Shown here in pieces: positions 1 to 11,886 of a stretch of DNA of 11,886 bases. The notes beneath the pieces are model-generated. The model had not been told where the DNA came from. It worked only from the letters and a program-made list of their open reading frames with translations, and did no database searches. Positions within the stretch are counted from its first letter, which is position 1. Every line of letters starts with the position of its first letter. Source of the DNA: a virus. The stretch lies in the UHGV virus genome UHGV-0180981; one strand, given 5' to 3'. The translations under genes were made by a program, and so were the position numbers.

Positions 1-76
1 GCGAAATCGGTAGACGCAGTTGATTCAAAATCAACCGTAGAAATACGTGCCGGTTCGAGTCCGGCCTTCGGCACCA
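1..76 (+). tRNA. leuX: tRNA-Leu (anticodon CAA), 3' portion; the first ~9 nt of the gene lie upstream of the window
   Basis: Sequence matches the recognised leuX tRNA from D-arm onward: anticodon loop with CAA at 26-28, long variable arm, T-arm GGTTCGAGTCC, acceptor 3' end GGCACCA ending at 76. Confidence 0.9.
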
Positions 77-77
77 A
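46..77 (+). repeat. Left copy of 32-bp direct repeat (tRNA 3' end; attL-like core)
   Basis: CGTGCCGGTTCGAGTCCGGCCTTCGGCACCAA is repeated exactly at 10288-10319; flanks diverge immediately outside the repeat. Confidence 0.8.
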
Positions 78-556
78 GTCACTAAATTCCTTACAATACA
101 GCTGGTTAGACGATTAAATCTGTCTCTTTTGCCTGTAAGAAATGCTCTGTTATGTCCCTTGAAAAAGCCGCTGTGGTTGATAGTGGTAATTGGGATGTTA
201 ACTCATAGCGGCGTGTCGTTCCAGGCGTCAAACACGTACTGACTCAACTTGAAAGCTATGACGTAGCCACCGTCTCTAAACAATCCCAAAAACTTTTAGT
301 GAAGCGCATTTTAGCCCGATGCCCCCGTTCTGTCGCCGTCGCGAGACGCCGCAGGGGATAAACAGGTTTATGGTGGTCACGGTACTTGCAGACCATATGC
401 AAGCTCTGCCAGCGGTTCGGCCTCGCTCCCCTTGGGTACATGGTCATCCTGATAAGCCTCACTAACTGACATAACCCTGATGAAGTCGCCAGAGGCTCCG
501 CTTGTTGTCTTACCACCAACGGGGCTTTATGGATTCTATTGCGGTATGTTTGAAAG

Positions 557-580
557 CGCGCGGGGGTTCATTCCCGCGCG
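557..580 (-). terminator. GC-rich hairpin 10 bp downstream of the 304-aa ORF stop (weak U-tract)
   Basis: CGCGCGGG (557-564) pairs with CCCGCGCG (573-580) around an 8-nt loop; on the minus strand only about 3 U follow, so intrinsic termination is uncertain. Confidence 0.35.
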
Positions 581-589
581 TCCGGCGCT

Positions 590-1504
590 TTATGGTAAGT
601 ATTTAAGTATTTCTGCTGCCCAGTTTACACGGTGGATGACACGGGCATGGTGCAAGTTTCCGTCTAGTATTTCGGCTTTAGTTAGCTGGGATAACTGCTG
701 CCAATTATTGTTAAGTATATAAGTTGCGTTATTACATTGTGAGCTTTCTAGCACGTAAATGTTTTGGCCTGTGAACCCAAATATCACGTAGCCTTGGAAC
801 CCAGCTTGCCCAACCGCTACGAAATCTGGTTTTTTACTATTGATAAGTTCAAGTCTGCCTTCAACAACAGCGGTATTGCCCTTTCCCCTGATCTTAATAG
901 CTGAAAGGATTTTTGAACCGATAGTACTCCAAGGCTGTTGACCCTGAGGCAGGAGGCTCCAGTTTAGTTTTATAGATTTACTTTTAACGATGGTATTAAG
1001 TTGGTCGTCAACAGTTTCGCACAACCCAAAAAGCTCTAAAAAAAGATTAATGCAGTGAGCCACTAACTCTTTGTTGTTAGCTGTCAAACTTAGCTTTGGA
1101 GAGATGATCAACTTCTCCCCTTGCAGATTCTCTACAATCTTTAACTCTATGCTTGGTGGAGGGGTGAGGATTCTCTTGTAGCGCTTATACTCAATTTCAC
1201 GAGTGTCAGTAACTTCTTGAGTTGCGCCCCCTCCGATCCATTGCTTTCTAGTCCATGAAATTTGTCTGTATGCAGTTTCTTTAGGTGCTGTTTTGTCAGG
1301 TACTGATTTGCCATTAGCATTGAATCTGGTTATTGGCCCTAAAATTTTGGGGAGGACTTCTTCACCTAAAGCTCTTTGACTTGAGAAACCAATAGAGTCC
1401 GTTTTCCCCGCATCTGGCAAAGAATGTGCAATGTAGATATCACGGCCATCAAAGTTAGGTATGTAATTATCAATATTTCGAATACGCTTTTTCTGAATAA
1501 GCAT
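590..1504 (-). CDS. Hypothetical protein, 304 aa, no recognisable family; AT-rich foreign-looking cargo gene
   Basis: Longest ORF in the AT-rich arm; ATG start with AGGAA about 8 nt upstream on the minus strand; hairpin follows the stop; no motifs recognised by eye. Confidence 0.6.
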   Translation of the reverse strand: MLIQKKRIRNIDNYIPNFDGRDIYIAHSLPDAGKTDSIGFSSQRALGEEVLPKILGPITRFNANGKSVPDKTAPKETAYRQISWTRKQWIGGGATQEVTDTREIEYKRYKRILTPPPSIELKIVENLQGEKLIISPKLSLTANNKELVAHCINLFLELFGLCETVDDQLNTIVKSKSIKLNWSLLPQGQQPWSTIGSKILSAIKIRGKGNTAVVEGRLELINSKKPDFVAVGQAGFQGYVIFGFTGQNIYVLESSQCNNATYILNNNWQQLSQLTKAEILDGNLHHARVIHRVNWAAEILKYLP

Positions 1505-1636
1505 GGATCGTTCCTTTTGATTTTATCTTACTGTTTACATAACCAACCAAGCCGGGCACAATCGAGCCGTTAGAAACGATAGTGAGGCTAACAATCGTTA
1601 TGAGTTTGCAGACTCATGGCGGTCATGCTTCATAGA

Positions 1637-1667
1637 CCGGATTCACGCAGGTGACTCCGGTTTTTTT
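1637..1667 (+). terminator. Rho-independent terminator (plus strand)
   Basis: CCGGA-T-TCAC / GTGA-C-TCCGG stem with 4-nt loop, followed by a run of 7 T (1661-1667). Confidence 0.55.
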
Positions 1668-2338
1668 ATGCCCATCATTTATACATGGGCACAACATATA
1701 GGGTGTGTTAATAAGATTACCCCCTACATGTTCAGCATTCTAGTTAGGATTCTTTGCAGTACAAGGGTTGATTTTGAGGTTAAATTGAGGTTGTCAAAGG
1801 GAAATTTCGACCAACCCTACGTGCCGTAAGGCTTAGGCTGTATGTCAATGTTTCAGAAAAAAAAATGAAAATTTGATCGAGTGCTGATTTCTTTAGCACG
1901 AGAACATGAGAACGAACCAAAATATTGCAAAGTTTTGAACAAAACTTGAACTGCCTCGTGTCTCCATAGCCAAGACGAATGCAGTTTAAATAAGCTAAGT
2001 CAGCTCTCAAAAGTCCTTTATGACCCGAACCAAAAAATGTACCTCTTAAACCCCACCGCAAGCGGCTCTCCGGGGTTTGTGCGCGTGGAGTAATGCGGTT
2101 GTACTGGGTATGTGCGCACAACCCTCTACAAGCCGCATTCTACCGTTAGCCTATAGCTGAATCCCCGGCTTGAAAAATTGTACGCTTATGGTTGCCCCTC
2201 CCTCAACTGTATAGCTCGCCCGCGCCCCCGTGCGCATGTGCGTGCCCGCGCGTCAGGGGTCGCTGAGAAAACCCTAAGATTTTGCTCATCCGAGACAACC
2301 GTTGCAGGCGCGTGTTGCCGAGGGCACACTGCTAGTGT

Positions 2339-2448
2339 TTGATGGTGTCATCAATCGTTCGATTTTTGCTACCTTCCTGAGTGATTACTATCTGGTGTCA
2401 TCAATTTAGGGTTTGACTAAATGCTACCACCAATGCAATGATGCTACC
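2339..2448. promoter_or_regulatory. Repeat cluster upstream of serine recombinase gene (candidate res/operator sites)
   Basis: TGGTGTCATCAAT exact direct repeat at 2343-2355 and 2393-2405; first copy sits in inverted repeat TTGATG-gtgt-CATCAA (2339-2354); TGCTACC three times (2367-2373, 2422-2428, 2442-2448). Confidence 0.4.
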
Positions 2449-2479
2449 GTTTTGTGATACCAGACGGGTGAGGTGAACC

Positions 2480-3055
2480 ATGAGGACTTTTATCTATTGC
2501 CGCGTTTCAACACGCGAGCAGGATACGCAGAATCAGGTGCTGGCTATTGAGCGTGCCGGGTATAAGGTGCCGGAGAGCAGGGTAATCAGTGAGGACATTT
2601 CCGGTAGCGTTCAGGCTATGCAGCGCCCTAAGTTTCGGGCGATGGTTGAGCATAAGCTGGAAGCGGGAGATCAGCTTGTCGTGCTGAAACTGGACAGGCT
2701 GGGGCGCGACAACATCGACGTGCAACAGACCATCGACATGCTGTTAGAACGTGGCGTGAAGGTGGTGTCTCTTGACCTGCCTGCGCGTGATCTGACTTCA
2801 TCTGAGGGCAAGCTAATCCGCCAGATGTTTGGAGCCTTTGCTGAGTTCGAGCGAAACCGTATCCGTGAGAGGACGCTTGACGGGCTGGAGAAGGCGAAAG
2901 CCAATGGCGTTAAGCTGGGACGCAAGGAAGCCACCGACACCACTCAAAAGGTGCAGGAGCTGCGGAGTGAGGGGCTGTCTCAATCGAAGGTAGCGAAGCG
3001 TCTCGGAGTTAGTGTGAGCACCGTTAAACGCCACTGGAACAAGGGCGAGGGGTGA
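2480..3055 (+). CDS. Small serine recombinase (resolvase/invertase family), 191 aa
   Basis: N-terminal YCRVSTREQ catalytic-serine motif, LKLDRLGRD motif, C-terminal HTH (SQSKVAKRLGVSVSTVKRH); GAGGTG RBS about 8 nt upstream of ATG. Confidence 0.92.
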   Translation: MRTFIYCRVSTREQDTQNQVLAIERAGYKVPESRVISEDISGSVQAMQRPKFRAMVEHKLEAGDQLVVLKLDRLGRDNIDVQQTIDMLLERGVKVVSLDLPARDLTSSEGKLIRQMFGAFAEFERNRIRERTLDGLEKAKANGVKLGRKEATDTTQKVQELRSEGLSQSKVAKRLGVSVSTVKRHWNKGEG

Positions 3056-3994
3056 TGACCTACAAGCGAACGAGGTGCTACGACTGGCCGTTACTGGGCT
3101 GTGGGTGATGGATTACCTACAGCTTTTGTATTTATTTCAGAGGGTTATGTTATGCTTAATATCATAACGATATGATTTATAATGTATTTTCGTGTTACTT
3201 GCGGCTCTTGATGTGAAGAGGTGGCGGGGCTTTAGCCGTGCCAGACGATGAACATCGAGATCAGATTGTGAATGTGATTTATCACTGAACAATTCAAGGG
3301 ATGGGGCAGGGGAAGGGATCAAAGGCTGCGTTGTCCAATCACTAAGCTAGATTTGAAGCTGGTGAACACGTTACTAGTATCTTTAAAGTTGCATTTAAAA
3401 TGCATGTACAAAAAAGGGTTCTTCCCTTACATCCCTTCTCCTAAATGTAGTTACGAGTGCTTCGCTCTCTTCACTTGCTGCGCTTCTCGCTATGCTCCAG
3501 CCCGCTCCATCGCCTTTGGCTCATTCCCGGTCTTCGCCCGCTGCTGATGCTCGGCCACTCTACGCAACCGTGCTTGCCGTGGCAGGCAACGCGGCGGGAA
3601 GGTGTAGTGGTACGGTACTATGTATCGGTATTATTAATGTATTCAATCACATACTGTTATCAGTAGGTATCCTTCAAAACATCTTCATCCATTTCTGTAT
3701 CATTCAATCATCTTTCTTGTTCGTTTCCTTTCAGGTCTTAGCCGTTGTTCATTGGTCTTACTGCCTGCTGTGCTACTGCCAGCTATGGCACGCCGTTACG
3801 GTCTACTGTGTCACCTGTCCTACTGCGTTCACTGTCTGCCGTCTGTCATCCTGTCGGATTCCATCCGTCATCCGTTCCGCGCTCGCTTGTTTCGGCTGCG
3901 CCGCGCTCGCTCTGCGTATCTAGCGATACTCTATCACTATAGACACTTTCATAATTATCTAATGATTACAGTAACTTATATTTTTAATTTTAAA

Positions 3995-4255
3995 GGCTAC
4001 TAATAAGGAGATATAGAGCATTACTTTCCCGCTTTTGACCGACAAAAATCGCGTTGTTAAGTATTGCCAGCCCAGGCCCAGTAAGGCTTAGCGAGGTGGT
4101 GGTTAAAAATTGACCTAATGAAAGTATCTACTAAGGAGAAAGAATAACTCCCGAAGCGAGACAAACTCTCCGATTTTGAAAGTGACTATTAAGGCAGATA
4201 AAGACACTGACACTGTTGCCGACATGAAAACCTCTATAAGGGCAGAGAGTCTGCC
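3995..4255 (+). repeat. Four degenerate direct repeats (iteron/operator-like), core CTAnTAAGG(n)AGA
   Basis: Copies at 3995-4019, 4124-4150, 4182-4209, 4231-4255, all in the same orientation in non-coding DNA upstream of the helicase-led array. Confidence 0.5.
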
Positions 4256-4316
4256 GCACCTGTACCACCGCCCCAACCTGAGCTAATACCTACCCCTATT
4301 TTCTGGAGATTTCACC

Positions 4317-6161
4317 ATGCCAACAAACCTACGCCGCCTGCTTGCGCAGGCTGCCGACGCTGACCCGCTCAATACTGCGGACGCAGATGTACAGCAAATG
4401 ATCGCTGACGGGACTGTTATTCGACGTTCCAAGATATGCCCCGTAAAGCGTAAACCCGTTAAGGCGGCATACAACACAAAGACCGAAGAGTTTTATTACA
4501 ATGCTGATGGTTCCGCTATGACCCTGCGGGAGTGGCGAACGCTGCACGGTGTTCAACCGAAGAAGCAAAAACAGCGCTCTGACGCTGGGTTGCGGCAAGT
4601 CATCCAGCCCGGCGACGCGATTCACTGTCGACGCGCTGAGATTGAGCAATGGCTAAATAAAAAGCCTGCTCGTTATGTTGAACCACTGCCGCCAGATTTC
4701 CCCGGCGTTCGCGTAGACGAGGCTGCATTGAAACCGCGCGAGCACGCCGTGCCGGAATCAACAACCGGACAGAATGCTTTTCTCAAAGCCTGCCGCGAGT
4801 TTCTGATTTGCGACGAGAAGACCATGCGCCGCATTAACAGGGGCATGAATAAACTGGAAGCGATGCGCAATACAGATTTCAAACGCTACGGGAACTCAGC
4901 GGAGTTTCGTCAATTGTGGTGTGGAGAGTCGAAACCTACCGAGGATAAATTTAACAGTACAAATCATCATTGTGACCCGAACGGCTTGGCTGCATCGCCG
5001 TCTATGCCGTCACTGAATACTGTGCCGTATGAGTTCCGTCCGCTGGTTCGCTGTGACCGAAACGCACGCGTCAGCCTGCTGCCACCCGATGGGCTGGAGT
5101 GGAGGCCGGGACAGTTGTCTGTTGCTGATGCGATCTTTACCCGTGGTAGGGATGTGCTTGCCGTACTGCCGACCGGGTATGGCAAAAGCGCCGCCTTCAC
5201 TTATCCACTGATTTATGAGTCCCGCGCTGGCATTGGCCTGTCTGTAATCGTGGTTCCTACTAATACCCTTAAGCGTCAGATTCTCCGCCAGTTGCGGGAG
5301 GCTGGCATTCACGCCGTGGCCTTTGGCGATAAGCTACCGAGGCACCGCAACGCACAACAACTGGCGGGACTAGCAGCCGGGGCGTTCCGGCTTGCTGTTG
5401 TTTCGCCTGAACATCTGGTTCCGTCGAGTCAGGTTCTCGCGGCGCTGATGGCTTATGGCGTTGATCGTTTTATTATCGATGAGGCACACACGGTCAAAGA
5501 CTGGGATTTCCGCCCAGCTTACGACGCAATGCAGCACACACTACAGAATGCTTTTCCCTCGGCTCAACGTTGCGTGTTTACGGCTACTCTACTACGTGAA
5601 AATGAGCGCGGTTTAATGGAGGCGCTGGGGTGCCGTGGCAATTACGTCACATTCCGTGCTGATGTTGCTCGCGAGCATATCCAGTTGATTCCGGTCAGGC
5701 AGTGCCGCGAACGTTTCCGAGCGGCTATTGGTCTGGTCGAGGCTCTGCCGAAAGAAGAGAAGACGCTTATTCTCGTCAATGACCTTAAAACGTTGCGGGC
5801 GTACCTGAAACTCTTGGGCGACCGGGCGCGGCCATATCACTCGAAGACGATGCACCTGAGCAACGAGGAACGCCACGCAAACGCTGAGTGGTTTGCCTCT
5901 ACGCCGGGCGCGATTCTTATTGCTACTAAAGCCTTCGGGCTGGGTGCTGATGTTCCTGATATCCGTAACGTTGTCGTGACATACGTCCCCGATGATTTGC
6001 CTGATCTCGTTCAGATGATTGGACGAGCCGGGCGCGATGGGGAACCTGCCCGCGCTTTTCTGCTGTGGTCATCGCTGGCGCTGGATGTTGCGCCTGATGA
6101 GCTTGCTTACTTCTACCGCCCTGAAAACTGCAACTGGCAGTACATCGCTAAATACCTCTGA
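4317..6161 (+). CDS. RecQ-like superfamily 2 DEAH helicase with uncharacterised ~270-aa N-terminal domain, 614 aa
   Basis: Motif I LPTGYGKS, Ia VIVVPTNTL, II IIDEAHTV with DWDFRPAY, III FTATL, VI GRAGRDG; ends about 45 aa after motif VI, so no RQC/HRDC; GGAG RBS. Confidence 0.9.
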   Translation: MPTNLRRLLAQAADADPLNTADADVQQMIADGTVIRRSKICPVKRKPVKAAYNTKTEEFYYNADGSAMTLREWRTLHGVQPKKQKQRSDAGLRQVIQPGDAIHCRRAEIEQWLNKKPARYVEPLPPDFPGVRVDEAALKPREHAVPESTTGQNAFLKACREFLICDEKTMRRINRGMNKLEAMRNTDFKRYGNSAEFRQLWCGESKPTEDKFNSTNHHCDPNGLAASPSMPSLNTVPYEFRPLVRCDRNARVSLLPPDGLEWRPGQLSVADAIFTRGRDVLAVLPTGYGKSAAFTYPLIYESRAGIGLSVIVVPTNTLKRQILRQLREAGIHAVAFGDKLPRHRNAQQLAGLAAGAFRLAVVSPEHLVPSSQVLAALMAYGVDRFIIDEAHTVKDWDFRPAYDAMQHTLQNAFPSAQRCVFTATLLRENERGLMEALGCRGNYVTFRADVAREHIQLIPVRQCRERFRAAIGLVEALPKEEKTLILVNDLKTLRAYLKLLGDRARPYHSKTMHLSNEERHANAEWFASTPGAILIATKAFGLGADVPDIRNVVVTYVPDDLPDLVQMIGRAGRDGEPARAFLLWSSLALDVAPDELAYFYRPENCNWQYIAKYL

Positions 6162-6198
6162 GTCGAAAGGCTCTCCCTGATTCTCTGGAGTTAATCAT

Positions 6199-6636
6199 AT
6201 GCCTGTTACCGAACATGCGCAGCGTCGTGCTGCGCGTGCGGATGCGCTCATCACCGCACAACTAGCCTTCGCCCTGAATGGGTACAACTGGGATGAACTG
6301 GCCGAACCTCATCGCAAGACCCTTAATCGTGAGGCCATCATTCGCGAGGTATCTACACCGCTGGAGCGATATTGCCTGCTGAATGATTGCGAGCCGTGGG
6401 AGTGTCTGGCCGCTGTACTGAACCGCATGAAAAGGCCGGATGGCTCGCGTCGCTGGAAAGCCGTCCGTTTGTCCGACCGGGTTTTCAATGGCCGAGTGCA
6501 TCCAGTGCGCAAAACGCCTGATGAAGTTTACGCCGCCATTGCCCGCCGCTTGTTCCTGCCGAAGCCCGTGCATCAAGAAGTGATACAGCACATCCGTGCG
6601 CTTGGCTTGTTACCAATTGGAGACAACCACCAATGA
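6199..6636 (+). CDS. Hypothetical protein, 145 aa
   Basis: GGAG RBS 9 nt upstream; 37 bp after helicase stop; stop overlaps next start (ATGA). Confidence 0.6.
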   Translation: MPVTEHAQRRAARADALITAQLAFALNGYNWDELAEPHRKTLNREAIIREVSTPLERYCLLNDCEPWECLAAVLNRMKRPDGSRRWKAVRLSDRVFNGRVHPVRKTPDEVYAAIARRLFLPKPVHQEVIQHIRALGLLPIGDNHQ

Positions 6637-6842
6637 CGAAATCTGAATTTGAAAATGAAACATGGCGAATGAAGGGCTTGCTTCTTGGGGCGCTGATTCG
6701 CCGCCTTGAGGAAGATAAGGCTGGCGAGTCGCGCATGGTCGCAGCGGAGTTATCCAGTGCGGTCAACTTCCTTAAGGCCAACGCCGTAGAAGCGCCGGAC
6801 ACATCATTCAACAACGTGTTCCCGGAGGATGACGAGCAATGA
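6633..6842 (+). CDS. Hypothetical small protein, 69 aa
   Basis: ATGA overlap with upstream and downstream genes; GGAGA RBS. Confidence 0.55.
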   Translation: MTKSEFENETWRMKGLLLGALIRRLEEDKAGESRMVAAELSSAVNFLKANAVEAPDTSFNNVFPEDDEQ

Positions 6843-7015
6843 CCCCTGAACAATTCAGACAATGGTTCGCCACGCTGCCACCGAACTATCAGAGCACCGC
6901 ACGCACCATGTACGACAACGCCCGCAAGTCGGGCACACATACCGCGTCAAGCCTTGCGCTGATTCACACGTTGGTTACTGACCAGATCAAATTTGATTCG
7001 GAGTTTAATTTATGA
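6839..7015 (+). CDS. Hypothetical small protein, 58 aa (below the ORF-track length cutoff)
   Basis: Translated by hand: ATG at 6839 overlaps upstream stop (ATGA), stop at 7013-7015 overlaps next start at 7012 (ATGA); GGAGGA RBS about 9 nt upstream. Confidence 0.45.
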   Translation: MTPEQFRQWFATLPPNYQSTARTMYDNARKSGTHTASSLALIHTLVTDQIKFDSEFNL

Positions 7016-7575
7016 CTTTGAGTATTACCGATATCCAGCGCATTAACGCGCTGGCTCATAAGCACCTAAAGAACAATGAAGAGATTGCAGCGGAGACAGG
7101 TCATACCCTGACCGATATTGATGCTGTAATCCGTGGCGTCTATGTCGATGACTTGGCCGAACATTGGAAAGACGATGCTGATATTACTCTGGCGGAGTAC
7201 AACGCCATCCGCAGCCGCTATAAGCCCGGCAAGCTGCACCGCGATACAGAGTTTATGATTGCCCGCGATATGCTGATTCGCCCTGAGACTGTGCTGGCTA
7301 TCGCCCATTCCCGCTTTAGCAACGTCCACACTCACCCAGTGCCGAAAGCCGTCAAAGCAAAGCCGGAGAAAGCGAAAGTAGTGCGCAAGTTGGTGCCTAC
7401 TGATTTAGATGAAATTCACAAGTTAGAGCGCTTCGGTTGGCCTGCTGCGGAGATCGCCGGGAAGCTGGGCGTCCCTGTTGAGGTCGTCGCGCATGTGCAA
7501 CGCTGCCTGAGAAATCGTTGGTCGTACCCGGATACTCTGGAGTCTGTTAACTCCAAATTCAGCGAGGCTGAATGA
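7012..7575 (+). CDS. Hypothetical protein with putative HTH motifs, 187 aa
   Basis: GGAG RBS 8 nt upstream; HTH-like segments near N-terminus and in LERFGWPAAEIAGKLGVPVEVV; ATGA overlap at both ends. Confidence 0.6.
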   Translation: MTLSITDIQRINALAHKHLKNNEEIAAETGHTLTDIDAVIRGVYVDDLAEHWKDDADITLAEYNAIRSRYKPGKLHRDTEFMIARDMLIRPETVLAIAHSRFSNVHTHPVPKAVKAKPEKAKVVRKLVPTDLDEIHKLERFGWPAAEIAGKLGVPVEVVAHVQRCLRNRWSYPDTLESVNSKFSEAE

Positions 7576-7808
7576 TGGCAGAGAACGAACCTCTGCACCC
7601 CGCCGTTAACCCTGATCTCTACGTGAACCTTGACGAACAACGTGAAGGATACGCCCCGTTTGAATCACGCGGCTGGGATGTTCTGACAAAGAACCTGTCC
7701 GGGGAAGGGCGAACTGACCCCGGCCAAATGCTTAACCAGAATCCGAAACAACGCCCGCGCGGCTCCGTTGGTGAGCGTCGTTGGCTTCGTAAACGTGGAT
7801 TACTTTAA
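7572..7808 (+). CDS. Hypothetical small protein, 78 aa
   Basis: Start overlaps upstream stop (ATGA); basic C-terminus. Confidence 0.5.
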   Translation: MMAENEPLHPAVNPDLYVNLDEQREGYAPFESRGWDVLTKNLSGEGRTDPGQMLNQNPKQRPRGSVGERRWLRKRGLL

Positions 7809-7820
7809 CGAGGAATTACC

Positions 7821-8060
7821 ATGAGCAAAACTATCGTATTGCTGCCGCCACGCAAGAATACAGACTGGGCTGCGCAATTAAAGCTGATTTCTGAATCGCT
7901 TGAGGTGAGTCAGGCAGACCTCGCCCGCGCCTATCAGGTTGATCGTCGGGATATGGGTAAAGCGTATCACGGTGTGCGCAAACTGCCGGAACGTTGTGTG
8001 CCTGTTCATATGCTGTTGTTAGCGCAGGTACACGACTTTAGAGCATTATCAGGAGAATAA
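7821..8060 (+). CDS. Cro/YdaS-like HTH DNA-binding protein, 79 aa
   Basis: GAGG RBS; HTH followed by LPERC motif (SQADLARAYQV...GVRKLPERCVPV) resembling phage Cro/YdaS-type regulators. Confidence 0.6.
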   Translation: MSKTIVLLPPRKNTDWAAQLKLISESLEVSQADLARAYQVDRRDMGKAYHGVRKLPERCVPVHMLLLAQVHDFRALSGE

Positions 8061-8063
8061 TTT

Positions 8064-8744
8064 ATGTCTGACCAGAATGTTAATCCGTACCTTTCCGGTG
8101 CTGATACTGCATCGCAGCAATCGCCGTACATGGCTGCACCTGTTGGCGCTGACAATGGCGCATCCCGCTTTAGCTCTGCGCCTGCTGATGCTGATTTCCT
8201 CCGTACCCAACCCGTTAACGGTAATGATGGCGGCCAATGGAATAATGGCAGTATCGCGAATCAGCAGGATCAGAACGCTGACAGCGCCGGGGCGCAGGTG
8301 GGCGATACTATCTCCCTGATGGATGGAACAGCTATTGAGTACACCGCCGAGCTGCAAGGATTGATGGGACAGTTTCATCAGTCTGTCGAAAGCCAGCTAG
8401 GGCAAGGGACAGTTGACGCTATGTTGCAGTACGCTGGCACGCTCGATGCCGGGACGCAATCGACCCTTGAACGGATGGTTATGTCTGGCGACCCTGCGCA
8501 GATGCAGCGAGCCGTTCAGTATCTGCAAGAGAGGATGGCTGGCGGTTCCATTACCGGTTACGTCCCGAACGGCCAGACTGCCGCGCAACCTGTCGGAATG
8601 TCACATGCTGAGTTTATAGCAGCGTATGACCAGCTTTCGCAGTGGGCGCAGCAATCAGGGTATGGCCCCGGCCATCGCCAGTACGACGAACAATACCGCG
8701 CTCTGGTTGCGCAGCGCTCCGCTGGCAAACGTGCTGGCCGCTAA
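8064..8744 (+). CDS. Hypothetical protein, 226 aa, low-complexity N-terminal half, helical C-terminal half
   Basis: AGGAGA RBS 8 nt upstream; starts 3 nt after previous stop. Confidence 0.6.
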   Translation: MSDQNVNPYLSGADTASQQSPYMAAPVGADNGASRFSSAPADADFLRTQPVNGNDGGQWNNGSIANQQDQNADSAGAQVGDTISLMDGTAIEYTAELQGLMGQFHQSVESQLGQGTVDAMLQYAGTLDAGTQSTLERMVMSGDPAQMQRAVQYLQERMAGGSITGYVPNGQTAAQPVGMSHAEFIAAYDQLSQWAQQSGYGPGHRQYDEQYRALVAQRSAGKRAGR

Positions 8745-8861
8745 CACCCAACGGTGGAATGCGCCCTGCAAGACTGAGTGCGCACCAACCCGGTACTACC
8801 ACACCAATCTATGCGCATGAGTCCCCGCAAGCCGTATTCTGCGCGGCATCTGAAAGCCTGT

Positions 8862-8887
8862 TTTTAATTAACCGAGGTTCGTAATGA
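8862..8887. promoter_or_regulatory. hix/gix-like 26-bp site with core AACCGAGGTT
   Basis: Core 8870-8879 is the gix crossover-region sequence; each flanking half-site matches the hix half-site consensus at about 8/12; overlaps the ATG at 8884. Confidence 0.25.
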
Positions 8888-9297
8888 GTACCTGTAATTT
8901 CCATGCCGTGGAGCGTGTCGCTGACGTGCGCCCGGATTTCGCCTTGCCGCTGGGTAGATGCGATCACATTTACCCTGAGCGTGTGCAGCACGTTTTCAAT
9001 CCAGACGAGGCGGTTTATATCGTTGCCCGGTCTGCCACATCCGGCACCCGCACATCTGGCGTTAGCCGTGGGCTTTCCCCTGTGCTGCCGCCGAAGATGG
9101 CCGAGCGCATGCGCGAACGTGAACGGCACGAGAAGAATCGAGCCAGACCCCGCAATGTGATCACTGAGGCAGTACGCGCTGACATTATCGAGCGCTCTGC
9201 AAAAGGTCAGAAGAATCGTTACATTGCAAGCAAGGTTGGTGTGTCTGAAACCTCTGTGCGGAAGGTGTTGAACATGGCGCGTATGAGTGCGCACTAA
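8884..9297 (+). CDS. DNA-binding protein with C-terminal Hin/resolvase-type HTH, 137 aa
   Basis: C-terminal RPRNVITEAVRADIIERSAKGQKNRYIASKVGVSETSVRKVL resembles the Hin DNA-binding domain; no catalytic domain; true start may be an internal Met. Confidence 0.55.
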   Translation: MSTCNFHAVERVADVRPDFALPLGRCDHIYPERVQHVFNPDEAVYIVARSATSGTRTSGVSRGLSPVLPPKMAERMRERERHEKNRARPRNVITEAVRADIIERSAKGQKNRYIASKVGVSETSVRKVLNMARMSAH

Positions 9298-9493
9298 TGC
9301 AAGGTAATACGTTCGCCTTACTTCACGCGCATTAACCCCTGAGAACCGCGCCAGCTCTGGCCTCAAAACGCCCATTCGGGGCACCTCATCCCTTTAATCG
9401 ATACCGTTCTGAATCCTGCCTCGGCGGGAGGATTCCGCACGTCTGTGCCATGACGATGGCGCGGGCTTCATCAACCTATGTAGGAGTTTTGTT

Positions 9494-9991
9494 ATGGCTG
9501 ATACTTCGTACAGTCCCGATCTGTTTCGCCCACACTATGGCGGGGTGGAATCCGACAATGATATTCACATCGAGGCTTATGACCGGGACATCCAGACCCG
9601 TTTAGAGTCCAAATCTGTATTTCTGGCCGAGGGGCTGTCTACATACAGGCCGCTGAAAGCCAGCAACCAATATCGTGTTGATCGCCTGAGTGGTGATCTG
9701 GAGGTGAAGGGCAGAGCCGCAGGGCAATCGCTGGAGCATACCGCCGTTAAGTCGGACAAGCTGATTATCTCTGTGGATACGCTGAGCTATCTCCGCATCC
9801 CGATTGACTATCAGGAGGACTGGACAGCACCCACTTTTCGCTCAGAGCTGAGCCGCAATATGGGTACTGCTCACGCTAAATTCTACGACGAAGCGCACAC
9901 CATCCAGCTAATCAAAGCGACTGACTTTGTATCGCCGCCGACACTGCAACCAACGTTTAACCCACTAAGCGAGTCCATTCCAGAGCAATAG
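9494..9991 (+). CDS. Hypothetical protein, 165 aa; possibly an N-terminal fragment of a T7-like major capsid protein
   Basis: AGGAG RBS 8 nt upstream; by-eye resemblance to T7 gp10 N-terminal region (LF...GG, ED...RSExxxxxGxxxA); ORF ends at about half normal capsid length. Confidence 0.55.
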   Translation: MADTSYSPDLFRPHYGGVESDNDIHIEAYDRDIQTRLESKSVFLAEGLSTYRPLKASNQYRVDRLSGDLEVKGRAAGQSLEHTAVKSDKLIISVDTLSYLRIPIDYQEDWTAPTFRSELSRNMGTAHAKFYDEAHTIQLIKATDFVSPPTLQPTFNPLSESIPEQ

Positions 9992-10154
9992 CATCCCGAA
10001 ACAATCGCGCTTGGCGTACATCGCGTGTCCCTGTGCTTTTCATAAAGTAGCGCTTCCCTTGGAACAGGTGGCGCATGTAGTTGGGGATAGCTATCCGCAC
10101 GAGGTAATTCCCGCAGGGATCTAAAACTAGATAACGATCTCTCTTGAAACTCAT
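9957..10154 (-). pseudogene. Tyrosine integrase N-terminal remnant (about 65 codons)
   Basis: YLVRIAIPNYMRHLFQGKRYFMKSTGTRDVRQARLFRDAIALEWTRL fits the integrase N-terminal arm-binding pattern; stops after 65 codons, no catalytic domain; sits about 130 bp inside the right repeat. Confidence 0.35.
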
Positions 10155-10159
10155 ACAAA

Positions 10160-10185
10160 CCCCGGTTATGTTGTCGGGGCTTTTT
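10160..10185 (+). terminator. Rho-independent terminator (plus strand) near right end of island
   Basis: CCCCG (10160-10164) pairs with CGGGG (10175-10179), optionally extended by a G-U pair, followed by 5 T (10181-10185). Confidence 0.5.
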
Positions 10186-10287
10186 CATGGCTAAACAGTC
10201 TGTGAAATGTGCCGGGGTCATGAGCTTTAGTCTAGCTAGTTCAACAAGTTAACGATGATTGTTGAAGCAAGCTAAGTCGCTATAACC

Positions 10288-10319
10288 CGTGCCGGTTCGA
10301 GTCCGGCCTTCGGCACCAA
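10288..10319 (+). repeat. Right copy of 32-bp direct repeat (attR-like; partial tRNA 3' end only)
   Basis: Identical to 46-77; upstream sequence does not match the tRNA body. Confidence 0.8.
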
Positions 10320-10333
10320 AAGATGCAAATCAA

Positions 10334-10357
10334 AGTCGCTTAAGGGCGGCTTTTTTT
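10334..10357 (+). terminator. Rho-independent terminator, probably the native leuX terminator displaced by the insertion
   Basis: AGTCGC/GCGGCT stem (one G-U pair), 6-nt loop, 7 T (10351-10357), immediately after the right repeat; no equivalent follows the tRNA at 77. Confidence 0.6.
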
Positions 10358-10714
10358 GTGTCTGAAATACACGTAAAGTTTTCCTTTCAACGGAAGACAA
10401 TCTGATTCAGCCAATATCAAATTTCTTATAAGTATAGAACAGAATATATTCTCATTCGATAATTGTCATATTTGTGCATAAGCTTTCCGGTGATTTTGAA
10501 AGGTTATTTGTCTTAGCCTGACGCTTTCCGCTTTATCCTGGAAAAGGAATGTCTGCTGTCCCGCATGGTTTAAACATCTCACATCTGCTGTAACGAACCT
10601 CAAACTTTCTCCATCATTGATTAACTTGCTGTGATTTTGGTCATTGCTCGGGAAGCTTCAGAAAGTTAAAGTAAAAATTATGTTCCTAAAATGTATGCGC
10701 AGGCCTGCATAACA

Positions 10715-11886
10715 ATGATGAATAAATCCAATTTTGAGTTCCTGAAGGGCGTCAACGATTTCACCTATGCCATTGCATGTGCGGCGGAAAATAACTACCC
10801 GGATGATCCCAATACTGCGCTGGTAAAAATGCGTATGTTTGGCGAAGCGACGGCAAAACATCTTGGTCTGCTGCTGGATATTCCTCCCTGTGAAAATCAG
10901 CACGAACTCCTGCGTGAGCTTGGAAAAATTGCCTTCGTTGACGACAGCATTCTTTCCGTGTTCCATAAATTACGTCGTATTGGTAACCAGGCTGTCCACG
11001 AATACCATAACGATCTTGATGATGCTCAGATGTGCTTACGGCTAGGTTTTCGGCTGGGCGTCTGGTACTACCGTTTGGTTACGAAAGATTATGACTTCCC
11101 TGTGCCTGTTTTTGTTTTACCGGAGCGCGGAGAAAATCTTTACCGTCAGGAAGTACTGACGTTAAAACAAAAGCTAGAAGAGCAGTCACGTGAGAAAGCA
11201 CTCAGTCAGGCTGAACTCGAAGCACAGCAGCAGAAACTGATTGCTCTGAACGGTTATATTGCCATTCTTGAAGGTAAGCAGCAGGAAACTGAAGCACAGA
11301 CATTGGCTCGTTTCTCAGCACTGGAAGCGCAGTTAGCTGAGAAAAATGCGAAGCTGGCTAAGCTCACGGAACAGGAAAGAAAAGCCTACCATAAAGAAAT
11401 TACCGACCAGGCCGTCAAGCGTACACTGAATCTCAGTGAAGAGGAGAGTCGCTTCCTGATTGACGCTCAGTTACGTAAAGCGGGTTGGCAGGCGGATAGT
11501 AAAATGCTGCGCTTTGCCAAAGGTGCTCGCCCGGAACCGGGTATTAATAAAGCGATTGCCGAATGGCCTACGGGCGTAGATGAAACGGGTAAGCAAGGAT
11601 TTGCGGATTATGTTCTGTTCGTTGGCCTCAAGCCCATCGCCGTTGTCGAAGCAAAACGTAAAAATATTGATGTTCCCGGCAAGCTGAATGAGGCTTATCG
11701 ATACAGTAAATATTTCGATAATGCGTTTTTGCGCGATACGCTTCTGGAGCAATTTACCCCCGACGATATACACGAAACCCTACCGGTTTACGAAATCAGC
11801 TGGCAAGATACCAGCGGCACACAGCGTTTTAAAATCCCCTTTTGCTACTCCACCAACGGGCGTGAATACCGCGCGGCAATGAAGAC
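10715..11886 (+). CDS. hsdR: Type I restriction enzyme R subunit (HsdR, EcoKI-like), N-terminal ~390 codons; continues past window end
   Basis: Hand translation from ATGATG at 10715 is open to the window end; N-terminus MMNKSNFEFLKGVNDFTYAIACAAENNYPDDPNTAL matches the recognised EcoKI-family HsdR N-terminus; coiled-coil Q/E/A-rich segment. Confidence 0.9.
   Translation, partial: MMNKSNFEFLKGVNDFTYAIACAAENNYPDDPNTALVKMRMFGEATAKHLGLLLDIPPCENQHELLRELGKIAFVDDSILSVFHKLRRIGNQAVHEYHNDLDDAQMCLRLGFRLGVWYYRLVTKDYDFPVPVFVLPERGENLYRQEVLTLKQKLEEQSREKALSQAELEAQQQKLIALNGYIAILEGKQQETEAQTLARFSALEAQLAEKNAKLAKLTEQERKAYHKEITDQAVKRTLNLSEEESRFLIDAQLRKAGWQADSKMLRFAKGARPEPGINKAIAEWPTGVDETGKQGFADYVLFVGLKPIAVVEAKRKNIDVPGKLNEAYRYSKYFDNAFLRDTLLEQFTPDDIHETLPVYEISWQDTSGTQRFKIPFCYSTNGREYRAAMK

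Follow-up and report, generated by a model that had tools for sequence, protein, structure and literature searches.

The DNA analysed here, an 11,886-nucleotide window of viral genome UHGV-0180981, carries a tRNA-Leu(CAA) gene (leuX) whose 3' end is repeated about 10 kb downstream, which raises the question of what kind of element lies between the two copies. The original prediction read the block as an island of about 10.2 kb inserted immediately upstream of hsdR. Our analysis identifies it as a leuX integrative element that has lost 5.2 kb, and from the sequences compared the intact members of its family are probably satellites of virulent T7-like Bonnellvirus (Autographiviridae) phages. No published description of such a Bonnellvirus satellite was found in the literature.

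Insertion site and right flank

The features that define the insertion, in window coordinates, are:

1 to 76, + strand: tRNA-Leu(CAA) (leuX), its first 8 nt missing at the window edge (Rfam, 1-73; ARAGORN on L011)
46 to 77, + strand: attL, the left 32-bp direct repeat, made of 31 nt of the tRNA 3' end plus 1 nt (exact repeat)
10288 to 10319, + strand: attR, the right 32-bp repeat (exact repeat)
10332 to 10360, + strand: native leuX terminator, outside the island (terminator scan; directly 3' of leuX in empty-site genomes)
10715 to 11886, + strand: hsdR (type I restriction enzyme), 5' part only, belonging to the host flank outside the island (Pfam HSDR_N and DUF4145)

The window contains two exact copies of the 32-mer CGTGCCGGTTCGAGTCCGGCCTTCGGCACCAA and no more, at 46-77 and 10288-10319 as originally reported, both on the + strand; with up to two mismatches permitted it was matched in 0/200 dinucleotide-preserving shuffles. 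As in tRNA-integrated islands, this direct repeat duplicates the tRNA 3' end at both ends of the insert, and it brackets 10,242 bp within tRNA-Leu(CAA). Rfam matched RF00005 at 1-73 as a 5'-truncated tRNA (38.4 bits), and ARAGORN made no tRNA call there, since the left edge of the window cuts off the first 8 nt of the gene; on L011, the same locus in a public assembly (99.98% identical to the window), ARAGORN found a complete tRNA-Leu(caa) at 499-583, corresponding to window -8 to 76. Neither program found a tRNA body at the right repeat in the window, in agreement with the claim that the body exists at the left only; the right repeat does not belong to another tRNA gene. The terminator predicted beside it was recovered as a terminator-like hairpin (10332-10353) followed by a T-run.

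Alignment to related genomes lacking the insert, which the original prediction had proposed, revealed uninterrupted sites in Enterobacter mori, Enterobacter sp. MGH 24, E. pasteurii, E. nematophilus and one Buttiauxella-labelled MAG. In these genomes an intact tRNA-Leu(CAA) is followed directly by the sequence of window 10320-10364/8, terminator included, at 97.6-100% identity, and the interior of the block is not conserved core sequence without the repeat. The insertion is thereby confirmed, with bounds resolved to within the 32-bp repeat. The block at 78-10287 is an integrative element in the leuX 3' end of an Enterobacter-like chromosome, the host being Enterobacter-like, and it entered by tyrosine-integrase recombination that duplicated the 32-bp att core.

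The predicted neighbourhood of hsdR holds in position, as the gene starts at 10715, but hsdR is part of a variable flank and has no link to the island. In L011 a full hsdR-hsdM-hsdS set is followed by a YjiV/MZB helicase, and the window hsdR is only 82% identical to that of E. coli. Since the sequence past ~10368 is absent from the empty-site genomes, and some of these carry other hsdM/hsdS-like genes in its place, leuX is followed on the right by a variable restriction locus.

A deleted copy of a 14.7-15.4 kb element family

Between the repeats, the following genes and the deletion junction were annotated:

590 to 1504, - strand: cargo gene of variable slot 1, encoding a 304-aa protein
2480 to 3055, + strand: small serine recombinase, resolvase/invertase type (Pfam Resolvase, 8.3e-37, and HTH_7)
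4317 to 6161, + strand: RecQ-family SF2 helicase, core at residues 261-589, first gene of a long + strand operon (Pfam DEAD and Helicase_C)
6199-6636, 6633-6842, 6839-7015, 7012-7575, 7572-7808 and 7821-8060, + strand: six small conserved ORFs (same ORFs annotated in E. coli relatives)
8064 to 8744, + strand: scaffold-like protein, 226 aa (C-terminal match to Bonnellvirus scaffolding protein)
8884 to 9297, + strand: 137-aa protein with C-terminal HTH (weak Pfam HTH_23; weak PHROG HTH/late-activator)
9494 to 9991, + strand: truncated major capsid gene, native to 9968 (158 of 331 codons), then reading through into integrase-derived DNA (KFu019 alignment)
9957 to 10154, - strand: tyrosine integrase stub, a 65-codon ORF whose N-terminal codons are native as far as 9969 (alignment with the KFu019 integrase gene, 401 aa)
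9966 to 9968, no strand: junction of the 5.2-kb deletion, with TAA microhomology (alignment of the window to L001)

The ORFs of the long operon, from the helicase through the endonuclease VII-like gene, were each scanned against at least one family library. The helicase matches PDB RecQ (3e-32), and its N-terminal 260 aa form an orphan region found in this island family only. It matched a DpdF-labelled PADLOC model at 6e-273, and both NCBIfam models, recQ_fam and DpdF, fell under their cut-offs; a Dpd (7-deazaguanine) system was rejected, with the DpdF equivalog scoring 123.7 bits, its cut-off being 550, and all other dpd genes absent. The serine recombinase gave sub-threshold NCBIfam matches only, and a terminator-like hairpin lies at 3096-3125 by terminator scan. 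The six small ORFs gave no family matches apart from a weak HTH in a 187-aa protein; a 69-aa ORF shares only a weak 20-aa patch with phage TerS. Pfam, PHROG and NCBIfam scans revealed neither a portal, terminase or protease gene nor AlpA/Xis, a primase or a repressor. The original prediction had passed over the phage-derived character of the element, with its capsid and scaffold genes and its copies of Bonnellvirus genome-end DNA.

The E. coli KFu019 copy matches window 1-9968 and 9969-10319 at 100% identity and has a further 5.2 kb between these parts; in L001 the two parts correspond to 3001-12968 and, for window 9966-10375, to 18124-18530. The deletion spans from the middle of the capsid gene to codon ~60 of the integrase gene, and the deleted allele is identical on 14 public contigs. 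The predicted size of about 10.2 kb is therefore that of the present block, the original integrant having measured ~15.4 kb. Half of the capsid gene (the remainder is identical to the first half of the KFu019 gene), the HNH gene, the endonuclease VII-like gene and a PvuII-type R-M system were lost, along with all but 65 codons of the integrase. The stub ORF carries Pfam DUF6538, the N-terminal domain of the KFu019 integrase, and is all that adjoins the att site in the window, whereas full-length relatives have intact 401-aa integrases.

A core match was found in 60 of 5426 complete E. coli genomes (~1%), always in single copy and in 59 cases chromosomal, and repeat-to-repeat sizes were 15,400, 15,061, 14,918 and 14,713 bp. 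The window island is a deleted copy of this 14.7-15.4 kb family. From the left, intact copies comprise attL, cargo slot 1, the serine recombinase, ~1.2 kb of non-coding DNA, the RecQ-like helicase and small ORFs; the right part comprises the scaffold-like, HTH, capsid and HNH genes, two small ORFs, the endonuclease VII-like gene, slot 2, the integrase and attR. This layout is conserved across family copies while the cargo differs, the slots holding defence-type genes (AbiTii, TIR, DUF3800, AbiJ, PvuII-type and other R-M systems, and the YafO toxin). An identical element occurs in E. coli and Enterobacter.

Phage-end DNA, phage-type proteins and the origin of the family

The non-coding part of the element contains DNA in common with Bonnellvirus genome ends:

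2160 to 2208, + strand: segment A, a copy of Bonnellvirus sequence across the left boundary of the terminal repeat (CCCGGCTTGAAAA..GCCCCTCCC/TCAAC; megetsur/J8-65 alignment)
3803 to 3980, + strand: segment B, copied from the Bonnellvirus non-coding stretch that separates the terminal repeat from the early sigma-70 promoters (phage alignments)
4118-4136 and 4177-4194, - strand: two inverted partial copies of the downstream half of the segment B motif, in the helicase-operon leader (inverted repeats I4 and I13; direct repeat D6)

Segment A is 89-91% identical to megetsur 39983-40027 and aligns with J8-65, whose record annotates a 259-bp terminal repeat beginning right after CCTCCC; it is kept in 7/7 island copies and 5/5 Bonnellviruses compared. 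Segment B is 96.6% identical to megetsur over 177 nt and 89-97% identical to 15 Bonnellvirus records. In its motif TATCACTATAGACACTTTCAT (3932-3952), AT-rich DNA follows a core resembling a T7 promoter. Reading this motif as a promoter or origin is uncertain: a phage genome contains it just twice, once inverted immediately behind the RNAP gene, and a recurring promoter consensus could not be derived for the phages. Island and phage lineages correspond: megetsur is the phage nearest to the window and E2348/69 copies, both with the ACAC motif type; Kc261 is nearest to the 22AR0118 copy, with the TCAC type; and RZ4 is nearest to the IMG/VR copy.

The full-length capsid protein (331 codons) matched phrog_267, major head protein (6.7e-67), and podophage capsid structures in the PDB (6e-79); the matches listed are Autographiviridae-type podophages, with Bonnellvirus giving the best phage matches (55% aa identity). 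Purifying selection acts on the island capsid genes (dN/dS 0.07-0.20). Segment B retains its 96.6% identity to phage DNA even though the capsid genes have reached saturation at synonymous sites (dS ~2). The 410-aa Bonnellvirus scaffolding protein aligns over its residues 311-409, end-to-end, with residues 128-225 of the 226-aa protein; identity is 31%, and E is 1e-4 in the pairwise comparison and 0.004 when the phage proteome is searched. The endonuclease VII-like protein is 29% identical to phage endonuclease VII. The scaffold and TerS similarities are both weak, at E 1e-4 or weaker.

One explanation is that an ordinary integrative island acquired segments A and B and the capsid gene as functionless scars of illegitimate or homologous recombination during infections. 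The shortness of segment B (177 nt) and its near-identity to phage DNA are as after recent recombination, and the LT883142 island lineage keeps segment A with no segment B detectable. Scars would scarcely be expected, however, to retain segment A in every lineage compared, the most divergent included, or to keep ~80 nt of segment B near-invariant across islands and three phages whose genomes are 80-88% identical overall (PMC8402661, Table 2). The segment versions of different island lineages match different phage lineages, and with the constraint on the capsid gene this makes scars the least probable of the explanations considered.

Decay of an integrase-bearing, temperate T7-like prophage at leuX, leaving a few genes and the end region, would explain why the element combines an integrase and genome-end DNA with a T7-like capsid gene and with scaffold-like and endonuclease VII-like genes, and temperate features are described for the T7-like phage LUZ100 (PMC10134795). 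Random decay is not expected to yield so uniform a gene set, though: the compact 15-kb set is found whole, 80-100% identical, in ~59 E. coli chromosomes, no copy examined has genes for RNAP, DNAP, portal, tail or terminase, the capsid is under purifying selection, and most genes (RecQ-like helicase, serine recombinase, small ORFs) have no phage counterpart. We consider such a remnant very unlikely.

A satellite fits these observations better. At 14.7-15.4 kb, the family consists of small integrative elements without a complete virion, lysis or replication set, in which the only such genes recognised are those for the capsid, scaffold-like, HNH and endonuclease VII-like proteins. Segments A and B, the capsid, the scaffold C-terminus and the matching of lineages all point to a specific helper. 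Enterobacter-infecting Bonnellviruses exist and have segment B in common at 92.7%, in keeping with an element identical between E. coli and Enterobacter. Infection would probably switch on the long + strand operon from segment B, whose motif resembles T7 promoter/origin elements in its T7-type promoter core and AT-rich DNA; the element would then excise and be copied. Its capsid and short scaffold proteins may assemble with the helper portal, core, tail and terminase into heads sized for ~15 kb, ~36% of the 42-kb helper genome. We propose that the helper terminase would cut and package the satellite DNA because segment A reproduces the phage terminal-repeat boundary sequence, and the cargo slots would carry defence-type genes along. 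Against this reading stand the lack of recognised portal, terminase, protease, AlpA/Xis, primase and repressor genes, the LT883142 lineage with segment A but no detectable segment B, the uncertain nature of the motif, and a negative search for the attP junction.

The same genes and phage-end copies might act only as decoys or poisons against Bonnellvirus assembly and packaging, in an anti-phage island that spreads by other means and is never packaged. Both variable slots hold defence-type cargo, leuX is a documented hotspot for defence-carrying elements (bioRxiv 10.1101/2025.09.15.676423), and an exact search for the excised-circle attP junction gave no hit in IMG/VR or JGI metagenome contigs, both IMG/VR matches being integrated or fragmentary copies. 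On the other hand, sizes that stay within 14.7-15.4 kb whatever the cargo, retention of the very sequence at the terminal-repeat boundary, and one and the same element in two genera are all expected from packaging and transduction. Helper interference is seen in known satellites as well and is thus compatible with transfer. We judge an island without transfer to be unlikely, albeit the foremost alternative to the satellite.

The window copy itself cannot act as a satellite. It lacks the integrase, a complete capsid gene, the HNH and endonuclease VII-like genes and slot-2 cargo, retaining only the cis mimics, the helicase operon as far as half of the capsid gene, the serine recombinase and the slot-1 gene. 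With nearly all of the integrase lost it is immobile and fixed in place, and the circular-junction PCR would now be expected to be negative; at most, the copy could still interfere with phage.

Comparison with known systems

The cf-PICIs of Enterobacteriaceae are ~15-kb integrase-bearing chromosomal islands with their own major capsid protein and HNH endonuclease, a helper supplying the rest of the virion; known examples code for the whole of head formation and packaging (portal, protease, terminase, connectors), temperate siphoviruses providing just the tails. The present family is likewise ~15 kb, integrase-bearing and equipped with its own capsid gene and HNH. It differs from cf-PICIs in that the recognised set consists solely of capsid, short scaffold-like, HNH and endonuclease VII-like proteins, in that its capsid is of the T7/phiKMV podophage type, and in that its helper would be a virulent autographivirus. 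Assignment to the cf-PICIs was rejected, as the family-library scans of the long-operon ORFs recognised only the capsid and HNH of the full head module.

A classical PICI/SaPI-like island was also rejected, the capsid gene being present and no divergent regulators, AlpA, primase-replicase or TerS/packaging-interference matches appearing in Pfam, PHROG and NCBIfam, which recognised no P4 or PICI marker gene in the element. For a P4-like satellite, Psu, Delta, Sid, alpha primase-helicase, AlpA and a P4-type integrase were not detected; the integrase here has a DUF6538 N-terminal domain and the helicase is of the RecQ-type SF2. SaPIs and P4 redirect helper capsid size, with genomes about one-third of the helper's, by combining the helper capsid protein with their own size-determining factors (CpmAB, Sid). 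The present element, at ~15 of 42 kb, is consistent with similar small-capsid packaging, and its genes suggest that satellite-supplied proteins act on capsid assembly here too; it differs in having its own capsid gene and a truncated scaffold homologue.

Plasmids with a T7 origin and the T7 concatemer junction were reportedly packaged by T7 into transducing particles (Chung and Hinkle, 1990). Segments A and B may similarly make a non-phage replicon packageable through phage junction or end sequences and a phage-promoter origin, in an arrangement that, unlike the laboratory construct, is natural and chromosomal and includes capsid and scaffold genes.

Satellites of virulent phages are represented by PLE in Vibrio cholerae and the PICMIs of Vibrionaceae, the latter described as lacking capsid-remodelling genes (PMC9410903, PMC10803314). 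The proposed helper of the present element is equally strictly virulent, so that induction must come from infection and not from prophage induction. Its gene content is unrelated to theirs, and the PLE and PICMI helpers are not Autographiviridae.

At E. coli leuX, defence-carrying elements have inserted sequentially (bioRxiv 10.1101/2025.09.15.676423). They differ in their prophage-like integrases, AlpA-like excisionases, HUH rolling-circle Rep proteins and large payloads, and none is described there with a T7-like capsid, RecQ-like helicase or phage-end mimicry. The present family resembles them in occupying the same tRNA-Leu hotspot next to ahr, in its tRNA 3'-end direct repeats and defence cargo, and in the occurrence of immobilised copies with integrase fragments (bioRxiv 10.1101/2025.09.15.676423).

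Integration into leuX and the neighbouring restriction locus

The features at the borders of the island are as follows:

46-77, left copy of the 32-bp repeat (attL), which is the 3' end of tRNA-Leu(CAA), the leuX gene
10288-10319, right copy of the 32-bp repeat (attR)
10332-10360, terminator-like hairpin with a T-run
10715, start of hsdR

The 32-mer CGTGCCGGTTCGAGTCCGGCCTTCGGCACCAA occurs exactly twice in the window, and the shuffled window gave zero matches with 2 mismatches tolerated, confirming the exact repeat that had been noted as bracketing the block. Rfam reported a 5'-truncated tRNA at window 1-73, and a complete tRNA-Leu(caa), equivalent to window -8 to 76, was called on the window's own locus in three public assemblies (L011-L013; 99.98-99.99% identity to the window). 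The failure of ARAGORN to call this tRNA in the window was an edge effect, the first 8 nt lying outside, and was settled by Rfam and the extended locus. Neither program found a tRNA ahead of the right repeat, and the original prediction of a tRNA body at the left only, with a terminator to the right of the right repeat, therefore holds. Sub-threshold Rfam matches to AaHKsRNA82 (10326-10404) and potC (1662-1698) were discarded as terminator-like hairpins. The latter falls in the non-coding stretch that separates the slot-1 gene (the first of two variable cargo positions) from segment A (window 2160-2208), where a + strand terminator-like hairpin with a T-run, which has nothing obvious to terminate, is found at about 1636-1668; a second hairpin following it, up to 1698, gives the potC match on the minus strand.

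A junction query composed of the tRNA end and the right flank was searched for exact matches in one genome per species and returned 6 loci. At five of these (Enterobacter mori, Enterobacter sp. MGH 24, E. pasteurii, E. nematophilus and a Buttiauxella-labelled MAG) an intact tRNA-Leu(CAA) is followed directly by the sequence of window 10320-10364/8, the arrangement anticipated for genomes lacking the insert, and at the sixth, in Enterobacter sp. ECC-219, a related element occupies the site. In L011, the 500 bp that precede the window share 95-96.6% identity with these Enterobacter loci and gave no match to E. coli past the tRNA region; judged from this flank, the host of the window copy is Enterobacter-like.

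The empty-site genomes lack the sequence beyond about 10368, and two empty loci (L004 and L007) and the occupied one (L002) carry other hsdM/hsdS-like genes to the right of leuX. Since this flank is absent or different in other Enterobacter, the restriction gene belongs to a variable restriction/defence locus on that side of leuX and not to the island; the predicted position of the island beside a type I restriction gene is thus correct as to adjacency alone. To the right of leuX (window 10369-11886; L011 11222-20498), hsdR-hsdM-hsdS is followed by a 2106-aa YjiV_N/MZB helicase gene on the opposite strand, and in E. coli E2348/69 an element of the same family likewise abuts an HsdR gene. leuX has been described as a hotspot for the sequential insertion of other, unrelated defence-carrying elements (bioRxiv 10.1101/2025.09.15.676423). 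A tRNA island beside a restriction gene is routine, and the weight of the analysis lies in the identity of the island.

The island family and the deletion in the window copy

The core of the island (window 3300-9960) was matched in 60 of 5426 complete E. coli genomes at 80-100% identity, EPEC E2348/69 among them, always as one copy per genome and with 59 of the 60 matches chromosomal. The copies examined sit at leuX beside ahr, with the exception of strain 5735 (L031, NZ_CP154887.1), whose family member is not beside leuX/ahr in the examined stretch. This variant encodes a different integrase alongside a second site-specific one, as well as a DUF4145 gene; the genes bordering it on either side share one protein accession, an arrangement that suggests a module swap to another integration site.

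The layout of the family is constant and reads, from left to right, attL, slot 1, a small serine recombinase, about 1.2 kb of non-coding DNA, a 614-aa helicase, six small ORFs, a 226-aa protein, a 137-aa HTH protein, the capsid, an HNH endonuclease, two small ORFs, an endonuclease VII-like gene, slot 2, the integrase and attR. The cargo across the family comprises AbiTii, TIR, DUF3800, AbiJ, restriction-modification systems, a YafO toxin and the 304-aa protein of the window, and despite these differences the four measurable copies span 14,713, 14,918, 15,061 and 15,400 bp from repeat to repeat.

The helicase has a RecQ-family core (residues 261-589) preceded by 260 amino acids that are restricted to the island family, with 14 close homologues. 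The PADLOC model PDLC02858, labelled DpdF, matched this lone helicase (4317-6161) over the whole profile at 6e-273. Membership in a Dpd system was rejected, as the NCBIfam DpdF score was far below the cut-off and no partner dpd genes were found; PDLC02858 may itself derive from sequences of this family. The serine recombinase is of a generic type, and a search for its target sites gave none that were clear. The slot-1 protein of 304 aa is a member of a widespread family that lacks annotation; its 722 homologues include archaeal ones, and in other genomes they are found in the context of defence islands or prophage ends. AF2 gave a confident model of the protein (pLDDT 89), which returned no informative fold match.

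Window 1-9968 is 100% identical to the element of E. coli KFu019 (NZ_CP091700.1; river water, Japan), which measures 15,400 bp from repeat to repeat, and window 9969-10319 corresponds to an identical KFu019 stretch lying 5.2 kb further along. The junction, at 9966-9968, has a TAA microhomology. The following were lost in the deletion:

capsid gene, 3' half
HNH endonuclease, two small ORFs and endonuclease VII-like gene
PvuII-type restriction-modification system (methylase, C protein and endonuclease)
401-aa tyrosine integrase, except the first ~60 codons

The resulting 165-aa capsid fusion ORF is present, without a changed residue, on 14 public contigs, whose sources include an NCBI assembly and several metagenomes; the deleted allele therefore recurs in independent public assemblies. 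Lacking an integrase, the window copy is unable to excise; it is a fossil and exemplifies the usual fate of such elements, which lose the integrase and become fossilised in a defence-rich locus. The evidence for integration into leuX, for the later loss of 5.2 kb and for a family with a conserved layout is direct.

Deletion aside, some 10.2-10.3 kb of the element are 100% identical between the Enterobacter-like host and KFu019, an identity that argues for a very recent transfer between genera.

Protein and genome-end homology to Bonnellvirus

The full-length island capsid is a major head protein (phrog_267, 6.7e-67) whose nearest solved structures are podophage capsids (6e-79). Against 50,697 phage records its best matches were the capsids of Bonnellvirus (Autographiviridae), at 55% identity, the remaining matches among those listed being Autographiviridae-type podophages. 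A dN/dS of 0.07-0.20 between island lineages indicates that the capsid is a working gene. Upstream of it, separated by the 137-aa HTH gene alone, lies the gene for the 226-aa protein. The final 100 residues of this protein and of the phage scaffolding protein (410 aa) can be aligned end-to-end, at 31% identity and E 1e-4, and the endonuclease VII-like protein shares 29% identity with its phage namesake, endonuclease VII. A patch of 20 aa that the 69-aa ORF has in common with phage TerS was set aside as too weak.

At the DNA level, the sole kind of match between the island and the phage collection in megablast was segment B (window 3803-3980), a non-coding sequence found in 15 Bonnellvirus records at 89-97% identity; the hosts of these phages include E. 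coli, Enterobacter, Cronobacter, Kosakonia and Pantoea. Its phage counterpart occupies the gap that separates endolysin, the last late gene, from the sigma-70 early promoters preceding the SAMase gene. Segment A is a second, shorter match, 380 bp upstream of segment B within the same phage gap. As no data on termini were found in the Bonnellvirus papers, the phage ends were taken from the annotation of the J8-65 record, which gives 259-bp direct terminal repeats, the two copies of which were checked and are identical. The J8-65 repeat begins right after CCTCCC, at TCGACCC. Segment A, which reads CCCGGCTTGAAAAATTGTACGCTTATGGTTGCCCCTCCC followed by TCAAC, reproduces the 40-odd bases before the repeat boundary and the first five after it, and is kept in all 7 island copies and all 5 phages compared.

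Segment B is positioned beyond the terminal repeat. A stretch of about 80 nt within it is nearly invariant among two islands and three phages whose whole genomes are just 80-88% identical (PMC8402661, Table 2), and segment B as a whole retains 96.6% identity, whereas synonymous sites are saturated (dS ~2) between the island and phage capsid genes. In the LT883142 lineage (L020, NZ_LT883142.1, 6590-8050), segment A is present and segment B was not detectable; the intergenic region of this type matched no phage in the collection, and the lineage may be tuned to a helper not yet sequenced. The homology of the capsid, the scaffold C-terminus and endonuclease VII to Bonnellvirus, together with the copies of genome-end cis sequences, is thus observed directly.

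Segment B contains the motif TATCACTATAGACACTTTCAT (window 3932-3952), with AT-rich DNA following; the motif core TCACTATAG matches that of T7-type promoters. In every phage of the genus that was examined, the motif (TATCACTATAG-NNNN-TTTCAT) occurs exactly twice, once in segment B near the left end of the genome and once inverted, directly after the RNA polymerase gene. In phage megetsur these are:

40536-40556, + strand, motif copy
~18857-18877, inverted, motif copy

The pair is likewise present in L017, L018 and L024. In T7, promoter-plus-AT-rich origins are found directly after the RNA polymerase gene and near the left end, and we take the Bonnellvirus positions to resemble T7 phiOL and the primary origin. 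The four bases after TATAG co-vary within a phage, being ACAC in megetsur, TAGC in Kc261 and TCAC in RZ4, and another matched pair, ACAGTTACTTTCAT, occurs in J8-65. The window and E2348/69 copies are of the ACAC type and nearest megetsur, the 22AR0118 copy is of the TCAC type and nearest Kc261, and an IMG/VR copy is nearest RZ4; in these sequence types the islands follow phage lineages. A repeated phage-promoter consensus was sought in megetsur and no 11-mer family was found, so that the argument for CACTATAG as a promoter is one of resemblance and position, and we regard the motif as a candidate promoter, origin or protein-binding site.

Two inverted, degenerate copies of the downstream half of the motif (TAGxxACTTTCA), at window 4118-4136 and 4177-4194, are found between it and the start codon of the helicase gene. 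They could anneal to the 5' end of an RNA started at the motif, or serve as binding sites for protein. A 143-aa ORF (window 3492-3923), gene-called on some public contigs (L011-L013) and left unannotated by RefSeq in the E. coli relatives, overlaps segment B and a strongly C/T-skewed non-coding stretch and is probably spurious.

A putative satellite and its relation to known systems

From these sequence relationships we infer that intact members of the family are satellites of Bonnellvirus. Under this model, infection by a Bonnellvirus would activate the + strand operon via segment B, and the element would excise and then be copied. The island capsid and short scaffold would form small heads with the portal, core, tail and terminase of the helper, and segment A would make the element a substrate for cutting and packaging by the helper terminase. 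The length of the element, about 15 kb, amounts to about 36% of the 42-kb helper, similar to the proportions in SaPI/80alpha and P4/P2. A recent phage-mediated transfer fits the presence of an identical element in E. coli and in an Enterobacter-like host, as the phage genus infects both. An exact-pattern search for the attP junction gave 0 hits in IMG/VR and 0 in the JGI metagenomes, and a capsid search of IMG/VR returned integrated or fragmentary copies only.

We put at about even the chance that the family is the first recognised satellite of virulent T7-like (Autographiviridae) phages in Enterobacteriaceae. Such a satellite would make a T7-type capsid of its own with the help of a truncated scaffold, gain packaging by mimicking the terminal-repeat boundary of the helper, and use a helper-derived promoter/origin-like element as an infection sensor, with no need of a repressor; its cis mimic would be repeatedly refreshed from, or co-evolve with, individual Bonnellvirus lineages, and it would move between Escherichia and Enterobacter. 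The searchable literature describes satellites of temperate phages and of a small number of virulent phages that infect vibrios, streptococci and streptomycetes, and none of T7-like podophages. In the one open-access library searched, no description of this island family or of any Autographiviridae satellite was found, which is not proof of novelty. Acinetobacter phage AJO1 (16 kb, with a T7-like capsid) was considered as an analogous satellite and set aside, its record being marked UNVERIFIED and a partial phage sequence.

If the model is correct, satellite biology would extend to a major group of virulent phages, and the family would provide a natural test of the sequences needed by a T7-type terminase and a possible case of induction via a phage RNA polymerase promoter. 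It would also explain how defence cargo of the leuX hotspot moves between Escherichia and Enterobacter, the same element being 100% identical in both, and would bear on phage therapy and typing with Bonnellvirus-like phages.

The element differs from classical PICIs, cf-PICIs, P4-like satellites and the Dpd system in that it does not carry the marker set of any of them. Plasmids with a T7 origin and a concatemer junction are reportedly packaged by T7 in the laboratory, and by analogy the element appears most like a capsid-encoding satellite combined with such T7-packaged plasmids.

Follow-up and report, generated by a model that had tools for sequence, protein, structure and literature searches.

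Among the described systems that come closest to the locus reported here are the operons governed by CapH (an XRE protein) and CapP (an M78 protein), DNA-damage-responsive regulators whose genes precede CBASS and other immune operons on the opposite strand (Lau et al., 2022, bioRxiv 10.1101/2022.04.27.489752). One class of CapH/CapP operons encodes a DUF2188 protein together with a hypothetical protein (bioRxiv 10.1101/2022.04.27.489752), and DUF2188 has been tentatively related to HicB in the literature. A second system is RosmerTA, in which an HTH/ImmA-protease antitoxin (RmrA) is paired with diverse toxins of unknown function. A third is tisB/istR-1, an SOS-linked type I toxin-antitoxin locus; type I toxins are small hydrophobic membrane peptides. 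Lastly, single-gene abortive-infection or defence genes, such as that encoding AbiJ-NTD4, are found in tRNA hotspots.

The gene considered here, which encodes a 304-aa protein of Escherichia coli, shares features with each of these systems and departs from each of them as well. Judging from its genomic neighbours, it may encode a toxin-like or defence effector whose expression is gated by stress, a reading that is favoured here at somewhat less than an even chance. The DNA analysed, an 11,886-nt stretch referred to as the window, is identical to a stretch of the chromosome of E. coli KFu019 (NZ_CP091700.1). It begins with the 3' part of a leuX-type tRNA-Leu clipped by the window edge (positions 1-76, plus strand; the Rfam tRNA match covers 1-73 and the record annotation ends at 76). 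Because the edge cuts the tRNA, it was not called by ARAGORN, and the anticodon CAA was taken from two leuX loci (L006 and L009, protein 100% identical), not from the window. The gene itself (590-1504, minus strand, ATG start) appears in the ORF list and is annotated in RefSeq as the hypothetical protein WP_000908169.1; it stands tail-to-tail with the tRNA, in agreement with the ORF and the tRNA-proximal position given in the preliminary description. That description also spoke of a sharply AT-rich block. The ORF is indeed AT-rich, with a GC content of 0.410 (GC3 0.384) against 0.494 in positions 1-542 and 0.516 in positions 2358-11886, but with the block as a whole (543-2357) at 0.442, "sharply" overstates the difference. 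No LexA box occurs anywhere in the window (20-nt consensus, at most three mismatches), and a tblastn search of positions 1-2600 for remnants of XRE, M78, LexA-like, Panacea or DUF2188 genes returned nothing better than E = 0.035 over 15 residues.

The signals expected around a translated gene were found where they had been described. A Shine-Dalgarno sequence, AGGA, can be read 7 nt 5' of the ATG (1512-1515, minus strand) and is retained as AAGGA or AGG in aligned relatives. About 10 nt past the stop codon, RNA folding predicts a GC-rich hairpin with an 8-bp stem (557-580, minus strand; centroid -17.7 kcal/mol, z = -2.0, with 7 of 200 shuffled sequences folding equally well), which may act as a weak terminator. 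It lacks a U-run, being followed only by CUUUC, and for want of a T-run it receives no call in a terminator scan. Whether the ORF is translated at all, a point on which the preliminary description had staked its proposal, is answered by comparison with enterobacterial relatives: pN is 0.13-0.14, whereas pS is saturated at 0.78-0.81, giving a pN/pS of about 0.17. Such low pN beside saturated pS indicates that the ORF is translated and under constraint. By this measure of substitution, the 304-aa ORF is a genuine coding gene subject to strong purifying selection.

Within E. coli the gene is carried by 101 of 5,426 complete genomes (1.9%), always on the chromosome, and some copies are interrupted by insertion sequences (IS) or truncated. 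Far more E. coli genomes, 630 in all, have the tRNA-side spacer (81-542), and in all three examined genomes that have the spacer and not the ORF, the slot after it is taken by an AbiJ-NTD4 gene, which itself occurs in 469 E. coli genomes. This makes the slot look like a variable hotspot, for which at least one alternative occupant is of the Abi type. The gene shares with such single-gene abortive-infection and defence genes not only the same leuX-spacer slot but also its solitary, strain-variable and AT-rich character; unlike in position, however, the 304-aa protein has no sequence or fold similarity to the Abi or PADLOC families. On the other side, the match of most carriers to the window stops at position 2357, past which most of them have a 47%-identical allele of a serine recombinase and different cargo. 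A recombinase-driven invertible promoter was considered and rejected: suitable long inverted repeats are lacking, and among the records listed positions 1-2357 run collinear in one piece, a single IS insertion being the sole break.

A protein family across bacteria and archaea

The gene had been described as an orphan, which did not hold. A word-indexed search yielded 722 homologs at E <= 1e-3, many of them full-length at about 45% identity and including proteins from Kosmotoga, Methanobacterium, cyanobacteria and Desulfobacterales, and an exhaustive profile search matched 2,015 representatives of 50%-identity clusters. Relatives occur in at least 193 reference species, among them CPR bacteria, Bacteroidota, Chloroflexota, Actinomycetota, Firmicutes, Bathyarchaeota and Methanobacteriota, and the phyla represented further include Proteobacteria, Cyanobacteria and Patescibacteria, as well as archaea. 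The family is found on 23 plasmids but hardly at all in phages, where it turned up in 1 of 50,697 records and in 8 of 2.9 million IMG/VR contigs. It is best regarded as very widely transferred. Among the 150 matches listed, the proteins are about 300 aa long, with some shorter, truncated members and no fused domains. Over 249 members (median identity to the query 42%), 21 columns are at least 97% invariant; the invariant polar residues are N62, N153, E253, N259, Y262, K276, R288 and H291, most of which lie in the C-terminal part.

The preliminary description had found no motif that it could assign, and profile searches agree with it: the protein matches nothing in Pfam, NCBIfam or PHROGs, and no family of PADLOC-DB 2.0.0 at E <= 0.1. 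Sequence searches of the PDB, with the single sequence as well as with a profile, returned nothing above noise (CheY at E = 0.23, Pvc7 at E = 0.69), and on profile comparison a similarity to HicA was rejected. With a pI of 9.4 the protein is basic, and it lacks transmembrane segments (maximum 19-residue hydropathy 1.55). Its AlphaFold model is confident for single residues, with a pLDDT of 89.4, but has a pTM of 0.53, a combination that suggests two domains of uncertain mutual orientation; the protein is thus predicted to be soluble and two-domain. Foldseek found no significant match to the model in either the PDB or BFVD, and the PD-(D/E)xK, HEPN and nucleotidyltransferase folds that had been put forward as candidates were not among its matches. 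The family is thus large, spread across bacteria and archaea, unnamed in databases and without a close solved structural relative.

Weak resemblances are confined to the C-terminal alpha+beta sandwich, which recalls the UvrA interaction domain, the TnsE C-terminus, MotA-C and YjbR-type sandwiches. Comparison with the Frataxin, YdhG, YjbR, TnsE-C and MotA-C sandwiches and with PDB entry 2plg (Tll0839) gives identities of 5-19% over one domain; unlike in these proteins, the family protein has a beta-rich N-terminal half, which is without a match, and Foldseek reports nothing significant. A nucleic-acid-directed activity is the leading guess, because the protein is basic, its C-terminal part holds invariant E, N, Y, K, R and H residues, and the sandwiches that it weakly resembles bind DNA or protein. 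No paper mentioning the WP_000908169.1 protein was found in the literature, nor were toxicity or phage-resistance data for any family member; PDC-S16, the PADLOC candidate discussed below, likewise gave no match.

Neighbours of the family gene

Gene neighbourhoods were sampled at 80 reference-genome loci, among which no obligatory or universal partner gene was found. For BLAST clustering, which took ORFs at most 4 kb from the family gene, 85 loci were used (the 80 and five others); XRE-HTH/M78 or HTH-Panacea genes occur in 26 of these and LexA-like genes (HTH + S24) in 10. These regulators, whose domains were confirmed by Pfam, are almost all located upstream of the family gene and are mostly divergent from it. 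When Pfam domains were tallied in the first two genes upstream, HTH_3 came up 14 times, S24 nine, M78 seven, DUF2188 five and Panacea three times, and PADLOC models assigned capP six, capH six and RmrA seven times in the same positions. Of the Panacea proteins, one is encoded 46 bp upstream in the same direction (L024) and two others are divergent. When both sides were considered, a local profile search found a regulator within two genes of the family gene in 25 of the 80 loci; about two thirds of the loci, and that of E. coli, have no adjoining regulator or antitoxin.

DUF2188, which is the PADLOC candidate PDC-S16, adjoins the family gene in 11 of the 80 loci (five members upstream and six downstream), in nine of them within 14-80 bp and on the same strand. 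A search for a hidden small partner led back to the same protein: of 36 small same-strand ORFs adjoining the gene, only DUF2188 (nine) makes a family, the remainder being pairs or singletons. Genes downstream are otherwise mixed, with ResIII (four), Resolvase (three) and HNH (three) next to the six DUF2188 genes, and with N6_N4_Mtase, GmrSD_N, Cap15, RelA_SpoT and SLATT_5 further represented. Large neighbours encode an OLD-family nuclease, a protein with a NACHT-associated domain, a ResIII/SNF2 helicase and a TrwC relaxase, and in raw tallies the neighbourhoods include restriction, CBASS, OLD, GmrSD and recombinase genes. On the 14-kb plasmid 5 of Lactococcus cremoris SK11, for example, the family gene follows a Type ISP restriction-modification enzyme by 18 bp. 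Some copies, as in Ewingella and Pectobacterium, lie amid ordinary metabolic genes.

One described arrangement that some of the loci resemble is that of CapH/CapP operons. At several loci the family gene is directly downstream of, and divergent from, capH-like and capP-like genes (L039, L018, L033, L036, L078, L084 and L060), and DUF2188 sometimes comes after it; at L039, capP and capH point one way and the family gene followed by DUF2188 the other. The E. coli window does not have this layout. Two further differences set the family apart from the published operons: its putative effector is unrelated to the CBASS, DISARM and ubiquitin-like operons, and the E. coli copy, like about two thirds of the loci, stands without such regulators. 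When a link to the published Extensimonas hypothetical proteins was sought, no named Extensimonas match appeared among the best 120.

The context bears out in part the earlier suggestion that the gene is cargo of a defence or toxin type: defence-type neighbours, CapH/CapP-like or LexA-like repressors and an AbiJ-NTD4 gene in the same slot all speak for it, whereas the protein itself matches no known PADLOC defence family. Defence-type neighbourhoods combined with repeated negative regulators that sense damage form the pattern expected of a potentially harmful effector. In the reading favoured here, the protein would be a self-contained effector of this kind, whether toxin-like, abortive-infection or anti-phage, whose expression would stay low until stress releases it. 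For many lineages the proposed gate is a DNA-damage-responsive repressor, either of the CapH/CapP type (XRE HTH + M78 peptidase) or LexA-like and usually divergent, with the small DUF2188 protein sometimes encoded beside the effector. In Enterobacterales, including the E. coli copy, where those proteins are absent, their place would be taken by a roughly 2-kb module comprising a promoter, a leader of about 225 nt that has a 5' stem-loop, and a predicted antisense RNA (about 99 nt) that would base-pair with this leader. The two thirds of loci that have neither regulator nor antitoxin count against this reading, as an intrinsically toxic protein would not easily tolerate such solitude. The copies amid ordinary metabolic genes and the failure of every PADLOC model to match the protein itself weigh on the same side.

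The same neighbours can be read differently. The gene might be a DNA-damage-induced accessory gene of mobile elements that is neither a toxin nor an immune effector, its product serving in DNA binding, repair or processing, or in the survival or movement of an element. LexA-like and ImmR/ImmA-type regulators, which adjoin the gene, govern the life cycles of mobile elements as well; its frequent neighbours include serine recombinases, integrases and relaxases; the basic pI and the C-terminal domain with its weak likeness to the UvrA interaction domain, the TnsE C-terminus, MotA-C and YjbR-type folds would suit such a factor; and the gene is solitary, and tolerated so, in most loci. However, it moves alone with its non-coding flanks into contexts that are not mobile, it is tied to no one type of element, its neighbours are heavily of the defence type and its slot in E. 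coli carries an Abi-type gene in other strains, all of which leave an accessory role rather unlikely, though it weathers the evidence better than the alternatives below.

The non-coding module of Enterobacterales

Enterobacterial relatives of the gene (72-88% protein identity) are found at unrelated sites: beside tRNA-Gly, near lysS, among metabolic genes and at prophage ends. Protein regulators are absent from these copies. Instead, the gene is preceded by gene-free DNA of about 585-1,030 bp (mostly 700-820 bp), of which the proximal 300 nt or so is conserved like the coding sequence, with column conservation of 0.64-0.84 over 1508-1800; past -450, upstream identity is at the background of about 39%. 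Gene and non-coding flanks together form a compact unit of about 2 kb. Two ORFs in these flanks were considered as partners and rejected, namely a 113-aa upstream ORF (1780-2121), which lies mostly in a region not conserved among relatives, and an 87-aa downstream ORF (256-519), which is frameshifted in the relative at L101.

Within the conserved upstream part, a sigma-70 promoter is predicted for the gene (1737-1764, minus strand), with a -35 hexamer TTGTAC (1764-1759), a 16-nt spacer and a -10 hexamer TAGAAT (1742-1737). In an alignment of ten enterobacterial relatives from unrelated loci, the -10 variants are all within consensus (TAGAAT, TAAAAT, TAATAT) and the TTG of the -35 is kept. The transcription start predicted from this promoter lies near 1729, which would give the mRNA a 5' leader of about 225 nt (1505-1729, minus strand), predicted from column conservation over background. 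At the predicted 5' end of the mRNA, alignment and folding reveal a stem-loop or inverted repeat (1695-1730, minus strand). Its stem is kept in eight of the ten relatives even where the sequences differ (GGGG/CCCC, GUG/CAC, GC/GC), with z values from -1.5 to -5.5; the element could equally be an RNA stem-loop or a DNA operator.

The leader also appears to be faced by an antisense unit. A promoter scan found a promoter-like site on the plus strand (1534-1562) consisting of TTTACA, a 17-nt spacer and CACAAT, and both hexamers and their spacing are kept in most relatives. About 75 nt downstream of it, a hairpin (1636-1661) is followed by seven T residues (1661-1667), and such a T-run 3' of the hairpin occurs only on the plus strand. 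Promoter and terminator-like hairpin would delimit a candidate small RNA of about 99 nt (1569-1667, plus strand) that is fully complementary to the leader and could act on it as a cis-antisense RNA. RNAalifold recovers the terminator helix with one clear position of compensatory pairing (GC:4, AU:3, GU:3), and the helix is paired at 90% on the plus strand versus 75% on the minus strand, with 22 G.U pairs. No Rfam family matches the candidate antisense RNA.

Downstream of the gene, a conserved non-coding element (351-458, minus strand) travels with it in other genera, where downstream identity to E. coli reaches 79%. The frameshift of L101 in the alignment makes this stretch unlikely to be coding. 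It contains one hairpin with two or three compensatory pairs and a weak consensus energy; for this fold, as for the antisense one, covariation support is modest, with a covariation term of about 0.

The predicted arrangement is reminiscent of tisB/istR-1, in that a divergent or antisense small RNA would pair with the leader of a toxin mRNA well upstream of its ribosome-binding site, and the theme of DNA damage recurs through the LexA-like and CapH/CapP regulators in other lineages of the family. The two differ in that the family protein is 304 aa long, soluble and probably enzymatic or nucleic-acid-binding, in that no LexA box is present and in that the RNA is a prediction. Carried further, the favoured reading would make the protein a structurally unprecedented single-protein immune or abortive-infection effector with interchangeable gates, namely CapH/CapP, LexA-like or HTH-Panacea proteins in other lineages and a cis-antisense RNA in Enterobacterales, where the whole would amount to a type-I-like module with a large soluble toxin, its 3' element being either a functional RNA or a recombination site; in this full form the proposal is speculative and improbable.

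Should the more general reading of a stress-gated effector hold, a family of about 2,000 clusters that is nameless in databases would join the catalogue of prokaryotic immune and toxin proteins, and it would offer a case of one effector placed under different stress-sensing controls in each lineage (CapH/CapP, LexA-like, antisense RNA), with a bearing on how defence genes stay harmless until needed. At its size, the E. coli module (about 543-2357) could be cloned whole and put to a direct test. Even without a role in defence the family merits the definition of a domain, since it escapes Pfam, NCBIfam and PADLOC.

The same RNA elements raise an alternative that concerns Enterobacterales in particular, where the locus might chiefly be a selfish addiction module, in which a protein toxin and an unstable antisense RNA antitoxin stabilise the island rather than protect the cell from phage. 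The antisense promoter and terminator are conserved and face the gene leader, the compact unit travels, and the Panacea or DUF2188 proteins found next to the gene elsewhere are related to antitoxins in the literature. Nonetheless, a soluble protein of 304 aa is at odds with the small, hydrophobic nature of type I toxins, the RNA is itself a prediction, and in some E. coli the gene has been lost, disrupted by IS or truncated with no obvious consequence; an addiction role is for these reasons distinctly unlikely.

RmrA-type neighbours and the last alternatives

RosmerTA resembles the family in that a protein of unknown function is checked by an HTH + Zn-peptidase partner, and RmrA-like neighbours do occur. 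The gene might then encode a canonical RmrT, the toxin of RosmerTA, whose antitoxin RmrA has been lost in E. coli. At L016 and L022, RmrA-type HTH + M78 genes adjoin the family gene (PADLOC E of 1e-29 to 1e-33), and RmrA is known to pair with toxins as diverse as they are obscure in function. Yet these two neighbours are divergent, as most regulators of the family are, rather than co-operonic; the split regulators fit capP/capH better than RmrA; and no RmrT model matches the protein. The strongest RmrA neighbour, at L082 (E = 1e-108), already has a partner of its own, a 213-aa protein 4 bp away, so that this locus is a case of co-location only and was rejected as a RosmerTA system involving the family gene. 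With RmrA, and any remnant of it, absent from the window as well, a RosmerTA origin is very doubtful.

That the protein is a housekeeping or metabolic one, or the gene a non-functional relic, is hardly credible, as the few copies amid metabolic genes are outweighed by the gene's occurrence in 1.9% of E. coli genomes, its patchy spread across phyla at about 45% identity and its plasmid copies, and strong purifying selection rules out a relic.

Candidate elements flanking the 304-aa gene

On the plus strand, opposite the predicted leader of the 304-aa gene, a promoter-like site (TTTACA-17-CACAAT) is conserved, and two stem-loops and then a hairpin with T7 lie behind it (window 1534-1667). This arrangement marks a candidate small RNA of ~99 nt, antisense to the leader. 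RefSeq annotation carries no feature for this candidate RNA, and it matched no Rfam family.

On the other side of the gene, the spacer that separates it from the leuX-type tRNA-Leu (window 81-542) is common to 630 E. coli genomes, ORF carriers and non-carriers alike. Part of this spacer, with a conserved core at window 351-458, recurs in other genera 3' of homologs at unrelated loci, and a hairpin within the recurring part maintains its pairing despite sequence changes. The element may be a 3' UTR or a structured RNA, or it may serve as a site for recombination. The spacer also contains an 87-aa ORF downstream of the 304-aa gene (window 256-519, minus strand), which shares 58% identity over 59 residues with a 79-aa gene called at the corresponding position of L104, a locus with a family homolog. 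Its counterpart at another such locus, L101, has a frameshift and an in-frame stop, and the ORF is therefore probably non-coding.

Apparent exchange at the E. coli locus and the rest of the island

In the three examined E. coli genomes without the ORF, the slot after the spacer is filled by an AbiJ-NTD4 domain gene (L107 4530-5354; L108 and L109 4030-4854), a gene found in 469 of 5,426 E. coli genomes. Two of these three also have a P4-like satellite, which separates leuX from the spacer. Additionally, two exact copies of a 13-nt direct repeat, TGGTGTCATCAAT, at window 2343 and 2393 (region 2343-2405) flank position 2357, where the similarity of most E. coli carriers to the window ends. A serine recombinase gene follows (window 2480-3055, plus strand), and in other strains a 47%-identical allele occupies the same slot and heads different cargo. 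The breakpoint and the recombinase alleles together look like the swapping of recombinase-led cassettes.

Further along, a 614-aa DEAD/DEAH helicase (window 4317-6161, plus strand) matches the PADLOC DpdF model (E = 6e-273), with no further dpd genes near it. In RefSeq annotation, the island's continuation (L001 17480-30312) contains numerous small ORFs and encodes a capsid protein, endonucleases of the HNH and other types, and a methyltransferase accompanied by a restriction endonuclease; an integrase gene lies at the far end. This layout resembles that of a phage satellite.

Neighbourhoods of homologs

On the 14-kb plasmid 5 of Lactococcus cremoris SK11 (L086 2301-7912), the family member lies 18 bp 3' of a 1,560-aa Type ISP restriction-modification enzyme with Mrr_cat, ResIII, N6_Mtase and Type_ISP_C domains. 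In L082, a canonical-looking RosmerTA pair (5750-7549), consisting of a 213-aa gene and then RmrA (E = 1e-108), is located 452 bp upstream of the family member, which is co-location in a defence island, not partnership. In the IMG/VR contig L092, no ORF in the ~2.3 kb upstream of the homolog (3664-6000) reaches 90 aa, and this stretch resembles the E. coli leader only in its proximal ~400 nt; tail-fibre and baseplate genes are close by.

What the first reader, a model, noticed from the sequence alone, without database searches (positions are those of the whole stretch)
1534..1667. Candidate ~100-nt structured small RNA divergent from the 304-aa ORF
A plausible sigma-70 promoter (TTTACA 1534-1539, 17-bp spacer, CACAAT 1557-1562) is followed by two hairpins (AACGAT/ATCGTT 1575-1599; ATGAGT/ACTCAT 1600-1617) and a strong intrinsic terminator (1637-1667). 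No protein gene is encoded between them. An sRNA beside an orphan AT-rich gene could be a regulator or an antitoxin-type RNA.
Basis: inference. Interest (0 to 1): 0.5.

Follow-up and report, generated by a model that had tools for sequence, protein, structure and literature searches.

The report
Antisense small RNA guarding swappable cargo gene
The flagged stretch is very probably a real, unannotated ~100-nt small RNA gene. It sits inside a conserved 365-bp control region and most likely acts as an antisense brake on whichever cargo gene is plugged in next to it on this enterobacterial genomic island.

Summary
TTTACA-17-CACAAT (1534-1562), a long hairpin (1584-1631) and a terminator (1635-1662 plus U7) are present. 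The RNA folds far better than shuffles (z -6.2). Across 29 distinct homologues, 92% of cells pair, against 30-47% in slid controls, and 10 pairs show compensatory changes. Pairing favours the + strand (92% vs 73%). No Rfam family matches, and RefSeq annotates nothing here in 97 E. coli genomes.

The RNA belongs to a conserved leader (about 1533-1897), not to the 304-aa ORF. The same leader and sRNA sit in front of an unrelated 88-aa gene in 17 of 47 loci. The leader carries a conserved minus-strand promoter: -35 rc(1759-1764) and -10 rc(1737-1742). Its transcript would cross the whole sRNA in antisense before reaching the cargo.

In 18 viral contigs the same promoter module precedes a different three-hairpin sRNA and 25-28-aa hydrophobic, type-I-toxin-like peptides. 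Best reading (about 0.6): a cis-antisense repressor in a type-I-toxin-antitoxin-like, cargo-swappable platform.

Transcription, cargo toxicity and mechanism are untested. The sRNA has decayed in three lineages that keep an intact ORF, so it is probably not an indispensable antitoxin.

The parts
1..73 (+). 3' part of tRNA-Leu (CAA anticodon, read from the sequence; the leuX locus beside yjgR/ahr). It is the island's integration site and is context only.
   Evidence: Rfam tRNA at 38.4 bits, truncated at the 5' end. RefSeq annotates a tRNA-Leu beside yjgR/ahr in L001.
282..541 (.). Conserved left flank of the variable cargo slot.
   Evidence: It is 70-84% identical in loci carrying either cargo type, with 478-541 shared most widely.
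590..1504 (-). Cargo gene: a 304-aa protein of unknown fold and function. Its SD AAGGAA is rc(1511-1516).
1534..1562 (+). sRNA promoter: -35 TTTACA (1534-1539), 17-nt spacer, -10 CACAAT (1557-1562).
   Evidence: Listed by the scan at 9/12. Hexamers and spacing are invariant in all intact homologues. Spacing is broken (12 or 23 nt) exactly in the lineages where the RNA has decayed.
1568..1667 (+). Predicted sRNA transcript of about 100 nt. The 5' end is inferred from the -10 and could be off by about 2 nt.
   Evidence: MFE -41.8 kcal/mol, z -6.2. The covariance model scores 83-120 bits in 13 of the scanned loci (the window plus 12 enterobacterial loci) and finds nothing elsewhere. No Rfam family matches.
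1566..1583 (+). P1, the 5' hairpin. It has 4-7 bp in homologues and is weak in this window (CGUU/AACG).
   Evidence: 79% of cells are paired and 4 pairs have double changes. RNAalifold keeps the inner 4 bp.
1584..1631 (+). P2, the long hairpin. The outer helix is GAGGC/GCUUC. The inner 13-bp helix is 1594-1606 / 1611-1623, with apical loop UGCA. Its sequence is nearly invariant.
   Evidence: The outer helix is 100% paired and the inner helix 91%. The many G-U pairs make it + strand specific. The divergent L145 copy has U-A to C-G and U-G to A-U compensations.
1635..1667 (+). P3, the intrinsic terminator. The stem is 1635-1646 / 1651-1662, the loop is GCAG, and the U-run is 1661-1667.
   Evidence: 97% of cells are paired and 5 pairs have compensatory changes. 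The other strand has no U-tract, so it is unidirectional.
1669..1691 (-). Hairpin B, with a 7-bp stem. Homologues keep a stem here but with different sequence.
   Evidence: It is slightly more stable on the minus strand (25 vs 14 of 42 sequences). The only Rfam hit is a weak potC-like match at 24.4 bits.
1694..1731 (-). Hairpin A. It starts at the predicted +1 of the cargo mRNA and is a candidate 5' stabiliser stem-loop.
   Evidence: The arms covary between homologues: ATATAGGGG/CCCCTATAT, ATGTAGTG/CACTACAT, ATGTGGGG/CCCCCACAT. The minus strand is more stable in 30 of 42 sequences.
1737..1764 (-). Predicted cargo promoter: -35 TTGTAC = rc(1759-1764), 16-nt spacer, -10 TAGAAT = rc(1737-1742). 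The TSS is about A1731.
   Evidence: In 35 distinct sequences the -35 is TTGTAC/TTGTGC/TTGCAC in 33 and the -10 is TAGAAT/TAAAAT in 32. Information is 1.71 and 1.51 bits against 1.19 in the spacer and 0.60 downstream. It is kept where the sRNA has decayed. The simple scan did not list it, because the -35 matches only 3/6.
1765..1795 (-). Invariant block upstream of the cargo -35, GGGTTGATTTTGAGGTTAAATTGAGGTTG. On the minus strand it reads as two AACNTCAA repeats 11 bp apart. It is a candidate regulator-binding site.
   Evidence: It was used as the scan pattern that found 21 viral contigs.
1840..1897 (.). Right-hand conserved block and right end of the leader: ATGTCAAT...A9-TGAAAATTTGATCGAGTGCTGATTTCTT. 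Its role is unknown.
   Evidence: It is near-invariant across leaders that are otherwise 73-80% identical, and similarity stops at about 1897.

Best explanation
Window 1534-1667 is a small-RNA gene: a sigma-70 promoter, a ~100-nt three-hairpin RNA (P1, P2, terminator P3) and a U-run. It is embedded in a conserved ~365-bp leader (1533-1897).

The leader has its own promoter facing the other way, with -35 at rc(1759-1764), -10 at rc(1737-1742) and +1 near 1731. That promoter would transcribe leftwards through hairpins A and B, then through the full complement of the sRNA, and on into the Shine-Dalgarno and coding sequence of whatever promoterless cargo gene occupies the slot. Here the cargo is the 304-aa ORF.

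The sRNA is therefore a cis-encoded antisense RNA to nucleotides ~65-163 of a ~226-nt 5' UTR. The proposed mechanism is as follows. The sRNA forms a ~99-bp duplex with the leader. The duplex is cleaved, most plausibly by RNase III, which severs the protective 5' hairpins and destabilises or silences the cargo mRNA. Collisions between the convergent polymerases may add to the repression. The result would be that a potentially harmful cargo is kept low until the balance shifts.

The logic is that of a type I toxin-antitoxin or plasmid copy-control antisense system, built as a platform with exchangeable cargo.

Shown here: the sequence elements, the RNA structure and its strand, conservation of both promoters, cargo swapping, and the sister loci with toxin-like peptides.

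Inferred: both transcription start sites, the overlap of the two transcripts, repression, RNase III involvement, and cargo toxicity.
For: Structure:
- z = -6.2.
- 92.2% of cells pair in 29 distinct sequences, with 10 compensatory pairs, and 0/500 shuffles reach the covariation score.
- Pairing is 92% on the + strand against 73% on the - strand.
- The covariance model finds the RNA at 83-120 bits in all intact enterobacterial loci.

Overlap with the cargo mRNA:
- Only about 30 nt separate each cargo ATG from the conserved block, and no consistent promoter was seen in that interval by eye on alignments A3 and A4.
- A -35/-10 pair at 1764-1737(-) is conserved over a variable spacer in 32-33 of 35 distinct sequences.
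- It persists where the sRNA has decayed.
- A covarying hairpin begins exactly at the predicted +1.

Platform:
- A near-identical sRNA and leader (differing only in U-run length) are joined to a 304-aa or an 88-aa cargo, with the breakpoint at the sRNA -35.
- The flank on the other side is also conserved.

Toxin-antitoxin logic:
- In 18 viral contigs the same promoter module precedes a different 3-hairpin antisense sRNA (z -7.75; weak RNAI-like hit, 31 bits) and 25-28-aa hydrophobic peptides with strong SDs.
- That second module also lies on 106 E. coli plasmid places.
- Distant 304-aa homologues sit beside XRE/M78, Panacea, LexA-like and DUF2188 genes.

No other target:
- sRNA complementarity to the rest of the island is at chance level, 2 ten-mers against 2.3 expected.
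- Complementarity to the cargo translation-initiation region is also at chance, mean z 0.08.
Against: - No transcript data of any kind were available, so both start sites are predictions.
- The cargo -35 matches consensus at only 3/6, and the simple scan did not list the promoter.
- The sRNA does not cover the cargo RBS: its 5' end is 65 nt upstream of the ATG. Repression therefore has to be indirect.
- The sRNA promoter, P2 and P3 have decayed in Ewingella (L084) and in Pantoea (L090/L005, L093), while the 304-aa ORF stays intact. The RNA is thus dispensable at least there.
- The 304-aa protein has no recognisable toxin domain, and its toxicity is untested.
- P2 is so conserved in sequence that most of its pairs carry no covariation information.
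Confidence: 0.6

Rival explanations
1. The sRNA is a genuine trans-acting regulator. It would be Hfq- or ProQ-type, or directed against a phage or a host mRNA. On this reading its position next to the cargo slot is incidental, or simply reflects island architecture.
For: The near-invariant P2 sequence, including the loops CUAACA and (C)UGCA(A), exceeds what structure alone requires. The RNA travels with the leader rather than with one particular cargo. It has a Rho-independent terminator with a U-tail, as Hfq-binding sRNAs do.
Against: No complementarity above chance was found to the rest of the 14.3-kb island or to the cargo TIRs. A different sRNA occupies the same place, in the same orientation, in sister loci with toxin-like peptides. 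That argues for a position-dependent, cis role. High sequence conservation is also what one expects when both strands are functional RNA.
Confidence: 0.15
2. Convergent-promoter transcriptional interference. Firing of the sRNA promoter into oncoming polymerases, rather than the RNA product itself, would be what limits cargo expression.
For: The predicted promoters face each other about 160 bp apart. Both are conserved.
Against: A strong, covarying terminator stops the sRNA 64 bp before the cargo +1, so promoter occlusion is unlikely. Selection clearly maintains the RNA helices P1-P3 through compensatory changes and + strand G-U pairs, which pure interference would not require.
Confidence: 0.1
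3. The stretch is not a free-standing sRNA. It would instead be a leader-peptide or attenuator element translating the 11-codon ORF MSLQTHGGHAS (1600-1635), or a small protein gene.
For: An ATG sits 12 nt after GAGG, and the peptide MSLQTH is kept in most homologues. Several substitutions are synonymous.
Against: Changes fall 4:4:5 over the three codon positions. The ORF is frameshifted in L084, and the stop is lost with variable extensions in four lineages. In L145 ATG becomes ACG while its pairing partner changes to keep the helix. Both the SD and the ATG are buried in P2. The opposite strand encodes a similar 'peptide' only because P2 is a near-palindrome.
Confidence: 0.04
4. RNA I / RNA II-type replication control. 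On this reading the leader transcript is a primer precursor for replication of the excised island, and the sRNA is its copy-number inhibitor.
For: The architecture (a ~100-nt three-stem-loop antisense RNA against the 5' part of a long untranslated transcript) resembles ColE1. The sister sRNA gives a sub-threshold RNAI hit at 31.3 bits, E 0.0015.
Against: The window sRNA gives no RNAI hit even at E <= 10. The leader runs straight into an SD and a coding sequence within 65 nt. The cargo is exchangeable and includes peptide genes. No origin-like features were identified.
Confidence: 0.03

Closest known systems
Type I toxin-antitoxin pairs with cis-antisense antitoxins (hok/sok of plasmid R1; symE/symR of E. 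coli) (comparison from established knowledge)
   Same: A short, terminator-ended RNA is made from its own promoter inside and opposite to the 5' leader of the effector mRNA. The promoters are convergent. The elements sit on mobile DNA. Sister loci with the same promoter module encode 25-28-aa hydrophobic peptides.
   Different: Here the cargo is a 304-aa (or 88-aa) protein that AF2 models as an alpha/beta fold, not a small membrane peptide. The sRNA does not cover the RBS or a leader ORF. There is no sequence or covariance-model similarity to Sok, SymR or any Rfam antitoxin. The sRNA is lost in some lineages with an intact cargo. Toxicity is untested.
Divergently encoded type I antitoxins (istR-1/tisB, orzO/zorO, agrB/dinQ) (comparison from established knowledge)
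   Same: The gene layout looks the same at first sight, with the sRNA promoter back-to-back with the effector's start codon. The effector has a long 5' UTR. The peptides in the sister loci look TisB/ZorO-like.
   Different: Those sRNAs lie outside the toxin transcript and pair through about 20 nt in trans. Here the predicted mRNA start lies beyond the sRNA, so complementarity is complete (~99 nt). The OrzO-P and AgrB models score far below threshold, and only on the sister sRNA.
CopA/CopT of plasmid R1 and RNA I/RNA II of ColE1 (copy-control antisense RNAs) (comparison from established knowledge)
   Same: Both are ~90-108-nt multi-stem-loop RNAs fully complementary to a leader segment well upstream of the regulated function. 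Stem-loop (kissing) recognition followed by duplex formation, with RNase III cleavage of the CopA-CopT duplex, is the working model borrowed here.
   Different: No replication function is evident in this case. No tap-like coupled leader ORF is conserved. The RNAI model is not matched by the window RNA.
Variable cargo hotspots of P2-like phages and P4-like satellites (Rousset et al. 2022, PMC9122126; abstract as listed)
   Same: A variable gene slot lies between conserved flanks in a phage-related integrative element. One locus sits next to Avs2, and a homologue lies in a P2-like prophage between gpV and gpS.
   Different: I am not aware, from my own knowledge, of those hotspots having a dedicated promoter-plus-antisense-RNA leader; that paper's full text was not read here. 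No defence function has been shown for either cargo here, and PADLOC is negative for the 304-aa protein (the 88-aa cargo was not scanned against PADLOC).

Membership tests
Intrinsic (Rho-independent) terminator | A G+C-rich stem-loop immediately followed by a U-run on the transcribed strand. | tested here: met
   The stem is 10-12 bp (1635-1646 / 1651-1662), the loop is GCAG and the U-run is U7. 97% of cells are paired, with 5 compensatory pairs in 29 sequences. There is no U-run on the opposite strand.
Sigma-70 promoter (sRNA) | -35 and -10 hexamers 16-18 bp apart, positioned to start the RNA. | tested here: met
   TTTACA-17-CACAAT matches 9/12. It is invariant in intact homologues, and the spacing is disrupted only where the RNA has decayed. 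Promoter activity itself cannot be tested with these tools.
Cis-encoded antisense sRNA | An independent transcription unit (own promoter and terminator) giving a structured RNA. | tested here: met
Cis-encoded antisense sRNA | A transcript from the opposite strand that overlaps it. | tested here: inconclusive
   The overlap is predicted from the conserved TTGTAC-16-TAGAAT at 1764-1737(-), from the +1 hairpin, and from the lack of room for a promoter next to the cargo. No RNA data were available.
Cis-encoded antisense sRNA | The sRNA changes the level or translation of the overlapping mRNA. | not testable with these tools
   This needs reporter fusions or Northern blots.
Type I toxin-antitoxin system | The toxin is a small (usually <60 aa) hydrophobic peptide. 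| tested here: not met
   The cargo here is 304 aa, and AF2 models it as an alpha/beta fold (pLDDT 90). No transmembrane prediction was run. The feature is met only in sister loci that use another sRNA.
Type I toxin-antitoxin system | The RNA antitoxin base-pairs with the toxin mRNA. | tested here: inconclusive
   Complementarity is complete if the mRNA starts near 1731. No second site exists at the TIR.
Type I toxin-antitoxin system | The toxin is harmful without the antitoxin. | not testable with these tools
   Comparative data lean against strict dependence. The ORF is intact where the sRNA has decayed, in L084, L090 and L093.
Any Rfam 15 family (including Sok, SymR, IstR, OrzO-P, AgrB, RNAI, CopA, C4, IsrK) | A covariance-model score at or above the family's gathering threshold. 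| tested here: not met
   The only gathering-level hit in the window is the tRNA at 1-73. Within 1400-2500 at E <= 10, only a potC-like hit at 24.4 bits on hairpin B.
Type III toxin-antitoxin (ToxIN-like) | Tandem RNA repeats upstream of the toxin, on the same strand, separated from it by a terminator. | tested here: not met
   No tandem repeats are present, and the RNA is on the opposite strand.
Leader peptide / small protein gene | A conserved ORF with a coding-type substitution pattern. | tested here: not met
   Codon-position changes are 4:4:5. The ORF is frameshifted in L084, the stop is lost in four lineages, and ATG becomes ACG in L145.

The most novel reading that the evidence does not exclude
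The leader is a portable, type-I-TA-like 'cargo socket' used by enterobacterial prophages, phage-plasmids and satellite-like islands. It has one conserved promoter module, an interchangeable cis-antisense RNA brake of at least two unrelated sRNA types, and interchangeable promoterless effectors. The effectors range from 25-aa membrane peptides to a 304-aa protein of unrecognised fold that is spread across bacteria and archaea. In this reading the 304-aa and 88-aa cargos are toxic abortive-infection or defence effectors held in check by RNA. That would make this the first RNA-antitoxin system for a large protein of this family. In other phyla the same protein family is instead found next to genes for XRE/M78, Panacea or LexA-like proteins.
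Probability: 0.3. Interest if true: 0.7.

Novelty: new member of a known kind. Interest (0 to 1): 0.45.

Why it matters
It adds an unannotated sRNA family, seen in 97 of 5,426 complete E. coli genomes and in Klebsiella, Enterobacter, Citrobacter, Leclercia, Serratia and Pectobacterium relatives. It gives that family a supported secondary structure and a testable target.

More interesting than the RNA itself is the architecture it reveals. A conserved promoter-plus-antisense-RNA leader expresses exchangeable, promoterless cargo genes at the edge of mobile elements. The same promoter module also drives type-I-toxin-like peptides under a different antisense RNA. If the cargos turn out to be toxic or anti-phage, three things follow:
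- a functional handle on a widespread 304-aa protein family with no known domain or fold;
- an example of RNA-based control being swapped for protein regulators across lineages;
- a simple sequence signature (the leader) for mining new effectors.

If the cargos are harmless, this is an ordinary antisense-regulated accessory gene.

Tried and rejected
- Known RNA families: Rfam at gathering and at E <= 10 gave nothing.
- Tiny ORF or leader peptide: rejected on substitution pattern and on start-codon loss.
- An ORF promoter immediately upstream of the ATG, on the minus strand of 1505-1560: reading alignments A3 and A4 by eye, no hexamer pair with 16-18-nt spacing is shared by the variants.
- An invertible promoter switch driven by the neighbouring serine or tyrosine recombinase: no flanking inverted repeats, and all 44 distinct leaders are collinear.
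- A minus-strand terminator role for P3 or hairpin B: there is no U-tract on that strand.
- Trans targets in the island or at the cargo TIR: complementarity is at chance level.
- The 12-nt perfect complement between the tRNA anticodon arm (25-36) and leader 1766-1777: judged to be chance. About 0.3 such matches are expected (my own estimate), and the block is identical in an island at tRNA-Gly.
- Literature: no paper holds the protein accession, the sRNA sequence or the peptide sequences.
- The E41 hit H60 is an IS3 insertion or deletion and is uninformative.

Full report
**Context.** The window matches E. coli KFu019 at 100%. It starts in the 3' part of tRNA-Leu (leuX locus) and runs into an integrated, phage-satellite-like island. 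From left to right the island holds:
- a 304-aa ORF on the minus strand (590-1504);
- about 975 bp without annotation;
- a serine recombinase (2480-3055);
- a DpdF-like helicase (4317-6161);
- a major-head-protein gene, with an integrase about 14 kb away.

RefSeq annotates nothing between the ORF and the recombinase, either here or in 97 E. coli genomes that carry the region.

**Observation.**
- The promoter TTTACA-17-CACAAT is listed by the consensus scan. Such matches are as common as in shuffled sequence (14 found against 11.0 +/- 3.5), so the motif alone proves nothing. The terminator has one internal mismatch and was missed by that scan.
- Folding is the first real signal. The stretch 1568-1668(+) folds at -41.8 kcal/mol with z = -6.2.
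ATCGTT 1594-1599 pairs with GGCGGT 1618-1623, not with AACGAT 1575-1580.
- This gives a long hairpin P2. The outer helix is GAGGC/GCUUC (1584-1588 / 1627-1631). The inner helix is 13 bp (1594-1606 / 1611-1623).
- P2 is preceded by a small 5' hairpin P1 and followed by the terminator P3 (1635-1662) and U7.

**Comparative test of the RNA.** Homologous loci were collected by three routes:
- E. coli BLAST;
- homologues of the 304-aa protein;
- a pattern from the 5' side of P2 scanned over metagenome and viral contigs.

The results:
- Thirty-three distinct sRNA sequences were obtained, and 29 were aligned (A8).
- The three-helix model is 92.2% paired, against 30-47% when partners are slid by 1-3 columns.
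- Ten pairs carry changes on both sides, in 35 cells. None of 500 column shuffles reaches the observed covariation score.
- Most covariation is in P3 (5 pairs) and P1 (4 pairs).
- P2 is almost invariant in that set. The more divergent L145 copy (83 bits with model R1) shows U-A to C-G and U-G to A-U compensations in its inner helix.
- Because many pairs are G-U, the same helices are 92% paired on the + strand but only 73% on the - strand. The structured RNA is therefore the + strand one, as the U-run also indicates.
- MFE folding of each homologue on its own gives the same three-hairpin layout in 10 of 13 lineages.
- No Rfam family matches at gathering score or at E <= 10. No paper holds the sequence.

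**Coding alternative.** An 11-codon ORF (1600-1635, MSLQTHGGHAS) lies in P2. It shows no coding signal:
- Substitutions fall 4:4:5 over the three codon positions.
- The ORF is frameshifted in Ewingella.
- Its stop is lost, with unrelated extensions, in four lineages.
- In L145 the ATG is ACG, and the base opposite it has changed to keep the pair.

It is therefore not a conserved coding sequence.

**What the RNA belongs to.**
- In 30 of the 47 pattern-derived loci the 304-aa homologue starts 80-81 nt left of the P2 pattern.
- In the other 17 loci, the same position and strand hold an unrelated 88-96-aa gene: M(P/T)ICK..HRYN..GRHKCCGCAYDQGYRAGL..AFAEGYRDG. It has no Pfam family apart from a sub-threshold RMF-like motif.
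- One sRNA sequence is shared by loci with either cargo, differing only in U-run length.
- Similarity between the two kinds of locus begins right at the sRNA -35 and continues for about 365 bp, to window ~1897.
- On the far side of the cargo, window ~282-541 is conserved as well.

The sRNA is thus part of a conserved leader next to a variable cargo slot. It is not a partner of the 304-aa ORF as such.

**The second promoter.** Each cargo brings only about 30 nt (an SD and little else) between its ATG and the conserved block. Reading alignments A3 and A4 by eye, no hexamer pair with consistent 16-18-nt spacing is shared there by the variants. A good candidate promoter lies further right.
- On the minus strand, the pair TTGTAC-16 nt-TAGAAT (rc 1759-1764 and rc 1737-1742) is conserved.
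- In 35 distinct sequences the -35 is TTGTAC, TTGTGC or TTGCAC in 33. The -10 is TAGAAT or TAAAAT in 32.
- The spacer and the downstream sequence vary more: information is 1.71 and 1.51 bits against 1.19 and 0.60.
- An inverted repeat whose arms covary between lineages (hairpin A, 1694-1731) begins at the predicted +1. It is somewhat more stable as minus-strand RNA, which fits a 5' stabilising stem-loop.
- Upstream of the -35 lie two invariant AACNTCAA repeats 11 bp apart (1765-1795).

A transcript from this promoter would pass hairpins A and B. It would then cross the complement of the entire sRNA, where P3 has no U-tract on this strand, and reach the cargo SD after about 226 nt. This step is inferred. 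The -35 is weak (3/6), the simple scan did not list the site, and no RNA data exist.

**Sister loci.** Scanning viral contigs with the block upstream of the -35 gave 21 loci. Eighteen of them lack the window-type sRNA.
- All 18 keep hairpin A, the -10 and -35, the repeats and the right-hand block.
- At the sRNA position and orientation they carry a different ~90-nt three-hairpin RNA. It has its own promoter (TTGAAG-17-TAAGCT) and terminator, and folds with z = -7.75.
- Its best Rfam hits are sub-threshold: RNAI at 31.3 bits (E 0.0015) and OrzO-P at E 0.17.
- Downstream, in 11 of the 18 loci by a simple SD-plus-ATG/GTG search, one or two 25-28-aa hydrophobic peptides follow strong SDs. An example is MVALLLKIVPPMFVIINAIIEYVNQRP. 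They look like type I toxins.
- That sRNA-leader-peptide segment also occurs at 106 plasmid places in E. coli, on the ~100-120-kb plasmids that were listed, and is unannotated there.

The shared promoter module therefore drives small toxin-like peptides under one antisense RNA, and the 304-aa or 88-aa proteins under another.

**The cargo.**
- The 304-aa protein has 722 homologues across bacteria and archaea, typically about 45% identical, all labelled 'hypothetical'.
- It has no domain, defence-system or PDB match.
- A confident AF2 model (pLDDT 90) has no fold match.
- In 74 distant loci its neighbours include XRE/M78 (ImmA-like) or MqsA-Panacea regulators (20 loci), DUF2188 (10 loci, same strand and adjacent) and LexA-like repressors (8 loci).
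- A Proteus homologue sits in a P2-like prophage between gpV and gpS.
- One E. coli locus with the 88-aa cargo lies next to Avs2.

These are contexts typical of toxin, abortive-infection or moron genes, but they are not proof.

**Mechanism proposed.** The sRNA is a cis-antisense RNA to nt ~65-163 of the cargo 5' UTR.
- It has no above-chance complementarity to the rest of the island or to the cargo start region. The perfect ~99-nt overlap is therefore its only evident target.
- By analogy with Sok/hok and CopA/CopT (established knowledge), duplex formation followed by RNase III cleavage would remove the 5' hairpins and inactivate the mRNA.
- Polymerase collision in the overlap may contribute.
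- The terminator ends the sRNA 64 bp short of the cargo +1, so promoter occlusion is unlikely.

**Limits.** In Ewingella and two Pantoea lineages the sRNA is clearly decayed:
- the promoter spacing is 12 or 23 nt;
- P2 or P3 is lost;
- model R1 scores 30 bits or less, or nothing.

In those same lineages the 304-aa ORF and the cargo promoter remain intact. The RNA is thus a dispensable modulator there, which argues against a strictly addictive toxin-antitoxin pair. Rival readings are listed separately with their weights: a trans-acting sRNA, pure transcriptional interference, a leader peptide, and RNA I-like replication control.

**Verdict.** This is very probably a genuine, previously unannotated sRNA gene of a familiar kind (cis-antisense, type-I-TA-like). 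It is made more interesting by its place in a cargo-swappable expression platform shared with toxin-like peptide loci. Confidence that the sRNA gene is real is about 0.85. Confidence that it represses the cargo in cis is about 0.6.

Noticed in passing
L098, L099, L101, L103, L106, L113, L116-L118, L120-L123, L127, L128, L130, L136, L145 (the position equivalent to window 590-1504): An alternative cargo occupies the same slot. It is an 88-96-aa protein, M(P/T)ICK..HRYN..GRHKCCGCAYDQGYRAGL..AFAEGYRDG, with two GY(R/Q)(A/D)G motifs that weakly resemble ribosome modulation factor (PF04957, E 1.4e-3, below cutoff). 132 homologues, named only 'hypothetical' or left unnamed, occur in Klebsiella, Citrobacter, Enterobacter, Serratia, Vibrio and others.
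   Followed up: partly
L146 560-1110 (and L147-L163; 106 plasmid places in E. coli): An unannotated type-I-TA-like module. It consists of an RNAI-like ~90-nt antisense sRNA and 1-2 hydrophobic 25-28-aa peptides behind the same promoter module. In L146 the 15-mer AATGTATCTGGCGAC, complementary to the sRNA's 5' hairpin, occurs twice (650-664 and 826-840). The second copy overlaps the ATG of a 57-codon ORF that ends in the first peptide, which suggests a second, RBS-proximal sRNA site.
   Followed up: partly
window 2051-2210: About 160 bp (GCGGCTCTCCGGGGTTTGTGCGC...GCGCACAACCCTCTACAAGCCGC, an imperfect inverted repeat at 2062-2084 / 2114-2136). It occurs on its own, at about 93% identity, in many E. 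coli genomes that lack the rest of the region. It is unannotated and has no Rfam hit. It may be a repetitive or mobile intergenic element.
   Followed up: no
window 2343-2355 and 2393-2405: A perfect 13-bp direct repeat, TGGTGTCATCAAT, 50 bp apart and just upstream of the serine recombinase gene (2480-3055). These may be recombinase or regulator binding sites.
   Followed up: no
window 1840-1897: The right end of the leader (ATGTCAAT...A9-TGAAAATTTGATCGAGTGCTGATTTCTT, which contains a GATC) is nearly invariant across leaders that are 73-80% identical elsewhere. Similarity ends abruptly after it. Its function is unknown: it could be a regulator site, a recombination boundary or the terminator of an upstream unit.
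   Followed up: partly
window 2480-3055; L002 6574-7131; L145 5487-6044; L095/L096 about 1780-2420: A small site-specific recombinase lies next to the right end of the leader in many but not all loci, and its type differs. It is a 191-aa serine resolvase/invertase here and in Leclercia L088. It is a 182-186-aa tyrosine recombinase in L002, L145, L095 and L096. No evidence of inversion was found in 44 distinct leaders.
   Followed up: partly
window 25-36 vs 1766-1777: There is a 12-nt perfect complement between the tRNA-Leu anticodon arm and the invariant leader block GGTTGATTTTGA. It is probably chance: about 0.3 such matches are expected (my own estimate), and the same block is present in an island at tRNA-Gly.
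   Followed up: yes
window 4317-6161: A 614-aa DEAD/RecQ-like helicase matches the PADLOC DpdF model PDLC02858 over its full length (E 6e-273). It sits inside an island that also has a major head protein (9494-9991, phrog_267) and, further along in L001, HNH and endonuclease genes, a methyltransferase plus restriction endonuclease pair, and the integrase.
   Followed up: no
L010-L083 (distant homologues of the 304-aa protein): The 304-aa family has no Pfam domain and an unrecognised fold. It recurs next to XRE/M78 (ImmA-like), MqsA-Panacea, LexA-like and DUF2188 genes in phyla from Patescibacteria to Methanobacteriota. The Proteus copy is a moron between gpV and gpS of a P2-like prophage (L097).
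   Followed up: partly
window 1584-1633, both strands: Because P2 is a near-palindrome, both strands contain short ORFs sharing 'MSLQTH': MSLQTHGGHAS on the + strand and MTAMSLQTHNDC on the - strand. This is a trap for small-ORF callers.
   Followed up: yes
L003 (E. coli E41), about 6117-7282: An IS3-family element is inserted about 12 nt upstream of the 304-aa ORF's ATG. The leader and the rest of the island are deleted, up to uxuA. The ORF is left intact but without its leader.
   Followed up: partly

Follow-up and report, generated by a model that had tools for sequence, protein, structure and literature searches.

Nucleotides 2344–3055 of the 11,886-nucleotide stretch analyzed here (from virus genome UHGV-0180981; hereafter, the window) very probably form a self-contained, autoregulated resolution module of the Tn3 type on a phage-satellite-like island inserted at leuX. 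The module would combine a small serine recombinase with a predicted res site immediately upstream of its gene. It would work like Tn3 res on an island and is not part of a Tn3-family transposon; it is filed outside these transposons because it is accompanied by no transposon and because its site III is a direct rather than an inverted repeat. As judged from sequence comparison, the module belongs to the island backbone in several island families and many genera. Its elements in the window are the following.

2344–2373, plus strand: site I, the predicted crossover site, an inverted repeat of 14 + 2 + 14 bp, GGTGTCATCAATCG-TT-CGATTTTTGCTACC
2358–2359: central dinucleotide of site I, TT
2374–2393: spacer between sites I and II, 20 bp
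2394–2428, plus strand: site II, a predicted accessory site, a 35-bp inverted repeat of 14 + 7 + 14 bp, GGTGTCATCAATTT-AGGGTTT-GACTAAATGCTACC
2413–2442, plus strand: predicted sigma-70 promoter of the recombinase gene (consensus scan)
2429–2434: spacer between sites II and III, 6 bp
2435–2461, plus strand: site III, a predicted accessory site with half-sites GCAATGATGCTACC and CGTTTTGTGATACC, head-to-tail, with starts 13 bp apart
2480–3055, plus strand: gene of the small serine recombinase (resolvase type), 191 aa (Pfam; identical to WP_001258716.1)
3096–3125, plus strand: terminator-like hairpin followed by a T-run (consensus scan)

The recombinase and its predicted res site

The recombinase harbors an N-terminal catalytic domain (Pfam Resolvase, E = 8e-37, residues 4–144) and a C-terminal HTH domain (HTH_7, E = 3e-8, residues 147–188), which is the domain order of serine recombinases of ~180–210 aa. 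The intact reading frame and the two domains agree with the preliminary description of this locus, which had recognized a recombinase of the resolvase/invertase class. Among solved structures, the closest relatives are the gamma-delta resolvase (E = 5e-23, 38% identity) and the Tn3 resolvase (E = 8e-22), with both of which the alignment spans the full length; the corresponding values are 2e-16 for the Gin invertase and 3e-9 for Sin. Residues Y6, R8, S10, Q14, the equivalent of R45, D67, R68, and R71 are invariant in an alignment of 12 sequences that includes the gamma-delta resolvase.

The regulatory (R, or “2-3 prime”) interface of the Tn3 resolvase involves R2, R32, K54, and E56, residues that the accessory-site synaptosome needs (PMC9943657). 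They correspond to R2, R34, K59, and E61 in the window protein. The interface is largely kept across the clade; two members have Q or R instead of K59. Its residues are not conserved in an E. coli paralog of 47% identity. Relative to close relatives, the gene carries 11–27 synonymous and 1–4 non-synonymous codon differences, a ratio of ~8:1 from which it is concluded that the gene is maintained by selection. No papers mentioning the protein accessions were found in the literature.

Three sequence features upstream of the gene had been pointed out in the preliminary description: an exact 13-bp direct repeat, three copies of TGCTACC, and an inverted repeat with 6-bp arms. The first is confirmed, TGGTGTCATCAAT occurring exactly at 2343–2355 and 2393–2405; neither strand of the 11.9-kb window has a further match with two or fewer mismatches, of which 0.26 would be expected per window. 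The three TGCTACC copies, starting at 2367, 2422, and 2442, are likewise the only ones on both strands of the window. Their count is by itself unremarkable, at least three copies being present in 37 of 200 shuffles, and what sets them apart is their clustering within 82 bp. The inverted repeat TTGATG/CATCAA is present at 2339–2354 but is not conserved, with GCTTTGGTGTCATCAA in its place in E2348/69 and others. Since it is not kept in close relatives, the palindrome is considered incidental and was rejected as a functional element. The meaningful dyads are instead AATCG-TT-CGATT (2353–2364), which lies within site I, and the pair formed by 2391–2400 and 2455–2464.

GGTAGCA is the reverse complement of TGCTACC, GGTGTCA is contained in the 13-mer, and a sixth element, TGATACC (2455–2461), reads GGTATCA on the opposite strand. 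Because GGTGTCA, GGTAGCA, and GGTATCA match across strands, the six elements are assigned to one half-site family; as far as their sequence tells, the TGCTACC copies repeat the half-site of the 13-mers in the reverse orientation, a relation that the preliminary description had not noted. A position-weight scan (PWM) built from the six half-sites ranks them as the top six matches of the window, at 12.5–17.3 bits, and no match above 10.8 bits is found elsewhere in the window.

The six half-sites make up three predicted subsites over 118 bp (2344–2461), the 3′ end of which is 18 bp before the ATG. A region of this extent (~110–120 bp), with three dimer subsites directly upstream of the gene, is characteristic of res. 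Both halves of site I are PWM matches, and the layout is kept in 12 loci. The centers of sites I and II, at 2358.5 and 2411, are 52.5 bp apart, equivalent to approximately five helical turns. The subsites are not uniformly inverted pairs of 12-bp motifs, as site III is head-to-tail in all lineages examined. A 25–28 bp inverted repeat was considered for site III and rejected, because the head-to-tail reading holds in all lineages; the putative left arm of the inverted reading is poor in most of them. With six half-sites, three subsites, and the comparative support detailed below, the multi-subsite res region suspected in the preliminary description is upheld as a prediction.

The predicted promoter comprises a −35 element TTGACT (2413–2418), an 18-nt spacer, and a TG-extended −10 element AATGAT (2437–2442). 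It is embedded in sites II and III, and it is the sole upstream promoter-like match in a consensus scan; a TTGAC-like −35 element is found at equal alignment columns in most lineages. The locus had initially been offered as either a res site or an autoregulatory operator, and both are likely to be true, because the site cluster overlaps the predicted promoter of the gene, as in Tn3 and gamma-delta. The hairpin at 3096–3125 would make the recombinase gene a single-gene unit. Farther downstream, the 1.26 kb between the recombinase and a helicase gene (3056–4316) is devoid of gene annotation. An AT-rich segment with strong promoter-like sites (3136–3183) lies there, as does an unannotated 143-aa reading frame (3492–3923) that has no Pfam or PHROG match; the stretch is 85–92% identical in some relatives up to ~3637 and variable further on.

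Conservation of the layout and likeness to known systems

Orthologs with 61–72% identity are found in Dryocola, Pantoea, Halomonas, Vibrio (two loci), Plesiomonas, and Citrobacter, and a paralog with 43–47% identity is common in E. coli. A co-linear res layout lies upstream of all these orthologs and of the E. coli paralogs, 12 loci altogether. Homologs lacking the repeats had been named at the outset as an observation that would speak against the proposed site; the homologs carry the same layout upstream. The 35-bp geometry of site II is repeated in Dryocola, Pantoea, Vibrio, Plesiomonas, and E. coli (L024). The direct-repeat order and spacing of site III recur in all lineages, each with a core sequence of its own.

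The layout was assessed by a fixed-offset test, in which the 7-mer cores of site I alone were sought at +36, +64, +84, and +97 with a slack of at most 3 bp. In the window, 27 of 28 positions match across the four downstream half-sites. The scores out of 28 are 28 for Dryocola, 27 for Pantoea, 24 for Halomonas, 28 and 21 for two Vibrio loci (L034 and L007, respectively), and 27 for Plesiomonas, such that seven of the ten loci tested score 21–28. Random placements in the same loci yield 14.8 ± 1.7, with a maximum of 21. Because the site I 7-mer predicts the four other half-sites at fixed offsets, the cluster exceeds chance. The Citrobacter locus (L008) and the E. coli paralog loci L024 and L026 score 17–19, which is ascribed to a different register of the conserved core. 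In the seven lineages of the window's recombinase clade, HS3 lies at +36 (±1 bp) from the center of site I. The fixed-offset test supersedes a per-locus motif enrichment by mononucleotide shuffling, a measure too weak alone that was significant for the window, Dryocola, and UTI89 only.

The core differs by lineage, being GGTGTCA/GGTAGCA, GGTATCA, AGTATCA, or TAGGTCA in orthologs and CTGGCA in the paralog, and it changes jointly at all subsites of a lineage. The 47%-identical paralog, which has the most divergent core (CTGGCA), also differs in its recognition helix. A third subfamily of small serine recombinases, found in strain E1739, follows the same plan, with a three-subsite region of its own built on TCTCAAAA cores. 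Such lineage-wise co-variation is the pattern expected of sites that are bound by the product of the adjacent gene.

Tn3 res measures 114 bp and has three dimer sites (PMC2602789), and Tn3-like res sites in general span ~120 bp, with three subsites of which I and II are ~5 helical turns apart (PMC12217951). The window module shares with Tn3 and gamma-delta a small serine recombinase with a C-terminal HTH and the same catalytic and R-interface residues, a res directly upstream of the gene with three dimer sites and ~53 bp between the centers of I and II, a gene-distal site I with gene-proximal accessory sites, and a promoter within res (here predicted) that implies autoregulation. It differs from them in that there is no transposase or transposon end and the host is a tRNA-integrated island with a tyrosine integrase. 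Furthermore, the half-sites of site III are head-to-tail here and inverted there, the sites measure 30, 35, and 27 bp as opposed to 28, 34, and 25 bp, and the central dinucleotide is TT, which is non-palindromic.

A precedent is SGI1, in which a Tn3-like res upstream of the res gene was experimentally shown to remove island multimers (Veress, Szabo, Kiss 2025, PMC12217951). Both systems have a three-subsite res, a small resolvase gene, an integrative island, and variable cargo adjoining. SGI1 represents another island family, integrates at trmE rather than leuX, and relies on a helper IncC plasmid, whereas the helper of the leuX island is presumably a phage. The SGI1 res is 107 bp long, and all of its boxes are treated as dyads. 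An accessory subsite with direct-repeat half-sites is known from site II of Sin (PMC9943657), and the window res resembles the Sin/beta-type res of Gram-positive plasmids in having one such subsite. However, the res of Sin contains two recombinase subsites (I inverted, II direct) and a site for a DNA-bending protein (HU/IHF/Hbsu), while the window has three recombinase subsites, only the last of which is direct, and shows no sign of a host-factor site, and its protein is much nearer to the gamma-delta resolvase (E = 5e-23 versus 3e-9 for Sin). The window system thus falls outside the Sin/beta type.

The leuX island and related elements

The window begins inside tRNA-Leu(CAA), with an Rfam match at 1–73; Rfam returned nothing in the window beyond this tRNA fragment. 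A direct repeat of 31–32 bp is common to window 46–76, window 10288–10319, and positions 33347–33377 of the corresponding locus of E. coli KFu019 (L001), and window 1–9968 is identical to the leuX island of KFu019. The island features of the window are given below.

46–76, plus strand: attL core, formed by the 3′ end of tRNA-Leu(CAA), with a second copy at the island's right end
541–2343: variable cargo slot, bounded by the conserved attL-proximal stretch and by res
590–1504, minus strand: 304-aa gene in the cargo slot
10288–10319, plus strand: attR core, preceded by a tyrosine integrase remnant (9966–10287)

In KFu019 and E2348/69, the intact island occupies ~15 kb between 31-bp repeats of the tRNA end. 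Read from the left, the variable cargo slot comes first, then res with the recombinase gene; genes for a DEAD-box helicase, for a number of small products, for a phage major head protein (phrog_267, E = 7e-67), and for an HNH endonuclease follow, and further cargo precedes a 401-aa tyrosine integrase. The part from window position 4317 onward corresponds to L001 22218–30044 and L002 13973–21819. The helicase has an uncharacterized 260-aa N-terminal region, and a second endonuclease is encoded besides the HNH enzyme. The intact island has neither a portal nor a large terminase, and it looks like an undescribed type of phage satellite. Literature searches turned up nothing specific, whether for the island, for its satellite family, or for serine recombinases next to defense hotspots; what came up was general, for instance that the small serine recombinases of pipolins are presumed resolvases. 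The earlier judgment that the enzyme is too small to be the island integrase is borne out by the related islands, in which the 401-aa tyrosine integrase sits at the far end; the window retains only a remnant of it.

The window island is a deletion derivative. Its identity to KFu019 ends at 9968, inside the major head protein gene, such that the reading frame at 9494–9991 is a truncated capsid and half of the capsid gene is lost. Homology restarts in the initial portion of the tyrosine integrase gene, where identity is 90% (window 9966–10319, compared with L001 27869–33501). Approximately 5.2 kb of the KFu019 island are absent, including the HNH gene, the R-M cargo, and most of the integrase, and the window copy is therefore probably unable to excise. 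The flanking hsdR is 82% identical to E. coli hsdR.

Within the left part of the island, homology to the islands of E2348/69, LR-33, and Trabulsiella ends at ~526–542 and restarts at 2343/2344, which delimits the cargo slot. PADLOC found no match for the 304-aa cargo gene of the window. The module occupies the same place in the islands of Escherichia, Trabulsiella, Kluyvera, and Enterobacter. It is also found in compact leuX, thrW, and tRNA-Gly islets with a 636-aa integrase, in comM/yifB islands with a large serine integrase (Vibrio, Halomonas), and in AlpA-integrase islands (Plesiomonas); related modules are present in Pantoea and Dryocola islands.

The cargo directly adjoining res includes Gabija, an AbiU-like gene, PDC-M04A, R-M systems, and toxin genes. 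In sister islets, the slot beside res (4793–8892 in L025, UTI89 thrW; 7782–9557 in L028; 3693–4463 in L030) holds known or candidate anti-phage systems, namely Gabija GajA/GajB, an AbiU-like AIPR protein, and PDC-M04A. Strain E1739 (L039 9891–27700) has three integrase-bearing elements in tandem at leuX. The first of these carries an Eco29kI-type R-M system, Kiwa (KwaAB), and the third-subfamily recombinase in the opposite orientation. In strain N9 (L029 5214–6207), the cassette equivalent to window 2313–3048 is swapped for an unrelated serine recombinase of 209 aa whose upstream region differs, and the island is otherwise homologous and satellite-like. This swap suggests that the position requires some serine recombinase.

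Mosaic junctions, proposed mechanism, and alternative readings

The E. coli islands L024 and L026 are 98–100% identical over more than 1.1 kb through the central AC of site I, and 58–80% identical just past it. In L003 (CFSAN061761), a window-type left arm extends through the left half of site I and, right of the center, is followed by a paralog-type right half-site, recombinase, and right arm. UTI89 (L025) and L024 differ leftwards from the same site I center. Jointly, the three mosaic junctions are confined to the 4 bp CGAC at the dyad center of site I, which suggests natural crossover at this position in related E. coli islands.

The L003 element (5978–11576) is a 5.6-kb leuX islet without an integrase, in which the window-type left arm is joined to the right arm of an islet with the 636-aa integrase (int636 type). 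Approximately 130 complete E. coli genomes appear to carry an islet of the L003 type, the match covering the first 258 query bases only. Since tandem islands, each with such a recombinase, occur at leuX in strain E1739, the L003 type plausibly arose by deletion between two res sites. A caveat is that the L003 hybrid joins a TT-centered parental type to an AC-centered one; because a serine recombinase should not ligate mismatched overlaps, either the L003 parent differed or another mechanism was at work.

The cargo junctions between the window and E2348/69, and between the Vibrio loci L034 and L036, are on the outer edge of site I and not at its center, and they are not explained by resolvase crossover at the center. 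Unrelated cargo starts at 2343/2344 in the window and ~15 bp left of the site I center in L034 and L036, which in two unrelated lineages is 1–2 bp from the outer edge of the left half of site I. These cargo starts may reflect selection that keeps res intact or targeted insertion beside res.

A broader proposal, advanced tentatively and doubtful as it stands, is that the module represents a large uncharacterized clade of island-borne resolvases with a hybrid res (two inverted subsites and one head-to-tail), whose crossover site is a natural arm-exchange hub for unrelated islands, the integrase-less 5.6-kb leuX islet of ~130 E. coli genomes being one product. If this were true, phage-satellite-like elements, defense islets, and comM islands would trade arms, including anti-phage cargo.

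For the Tn3-like resolution module itself, binding, strand exchange, repression, and the biological substrate are deduced as follows. Recombinase dimers would bind site I (inverted), site II (inverted and five helical turns away), and site III (head-to-tail). When two res copies are in direct repeat on one supercoiled molecule, as in an excised-island dimer, in tandemly arranged copies of the island, or where two related islands lie side by side at one tRNA gene, the accessory sites would intertwine, and the subunits bound at site I would cut and exchange strands at the central TT (2358–2359). Multimers would thereby be split, or the DNA between two islands deleted. As the −35 and −10 elements of the predicted promoter lie within sites II and III, the recombinase would also repress its own gene. 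In the window, where the integrase and half of the capsid gene are lost, the module may be without a substrate.

It is unlikely that the repeats serve as an operator only and that the protein is an autoregulator or island regulator that has lost recombination. Such a role would accord with the position of the predicted −35 and −10 elements within subsites II and III, the intact HTH domain, and an island in the window that no longer appears able to excise. On the other hand, the catalytic and R-interface residues are all conserved across lineages, the dyad and spacing of site I are those of a crossover site, on whose center sister-island junctions fall, and six half-sites in five-turn phasing would be needless for a mere repressor.

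Very unlikely is a selected function in cargo swapping, in which site I recombination would take place between different islands, brought together as circles or by a common tRNA site, and res would become a hub for trading defense-gene arms. The three mosaic junctions at the site I center, the Gabija, AbiU-like, PDC-M04A, and R-M cargo beside res in many islands, and the existence of tandem islands are compatible with it. Yet the topological selectivity of a three-subsite res disfavors intermolecular events (PMC9943657), several cargo junctions are on the outer edge of site I and off its center, and ordinary resolution between tandem islands could produce such junctions as a by-product.

The preliminary description had suggested a remnant of a nested transposon or of a plasmid resolution system. 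This reading, in which the transposon would be of the Tn3 family and the remnant in decay, did not hold and is judged highly improbable, even though the nearest solved relatives are transposon resolvases and the layout is Tn3-like. Neither the ten reading frames run on Pfam nor the island's RefSeq annotation revealed a transposase, and annotated terminal inverted repeats are likewise absent; the hosts are islands inserted at tRNA genes or comM, with tyrosine or large serine integrases, rather than Tn3-family transposons. The reading frame is intact and under ~8:1 purifying selection, and the module is a conserved part of the backbone, at the same island position in Escherichia, Trabulsiella, Kluyvera, and Enterobacter, with related modules in other island families. 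By megablast, no plasmid with the module was found, the sole match in the plasmid collection being a 111-bp flank in a 4.9-Mb record; the phage collection gave no match.

Least probable of all is a DNA invertase of the Hin/Gin/Pin type that flips a segment to switch expression: the best PHROG match is phrog_125, named “DNA invertase” (E = 5e-55), some sources annotate relatives as “Pin-like,” the superfamily and domain order are shared, and the half-sites are likewise A-rich and ~12 bp long, TAGCAAAAATCG perhaps resembling hix half-sites, but solved resolvases outscore Gin, the NCBIfam invertase model reaches 73.6 bits against a cutoff of 272 bits, accessory recombinase sites are present, with three subsites beside the gene as in resolvases, the left arm has one orientation at all loci examined, and neither an inverted partner of site I (pattern and PWM, in the window or the surrounding 41 kb of KFu019) nor an invertible segment (in the window or KFu019) is found. 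The search for a partner site elsewhere, proposed in the preliminary description, gave none in the window or KFu019. Scans of both window strands and of 15.6 kb of the intact KFu019 island detected no second crossover site, and no second res copy exists in the window or, at megablast level, in the KFu019 genome, the 1.1-kb region being present at one place per genome. The KFu019 capsid gene contains one isolated 14-mer that resembles a half-site (L001 28268); this 14-mer lacks a dyad partner and does not occur in the window. The operator-only, transposon-relic, and invertase readings are thus disfavored because each is contradicted by specific results.

As an already known kind of system with SGI1 as precedent, a resolvase acting on res does not overturn current understanding. 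The Tn3-like resolution module replaces the bare annotation “recombinase family protein,” which is used in hundreds of E. coli genomes and many Gammaproteobacteria, with a specific, testable model that supplies base-level coordinates for a crossover site, accessory sites, and a predicted promoter. The lineage-specific half-sites, set against near-identical protein scaffolds, could serve as orthogonal recombinase/site pairs. The model suggests that small integrative islands and satellite-like elements commonly have their own multimer-resolution module, which has so far been shown for SGI1 only, and that crossover at res contributes to the mosaicism of defense-carrying islands at tRNA hotspots.

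Follow-up and report, generated by a model that had tools for sequence, protein, structure and literature searches.

P4 and the PICIs are already known to carry an end-forming site of their helper phage, and in PLE, P4 and the PICIs interference and mobilisation are usually found together. To our knowledge, neither cf-PICIs nor PLE copy a T7-type junction or use a promoter for a single-subunit RNA polymerase, and we know of no satellite of T7-like phages. A search of the full-text literature for islands of the kind analysed here, for satellites of Autographiviridae, and for the termini or promoters of Bonnellvirus returned no description of any of these. According to a passage in PMC13236587 that cites Chung & Hinkle (1990), plasmids equipped with a T7 origin, a pac site and a terminal repeat are replicated and packaged by T7.

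The window, which here means the whole stretch of 11,886 nt that was analysed, contains an island integrated at leuX. Positions 1-9968 are 100% identical to positions 3001-12968 of the E. coli KFu019 island (L001), and positions 9966-10375 correspond to L001 18124-18530. A deletion in the window's copy removed the region from the middle of the capsid gene through the integrase; because the sequence from the capsid C-terminus to the integrase is lost, this copy is defective and not itself mobile. The landmarks of the window are:

1-73, plus strand: 3' part of tRNA-Leu (leuX), where the island is integrated (Rfam tRNA, 38.4 bits, 5'-cut; annotated in KFu019 and E2348/69)
2480-3055, plus strand: small serine recombinase (resolvase) gene, present in all islands (Pfam Resolvase, 8.3e-37; HTH_7)
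3989-4246, plus strand: four rightward promoter-like repeats upstream of the helicase gene (at about 3989, 4118, 4176 and 4224; consensus ATGAAAGTnnCTAyTAAGG)
4317-6161, plus strand: DEAD/DEAH-box helicase gene, which opens a rightward operon (Pfam DEAD and Helicase_C; PHROG 16)
9494-9991, plus strand: truncated capsid gene, fused by the deletion to a remnant of the integrase end (from comparison with KFu019)

Intact relatives of the island were found in KFu019, E2348/69, ARS-C101 and others, and also in Kluyvera, Enterobacter, Kosakonia, Trabulsiella and Rosenbergiella. Their order is tRNA-Leu, variable cargo, resolvase, a non-coding region of 1.26-1.46 kb, DEAD-box helicase, small ORFs, capsid protein, HNH, two small ORFs, EndoVII, defence cargo and tyrosine integrase. 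Like satellites, they have an integrase and an attachment site at a tRNA gene, the tyrosine integrase lying at the end opposite to tRNA-Leu. Across the islands the defence cargo includes AbiTii, TIR, R-M, AbiJ and DUF3800 genes. Arrays similar to the rightward repeats are present in all islands, and these repeats may be promoters or iterons. The full-length island capsid protein shares 55.5% identity with the glasur major capsid protein and matches PHROG 267 at 6.7e-67. No portal, scaffold, terminase or tail genes were found when the islands were searched for other virion or packaging genes, and an island lacking portal, terminase and tail genes would need to borrow these functions from a helper. 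Look-ups in IMG/VR, in metagenome contigs and of contigs with exact protein matches revealed no excised, circular or virion-derived island; all copies were chromosomal or uninformative, and the contigs recovered showed chromosomal contexts with the same architecture.

The island resembles P4, with its helper P2, in its integration at a tRNA gene (leuX also in P4), a putative helper end-forming site, putative helper-responsive promoters and its character as a defence hotspot. It differs in that the putative helper is a virulent T7-like podophage with DTR ends and its own RNA polymerase, and in that P4 relies on a size-determining external scaffold whereas the island has a capsid protein of its own; there is no sequence relationship between the two. 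With cf-PICIs the island shares its own capsid protein and an HNH nuclease, but cf-PICIs also encode a portal, a terminase and head-tail connectors, and from that gene set only the capsid, together with HNH, was found in the islands. PLE of Vibrio cholerae, like the reading of the island developed below, parasitises a virulent phage and carries nucleases against it, but PLE lacks a capsid gene and depends on a myovirus as helper.

Between the resolvase and helicase genes lies a segment (3400-3950) that the first-pass annotation, made from the letters of the window, had described as almost free of A on the plus strand. The plus-strand composition of 3400-3950 is A 16.3%, C 30.1%, G 20.5% and T 33.0% (AT skew -0.34), compared with 24.3% A in the whole 11,886-nt window; the depletion is thus real and unusual, but the earlier wording was too strong. 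It is concentrated in two blocks, defined on composition:

3420-3600: A-depleted block I, A 12.7%, C 37%
3600-3660: A-normal spacer between blocks I and II, A 27.9%
3660-3930 (end also listed as 3931): A-depleted block II, A 13.3%

Inside block II the A content falls to 10.8% over 3700-3930 and to 9.4% over 3803-3930. Approximately 150 kb of E. coli DNA, taken in 25-bp steps on both strands, served as background for ranking the 550-bp value, and the segment ranked within the bottom 0.6% by A fraction and the bottom 0.1% by AT skew. Since homologous copies of this region were part of the background, these figures understate how extreme the segment is. The sliding-window calculation proposed earlier therefore gave a composition clearly skewed against background, and the opinion that such skew is unusual for enterobacterial DNA was borne out (lowest 0.1-0.6% of background windows). 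One of the three plus frames that had been called open is open from 3400 to 3921, but the second has stops at 3442, 3448, 3664 and 3739 and the third at 3545, 3605 and 3635.

The short internal repeats reported in the same annotation do recur. CTGTC occurs four times (3815, 3832, 3843 and 3851) versus 1.1 expected, and GTCATCC occurs at 3867-3873 and at 3845-3851, the latter one base away from where it had been placed; CCGCGCTCGCT is found at 3877 and 3901. A tandem repeat scan of the segment gave no tandem array, and scans for inverted and tandem repeats gave nothing pointing to an invertible segment for the resolvase. The idea of primase sites, seen as GTC enrichment, was ruled out, with 11 GTC observed and 11.4 expected.

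The A-poor segment is non-coding, in agreement with the earlier view that it holds no credible gene. A Pfam search of its five plus-strand ORFs gave no match, a 143-codon ORF (3492-3923) loses its frame to stops and to indels of 1-2 nt in homologues of 92-94% identity, and an alignment of 12 islands (alignment A1) has single-base indels within the most conserved part. The segment is conserved as a unit, a point for which BLASTN had been suggested as a check at first pass: of 5426 complete E. coli genomes, 58 have it, with 89-100% identity, and the RefSeq annotation of those 58 genomes has no feature under it.

The right part of the segment is closely related to phage DNA. Window positions 3803-3980 are 89-97% identical to 15 records of Bonnellvirus (phiKMV-like Autographiviridae, related to T7), and the E2348/69 island copy of this stretch reaches 97.7% identity to the phages. 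In the phages the match falls in an unannotated gap that runs from the endolysin gene to the first early gene. The DTR of the type species J8-65 is annotated at 1-259 and 40723-40981, and by homology the DTR of the megetsur group lies at about 2620-2860 of the megetsur record (L002). Window positions 3803-3931 are homologous to the A-depleted tract between DTR and promoter in Bonnellvirus, with 90-98% identity to megetsur, HHU8, glasur, RZ4 and Kc261, which by homology places them just inside the left DTR. A non-coding match of 89-97%, against 55.5% for the capsid protein, is far closer than genome-wide kinship. An origin or a recombination substrate had been among the possibilities raised at first pass, and this is the closest in spirit to the junction mimic proposed below. 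The homology to the Bonnellvirus left-terminal region is not visible from the letters of the window alone. The left end of Bonnellvirus is composed, in order, of:

1: a conserved element ending in CCTCCC
2: the physical left end and the DTR, about 240-260 bp
3: a T7-class-II-like pause motif, TATCTGTCTCTTTT, once per genome
4: an A-depleted tract of approximately 250 bp
5: a 23-bp block resembling a leftward phage-polymerase promoter
6: AT-rich DNA with two copies of TAATGATTACAGTAACTTAT
7: strong sigma-70 early (host) promoters

Of these parts, the island has the final ~125 bp of the A-depleted tract, followed by the 23-bp block and the first of the AT-rich motifs. Two further features of the window belong to this comparison:

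3819-3866: 48-bp core of block II, the only phage-like piece left in two more divergent islands, L010 (Kosakonia) and L013 (Enterobacter)
3960-3979: TAATGATTACAGTAACTTAT motif, which holds the palindrome TTAC-A-GTAA and is common to the phages (two copies there)

Read from the sequence, the pause motif has only loose look-alikes at 3697-3718. In a search for this motif the sole good match (118-130) is in the attL arm, and because this arm is found in 625 genomes the match is not specific.

The skewed composition is itself a property of such phage ends. The A contents of the gene-sense strand were:

J8-65 DTR: A 6.9%
J8-65 tract after the DTR: A 10.5%
megetsur DTR equivalent: A 8.7%
megetsur tract after the DTR: A 6.8%
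phiKMV DTR: A 8.0%
phiKMV, 476 bp after the DTR: A 10.1%

The left-terminal regions of Bonnellvirus and phiKMV thus have 7-10% A with an AT skew of -0.47 to -0.62, and since phiKMV-like left ends are equally A-depleted, the skew of the island is a normal signature of such ends. The left ends of phiKMV and J8-65 are like the island in the strand-specific nature of the A-depletion, which in them covers the DTR and the next 250-400 bp, and Bonnellvirus of the J8-65 type is in addition directly homologous to the island at 3803-3980 and 2165-2262. Unlike these phage ends, the island tract is broken by a gene and by the A-normal spacer, has 13-16% A and lies in a bacterial chromosome.

At the right border of block II is the 23-bp block, which looks like a promoter for the phage RNA polymerase:

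3932-3954, minus strand: phage-RNA-polymerase promoter-like 23-mer, TTATGAAAGTGTCTATAGTGATA, with a predicted start at 3937, reading leftward into the A-poor tract

Exactly two copies of TTATGAAAGTGACTATAGTGATA are present in each phage. The first is on the coding strand, rightward, directly after the RNAP gene (in glasur, RZ4, Kc261 and J8-65), and the second is on the opposite strand, leftward, at the left end of the phage. The spot after the RNAP gene is where a late promoter is expected. Aligned in register with the T7 promoter TAATACGACTCACTATAGGGAGA, the 23-mer is identical at 15 of 23 positions, as read from the sequences. Phage lineages vary at positions -10 to -6 (mostly at -8 to -6), where the two copies of any one phage agree, with GTGA in glasur and RZ4, GCTA in Kc261, GTGT in megetsur and HHU8, and GTAA in J8-65; the islands have one leftward copy each, either GTGT or GCAT, and that of the window is GTGT. 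By its sequence the block thus resembles a T7-group promoter both in its motif, which spans -17 to +6 (some 23 bp) and has TATA-G around the start, and in its covariation with lineage. Because the core is nearly palindromic, we infer the promoter orientation from sequence logic, and the leftward orientation is supported because the J8-65 pair keeps only -17 to -2 in that reading. In L010 and L013 the promoter-like sequence beside the 48-bp core points rightward, so leftward transcription through the tract would not be universal. In T7, too, a leftward promoter (A0, position 224) is annotated beside the left DTR.

A second flank of phage type lies on the other side of the resolvase gene, which thereby sits between two phage-derived flanks:

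2165-2202, plus strand: conserved element CCGGCTTGAAAAATTGTACGCTTATGGTTGCCCCTCCC, homologue of the sequence directly left of the phage DTR (alignment A3)
2202/2203: predicted end-forming cut
2203-2262, plus strand: stretch like the first 50-60 bp of the J8-65 DTR (TCAAC...GCGCCCCCGTGCGCATGTGCGTGCC; alignment A3)

In a BLAST of the whole island, L001 5163-5242 matched megetsur L002 2580-2657. Alignment A3 gave the pattern CCGGCTTGAAAA(A)TTG...CCTCCC/TC(A/G)AC, with CCCCC(G/A)T about 20 bp further on, in all islands and phages examined, and the annotated DTR of J8-65 starts exactly after CCTCCC. The boundary element was found once each in 12 of 12 genome islands, 6 of 7 metagenome contigs, one IMG/VR contig and every phage examined; the seventh metagenome contig is a stored stretch of 1.5 kb that ends short of the element. 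In the islands it is always 2.15-2.7 kb upstream of the helicase, and in the phage collection it was confined to Bonnellvirus records. The homologues of both DTR flanks have the same order and orientation in the island as the flanks in the phage, but they are separated by ~380 bp in the phage versus ~1.5 kb in the island, where the resolvase gene and a conserved non-coding region intervene. Short-word BLAST of the island against the DTR bodies of J8-65 and megetsur gave only chance 9-14-mers, with no similarity for the DTR body or the right boundary, and this comparison did not identify a right-hand cut site in the island. One of the chance matches, TGTATCGGT at 3621-3629, corresponds to a site 4 nt from the J8-65 DTR end, which is suggestive by position but not significant. 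A search for DTR left-end sequence in the island beyond the one site was mostly uninformative.

The conserved non-coding region next to the resolvase gene is of a different kind:

3056-3637: conserved non-coding region of the whole island family, in which conservation drops sharply at ~3632-3637

It is 83-95% identical in the E. coli, Kluyvera, Enterobacter and Kosakonia islands and partial in Rosenbergiella, while Trabulsiella aligns over 3370-3660 (alignment A1). Block I, which with its conserved core at 3476-3632 forms the similarly A-poor end of this region (3420-3637), is alignable in all 12 islands and 88-98% identical among islands with diverged flanks; it is up to 97.9% identical to that of L009, an otherwise divergent island. 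A BLAST search for distant matches among 50,697 phage records, with 3056-3810 and the divergent L008 module as queries, yielded no real hit, so block I and some of the modules have no known phage source. The role of block I is a guess from its composition and position. To the right, 3640-4260 is modular, and different islands match different phages best. A megetsur-, HHU8- or Kc261-like module is present in the E. coli, Kluyvera and E. chuandaensis islands; the Kosakonia and Enterobacter ECC-219 islands have only the 48-bp core, followed by rightward promoter-like sequence, and the remaining islands have unrelated A-poor modules with no match among sequenced phages. Such modularity fits a tracking of different helpers.

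The arrangement is comparable to the T7 junction and the T7 'phagemids', in which DTR-flanking sequence and a phage-polymerase promoter firing toward the repeat are sufficient in cis for replication and packaging of a non-phage replicon by the phage, and to T7 in having a leftward promoter (A0 in T7) beside the left DTR. It is unlike the phagemids in being natural and chromosomal rather than engineered, in belonging with the phiKMV-like Bonnellvirus group, and in that its function is read from sequence. Unlike T7, where phiOR is on the right-end side and rightward, the island promoter is on the left-end side and leftward, and unlike the T7 junction the island has no shared DTR body and has the resolvase gene and a conserved island element inside the junction.

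Given the homology, architecture, promoter signature, phage-like composition and non-coding status observed here, we consider it fairly probable that the A-poor segment acts in cis as the right-hand portion of a structure that mimics the concatemer junction of the helper and is located in a satellite-like leuX island. From the same features we infer transcription, replication priming, cutting, packaging and mobilisation of the island as follows. On infection, the helper RNA polymerase would fire leftward from 3954-3932 through the A-poor tract. With few A's in the template, the transcript would be U-poor, which would make termination poor and the RNA:DNA hybrid strong, and the pairing of this RNA with DNA might serve to prime DNA synthesis or to mark the junction. 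Transcription of the helicase operon would start from the rightward promoter-like repeats, the helper replisome and terminase would take the island as phage DNA with an end formed at ~2203, and the island would be packaged in capsids built with its own capsid protein.

Three other readings of the segment were less well supported than the junction mimic. According to the first, which we regard as unlikely but deserving of attention, the locus is an infection sensor or decoy of a defence island and no transfer takes place. The phage promoter or promoters and the terminal copies would switch on the helicase, the nucleases and the capsid homologue when the Bonnellvirus polymerase appears, or the terminal copies would titrate or misdirect the phage terminase so that the infection is aborted. 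The defence cargo (AbiTii, TIR, R-M, AbiJ and DUF3800) with the HNH and EndoVII nucleases, the promoter-like repeats facing the helicase operon, and the outcome of the IMG/VR, metagenome and assembly look-ups, in which no packaged form was found, are all in keeping with a sensor. A sensor, however, needs a promoter and not a DTR-boundary element 1.7 kb off in fixed order and orientation, and the combination of a tRNA-site integrase with a full-length capsid gene of helper type is typical of mobilisable satellites. Interference and mobilisation also usually coexist in known satellites.

A functional non-coding RNA is rather improbable. The first-pass annotation had suggested a purine-rich RNA from the minus strand, and a U-poor, purine-rich transcript of ~530 nt from 3937 to ~3404 could, for example, regulate the resolvase in antisense, function as a sponge or prime synthesis in trans. 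The leftward promoter-like block at 3954-3932 and the following feature are on the same strand and bracket the segment almost exactly:

3404-3428, minus strand: weak intrinsic-terminator-like hairpin (AAGGGAAGAACCCTT, then a T run) at the left edge of the A-poor segment

The sequence of the hairpin is conserved in 9 of 12 islands, but it has only 5 pairs. Those two elements give the suggestion a concrete basis, but no structured or sequence-conserved RNA was seen: an ARAGORN tRNA scan and an Rfam scan (3000-4400, E up to 1) found nothing in the segment, and the folding and covariation analysis that had been proposed came out negative, with a covariation term of +1.0 and no compensatory pairs in RNAalifold over 12 islands and an unremarkable minus-strand fold z-score of -1.65. 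The right half of the presumed RNA is also exchanged for unrelated sequence in many islands, and the promoter is reversed in L010 and L013.

We think it still less probable that the locus is an inert scar of past recombination between island and phage, surviving by chance with no present function. Exchange between phage and island clearly took place, and the island copy of the window is already decaying. Against a scar, the two-flank layout is maintained in metagenome contigs as well as in 12 islands whose hosts represent six genera (Escherichia, Kluyvera, Enterobacter, Kosakonia, Trabulsiella and Rosenbergiella), the promoter variants follow the phage variants, and block I is 88-98% identical where its flanks have diverged. 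A decayed or unusual protein gene, also raised at first pass, is rejected as highly improbable, for although long stop-free frames exist, some pipelines call the ORF at 3492-3923 and predict its 143-aa product in some assemblies, and 'hypothetical proteins' are predicted over the phage tract, the frames are open because A is scarce, the phage terminal regions show the same skew, and the Pfam, indel and RefSeq results given above all speak against a gene.

With the junction mimic as the preferred reading of the segment, the data suggest that the islands are a so far undescribed satellite that exploits virulent Bonnellvirus phages. A copy of a T7-type junction together with a promoter for a single-subunit polymerase is, as far as can be told, new in a satellite. 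More tentatively, it is possible that virulent phages of the T7-like kind (Autographiviridae) have their first satellites in the leuX islands, which would be natural 'T7 phagemids'. Such islands would sense the helper via promoters for its single-subunit RNA polymerase and replicate from a transcription-primed, R-loop-prone, A-depleted origin; they would then be cut at the copied DTR boundary and packed in small T7-type capsids of their own. The resolvase gene inside the junction mimic would lie within a long terminal repeat, and the resolvase would recircularise the injected linear DNA, as Cre-lox does for P1.

The comparison defines three cis elements that are unannotated in Bonnellvirus records, namely the polymerase promoter, the DTR-boundary element and the pause-like motif, and these are ready parts for transducing particles. 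Strand-specific A-depletion, as a signature that phiKMV-like left-terminal regions share, could help to locate genome ends and to detect more mimics. Among virulent phages the T7-like ones are the textbook case, and they are common candidates for therapy. The island could account for resistance to Bonnellvirus, or for its low yield, on some strains, including EPEC E2348/69, and mobilisation of the islands, if it occurs, could turn strictly lytic podophages into vehicles for the spread of defence systems among the Enterobacteriaceae.

Features of the window discussed here, with coordinates, strand where assigned, and description:
118-130: pause-like motif AATCTGTCTCTTTT, matching the Bonnellvirus motif at 13 of 14 positions (also at 11697 in L008 and 6931 in L010, two related islands)
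590-1504, minus strand: cargo slot flanked by tRNA-Leu and the cut-site element, encoding a 304-aa protein with no Pfam match
2343-2355 and 2393-2405: TGGTGTCATCAAT, present as two identical copies offset by 50 bp, immediately 5' of the resolvase gene
3390-3404: near-perfect palindrome TGCATTTAAAATGCA, bordering the A-poor segment on its left
3989-4246, plus strand: four rightward repeats of ~23 bp each (at ~3989, 4118, 4176 and 4224), consensus ATGAAAGTnnCTAyTAAGG
9494-10375: truncated capsid gene, with 165 codons left, fused to an integrase-end remnant

The Bonnellvirus counterpart of AATCTGTCTCTTTT lies directly to the right of the direct terminal repeat (DTR) in every Bonnellvirus. The motif was kept beside tRNA-Leu in 12 of 12 islands, and the attL arm that holds it was found in 625 of 5426 E. 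coli genomes, many more than have the island of the window. A second copy, present in L008 and in the Kosakonia island L010, is located ~265 bp to the right of the cut-site element, a spacing that is phage-like.

Promoter-like sequences were found in phages and islands alike. The phage polymerase promoter motif was located in four Bonnellvirus genomes at the following sites:
L004, 20845-20867
L005, 19775
L006, 19889
L019, 19629

Each Bonnellvirus seems to carry only two copies of this motif: the first follows the RNA polymerase gene, and the second sits at the left end and points leftward. Neither is annotated in the phage records, several of which have spurious "hypothetical proteins" called over the stop-free, A-depleted terminal tract. 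In the Kosakonia and Enterobacter islands (L010 8668-8740 and L013 8651-8730, plus strand), AATGAAAGCTACTATAT comes immediately after the 48-bp phage-like core and is a promoter-like sequence of the type found in the Bonnellvirus phage Kc261. It points toward the helicase gene, the orientation opposite to that of the copy in the window.

The contents of the cargo slot at 590-1504 and of its equivalents elsewhere differ among islands, with AbiJ-NTD4 in the related island L026, an IS3 element in L008 and other hypothetical proteins in E2348/69, and the slot looks like a second variable hotspot. Compared with the intact relative in E. coli KFu019, the window is missing ~5 kb comprising the capsid C-terminus, HNH, EndoVII, a restriction-modification (R-M) system and the integrase. 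The identical capsid-integrase deletion form, adjoining a type I R-M locus, was seen in several assemblies and metagenomes. Where this flanking locus joins, positions 10326-10404 look like two terminator-type hairpins; their Rfam match to Aggregatibacter sRNA 82 (34.6 bits, below the gathering score of 51.4) is probably not meaningful.

Both copies of TGGTGTCATCAAT are kept in most islands, and the pair could serve as res or operator sites of the resolvase. The TGCATTTAAAATGCA palindrome is likewise kept in most islands, and in L008 it is included in a ~90-bp unit that is tandemly duplicated (12800-12910). The four rightward repeats, which precede the helicase gene, share positions -16 to -9 with the phage promoter, and their start region, CTATTAAGG, is similar to that of T7 class II promoters that initiate with A. 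Repeats of this type number 2-6 in every island. The repeats could be helper-polymerase promoters of varied specificity, or else origin iterons.

Follow-up and report, generated by a model that had tools for sequence, protein, structure and literature searches.

We describe an integrative island of about 15 kb (14.8–15.4 kb) to which the RecQ-type helicase gene of virus genome UHGV-0180981 and the small genes behind it belong. We consider it about 70% probable that this island is an undescribed satellite, a molecular parasite, of virulent Bonnellvirus-type podophages, and that its operon is switched on by the helper's RNA polymerase. We favor this reading over stand-alone defense because the island carries phage DNA signals and copies of head-building genes. 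The phages to which it is tied are Bonnellvirus-type Autographiviridae, including megetsur, Lidtsur and J8-65, which are virulent T7-like coliphages of the phiKMV-like branch of the T7 family. We found no description of the island in the searchable literature, and classification as a P4-like element, a PICI or a cf-PICI was rejected.

Distribution of the island and state of the window's copy

The island is integrated at tRNA-Leu (leuX) or tRNA-Gly in Escherichia, Enterobacter, Citrobacter, Cronobacter and Kosakonia. Comparison of the neighborhoods of helicase homologs, a check proposed in a first-pass annotation of this DNA, gave the same gene order in all five genera and at both tRNA sites, with helicase identities ranging from 96% to 42%, in keeping with that annotation's view of the helicase as the head of a co-oriented array. 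Among 5,426 complete E. coli genomes, 59 (~1%; E2348/69 included) have the helicase, with one copy per genome. Of the 59 E. coli genomes with the capsid gene, 58 have it at full length. The helicase is always accompanied by a set of capsid, HNH, EndoVII and integrase genes. The contigs show the integrated form only, and the IMG/VR matches are likewise integrated copies. In the window, by which we mean the whole stretch of 11,886 nucleotides analyzed here, the following features mark the island and its ends.

1–77, + strand: 3' part of leuX, tRNA-Leu(CAA); the Rfam tRNA match is cut at its 5' end
46–77, + strand: attL core, a 32-bp repeat that recurs at 10288
284–541, no strand assigned: island-left block, flanking cargo hotspot 1
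590–1504, − strand: cargo gene (304 aa) in variable hotspot 1 (~545–2048)
2480–3055, + strand: small serine recombinase of the resolvase/invertase type, 191 aa (Pfam Resolvase 8e-37, HTH_7, phrog_125)
9494–9968, + strand: first ~158 codons of the major capsid gene (phrog_267, 9e-33)
9957–10154, − strand: what is left of the tyrosine integrase, its N-terminal 65 aa, from the ORF list
9966–9968, no strand assigned: deletion junction, 5,155 bp lost by comparison with locus L001
10288–10319, + strand: attR, a repeat of the tRNA-Leu 3' end

The window begins 9 nt inside the tRNA-Leu gene, which is annotated at 2992–3076 of L001, and hsdR starts at ~10711 on the + strand. The leuX setting is E. coli defense hotspot #37, beside the immigration control region, which agrees with the earlier description of a tRNA island next to hsdR in a defense location. 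The block at 284–541 is 94–98% identical across all island variants, including those integrated at tRNA-Gly, and the serine recombinase is present in every island copy. Variable defense cargo occupies two hotspots, both outside the helicase operon; the 304-aa cargo protein of the window has no match in Pfam, PHROGs or PADLOC, and other copies carry DUF3800, DUF2971 or R-M genes in hotspot 1.

Window positions 1–9968 correspond to L001 3001–12968 and positions 9966–10375 to L001 18124–18530, and KFu019 matches the window at 100% as far as 9968. The ORF at 9494–9991, formerly counted as the last of the small genes, is the start of a 331-aa major capsid gene that the deletion has fused out of frame to integrase DNA, so that it runs on to 9991 in foreign sequence. 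In intact copies the array goes on with capsid, HNH, two small genes, EndoVII, cargo and integrase. The deletion removed the remainder of the capsid gene, HNH, p141, p93, EndoVII, the second cargo and most of the integrase (L001 17107–18312; DUF6538 and Phage_integrase). The window's copy is probably immobile, with its helicase operon intact. The earlier reading had missed the capsid fragment, the deletion and the non-coding evidence, the last of which lies upstream of the interval it covered.

Given an integrase, att sites, phage-derived genes and a 5.2-kb deletion in this copy, the island could be what remains of a temperate T7-like prophage in decay, without present function. We regard this as very improbable. 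The same reduced gene set and order recur over five genera at 42–58% protein identity, and genes for RNA polymerase, DNA polymerase, portal, tail and large terminase are missing from every island copy; lysis genes are also absent from the island. For all nine genes of the operon (the helicase gene plus eight), dN/dS was 0.05–0.33 in every computable comparison (no value for two saturated pairs and one pair with zero dS), which, together with the conserved gene order, indicates that they are real genes and argues against decay. Moreover, its non-coding elements are up to 96.6% identical to present-day virulent phages.

Phage-like DNA and promoter-type motifs upstream of the operon

The DNA to the left of the helicase gene contains two non-coding blocks shared with Bonnellvirus-type phages and a set of short motifs.

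2163–2262, + strand: concatemer-junction homolog spanning the left boundary of the Bonnellvirus terminal repeat
3803–3980, + strand: left-end non-coding element, a copy of helper-phage DNA
3930–3952, − strand: leftward phage-promoter-type motif ATGAAAGTGTCTATAGTGATAGA, a 23-nt exact match to a megetsur motif
3989–4011, + strand: P1, phage-RNA-polymerase-promoter-type motif TTTAAAGGCTACTAATAAGGAGA, resembling an annotated LIMEzero 'phage specific promoter'
4118–4139, + strand: P2, ATGAAAGTATCTACTAAGGAGA, one mismatch to a pattern made from three Lidtsur sites alone
4176–4197, + strand: P3, TTGAAAGTGACTATTAAGGCAGA, two mismatches to the Lidtsur-derived pattern

The junction block, a candidate packaging or cleavage site, scores 48.2 bits against Lidtsur 40867–40953 and 41.9 bits against J8-65 40685–40770, the latter spanning the start of the terminal repeat at 40723; the highest score among 500 shuffles was 35.6 bits. 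Searched against 50,697 phage records (2.3 Gb), it matched 11, all Bonnellvirus-type, with E-values down to 1e-6, and the 100-bp block is kept in all island lineages.

The left-end element is 96.6% identical over 177 bp to megetsur 40408–40583 (E 1e-75) and 90–95% identical to 14 further Bonnellvirus-type phages, with glasur reaching 96% over a shorter stretch; no phage outside those 15 Bonnellvirus-type phages matched. In the phage it is flanked by the terminal repeat on one side and the early promoters on the other. Short C/T-rich repeats lead into an AT-rich stretch, an origin- or pac-like composition. Upstream of other helicase alleles, the L008 region has no phage match and the L004 region gives only weak matches, to coding sequence of unrelated phages, so the near-identical element is established for the window's allele only.

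The megetsur counterpart of ATGAAAGTGTCTATAGTGATAGA lies at 18857, just after the RNA polymerase gene, and the P2 core TCTACTAAGGA is identical to a megetsur site at 32246. When the window was searched with the Lidtsur-derived pattern, P2 and P3 alone were found (0.01 expected), while the reverse search found three phage sites against 0.13 expected. The 9-mer CTAHWAAGG occurs at P1–P3 only in 21.5 kb, both strands counted. The phage motif co-varies over three to four homologous loci in Lidtsur, J8-65, megetsur and LIMEzero, and two of the LIMEzero sites carry the record annotation 'putative phage specific promoter'; on this annotation and co-variation we predict that the motif serves as a promoter for RNA polymerase. 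Two to five same-strand copies precede the operon in every island lineage. No sigma-70-like site was found in 3200–4317, and the sigma-70 early promoters of the phage are replaced in the island by three tandem copies of the phage-type motif.

The helicase and the small genes behind it

The operon comprises the helicase gene and eight conserved same-strand genes.

4317–6161, + strand: SF2 helicase, 614 aa, with an orphan modular N-terminus (1–260) and a RecQ-type core (261–590)
6199–6636, + strand: p145, with an allele that co-varies with the helicase allele
6633–6842, + strand: p69, homologous at the N-terminal ~55 aa to gp18-type small terminase of the T7 group
6839–7015, + strand: p58, a fast-evolving allele in a conserved position (42–93% identity among lineages)
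7012–7575, + strand: p187, with three HTH motifs
7572–7808, + strand: p78, kept in all lineages (dN/dS 0.19–0.33)
7821–8060, + strand: p79, Xre/Cro-type HTH protein (HTH_31, E 1e-4 in the L004 ortholog)
8064–8744, + strand: p226, short scaffold-like protein
8884–9297, + strand: p137, with a C-terminal HTH (HTH_23 7e-4; phrog_836 'late transcriptional activator' 3e-3)

The first-pass annotation had this architecture right: the 37-bp gap after the helicase gene and the four ATGA overlaps (6633, 6839, 7012 and 7572) are present, and the HTH regulators it listed correspond to p187, p79 and p137. In p187, which matches phrog_3855, HTH_23/Sigma70_r4/HTH_26 motifs lie at ~10–40, 82–104 and 140–167 (ortholog numbering). 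The first-pass account of the helicase as a RecQ core lacking RQC and HRDC also holds. The motifs are complete (motif 0 WRPGQ at 262, motif I PTGYGKS at 285, DEAH at 388, motif VI GRAGRDG at 569–575), and 39 aa remain C-terminal of motif VI. Similarity to known helicases is confined to the core (Pfam DEAD at 264–428, Helicase_C at 478–575); NCBIfam recQ TIGR01389 is covered at model positions 13–332 of 591 and no more, and the match to the E. coli RecQ structure 1oyw is restricted to residues 25–341, indicating that the Zn domain is missing as well.

Residues 1–260, earlier called unrecognizable, have no match in Pfam, PHROGs or NCBIfam and neither a sequence nor a fold match in PDB. Among 1.84 billion representatives they gave 14 matches, 13 of them the same family or its fragments; the remaining one, P0125, an unrelated repeat protein, looks spurious. 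No recognizable DNA-binding fold was seen in this region, and both AlphaFold models are poor (pLDDT 57–59). In other lineages, paralogs of its subdomain A or B stand alone just upstream.

Two small proteins link the operon to the Bonnellvirus-type phages, both through profile comparisons with modest P-values. For p69, which lacks the C-terminal third of the small terminase, Pfam PF11123 was found at E 3e-4 and was the sole family match in four of six orthologs; TerS ranked first among 55 Lidtsur proteins in hmmsearch (E 1.3e-5), and hhalign gave P 2e-4 with a common motif AAELS..FLK.N. In p226, the last ~95 aa share homology with the C-terminal end of the Bonnellvirus head scaffolding protein, which is 411 aa long (hhalign P 3.3e-5, top among 55 Lidtsur proteins, runner-up 6e-3); tblastn with p226 gave no match, the alignment extends to both C-termini, and the p226 C-terminus is invariant in the family. 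In addition, the full capsid shares 55% identity with Bonnellvirus capsids (98% of its length aligned), with no nearer capsid among sequenced phages, and the island EndoVII matches endonuclease VII of a Bonnellvirus-type phage.

These genes bear on whether the helicase and a few small genes would suffice for immunity, as a DpdF-like or PsyrTA-like antiphage system merely housed in a mobile island. The defense hotspot at leuX with hsdR alongside speaks for such a system, as does the 904-bit match of PADLOC sub-model PDLC02858 'DpdF' to residues 112–614. However, that match runs end to end at near-identity, a score level suggesting that the model was probably built from the helicase's own family, and identification as DpdF was rejected: the curated NCBIfam model scores 123.7 against a cut-off of 550, and no other dpd gene is present. 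There is no PsyrA-type partner, and the PADLOC matches (DpdF models, PsyrT) fall on the helicase and on none of the small genes. Since the helicase always travels with the capsid, HNH, EndoVII and integrase set, p69 and p226 are homologous to the helper's small terminase and scaffold, and the defense cargo lies apart from the operon, in two distinct hotspots, we consider a self-contained defense system very improbable. Of the earlier proposal of an 'antiphage or hijacking module', the hijacking half comes near the evidence.

The possible role of the helicase and a proposed satellite cycle

The helicase adjoins the origin-like region, its allele co-varies with the upstream DNA, and the island holds no other candidate replication protein. 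We infer a role in replication or DNA processing, possibly as an origin-binding Rep-helicase fusion, although SF2 RecQ-type helicases are not known as replication initiators. A tentative alternative, compatible with the satellite model and differing only in the helicase's job, is that it is an interference or defense effector that acts on helper DNA and lowers helper yield. It might, for instance, unwind R-loops or forks where origins are primed by transcription, or disrupt the formation of concatemers, and p145, p58 and p79 would be helper-specific adaptors. RecQ-core helicases without RQC and HRDC are known in defense and toxin systems, and the core matches PADLOC DpdF models, PsyrT (4.9e-39) and NCBIfam DpdF (9e-36). 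The helicase, p145, p58 and p79 form the fast-evolving, allele-swapped part of the island, with 54–71% identity where neighbors show 90–100% (p145 is 66% identical where the helicase is 71% and neighboring genes 97%, at a p145 dN/dS of 0.05–0.11), as expected of parts that touch a changing helper, and the stand-alone subdomain paralogs suggest protein-protein regulation. Nevertheless, the similarity to defense helicases is confined to the generic core, with scores well under the family cut-offs, the helicase has no nuclease or other effector domain, and an effector role would leave the island without a candidate replication protein.

The island is ~0.35 times the size of its helper (41–43 kb), a ratio equal to that of P4/P2 and SaPI1/80alpha, where T=4 heads are formed as against T=7. 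T7 was reported to replicate and package plasmids that bear both a T7 origin and the concatemer junction (Chung and Hinkle, J Mol Biol 1990).

In the satellite model, the operon would be silent in an uninfected cell because three tandem phage-type promoters stand in place of the phage's sigma-70 early promoters, and upon infection the single-subunit RNA polymerase of the helper would transcribe it. The left-end element, phage-like and with divergent promoters and an AT-rich core, may form a T7-type transcription-activated origin. The helicase, a RecQ-type motor with an island-specific modular N-terminal region that may serve in targeting, could open or process island DNA with p145 as its partner, after which the helper replisome would replicate it. 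The junction homolog and the TerS-like p69 would direct the helper terminase to island concatemers, while the island capsid protein and the short scaffold p226 may build heads fitting a genome of this smaller size. The defense genes in the two cargo hotspots would be carried along.

Layout of the island and its deleted copy

We consider it probable, at roughly 0.7, that the island, a ~15-kb tRNA-integrated element, is a satellite of virulent T7-like coliphages. Its family would comprise probable new satellites, and the window holds a deletion derivative. The first-pass annotation had proposed a helicase-headed candidate undescribed system; the system is real, but it differs in nature from what was proposed, being the core operon of this probable satellite.

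Most of the layout described earlier was verified. The helicase gene is followed by a 37-bp gap and by small genes with four ATGA overlaps, and the small genes (named here by length in amino acids) include HTH regulators, namely p187 with three HTH motifs, the Xre-like p79 and p137 with a C-terminal HTH. The setting is a tRNA island beside hsdR, with the window starting 9 nt into tRNA-Leu leuX and ending within hsdR. All nine genes at 4317-9297 have dN/dS of 0.05-0.33 in every comparison where this was computable. The 165-aa gene at 9494-9991, in contrast, is not a small gene in its own right; it is a 331-aa major capsid gene cut down to its 5' half and joined to the start of the integrase gene.

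Features of the island copy in the window
590-1504, minus strand: cargo gene, 304 aa, with no match in Pfam, PHROGs or PADLOC
4317-6161, plus strand: helicase ORF, 614 aa
9966-9968: deletion junction, joining capsid codon ~158 to the integrase 5' end; positions 12969-18123 of L001, an intact copy, are missing
10288-10319: attR

The window equals E. coli KFu019 at 100% identity up to 9968 and then skips 5,155 bp. Right of the junction, identity to KFu019 is only 95.6%, against 100% left of it, and the window therefore derives from a related but distinct strain or from a recombinant. The deletion is atypical, because 58 of the 59 helicase-carrying complete E. coli genomes keep a full-length capsid gene. 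These 59, each with a single helicase copy, were found among 5,426 complete E. coli genomes, and full-length helicase relatives (42-96% identity) occur in Escherichia, Enterobacter, Citrobacter, Cronobacter and Kosakonia only.

The synteny check proposed at first reading came out positive for the small genes, and the whole gene order, HNH position excepted, is constant in every neighbourhood read: cargo slot 1, a small serine recombinase, a variable non-coding stretch, the helicase, 7-8 small genes and the capsid, then, as in the intact copies (KFu019; the reference EPEC E2348/69), an HNH endonuclease, two small genes, an EndoVII homologue, the variable cargo slot 2 and a tyrosine integrase. 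The HNH_3 gene follows the capsid in most islands (L001 13563-14015) and lies upstream of the helicase in the most divergent lineage (L004 9238-9729; L006 4857-5351), which, judged from position, is the behaviour of a mobile homing endonuclease. Islands integrate at tRNA-Leu(CAA) or tRNA-Gly(CCC), and small-gene orthologues are still recognisable at 37-50% identity. The comparison of window 4317-8060 with another island copy, L008, is mosaic: the recombinase (100%), p69 (97%), p137 (97%) and capsid (96%) are nearly identical, whereas the helicase (71%), p145 (66%), p58 (54%) and p79 (54%) are not, and we infer that modules have been swapped between islands.

Cargo slots hold, strain by strain, AbiTii, TIR, DUF3800, DUF2971 or restriction-modification genes. 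The 304-aa cargo gene is a candidate defence gene, because its slot elsewhere holds DUF3800, DUF2971 or restriction-modification genes and it matches no family. The integration site is E. coli defence hotspot #37, most occupants of which were reported without an identifiable mobile element, and its "integrase-only" islands were suspected to be unknown satellites (PMC10121019; PMC12707154).

Directly 3' of the serine recombinase gene, every lineage carries two direct ~26-bp units ending in GATGACCTACAGC, 57 bp apart (window 3043-3125; L008 8171/8228; L011 8870/8927; L013 8673/8730), and a terminator-like hairpin overlaps the second; the pair may serve as a recombinase site. A search for an invertible segment returned zero inverted repeats of at least 16 nt in window 1-4320. 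A 14.8-kb Logan contig proved to be the integrated form cut at the att repeats rather than an excised circle, the public contigs examined showed neither a circular nor a packaged form, and relatives of the capsid in IMG/VR amounted to two island copies. Adjoining attR downstream, 10326-10404 has a weak Rfam match to Aggregatibacter sRNA 82 (34.6 bits against a gathering score of 51.4) that overlaps a terminator-like hairpin after leuX and is probably due to chance.

Links to Bonnellvirus-type phages

The strongest evidence for the phage tie is non-coding. It points to virulent Bonnellvirus-type Autographiviridae such as Lidtsur, J8-65, megetsur, LIMEzero and glasur.

Non-coding features shared with the phages
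2163-2262: concatemer-junction homologue, a conserved block of non-coding DNA that separates cargo slot 1 from the recombinase
3803-3979: left-end element
3989: motif copy P1, TTTAAAGGCTACTAATAAGGAGA
4118: motif copy P2, ATGAAAGTATCTACTAAGGAGA
4176: motif copy P3, TTGAAAGTGACTATTAAGGCAGA

The alignment of the junction block crosses the left boundary of the annotated 259-bp J8-65 terminal repeat, with GGGCCTCCC on the left of the boundary and TCGACC on the right. The block reaches 48.2 and 41.9 bits, whereas the best of 500 dinucleotide shuffles gave 35.6, and in 2.3 Gb of phage records it matches 11 genomes only, all of them Bonnellvirus-type. The ends of packaged island DNA are predicted to lie near 2203 (CCTCCC|TCAAC). 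The left-end element is 96.6% identical to megetsur 40408-40583 (E 1e-75) and 90-95% identical to 14 related phages (glasur 96%, over a shorter stretch), and otherwise has no match. Its phage counterpart lies between the terminal repeat and three sigma-70 early promoters before the first gene; no sigma-70-like site was found at window 3200-4317. Upstream DNA of other helicase alleles gave no phage match for L008 and weak coding-sequence matches to unrelated phages for L004. The regulatory links did not show up in k-mers common to the island and Lidtsur, as other phages are closer.

Between the left-end element and the helicase start codon lie the three same-strand copies of a ~21-nt motif, whose 9-mer CTAHWAAGG is confined to P1-P3 within 21.5 kb. 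A pattern built solely from the three Lidtsur sites picks out P2 and P3 and nothing else in the window (0.01 expected), and the reverse search with the island pattern yields three Lidtsur sites (0.13 expected). One megetsur site recurs as an exact 23-nt copy on the minus strand, at 3952-3930. Across Lidtsur, J8-65, megetsur and LIMEzero, the motif stands at the same 3-4 homologous places, each phage having its own version at all its sites:

behind a hairpin that precedes the primase cluster
after the RNA polymerase gene
where the following gene cluster begins
within an internal-virion-protein gene

Every island lineage likewise has 2-5 same-strand copies upstream of the operon, in lineage-specific variants. 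Co-variation in trans of the kind seen among the phage sites would be expected of a promoter read by the phage polymerase, and promoter function is predicted on this pattern; two of the sites are annotated "putative phage specific promoter" in the LIMEzero record. An exact-motif scan of IMG/VR gave 36 single chance-level matches and zero multi-copy genomes, and a helper was not found that way.

Two further stretches have phage counterparts. Window 117-135, ATCTGTCTCTTTTGC(CTG), matches phage sequence that adjoins the terminal repeat on the right, with 15 exact nt at megetsur 40283 and 17/18 nt at Lidtsur 41162. Alone, this match is not significant (E 0.2); its attL-adjacent place, with the phage counterpart at the repeat boundary, is suggestive. 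On its plus strand, window 3440-3930 has a strong pyrimidine bias (AT skew -0.31, GC skew -0.17); it contains CTG/CTGTC-type short repeats, lacks a conserved ORF and mirrors a CTG-rich stretch after the megetsur terminal repeat (40290-40530). It lies downstream of a leftward phage-type promoter and may therefore be transcribed as purine-rich RNA.

Among the proteins, the island capsid shares 55% identity, across 98% of its length, with the major capsid protein of Bonnellvirus and related virulent Autographiviridae, namely Lidtsur, J8-65, megetsur, Kosakonia Kc261, Pantoea ROV85 and LIMEzero. This is the highest capsid identity to any sequenced phage; at the DNA level the capsid genes are only about 65-77% identical. 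The p69 protein aligns with the N-terminal ~55 residues of the phage small terminase (TerS), with the common motif AAELS..FLK.N; TerS ranks first when the p69 family is searched against the 55 Lidtsur proteins (hmmsearch, E 1.3e-5; hhalign, P 2e-4). The sole family match for p69 is PF11123 (DNA_Packaging_2), sub-threshold in 4 of 6 orthologues, where p69 scores 21.3 against 27.5 bits and covers profile positions 12-47 of 79 only. For p226, the best of the 55 phage proteins is the 411-aa Lidtsur scaffolding protein, whose C-terminus matches the C-terminal ~95 residues of p226 end to end (hhalign, P 3.3e-5; runner-up, 6e-3); tblastn with p226 against the phages gave no match. The profile scores behind the TerS and scaffold links are modest. 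The island EndoVII matches phage EndoVII, and per-family hhalign gave no convincing phage partner for p145, p58, p187, p78, p79, p137, p141, p93 or HNH.

The helicase and its possible role

The helicase has all the RecQ-type motifs looked for, 0, I, Ia, II (DEAH), III, V and VI, among them WRPGQ at residue 262, PTGYGKS at 285, DEAH at 388 and GRAGRDG at 569-575. A RecQ-type DEAH core without RQC and HRDC domains, as described at first reading, is thus confirmed. The NCBIfam recQ models align with residues 261-588 and their matches end at model position 332, having begun at 13, of 591; Pfam reports DEAD and Helicase_C only, with no RQC or HRDC match. The best PDB matches, Cronobacter and E. coli RecQ, share ~30% identity across both RecA-like lobes and align to E. 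coli RecQ residues 25-341 only. Since RecQ matches stop at the core, the Zn-binding, winged-helix (RQC) and HRDC domains are missing. The protein was said to end about 45 aa after motif VI; the tail is indeed short, but its exact length is 39 aa.

Motifs 0-VI are common to the island helicase, RecQ and the RecQ-core defence helicases (DpdF, PsyrT/RqlH), whereas its scores lie under every curated family cut-off, including TIGR00614 (140.8 against 219.8 bits) and TIGR01389 (152.6 against 640.2 bits). We rejected its identity as DpdF: the curated model NF041063 gives 123.7 bits, in the core region only, against a 550-bit cut-off, and the neighbours are capsid, scaffold-like, TerS-like and HTH genes without dpdA-K. 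The PADLOC check suggested earlier was likewise negative, as the small neighbouring genes match no model, and the partner genes of the Dpd and PsyrTA systems are all missing. A PADLOC sub-model labelled "DpdF", PDLC02858, matches helicase residues 112-614 (window 4650-6161) end to end at 904 bits; a match of this kind indicates that it was probably built from the island helicase family, and hence it is not independent evidence for DpdF. Automated pipelines might tag the island helicase "DpdF" through this model.

The N-terminal region, called unrecognisable at first reading, indeed matches only the island helicase family, within which its ~260 residues are strongly conserved. Residues 1-260 gave 14 matches among 1.84 billion representatives (HMMER), 13 of them to island helicases or fragments; the 14th (P0125) seems spurious, its target being an unrelated repeat protein. 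AlphaFold2 models were too poor for use (pLDDT 59 for residues 1-262, 57 for the full length), Foldseek against the PDB found nothing better than E > 1 for this region, and a profile search of PDB sequences stayed at E 0.26-0.66, including a weak, untrusted S4e-like hint. The region is modular, and its two subdomains exist as stand-alone paralogues just upstream of the helicase in other lineages: subdomain A (~1-95) at L008 9675-9977 and L013 9631-9978, and subdomain B (~125-205) at L004 9741-9992 and L006 5364-5621. The allele in the window has no such ORF upstream. Outside the islands, a 256-bp helicase-gene fragment (85% identity) lies in a 240-kb E. coli plasmid (NZ_CP182204.1, 204437-204692) under a gene annotated DEAD/DEAH box helicase.

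A role of the helicase in replicating or processing island DNA is a tentative proposal, and the least certain step of the satellite mechanism. It is argued from three observations: no other gene stands between the helicase and the origin-like region; it is the sole DNA motor in the island, where primase and initiator are both missing; and helicase alleles change together with p145 and the DNA upstream, where window 3327-4303 cannot be aligned between helicase alleles. The live rival is that the helicase interferes with the helper rather than replicating the island, and the modular N-terminus could equally reflect contacts with helper proteins.

Proposed satellite mechanism, known satellites and significance

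The island is integrative, carries morphogenesis and packaging genes together with helper-matching cis sites, and does so without an autonomous virion gene set, as is general for satellites. With somewhat less confidence than in the satellite reading itself, we lean towards regarding it as a miniature integrated T7-like genome and the family as the first recognised satellite family of virulent T7-family (Autographiviridae) phages in Enterobacteria. The island would have retained the helper's genome-end signals and swapped its host-type early promoters for helper-RNA-polymerase promoters that would fire in infected cells only. From phage-type promoters standing where the phage has host-type early ones, we infer that the operon stays silent until helper RNA polymerase appears. 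The left-end element, with divergent phage-type promoters and an AT-rich core, resembles a transcription-activated T7-type origin, and a RecQ-type helicase with a new targeting domain would replace the usual SF3 initiator. The TerS-like p69, half-length scaffold and private capsid suggest that packaging is redirected into island-specific heads, which would be small and built from the private capsid and half-length scaffold.

The island-to-helper size ratio is ~0.35, as also in P4/P2 and SaPI1/80alpha. Chung and Hinkle reportedly found in 1990 that a T7 origin plus concatemer junction suffices for plasmid replication and packaging by T7. Such plasmids combine a phage-promoter origin with the junction, and the island has a homologue of each, but they are laboratory constructs, whereas the island occurs naturally, integrates and brings genes of its own.

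PLE of Vibrio cholerae is a chromosomal island with a serine recombinase that is silent until infection by its strictly lytic helper ICP1 and interferes with helper head assembly and packaging. Its initiator is of RepA_N type, its integrase is a large serine enzyme, and its coat protein is stolen from ICP1. The island is similar in being integrated and in having a serine recombinase, and it would also be similar in its strictly lytic helper, its silence until infection and its interference with helper head assembly and packaging. It differs in its tyrosine integrase and small resolvase-type recombinase, its RecQ-core helicase, its own capsid and scaffold genes, and its predicted helper-type RNA polymerase promoters, possible only with a T7-family helper. 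PLE proteins are absent among the island's matches, and PLE is set apart here by description rather than head-to-head comparison.

Three classes of satellite with temperate helpers or P4-like gene sets were rejected. The cf-PICIs share with the island an Enterobacteria host, their own major capsid protein, an HNH endonuclease and a size of about 15 kb, but their genes cover head formation and packaging completely (portal, protease, connectors, TerS, TerL), they also carry alpA and pri-rep, and all they need from their temperate helpers is tails; the island has a capsid, a scaffold-like and a TerS-like gene only, with portal, protease and TerL in 0 of 8 island copies examined. Gram-negative PICIs (int, alpA and pri-rep, temperate helper) do not fit: intact island copies carry a tyrosine integrase, and no island match to alpA, primase or SF3 helicase was found in Pfam, PHROGs or NCBIfam. 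Nor is the island P4-like, as psu, delta, sid, alpha (primase-helicase) and epsilon are unmatched by its proteins (PHROGs, Pfam). In the satellites with P4 alpha or SaPI/PICI Rep, a helicase that carries an additional specificity domain comes first among the replication genes, beside a repeat-plus-AT-rich region, and the layout of the island would match this; those helicases are hexameric SF3/AAA+ enzymes with a fused or paired primase and proven origin-binding domains, whereas the island helicase is an SF2 RecQ-type protein with an orphan N-terminus and no primase.

To our knowledge, the E. coli satellites described so far (P4-like, PICI, cf-PICI) exploit temperate helpers, and for strictly virulent phages, satellites have mostly been described in Vibrio (PLE, PICMI). 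Our literature search, with most subscription journals outside it, returned no description of the island family or of any Autographiviridae satellite.

A satellite of this kind is, in our view, more interesting than a lone helicase system. If the reading is true, the system is tractable, as the candidate helpers megetsur, Lidtsur and J8-65 grow on MG1655 and an intact island is present in EPEC E2348/69. Induction via helper RNA polymerase, capture of helper genome-end signals, head-size control through a shortened scaffold and a non-canonical SF2 helicase in satellite DNA metabolism would all become testable. The finding also bears on phage therapy, in which Autographiviridae are commonly used. 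Finally, how defence genes at the leuX hotspot get mobilised is a question raised by Hochhauser et al. 2023 (PMC10121019), and the satellite reading, if true, would explain how part of the "integrase-only" defence cargo there moves between strains.

Follow-up and report, generated by a model that had tools for sequence, protein, structure and literature searches.

The closest described counterparts of the locus examined here are phage satellites of the SaPI/PICI type, exemplified by SaPI1 with its operon I (terS, ppi, cpmA, cpmB). SaPI/PICI elements are islands of ~15 kb, about one-third of the helper genome, that carry a tyrosine integrase, defense cargo, and one co-directional operon of tightly packed small genes, among them their own small terminase, and the island described below is alike in all of these respects. 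In SaPI/PICI the small terminase redirects the large terminase of the helper, and we propose a comparable role for g2, the second of five overlapping genes at our locus. At the level of sequence, however, we found no relationship beyond the general idea of a small terminase (TerS), that of our island being apparently of the T7 gp18 type (PF11123). The island differs further in encoding its own capsid and scaffold-like proteins and a RecQ-like helicase in place of Pri-Rep, and its presumed helper is a virulent podovirus. No homologues of AlpA, Stl, or Ppi were detected in it. With an integrase but no AlpA or Pri-Rep, and with a capsid gene, it falls outside the classical PICI/SaPI group.

A second comparison is with the cf-PICIs (for example, EcCIEDL933), which are likewise enterobacterial and have their own major capsid protein, a small terminase, and an HNH endonuclease. 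They are defined by an HK97-type module (capsid, portal, protease, connectors, TerS, and TerL) together with int-alpA-pri, and their head and packaging module is complete, with portal, protease, head-tail connectors, and TerL (PMC13612085, PMC10085698). Our island has the capsid, HNH, and TerS-like genes only; portal, protease, TerL, AlpA, and primase are all missing from it, and its capsid is of the T7/phiKMV type rather than the HK97 type. Two other satellites are informative: P4, the satellite of P2, changes the capsid size of its helper through Sid, and PLE, the satellite of ICP1 in Vibrio cholerae, exploits a virulent helper, whose packaging motor it manipulates (bioRxiv 10.1101/2024.04.22.590561). 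Both use the capsid protein of the helper, whereas the island brings its own. We detected no homologues of sid, psu, delta, alpha, or any PLE gene in the island, and no PHROG, Pfam, or NCBIfam match among the island proteins scanned assigns it to the P4-like satellites. Full-text literature searches likewise found no description of this island, nor of any satellite of Autographiviridae or T7-like virulent coliphages.

Geometry and conservation of the five-gene chain

The window analyzed is a stretch of 11,886 nucleotides (UHGV virus genome UHGV-0180981), in which an earlier note had described five small genes joined by ATGA stop/start overlaps at positions 6633, 6839, 7012, and 7572, with Shine-Dalgarno (SD)-like sequences at their starts. 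Our coordinates and overlaps agree with this description at all four junctions, and GGAG, GGAGG, or GAGG stands 5' of all five starts. On the + strand, the genes are g1 (6199..6636; 145 aa; GGAG 9 nt 5' of the start), g2 (6633..6842; 69 aa; GGAG 10 nt 5'), g3 (6839..7015; 58 aa; GGAGG 10 nt 5'), g4 (7012..7575; 187 aa; GGAG 8 nt 5'), and g5 (7572..7808; 78 aa, or 77 aa depending on the ATG used; GAGG 4 nt 5' of the 7572 start). The same geometry is found in ATGA-coupled operons of bacteria and phages, where the TGA overlaps the next ATG and the SD sequence lies inside the upstream gene, and we see no mechanistic difference from ordinary ATGA coupling; what stands out is an unbroken run of four junctions kept as overlaps of -1, -4, -8, or -17. 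This run exceeds chance. When ATG-initiated open reading frames (ORFs) of 50 aa or more are taken from both strands, the window shows no 4-nt overlaps besides these four, whereas 300 Markov-1 random sequences averaged 0.26 and never exceeded 2. No + strand intrinsic terminator was found within 6199-7808, and the tight packing extends beyond the five genes: the stop codon of the preceding helicase gene lies 37 nt 5' of g1, and the gaps from g5 to g6 and from g6 to g7 are 12 nt and 3 nt. Overlapping junctions also occur elsewhere in the same island.

The 58-aa ORF had been singled out as absent from the ORF list, where it is missing because the list was cut off at 60 aa. It is indeed a real gene that bridges the chain, but it is not overlooked biology, as PGAP already annotates it (NCBI WP_174220580.1 and WP_000187175.1). 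At the other end of the chain, the conserved start of g5 is probably not the ATG at 7572 but a second ATG at 7575, which overlaps the stop of g4 by 1 nt (TGATG). The second start is the one conserved among relatives and the one given for E2348/69 by NCBI, and it sets GAGG at a better spacing of 7 nt; 9 of 22 haplotypes have GTG instead of the ATG at 7572 or lack this start.

Those 22 distinct chain haplotypes span nine enterobacterial genera, including E. coli, Enterobacter, Kluyvera, Kosakonia, and Trabulsiella. Loss of the overlaps or of the reading frames in homologous loci, which the earlier note had set against its own reading, was not found: all five frames and all four overlaps are present in 22 of 22 haplotypes, with sizes of -4, -8, or -1 from g1 to g2, -4 or -1 from g2 to g3, -4 or -17 from g3 to g4, and -4 or -1 from g4 to g5. 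SD-like motifs are found in most of the 22. Median dN/dS for g1 to g5 is 0.10 to 0.19 at a saturating dS of 0.6 to 1.0, with values of 0.17 for g3 and 0.15 for g5. Reading frames and overlaps are kept even in the distant relatives L107 and L108 (33 to 55% identity). In L108 (~40% identity), three of the four junctions overlap and a 2-nt spacer separates g4 from g5; its g3 homologue (64 aa, 40% identity) is present though uncalled, and g3 measures 58 to 64 aa among relatives. The frame of g5 is intact in every locus, although PGAP does not annotate this open frame at 4 of the 11 E. coli loci. These observations show that the five ORFs are genuine, conserved protein-coding genes and that the coupling geometry, in which each gene overlaps the next, is genuine and kept throughout the close relatives examined. 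Judged from this arrangement, translational coupling would operate along the chain: a ribosome ending one gene would reinitiate on the next via the stop/start overlap, so that the proteins would be made together off one transcript while the DNA is kept compact.

From coupling, the earlier note had gone on to deduce a fixed stoichiometry, as in a multisubunit complex, and for this step we found no support: alleles of the chain genes reassort freely, and the overlaps are shared with other junctions of the island. Overlaps of 4 nt are the commonest junction class in compact bacterial and phage operons, which weakens the deduction. Reassortment also argues against one tight five-protein complex, since it is unlike what is expected of co-evolving subunits; g1 to g5 show 3 to 11 allele classes per gene and 9 to 16 combinations of adjacent genes. 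The companion idea of a phage operon holds insofar as the chain sits in a phage-satellite-like island. It does not correspond to any known phage early operon, however, because g1, g2, and g4 found no match by tblastn in 50,697 sequenced phage genomes; blastn with the entire chain against the same genomes found none either. The overlaps themselves are ordinary and teach nothing new, and it is their genomic context that matters.

The island and its defective copy in the window

Intact copies of this chromosomal island measure 14.7 to 15.4 kb and are integrated at tRNA genes; of 5,426 complete E. coli genomes, 59 carry the island. Its genes run from a serine recombinase through the RecQ-like helicase, g1 to g7, a helix-turn-helix (HTH) gene, capsid, HNH, and endonuclease VII to the integrase, and those from the helicase to endonuclease VII, with two small genes following HNH, form a co-directional operon. 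The gene set and order recur in at least nine genera, with insertion sites at tRNA-Leu, tRNA-Gly, and tRNA-Thr. Intact islands are found in KFu019 and in the prototype EPEC strain E2348/69. The intact integrase (400 aa) is of the tyrosine type (PF00589 plus DUF6538), and the intact capsid gene (331 aa in KFu019) encodes a protein of the T7/phiKMV type that is 55% identical to major capsid proteins of Bonnellvirus (Autographiviridae) and matches solved capsid proteins (E = 6e-79). Both island ends carry variable defense cargo, including restriction-modification, TIR, and AbiTii genes, a placement also seen in known satellites.

The window begins in the 3' part of a leuX-type tRNA-Leu (1..77, + strand; Rfam tRNA, 38.4 bits), a gene that is annotated at the corresponding place in KFu019 and E2348/69. 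The attL core lies at ~47-77, and attR (10289..10319, + strand) duplicates the 3' end of the tRNA as a direct repeat of 47-77. The repeat as a whole pairs 19-77 with 10261-10319, its 3' 32 nt being identical. In L001, L002, and L025 the island lies between copies of the same att core, which gives the length of 14.7 to 15.4 kb; L025 is an IMG/VR contig of 27.7 kb with the island inside. The Logan contigs L021 and L022 match the island exactly and end in the att repeat. We considered whether such 14.9-kb Logan contigs represent circular molecules and rejected this reading, as ends in an att repeat fit circular and integrated forms alike.

The copy in the window is defective. A 5.1-kb deletion has taken away one half of the capsid gene together with the greater part of the integrase, leaving the 5' half of the former (9494..9991, + strand; 165 of 331 codons; phrog_267, E = 9e-33), whose homology to the intact gene stops at ~9966, and an N-terminal remnant of the latter (9957..10154, - strand; 65 codons). 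The remnant is part of a ~96% match of positions 9966-10375 to the 5' end of the integrase and the attR flank of related loci. Because this copy is defective, the chain genes cannot serve transfer in the strain of the window. The capsid gene of UTME-7 (L005) is truncated as well.

Several genes that flank the chain could be characterized. Upstream of the operon lies a serine recombinase of the resolvase/invertase type (2480..3055, + strand; PF00239, E = 8e-37; phrog_125), present in all relatives, sometimes as an allele with 26 to 35% identity. The packed series opens with the RecQ-like SF2 helicase (4317..6161, + strand; 614 aa), which has DEAD and Helicase_C domains and an N-terminal extension of ~250 aa and scores 141 bits against RecQ_fam, under the cutoff of 220 bits. 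After the chain comes g6 (7821..8060, + strand; 79 aa), a probable Xre-type HTH protein (HTH_31 in the L108 homologue, E = 9.5e-5) whose alleles fall into two classes. The product of g7 (8064..8744, + strand; 226 aa) is a short homologue of scaffolding proteins. Its N-terminal half is rich in Q and N, and its last 100 aa resemble the C terminus of the scaffolding protein of Bonnellvirus (hhalign probability, 82%; E = 1e-5), a BLASTP alignment of 104 aa showing 31% identity (E = 3.5e-4). Between the scaffold-like and capsid genes, g8 (8884..9297, + strand; 137 aa) encodes a protein with a C-terminal HTH (HTH_23, E = 7e-4) and is variable, other alleles standing in its place in several relatives. 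The island endonuclease VII matches that of Lidtsur (E = 5e-5 to 2e-4).

In make-up, the island looks like a satellite that would exploit phiKMV-like Autographiviridae of the genus Bonnellvirus. It is a discrete element bounded by att repeats, with an integrase, and much smaller than a phage, an intact island amounting to 0.35 of a 42-kb phage genome; the size ratios of P4 to P2 and of SaPI1 to 80alpha are likewise about 0.35. It has no autonomous set of virion genes but does have genes suited to exploiting a helper (capsid, scaffold-like, and TerS-like), and nothing recognizable as a portal, tail, TerL, or lysis gene was found in it. It resembles an undescribed satellite of T7-like phages, which a helper would mobilize. 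No phage-type promoter shared with Lidtsur was found, and no promoter motif could be derived from Lidtsur because no 12-mer occurs three times there.

Proteins encoded by the chain

Profile comparisons identify g2 as a divergent homologue of the T7 gp18-type small terminase with an acidic C-terminal tail. Its best match to PF11123 (DNA_Packaging_2) has an E value of 8e-6, and 13 of 13 alleles match the family, with ~40 residues aligned and a score for the window protein (21.3 bits) below the Pfam gathering score of 27.5 bits. In the opposite direction, a g2 HMM finds 53 of the 54 TerS sequences from Autographiviridae (best E = 2e-7). It also matches the TerS ORF of Lidtsur (E = 5e-6 to 9e-6), a bona fide member of PF11123 at 63.5 bits. 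Among all island proteins, g2 is the sole match of a TerS HMM, and hhalign of g2 with TerS gives a probability of 79 to 88% (E = 3e-6 to 2e-5), compared to below 2% for six control families, so the similarity between g2 and PF11123 members is reciprocal and specific. The phage group that supplies the best TerS matches is the same one that supplies the best capsid matches. In size g2 is similar to many members of the family (70 to 100 aa), and it shares the central helix motif AAELS..FLK.N. It departs from them in its subthreshold score, in an acidic C-terminal tail that cannot be aligned with the phage proteins, and in having no neighboring large-terminase gene; no TerL gene was found in any island copy examined.

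The product of g4 is a predicted DNA-binding protein that carries three HTH modules, at residues ~5-40, 60-98, and 129-167, the last two joined by a disordered, basic linker at 99-128 (AF2 model, pLDDT 80). The window protein matches an HTH family (phrog_3855, E = 7e-4), and family searches otherwise gave weak HTH signals only; its L108 homologue gives three separate HTH signals, of which HTH_23, at 25.9 bits, exceeds the cutoff of 24.6 bits. The g4 family occurs only in Enterobacteriaceae. An IMG/VR locus with a 31% match (L026) was rejected as a g4 homologue, the match being only a KLERFGW seed within an unrelated 359-aa protein.

In all-helical g1, residues 1-50 form an N-terminal helix and residues 55-138 a conserved C-terminal domain, which occurs as separate, duplicated genes in distant relatives; the protein is perhaps also DNA binding. 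Searched exhaustively with HMMER, the g1 profile returned 15 representatives only. Together with g3 and g5, g1 is an orphan, with no match for any of the three in Pfam, PHROGs, NCBIfam, or PADLOC, and profile searches of solved structures with g1, g2, and g4 returned nothing below an E value of 0.02. Wider homologue searches found the chain protein families limited to Enterobacteriaceae. Largely of low complexity, g5 has a short invariant N-terminal motif and an invariant, basic C terminus (RPRGSVGERRWLR..GL).

Role of the chain

The most likely role of the chain, on the evidence of its sequence and setting, would be as the DNA-recognition/packaging-redirection module of a satellite of T7-like phages. 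We put the probability at roughly 0.5 that it is both a genuine chain, central in the operon of a satellite-like island, and this module of the satellite. The chain would then act in packaging: the TerS homologue g2, aided by g4 with its three HTH modules and perhaps by g1, would mark satellite DNA for the large terminase of the helper, and the action of these proteins may also disturb packaging by the helper. The diversified part of the conserved island core consists of the helicase, the chain genes g1 to g5, and g6, and these are the obvious candidates for helper specificity.

More tentatively, we suggest that the island may represent the first recognized satellite family of virulent T7-like (Autographiviridae, Bonnellvirus-type) coliphages. 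Such a satellite would assemble small heads (~T=4) of its own on the portal of the helper, using the capsid protein and shortened scaffold that it encodes, and fill them by means of its own gp18-type TerS and the helper TerL, and the chain would be a fast-reassorting, helper-specific recognition and interference module of families found nowhere else. If true, an element equipped with its own capsid of the T7 type, a short scaffold, and a TerS of the gp18 type would represent a new way to parasitize a model phage family, and the island would offer a tractable system for capsid-size control, for packaging specificity in T7-like phages, and for the spread of defense genes (restriction-modification, TIR, and AbiTii) by lytic phages.

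Because the chain follows the helicase, its position would suit a role in replication equally well. Under this explanation, g1 to g5 would be accessory factors of the RecQ-like helicase (such as origin-binding proteins, a loader, or regulators), made in set proportions via coupling and constituting with it the replication-initiation machinery of the island. The distance of 37 to 45 nt from helicase to chain is kept in every relative, g4 and perhaps g1 would bind DNA, and helicase and chain are the diversified part of the core, as origin-specificity modules often are; moreover, no primase or Rep protein was recognized anywhere in the island, and therefore a replication function must sit somewhere. 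We nevertheless consider this explanation unlikely. The homology of g2 is to a packaging rather than a replication protein, helicase and g1 alleles reassort (14 combinations from 5 and 7 classes), and no iterons or origin-like repeats lie beside the genes, the 1.26-kb gap at 3056-4316 holding only short two-copy repeats. To our knowledge, RecQ-type helicases do not serve as replicative helicases of satellites.

Arms-race dynamics would account for the many allele classes and free reassortment if the chain were instead a cassette for helper interference or host takeover, that is, a set of independent small inhibitors or modulators, like T7 early proteins or SaPI interference genes, coupled only for compactness. 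Its proteins are small orphans confined to this island family, g5 in particular combines low complexity with short invariant terminal motifs, and the TerS-like g2 could poison the terminase of the helper instead of serving the island. What makes this explanation doubtful is that the genes are under strong, uniform purifying selection with no excess of amino acid changes, that a multi-HTH g4 suits DNA recognition better than protein inhibition, and that no match to a known anti-phage or anti-defense family was found.

That the chain genes encode partner subunits of a defense system built around a DpdF-like helicase appears improbable. The helicase does match the PADLOC DpdF submodel PDLC02858 (E = 6e-273), and the island bears restriction-modification, TIR, and AbiTii cargo, but against the NCBIfam DpdF model the helicase reaches 124 bits, compared to a cutoff of 550. 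The other dpd genes that accompany the DpdF helicase in such a system, dpdA-C among them, are absent, no other island protein matches the models of the Dpd (7-deazaguanine) system, and g1 to g7 match no PADLOC model. Recognized defense genes lie in the variable ends of the island, whereas helicase and chain are always linked to the capsid, scaffold, and TerS core.

Finally, we give hardly any credence to the chain being the functionless leftover of a decaying prophage, with overlaps inherited from phage compactness, for although the window copy has lost half of its capsid gene and nearly all of its integrase, and the capsid gene of UTME-7 (L005) is truncated, conservation already contradicts it: the gene set and order are constant in the intact islands examined, of 14.7 to 15.4 kb, across at least nine genera and three types of tRNA site, and all frames are intact with dN/dS of 0.1 to 0.2 at saturating dS.

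Geometry and conservation of the chain

Five small genes, here called g1 to g5, overlap one another on the plus strand at 6199-7808. ORF coordinates and sequence bore out the chain that the earlier note had described: g1 (6199-6636, 145 aa), g2 (6633-6842, 69 aa), g3 (6839-7015, 58 aa), g4 (7012-7575, 187 aa), and g5 (7572-7808, 78 aa) are joined by ATGA at all four junctions, and every start is preceded by a Shine-Dalgarno (SD)-like motif (GGAG, GGAGG, or GAGG) at a spacing of 4 to 10 nt. These overlaps exceed chance. Among ATG-initiated ORFs of at least 50 aa on both strands of the window, the only 4-nt overlaps were the four chain junctions, compared to a mean of 0.26 and a maximum of 2 in 300 Markov-1 random sequences matched for composition. 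The packed series extends beyond the five genes: the stop codon of a 614-aa helicase gene (4317-6161) lies 37 nt before g1, a probable Xre-type helix-turn-helix (HTH) gene (g6, 79 aa) begins 12 nt past g5, and a scaffold-like gene (g7, 226 aa) begins 3 nt past g6. We found no terminator-like site within the chain on the plus strand. The recombinase gene farther upstream is followed by a hairpin of terminator type (3096-3125) and a sigma-70-like promoter (3136-3183).

The chain was compared across eleven Escherichia coli loci (71 to 100% nucleotide identity) and a further eight from Kluyvera, Enterobacter, Kosakonia, and Trabulsiella; with contigs from assemblies and viromes added, these gave 22 distinct chain versions. 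All five frames were open in every version, and every junction was an overlap, of 4, 8, or 1 nt at g1-g2, 4 or 1 nt at g2-g3, 4 or 17 nt at g3-g4, and 4 or 1 nt at g4-g5, with no spacer at any of them. Median pairwise dN/dS values were 0.15, 0.11, 0.17, 0.19, and 0.15 for g1 to g5, respectively (dS, 0.6 to 1.0), and 0.15 for the helicase. For g5, relatives retain the second ATG, at 7575 (TGATG); at 7572, the first start codon is GTG or absent in 9 of the 22 versions, and GAGG stands 7 nt from 7575 but only 4 nt from 7572.

An exhaustive g1 profile search reached far more distant relatives. In one of these, L108, the chain proteins share about 40 to 45% identity with those of the window and the gene order is unchanged (helicase, g1 to g7, capsid); its first three junctions overlap by 4, 1, and 8 nt, and g4 and g5 are separated by a 2-nt spacer. 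In the distant relatives (L108, 9518-10279; L110, 406-1159), g1 is represented by a short gene for its N-terminal part plus a tandem pair of genes for its C-terminal domain (87 to 92 aa each), an arrangement that marks g1, at the level of sequence, as a two-domain protein and the chain as one that can lengthen by duplication. The earlier note had held that the chain would be undermined if overlaps and frames were not conserved in homologous loci; both clearly are, in 22 of 22 versions and, with overlaps at three of the four junctions, in L108, and we have very little doubt that the five genes are real and their coupling geometry conserved. Judged from sequence, this conserved combination of overlaps and SD motifs is the usual layout for termination-reinitiation coupling, and translation of the genes together from a single transcript is almost certain.

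Allele reassortment

When allele classes were defined at 88% identity (loci L001 to L011 and L013 to L025), the helicase and g1 to g5 each fell into 3 to 11 classes, which occurred in many combinations: 9 for the adjacent pair g1-g2, 11 for g2-g3, 15 for g3-g4, and 16 for g4-g5. Only two classes apiece were seen for g6 and g7, and a single one for the capsid protein. The core of the surrounding island is thus a mosaic in which alleles of the helicase and g1 to g5 recombine at or near gene boundaries, and the chain and helicase are its diversified, recombining portion. Such diversity fits specificity or arms-race roles better than a single coadapted five-subunit machine. The proposal that the coupling implies a complex of fixed stoichiometry is therefore unsupported, given that coupling alone is no indication of one and that the chain alleles occur in many combinations.

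A satellite-like island around the chain

The chain lies centrally in a discrete island whose two ends are marked by a 32-nt direct repeat of a tRNA-Leu 3' end (47-77 and 10289-10319); other copies occupy tRNA-Gly or tRNA-Thr. The intact copies examined measure 14.7 to 15.4 kb and have a constant order: variable cargo, serine recombinase, a gap of ~1.2 kb, RecQ-like helicase, g1 to g7, a variable HTH gene, a 331-aa capsid gene, HNH endonuclease, two small genes, an endonuclease-VII-like gene, variable cargo, and tyrosine integrase. Cargo hot spots lie at both ends and vary by strain (78-2400 in the window; the endonuclease VII-integrase interval in relatives L001 to L011, L021, and L022). They carry type II restriction-modification systems (XcyI, Eco47II, and a methyltransferase with endonuclease), TIR-domain proteins, AbiTii, YafO toxin, and Rap1a; the left cargo of the window, a 304-aa protein (590-1504, minus strand), had no family match.

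Several island genes resemble those of T7-like phages. The capsid protein shares 55% identity over its full length with the major capsid proteins of Escherichia phages Lidtsur, forsur, glasur, and J8-65 (Lidtsur belongs to Autographiviridae, genus Bonnellvirus) and matches solved podovirus capsid proteins at an E value of 6e-79. Over its last 100 residues, g7 (8064-8744) aligns with the C-terminal 100 residues of the scaffolding protein (411 aa) from these phages (hhalign, 82%, E = 1e-5; BLASTP, 31% over 104 aa, E = 3.5e-4), and the N-terminal half is Q/N/P-rich in both. By these matches g7 appears to be a shortened scaffold, encoded two genes ahead of the capsid; this suggests a possible means of capsid-size control. 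The endonuclease-VII-like protein also matches a Lidtsur endonuclease. We recognized no portal, tail, large terminase, or lysis genes in the island. T7-like heads need no protease, and no proteins other than portal, scaffold, and capsid, so a scaffold and a capsid gene would suffice as a head-remodeling kit. In length the island is ~0.35 of the 42-kb genome of a presumed helper, the same ratio as that of P4 to P2 and of SaPI1 to 80alpha. In its predicted gene set and size ratio the island has the anatomy of a phage satellite, and it is probably a satellite of Autographiviridae. A full-text literature search returned no description of such an element; a satellite-like island with a T7-type capsid, short scaffold, and gp18-type small terminase has apparently not been described before.

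The window holds a defective copy. Compared with its counterpart in E. coli KFu019, it has a deletion of ~5.1 kb with a breakpoint at about 9966 (junction region, 9494-10154), where the capsid gene is cut near its midpoint (codon ~158) and fused to the 5' end (~65 codons) of the integrase gene on the opposite strand. Missing are the sequence for the C-terminal half of the capsid protein, the HNH gene, the two small genes, endonuclease VII, the cargo, and the greater part of the integrase. Neither excision nor capsid production is possible for this copy, yet its chain genes are intact. In UTME-7 the capsid gene is likewise truncated.

Other features of the island vary. The HNH_3 endonuclease gene, directly 3' of the capsid gene in intact islands (L001, 20365-20817), is deleted in the window, and L108 has a related gene upstream of the helicase instead; the enzyme may serve homing rather than packaging. 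The recombinase-helicase gap (3056-4316, ~1.26 kb) has no convincing gene and includes an AT-rich stretch (3901-4200, 39% GC), and it may harbor an origin or regulatory region. Three loci (L008, L010, and L011) have a 145-aa gene in this gap and a longer, 629-aa helicase. A second tyrosine integrase gene directly after attR, pointing away from the island (L001, 25477-26658; L003, 18092-19357; L011, 16787-17959), indicates tandem insertion before an older tRNA-Leu or tRNA-Thr island.

Chain proteins, their possible roles, and occurrence

The most informative chain protein was g2. Its sole Pfam match, in 13 of 13 distinct alleles, was PF11123 (DNA_Packaging_2, the T7 gp18 small terminase [TerS]), with a best E value of 8e-6; the window allele scores 21.3 bits, below the gathering score of 27.5, compared to 63.5 bits for the Lidtsur small terminase, a clear member. 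A g2 profile searched against all Lidtsur ORFs matched only the TerS ORF significantly (E = 5e-6 to 9e-6), and a profile from 54 Autographiviridae TerS sequences matched, among all island proteins, g2 alleles only. The hhalign probability for g2 and TerS was 79 to 88%, compared to <2% for six control families, and the top TerS matches came from Bonnellvirus-type phages, the group that the capsid and scaffold matches also point to. We conclude from these profile matches that g2 is a divergent small terminase. An AlphaFold model of g4 (pLDDT, 80) has three HTH-like modules, each of three helices, with a basic disordered linker between modules, and its L108 homologue gives three separate HTH signals, one above the Pfam threshold. 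The g1 and g4 families are confined to Enterobacteriaceae; g1, g2, and g4 had no tblastn match in sequenced phage genomes, and g3 and g5 had no informative match anywhere.

Our preferred reading is that the chain would serve the satellite as a DNA-recognition and packaging-redirection module, in which the TerS homologue g2 would be the central component and g4, possibly also g1, would bind DNA alongside it. We put a function in packaging or DNA recognition at roughly 35 to 40%. Two other readings compete most strongly with it: the chain may form a replication module for the helicase next to it, or it may be a set of helper-interference proteins that act independently. A defense system of the Dpd type is unlikely. 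Although the helicase hits the PADLOC "DpdF" submodel PDLC02858 (E = 6e-273), it scores 124 bits against an NCBIfam DpdF cutoff of 550, and the island contains no other dpd component. The helicase also failed the RecQ cutoff, and its first ~250 residues had no matches; defense-finding tools will probably mislabel it. As a mechanism, the overlaps are ordinary. The interest of the chain lies in its context, a satellite-like island whose gp18-type small terminase homologue, g2, is one of the five genes.

The earlier note was correct that the 58-aa g3 is missing from the ORF track; its absence reflects only a 60-aa listing cutoff, since the NCBI pipeline annotates all five chain ORFs, g3 included, as "hypothetical protein." That pipeline, PGAP, skips an intact g5 homologue in 4 of the 11 E. 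coli loci (L006, L008, L009, and L011) and calls it as a 42-aa fragment in L004, and the Logan-contig gene caller overlooked a 64-aa g3 homologue in L108 (10482-10676). The chain is present in 59 of 5,426 complete E. coli genomes, in single copy and chromosomal in all. KFu019 is 100% identical to the window over 1-9968, and the chain is 97.9% identical to that of the prototype EPEC strain E2348/69.

Follow-up and report, generated by a model that had tools for sequence, protein, structure and literature searches.

What are the two short open reading frames that converge at the right end of this island, and how did they come to overlap? The DNA concerned is a stretch of 11,886 nucleotides (UHGV virus genome UHGV-0180981, hereafter the window), in which a plus-strand frame at 9494–9991 and a minus-strand frame at 9957–10154 run into one another and share 35 bp (9957–9991). 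We conclude, with a probability of roughly 0.92, that the region 9494–10287 contains the point at which a single internal deletion of 5,158 bp closed up in a small tRNA-Leu(CAA) island.

The plus-strand frame (9494–9991) is a truncated major capsid gene encoding 165 amino acids. Codons 1–158 (9494–9967) are native and are followed by seven junction codons and a stop; the ATG is closely preceded by AGGAG, a ribosome-binding motif. The product matches PHROG 267, ‘major head protein’, with an E-value of 8.8e-33, over profile positions 15–173 of 410 only. Its residues 1–158 are identical to the first 158 of the 331-residue capsid protein of Escherichia coli KFu019, while its last seven, SESIPEQ, are the antisense of an integrase gene. 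A sequence-only reading had taken this frame for the N-terminal half of a T7-like capsid protein, and the profile match together with the 158 of 331 shared residues bears this out. The label ‘T7-like’ holds in the broad sense, the closest phage capsids being those of Bonnellvirus (T7 supergroup, order Autographivirales) at 54–55% amino acid identity; the Pfam Gp10A-like match reaches only E 0.005.

How much of a capsid protein is left? The full-length 331-residue protein matches phrog_267 at E 6.7e-67 and, over residues 1–324, solved phage capsids in the PDB at E 6e-79 to 5e-56. Of the HK97 fold, the fragment retains an N-terminal region homologous to phage capsids (N-arm, E-loop and spine helix). 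The complete protein of about 330 residues, with the A-domain and P-domain sheet that capsomers require, is not present, 158 of 331 residues being left. In the AlphaFold model of a 90%-identical homologue, whose mean pLDDT of 56.8 permits coarse use only, the spine helix spans residues 117–141 and all the confidently folded elements lie at 162–329, in the missing half. As modelled, the folded core of the capsid protein, at about residues 160–290, is lost with the deletion.

The minus-strand frame (9957–10154) is a truncated tyrosine integrase gene encoding 65 amino acids: codons 1–63 (10154–9966) are native, and two junction codons, the antisense of the capsid gene, precede the stop. It matches Pfam DUF6538, a domain characteristic of this subgroup of integrases (E 1.9e-7 over profile positions 1–53 of 60; 31.1 bits, the curated cutoff being 27), and residues 1–63 are identical (63/63, tblastn) to the N-terminus of the 401-residue KFu019 integrase. 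The matches of both frames far exceed what chance would give. It had been read as the N-terminus of a tyrosine integrase, which it is; the ‘arm-binding’ role also ascribed to it may be suggested by analogy, and a search of the literature on DUF6538 returned nothing. The Phage_integrase domain (PF00589) of the KFu019 enzyme occupies residues 230–381, whereas the stub stops at 63. A tblastn search of the window with two tyrosine integrases detected no other integrase-like sequence, and Pfam scans of all the larger window ORFs detected no Phage_integrase domain. The earlier statement that the island has no catalytic integrase domain was thus upheld across the window.

If both genes are cut short, where is the remainder? 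A megablast search with the region, run on 5,426 complete E. coli genomes, led to the closest intact relative, that of strain KFu019 (river water, Japan), whose island adjoins tRNA-Leu. Window 1–9968 corresponds to positions 5702–15669 of the KFu019 locus (L001) with 0 mismatches, and window 9966–10319 to L001 20825–21178 with one mismatch, at the last base. In KFu019 these two parts are separated by 5,158 bp that are absent from the window, so that an intact island of 15,432 bp stands against a window copy of 10,274 bp. The two fragments are the ends of full-length KFu019 genes lying 5,158 bp apart, as expected if an internal deletion took the 3′ parts of both, and the search for intact relatives that had been proposed as a check on this suggestion thereby shows what lay between them.

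The KFu019 island opens with an unknown gene, after which come a serine recombinase, a helicase of the DEAD/DEAH class, eight small genes and the 331-residue capsid protein, then an HNH endonuclease, two unknowns, an endonuclease-VII-like protein, a methylase, a controller protein, a PvuII-type endonuclease and the 401-residue integrase, which reads inward from attR. In the interval that the capsid and integrase genes bound, annotation and Pfam/PHROG scans identify HNH_3, Endonuclease_7, N6_N4 methylase, HTH_3 and PvuII endonuclease domains. Judged by its sequence, KFu019 carries the closest intact relative and is a candidate, rather than the proven, ancestor. Because both flanks are 100% identical we infer that the genes lost are those listed from KFu019; the integrase-side cargo slot does vary between islands. 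A single event is the simplest reading, and successive deletions are also possible.

At the junction itself (9966–9968) lies a 3-bp microhomology, TAA, common to both parental sequences. Beyond TAA, alignment of the parental sites reveals no further similarity, no long repeat and no recombinase site. Since only these 3 bp are common to both ends, the event was illegitimate, microhomology-mediated recombination, and neither homologous nor site-specific. Replication slippage or end joining at TAA joined capsid codon 158 to integrase codon 63, and this tail-to-tail fusion created the two short converging frames. The same step removed the HNH gene, the two unknowns, the endonuclease-VII-like gene and the PvuII-type restriction–modification cassette (methylase, controller and endonuclease). 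The integrase-side cargo slot is wholly removed by the deletion. That the invertase, the helicase, the eight small genes and the left-hand cargo gene are all intact suggests a recent event. Variants of the island diverge by 3–18%; since none of the genes left of the junction has changed here, the deletion is recent relative to that divergence.

What, then, are the limits of the island, and what does it still contain? It extends over window 46–10319 (10,274 bp), with attL and attR at its ends, and has the borders of a tRNA-integrated island, a tRNA gene together with a direct repeat of the 3′ end of that gene. The tRNA-Leu(CAA) gene (1–76, plus strand) lacks its first 9 nt, which lie beyond the window start; it is the integration target and its 3′ end is attL. 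Rfam matches it at 1–73 with 38.4 bits, and on a longer contig of the same lineage (L003) ARAGORN places tRNA-Leu(caa) at 499–583, equivalent to window −8 to 76. A repeat search gave attL (46–77, plus) as the left copy of a 32-bp exact direct repeat, CGTGCCGGTTCGAGTCCGGCCTTCGGCACCAA, and attR (10288–10319, plus) as the right copy, the duplicate tRNA 3′ end at which the island stops; blastn returns the same repeat as a window self-match, 46–76 against 10288–10319. In alignment the window diverges from KFu019 directly after the ...GGCACCA of attR. A chimera, considered since the right flank is only 95.6% identical to KFu019, was rejected: all the differences lie beyond attR, in the host flank. 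The integrase upstream region (10155–10287), which adjoins attR, is identical to that of KFu019 in alignment.

Next to the tRNA lies a variable cargo slot, occupied here by a 304-residue protein (590–1504, minus). This protein has zero Pfam, PHROG, PADLOC or PDB matches, and PDB sequence searches with it and with the 226-residue protein mentioned below found no significant match. Other genes occupy the slot in strains S1, E2348/69 and UTME-7, that of UTME-7 encoding a TIR protein. An intact Hin/Gin-type serine DNA invertase of 191 residues follows (2480–3055, plus), with matches to Pfam Resolvase (8.3e-37) and HTH_7 and to phrog_125, ‘DNA invertase’ (5.3e-55). The gene is flanked by about 1 kb and 1.26 kb with no convincing ORFs (window 1505–4316), and a repeat search found neither bracketing inverted repeats nor an invertible segment near it. 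The invertase protein WP_001258716.1 is identical in KFu019, S1 and UTME-7, the neighbouring genes of UTME-7 being about 82% identical to those of KFu019.

The intact 614-residue DEAD/DEAH-box and Helicase_C helicase (4317–6161, plus; Pfam DEAD 7.5e-22, Helicase_C 5.2e-14) presumably serves in replication of the island. It matches the PADLOC ‘DpdF’ model PDLC02858 at E 6e-273 and the other Dpd genes are absent; helicases of this island family probably served to build the model. A run of eight small genes, conserved and all intact, occupies 6199–9297 (plus) and encodes proteins of 145, 69, 58, 187, 78, 79, 226 and 137 residues; they are likewise annotated in KFu019, S1, E2348/69 and UTME-7. The 137-residue protein has a C-terminal HTH (HTH_23, E 7e-4). 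The 69-residue ORF (6633–6842, plus) shows a weak likeness to the T7 gp18 small terminase (PF11123, E 3e-4; phrog_891, E 0.021; both sub-threshold). Antisense to the 137-residue HTH gene (8884–9297) is a 191-residue ORF (8809–9384, minus) that several public records (P0008–P0011) give as a protein and that is probably a spurious call; a chimeric entry, P0014, ties it into the capsid cluster.

Outside the island, the start of hsdR of a type I restriction enzyme is found at 10715–11886 (plus; Pfam HSDR_N 6e-10, DUF4145 1.1e-4). It belongs to the host or to a neighbouring element. Its product is 1170 residues long on longer contigs, where hsdM and hsdS come next, and it is named in Enterobacter. 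The operon hsdR, hsdM, hsdS is complete and begins 396 bp past attR (window 10320–11886; L003 11222–20498). A YjiV-like helicase gene follows hsdS, and hsdR is only about 82% identical to the E. coli alleles.

Can such an island still move? The sole remaining recombinase is the Hin-type invertase, whose class carries out inversion or resolution of DNA but not integration. As it is not an integrase, the suggestion made from the sequence alone that the element cannot excise by itself is a reasonable one. It follows that this copy should be unable to excise, to integrate or to contribute capsid by itself and, with capsid and integrase function both lost, would be fixed in the chromosome and inherited vertically. 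Since attL and attR are intact, a cognate integrase acting in trans might still excise it.

Is the position of the break a matter of chance? E. coli UTME-7 carries a related island (82–88% identical) at tRNA-Gly, and there too the capsid gene is truncated. Its 1.4-kb deletion starts within one or two bases of the window break (capsid nt 474–476; L001 15667–15670), while the right end lies elsewhere, inside a 141-residue ORF, and the junction shows a 3-bp microhomology of its own, TAC. The shared break point falls at window 9964–9970 and at 11450–11460 of the UTME-7 locus (L008). To judge from the two junctions the UTME-7 deletion is independent of that in the window, and their shared left end could reflect either a break hot spot or chance. 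A further decayed copy is that of Cronobacter dublinensis (L045 10001–10588), in which capsid residues 1–62 are fused in frame to an HNH endonuclease domain; here the capsid gene breaks at about nt 188, and the helicase gene is also truncated.

One refinement of the deletion, which would leave the main explanation in place, is that it started where the capsid gene has a specific site of breakage or of replication pausing, from which microhomology joined the end to a variable downstream point. The break might, for example, be a nick for which the adjacent HNH endonuclease, of the I-HmuI type, or some phage nuclease is responsible. We regard this as unlikely. It would account for the common left end and the 3-bp microhomology of two independent deletions, and the break lies 1–4 bp from the centre of CAACGTT-N16-AACGTTG. 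Homologues of the island HNH protein, moreover, stand directly beside the capsid gene in Drulisvirus phages, and with HNH genes of this family thus found beside the capsid gene in T7-supergroup phages as well, it is conceivable that a nuclease has its target in that gene or close to it. (In Klebsiella phage KPPK108.1, a Drulisvirus, the homologue, at 43% amino acid identity, is directly upstream of the capsid gene; L046 2447–3955.) On the other hand, only two events coincide, the third, that of Cronobacter dublinensis, starting elsewhere in the gene, at about nt 188, and the odds of a coincidence by chance are some 5/996 (about 0.5%) per capsid-hitting event.

A hairpin or cruciform at the shared break was ruled against, the palindrome folding no better than shuffled sequence (z −0.5 and −1.5). 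A maximum-chi-square scan of the capsid genes revealed no recombination hot spot at nt 475, most break points falling near nt 125–150. Deletion by the island's own Hin-type invertase was rejected as well; comparison by eye with Hin/Gin crossover sites gave no convincing hix or gix match, and there are no inverted repeats near the invertase gene.

Could the remnants instead have been kept because they are useful? The capsid fragment, the DUF6538 stub or both might be retained for a function, the fragment, for example, as a dominant-negative subunit that poisons the capsid assembly of infecting T7-supergroup phages. Two independent truncations do leave nearly the same piece of 158–159 residues (N-arm, E-loop and spine helix), the fragment still has a ribosome-binding site of its own and, presumably, the promoter, and the lineage is present in several samples. 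Against this, the copies are nearly clonal (0–2 differences) and so too alike to gauge selection, the confidently folded half of the protein is gone, and selection at the level of the protein would not yield break points identical to the base. We consider retention for use very improbable.

Does the junction exist outside this one assembly? Fourteen contigs, drawn from an NCBI isolate assembly, from ENA metagenomes and from Logan, carry the exact 165-residue frame, junction tail included. The five loci that were retrieved differ from the window by 0–2 bases over up to 11.9 kb, and all those long enough have the hsdR–hsdM–hsdS neighbours. None of the 5,426 complete E. coli genomes has the junction, and its exact 40-mer has 0 matches in a one-genome-per-species contig collection, which could easily miss a carrier. 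One carrier is named Enterobacter roggenkampii (NCBI), and the flanking chromosomal DNA either matches E. coli at only about 84% identity or finds no counterpart in it. The lineage that carries the scar includes Enterobacter roggenkampii, an example being the isolate behind GCA_050772235.1, and its absence from the E. coli collection follows from an Enterobacter host. That the junction is an artefact of assembly or a chimera, the real genome having both genes intact, might be argued from those two absences, yet it is next to impossible given an exact junction frame recovered by different pipelines from different samples (one NCBI isolate, two ENA metagenomes and Logan unitigs), a collinear join that preserves island order and orientation, and a host that accounts for the absence from E. 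coli.

The deletion apart, window 46–10319 is 100% identical to L001 5747–21178. An island identical in E. coli and in Enterobacter roggenkampii implies a very recent intergeneric transfer of the intact form.

Which form of the gene is the norm? The capsid gene is carried by 59 of the 5,426 complete E. coli genomes and is full length in 58 of them; the island backbone, too, is found on 59 chromosomes. It is full length also at eight loci of other enterobacterial species (Enterobacter, Kluyvera, Kosakonia and Trabulsiella), and all loci with the 24-mer that borders the break on its left, 24 of them metagenomic and two from IMG/VR, read on into the capsid gene. A homologue search with the 165-residue frame yielded only five matches, mostly partial entries at contig ends, and the full-length protein was used as the query instead; its database homologues are 328–334 residues long. 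Across 27 distinct full-length capsid genes there are no indels or stops and the median pairwise dN/dS is 0.10, a pattern of substitution that indicates strong purifying selection. By the same comparison of sequences, the change is a deletion in the window copy, not an insertion in KFu019.

The earlier interpretation would have had to be abandoned had neither frame matched a profile, or had the homologues of 9494–9991 always been about 165 residues long and unrelated to capsids; both frames gave significant profile matches, and the homologues are capsids of twice that length. That the short frames are native forms, one from a family of about 165 residues that is not capsid and the other a small stand-alone DNA-binding protein, scarcely merits belief: both frames are open and keep their start codons, that of the capsid fragment preceded by its AGGAG motif, but the seven- and two-residue tails each come from the antisense strand of the other gene, and the short database entries are partials at contig ends.

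To what kind of element does the deleted copy belong? Among the 5,426 complete E. coli genomes, 59 contain a member of the family, which is also present in Enterobacter, Kluyvera, Kosakonia, Trabulsiella and Cronobacter. Its members possess a single capsid gene of the T7-supergroup type and no recognisable portal, protease or large terminase (L001 5693–21178; L002, L009–L017). Satellite-like features are the integrase and att sites, the helicase, the lone capsid gene, the nucleases, the two cargo slots and a size of about 15 kb. Among the cargo are genes of the defence type: KFu019 has the PvuII restriction–modification system, S1 and UTME-7 have a TIR protein, and Cronobacter has AbiTii; in the integrase-side slot, PvuII, the TIR protein or AbiTii is found according to host (L001 17915–19754; L002 18027–19369; L045 11759–12676). 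A decayed Bonnellvirus prophage was considered and rejected. When the 17 proteins of the KFu019 island were compared with Bonnellvirus Lidtsur by tblastn, the capsid (55%) and, weakly, endonuclease VII were all that matched; the island being otherwise unlike Bonnellvirus, it is not a decayed prophage of that type.

With its constrained capsid gene, its length of about 15 kb, its integrase and its identical copies in two genera, the intact element looks, as far as its genes tell, like a phage satellite. We suggest tentatively, as a possibility short of even odds, that the intact family is a new type of satellite that parasitises virulent T7-supergroup (Autographivirales) phages with its own capsid, nucleases and perhaps a gp18-like TerS, that the window holds a dead copy of it and that the shared break marks a nuclease target. 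The searchable literature held no published description or name of this island family, which does not in itself prove novelty.

How does the family compare with known systems? The capsid-forming PICIs (cf-PICIs) encode capsid, portal, protease, head–tail connectors, TerS and TerL (bioRxiv 10.1101/2022.09.08.507074; PMC13612085). The intact island resembles them in its size of about 15 kb, its integrase and its own HK97-fold major capsid protein. It differs in having, of that set, the capsid gene only, with at most a weak gp18-like TerS candidate, plus nucleases; Pfam and PHROG scans of every KFu019 island gene recovered the capsid alone, the TerS-like matches being sub-threshold. Furthermore, its capsid is like those of virulent T7-supergroup phages, whereas cf-PICI capsids are like those of temperate siphoviruses. 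In SaPIbov5 a satellite-encoded homologue of the capsid protein, Ccm, redirects the size of the helper capsid (PMC5052747, PMC8569155). The island shares with it the single homologue of a helper major capsid protein and the lack of other head genes; it differs in bacterial phylum and in type of helper, and any tie of the island to a helper phage is putative.

P4-like satellites carry an integrase, Sid, Delta, Psu, an AlpA-type regulator and a primase/alpha protein (PMC13612085), together with defence hot spots (PMC13586616, PMC8628076). Like them the island is enterobacterial, integrated at a tRNA gene, of the 10–15 kb class and provided with a variable integrase-side slot for defence genes. 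The island recombinase differs in its DUF6538 N-terminus, and none of Sid, Psu, Delta, AlpA or the P4 alpha primase appears among the Pfam/PHROG matches of the island, from which remote homologues might escape. Finally, the window copy resembles decayed (‘anchored’) islands and cryptic prophages, in that it is linked to a tRNA gene, has intact direct repeats and has suffered an illegitimate deletion that truncates its recombinase and structural genes. In contrast to these, the intact parent is here known to the base (KFu019), a single clean junction is visible and the remainder is undamaged, all of which argues for a very recent event.

The scar reflects the ordinary decay that mobile elements undergo; events of this kind are known, whereas islands of this kind are poorly known. 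It shows, to the base, a mobile element turning into a fixed piece of chromosome, and it corrects the annotation of two ‘hypothetical proteins’, which are pseudogene fragments. The context outweighs the scar itself: the island family, its identity across two genera and the recurring break point. Should the family turn out to consist of satellites of virulent podophages, the window copy would supply a natural control that lacks both capsid and integrase.
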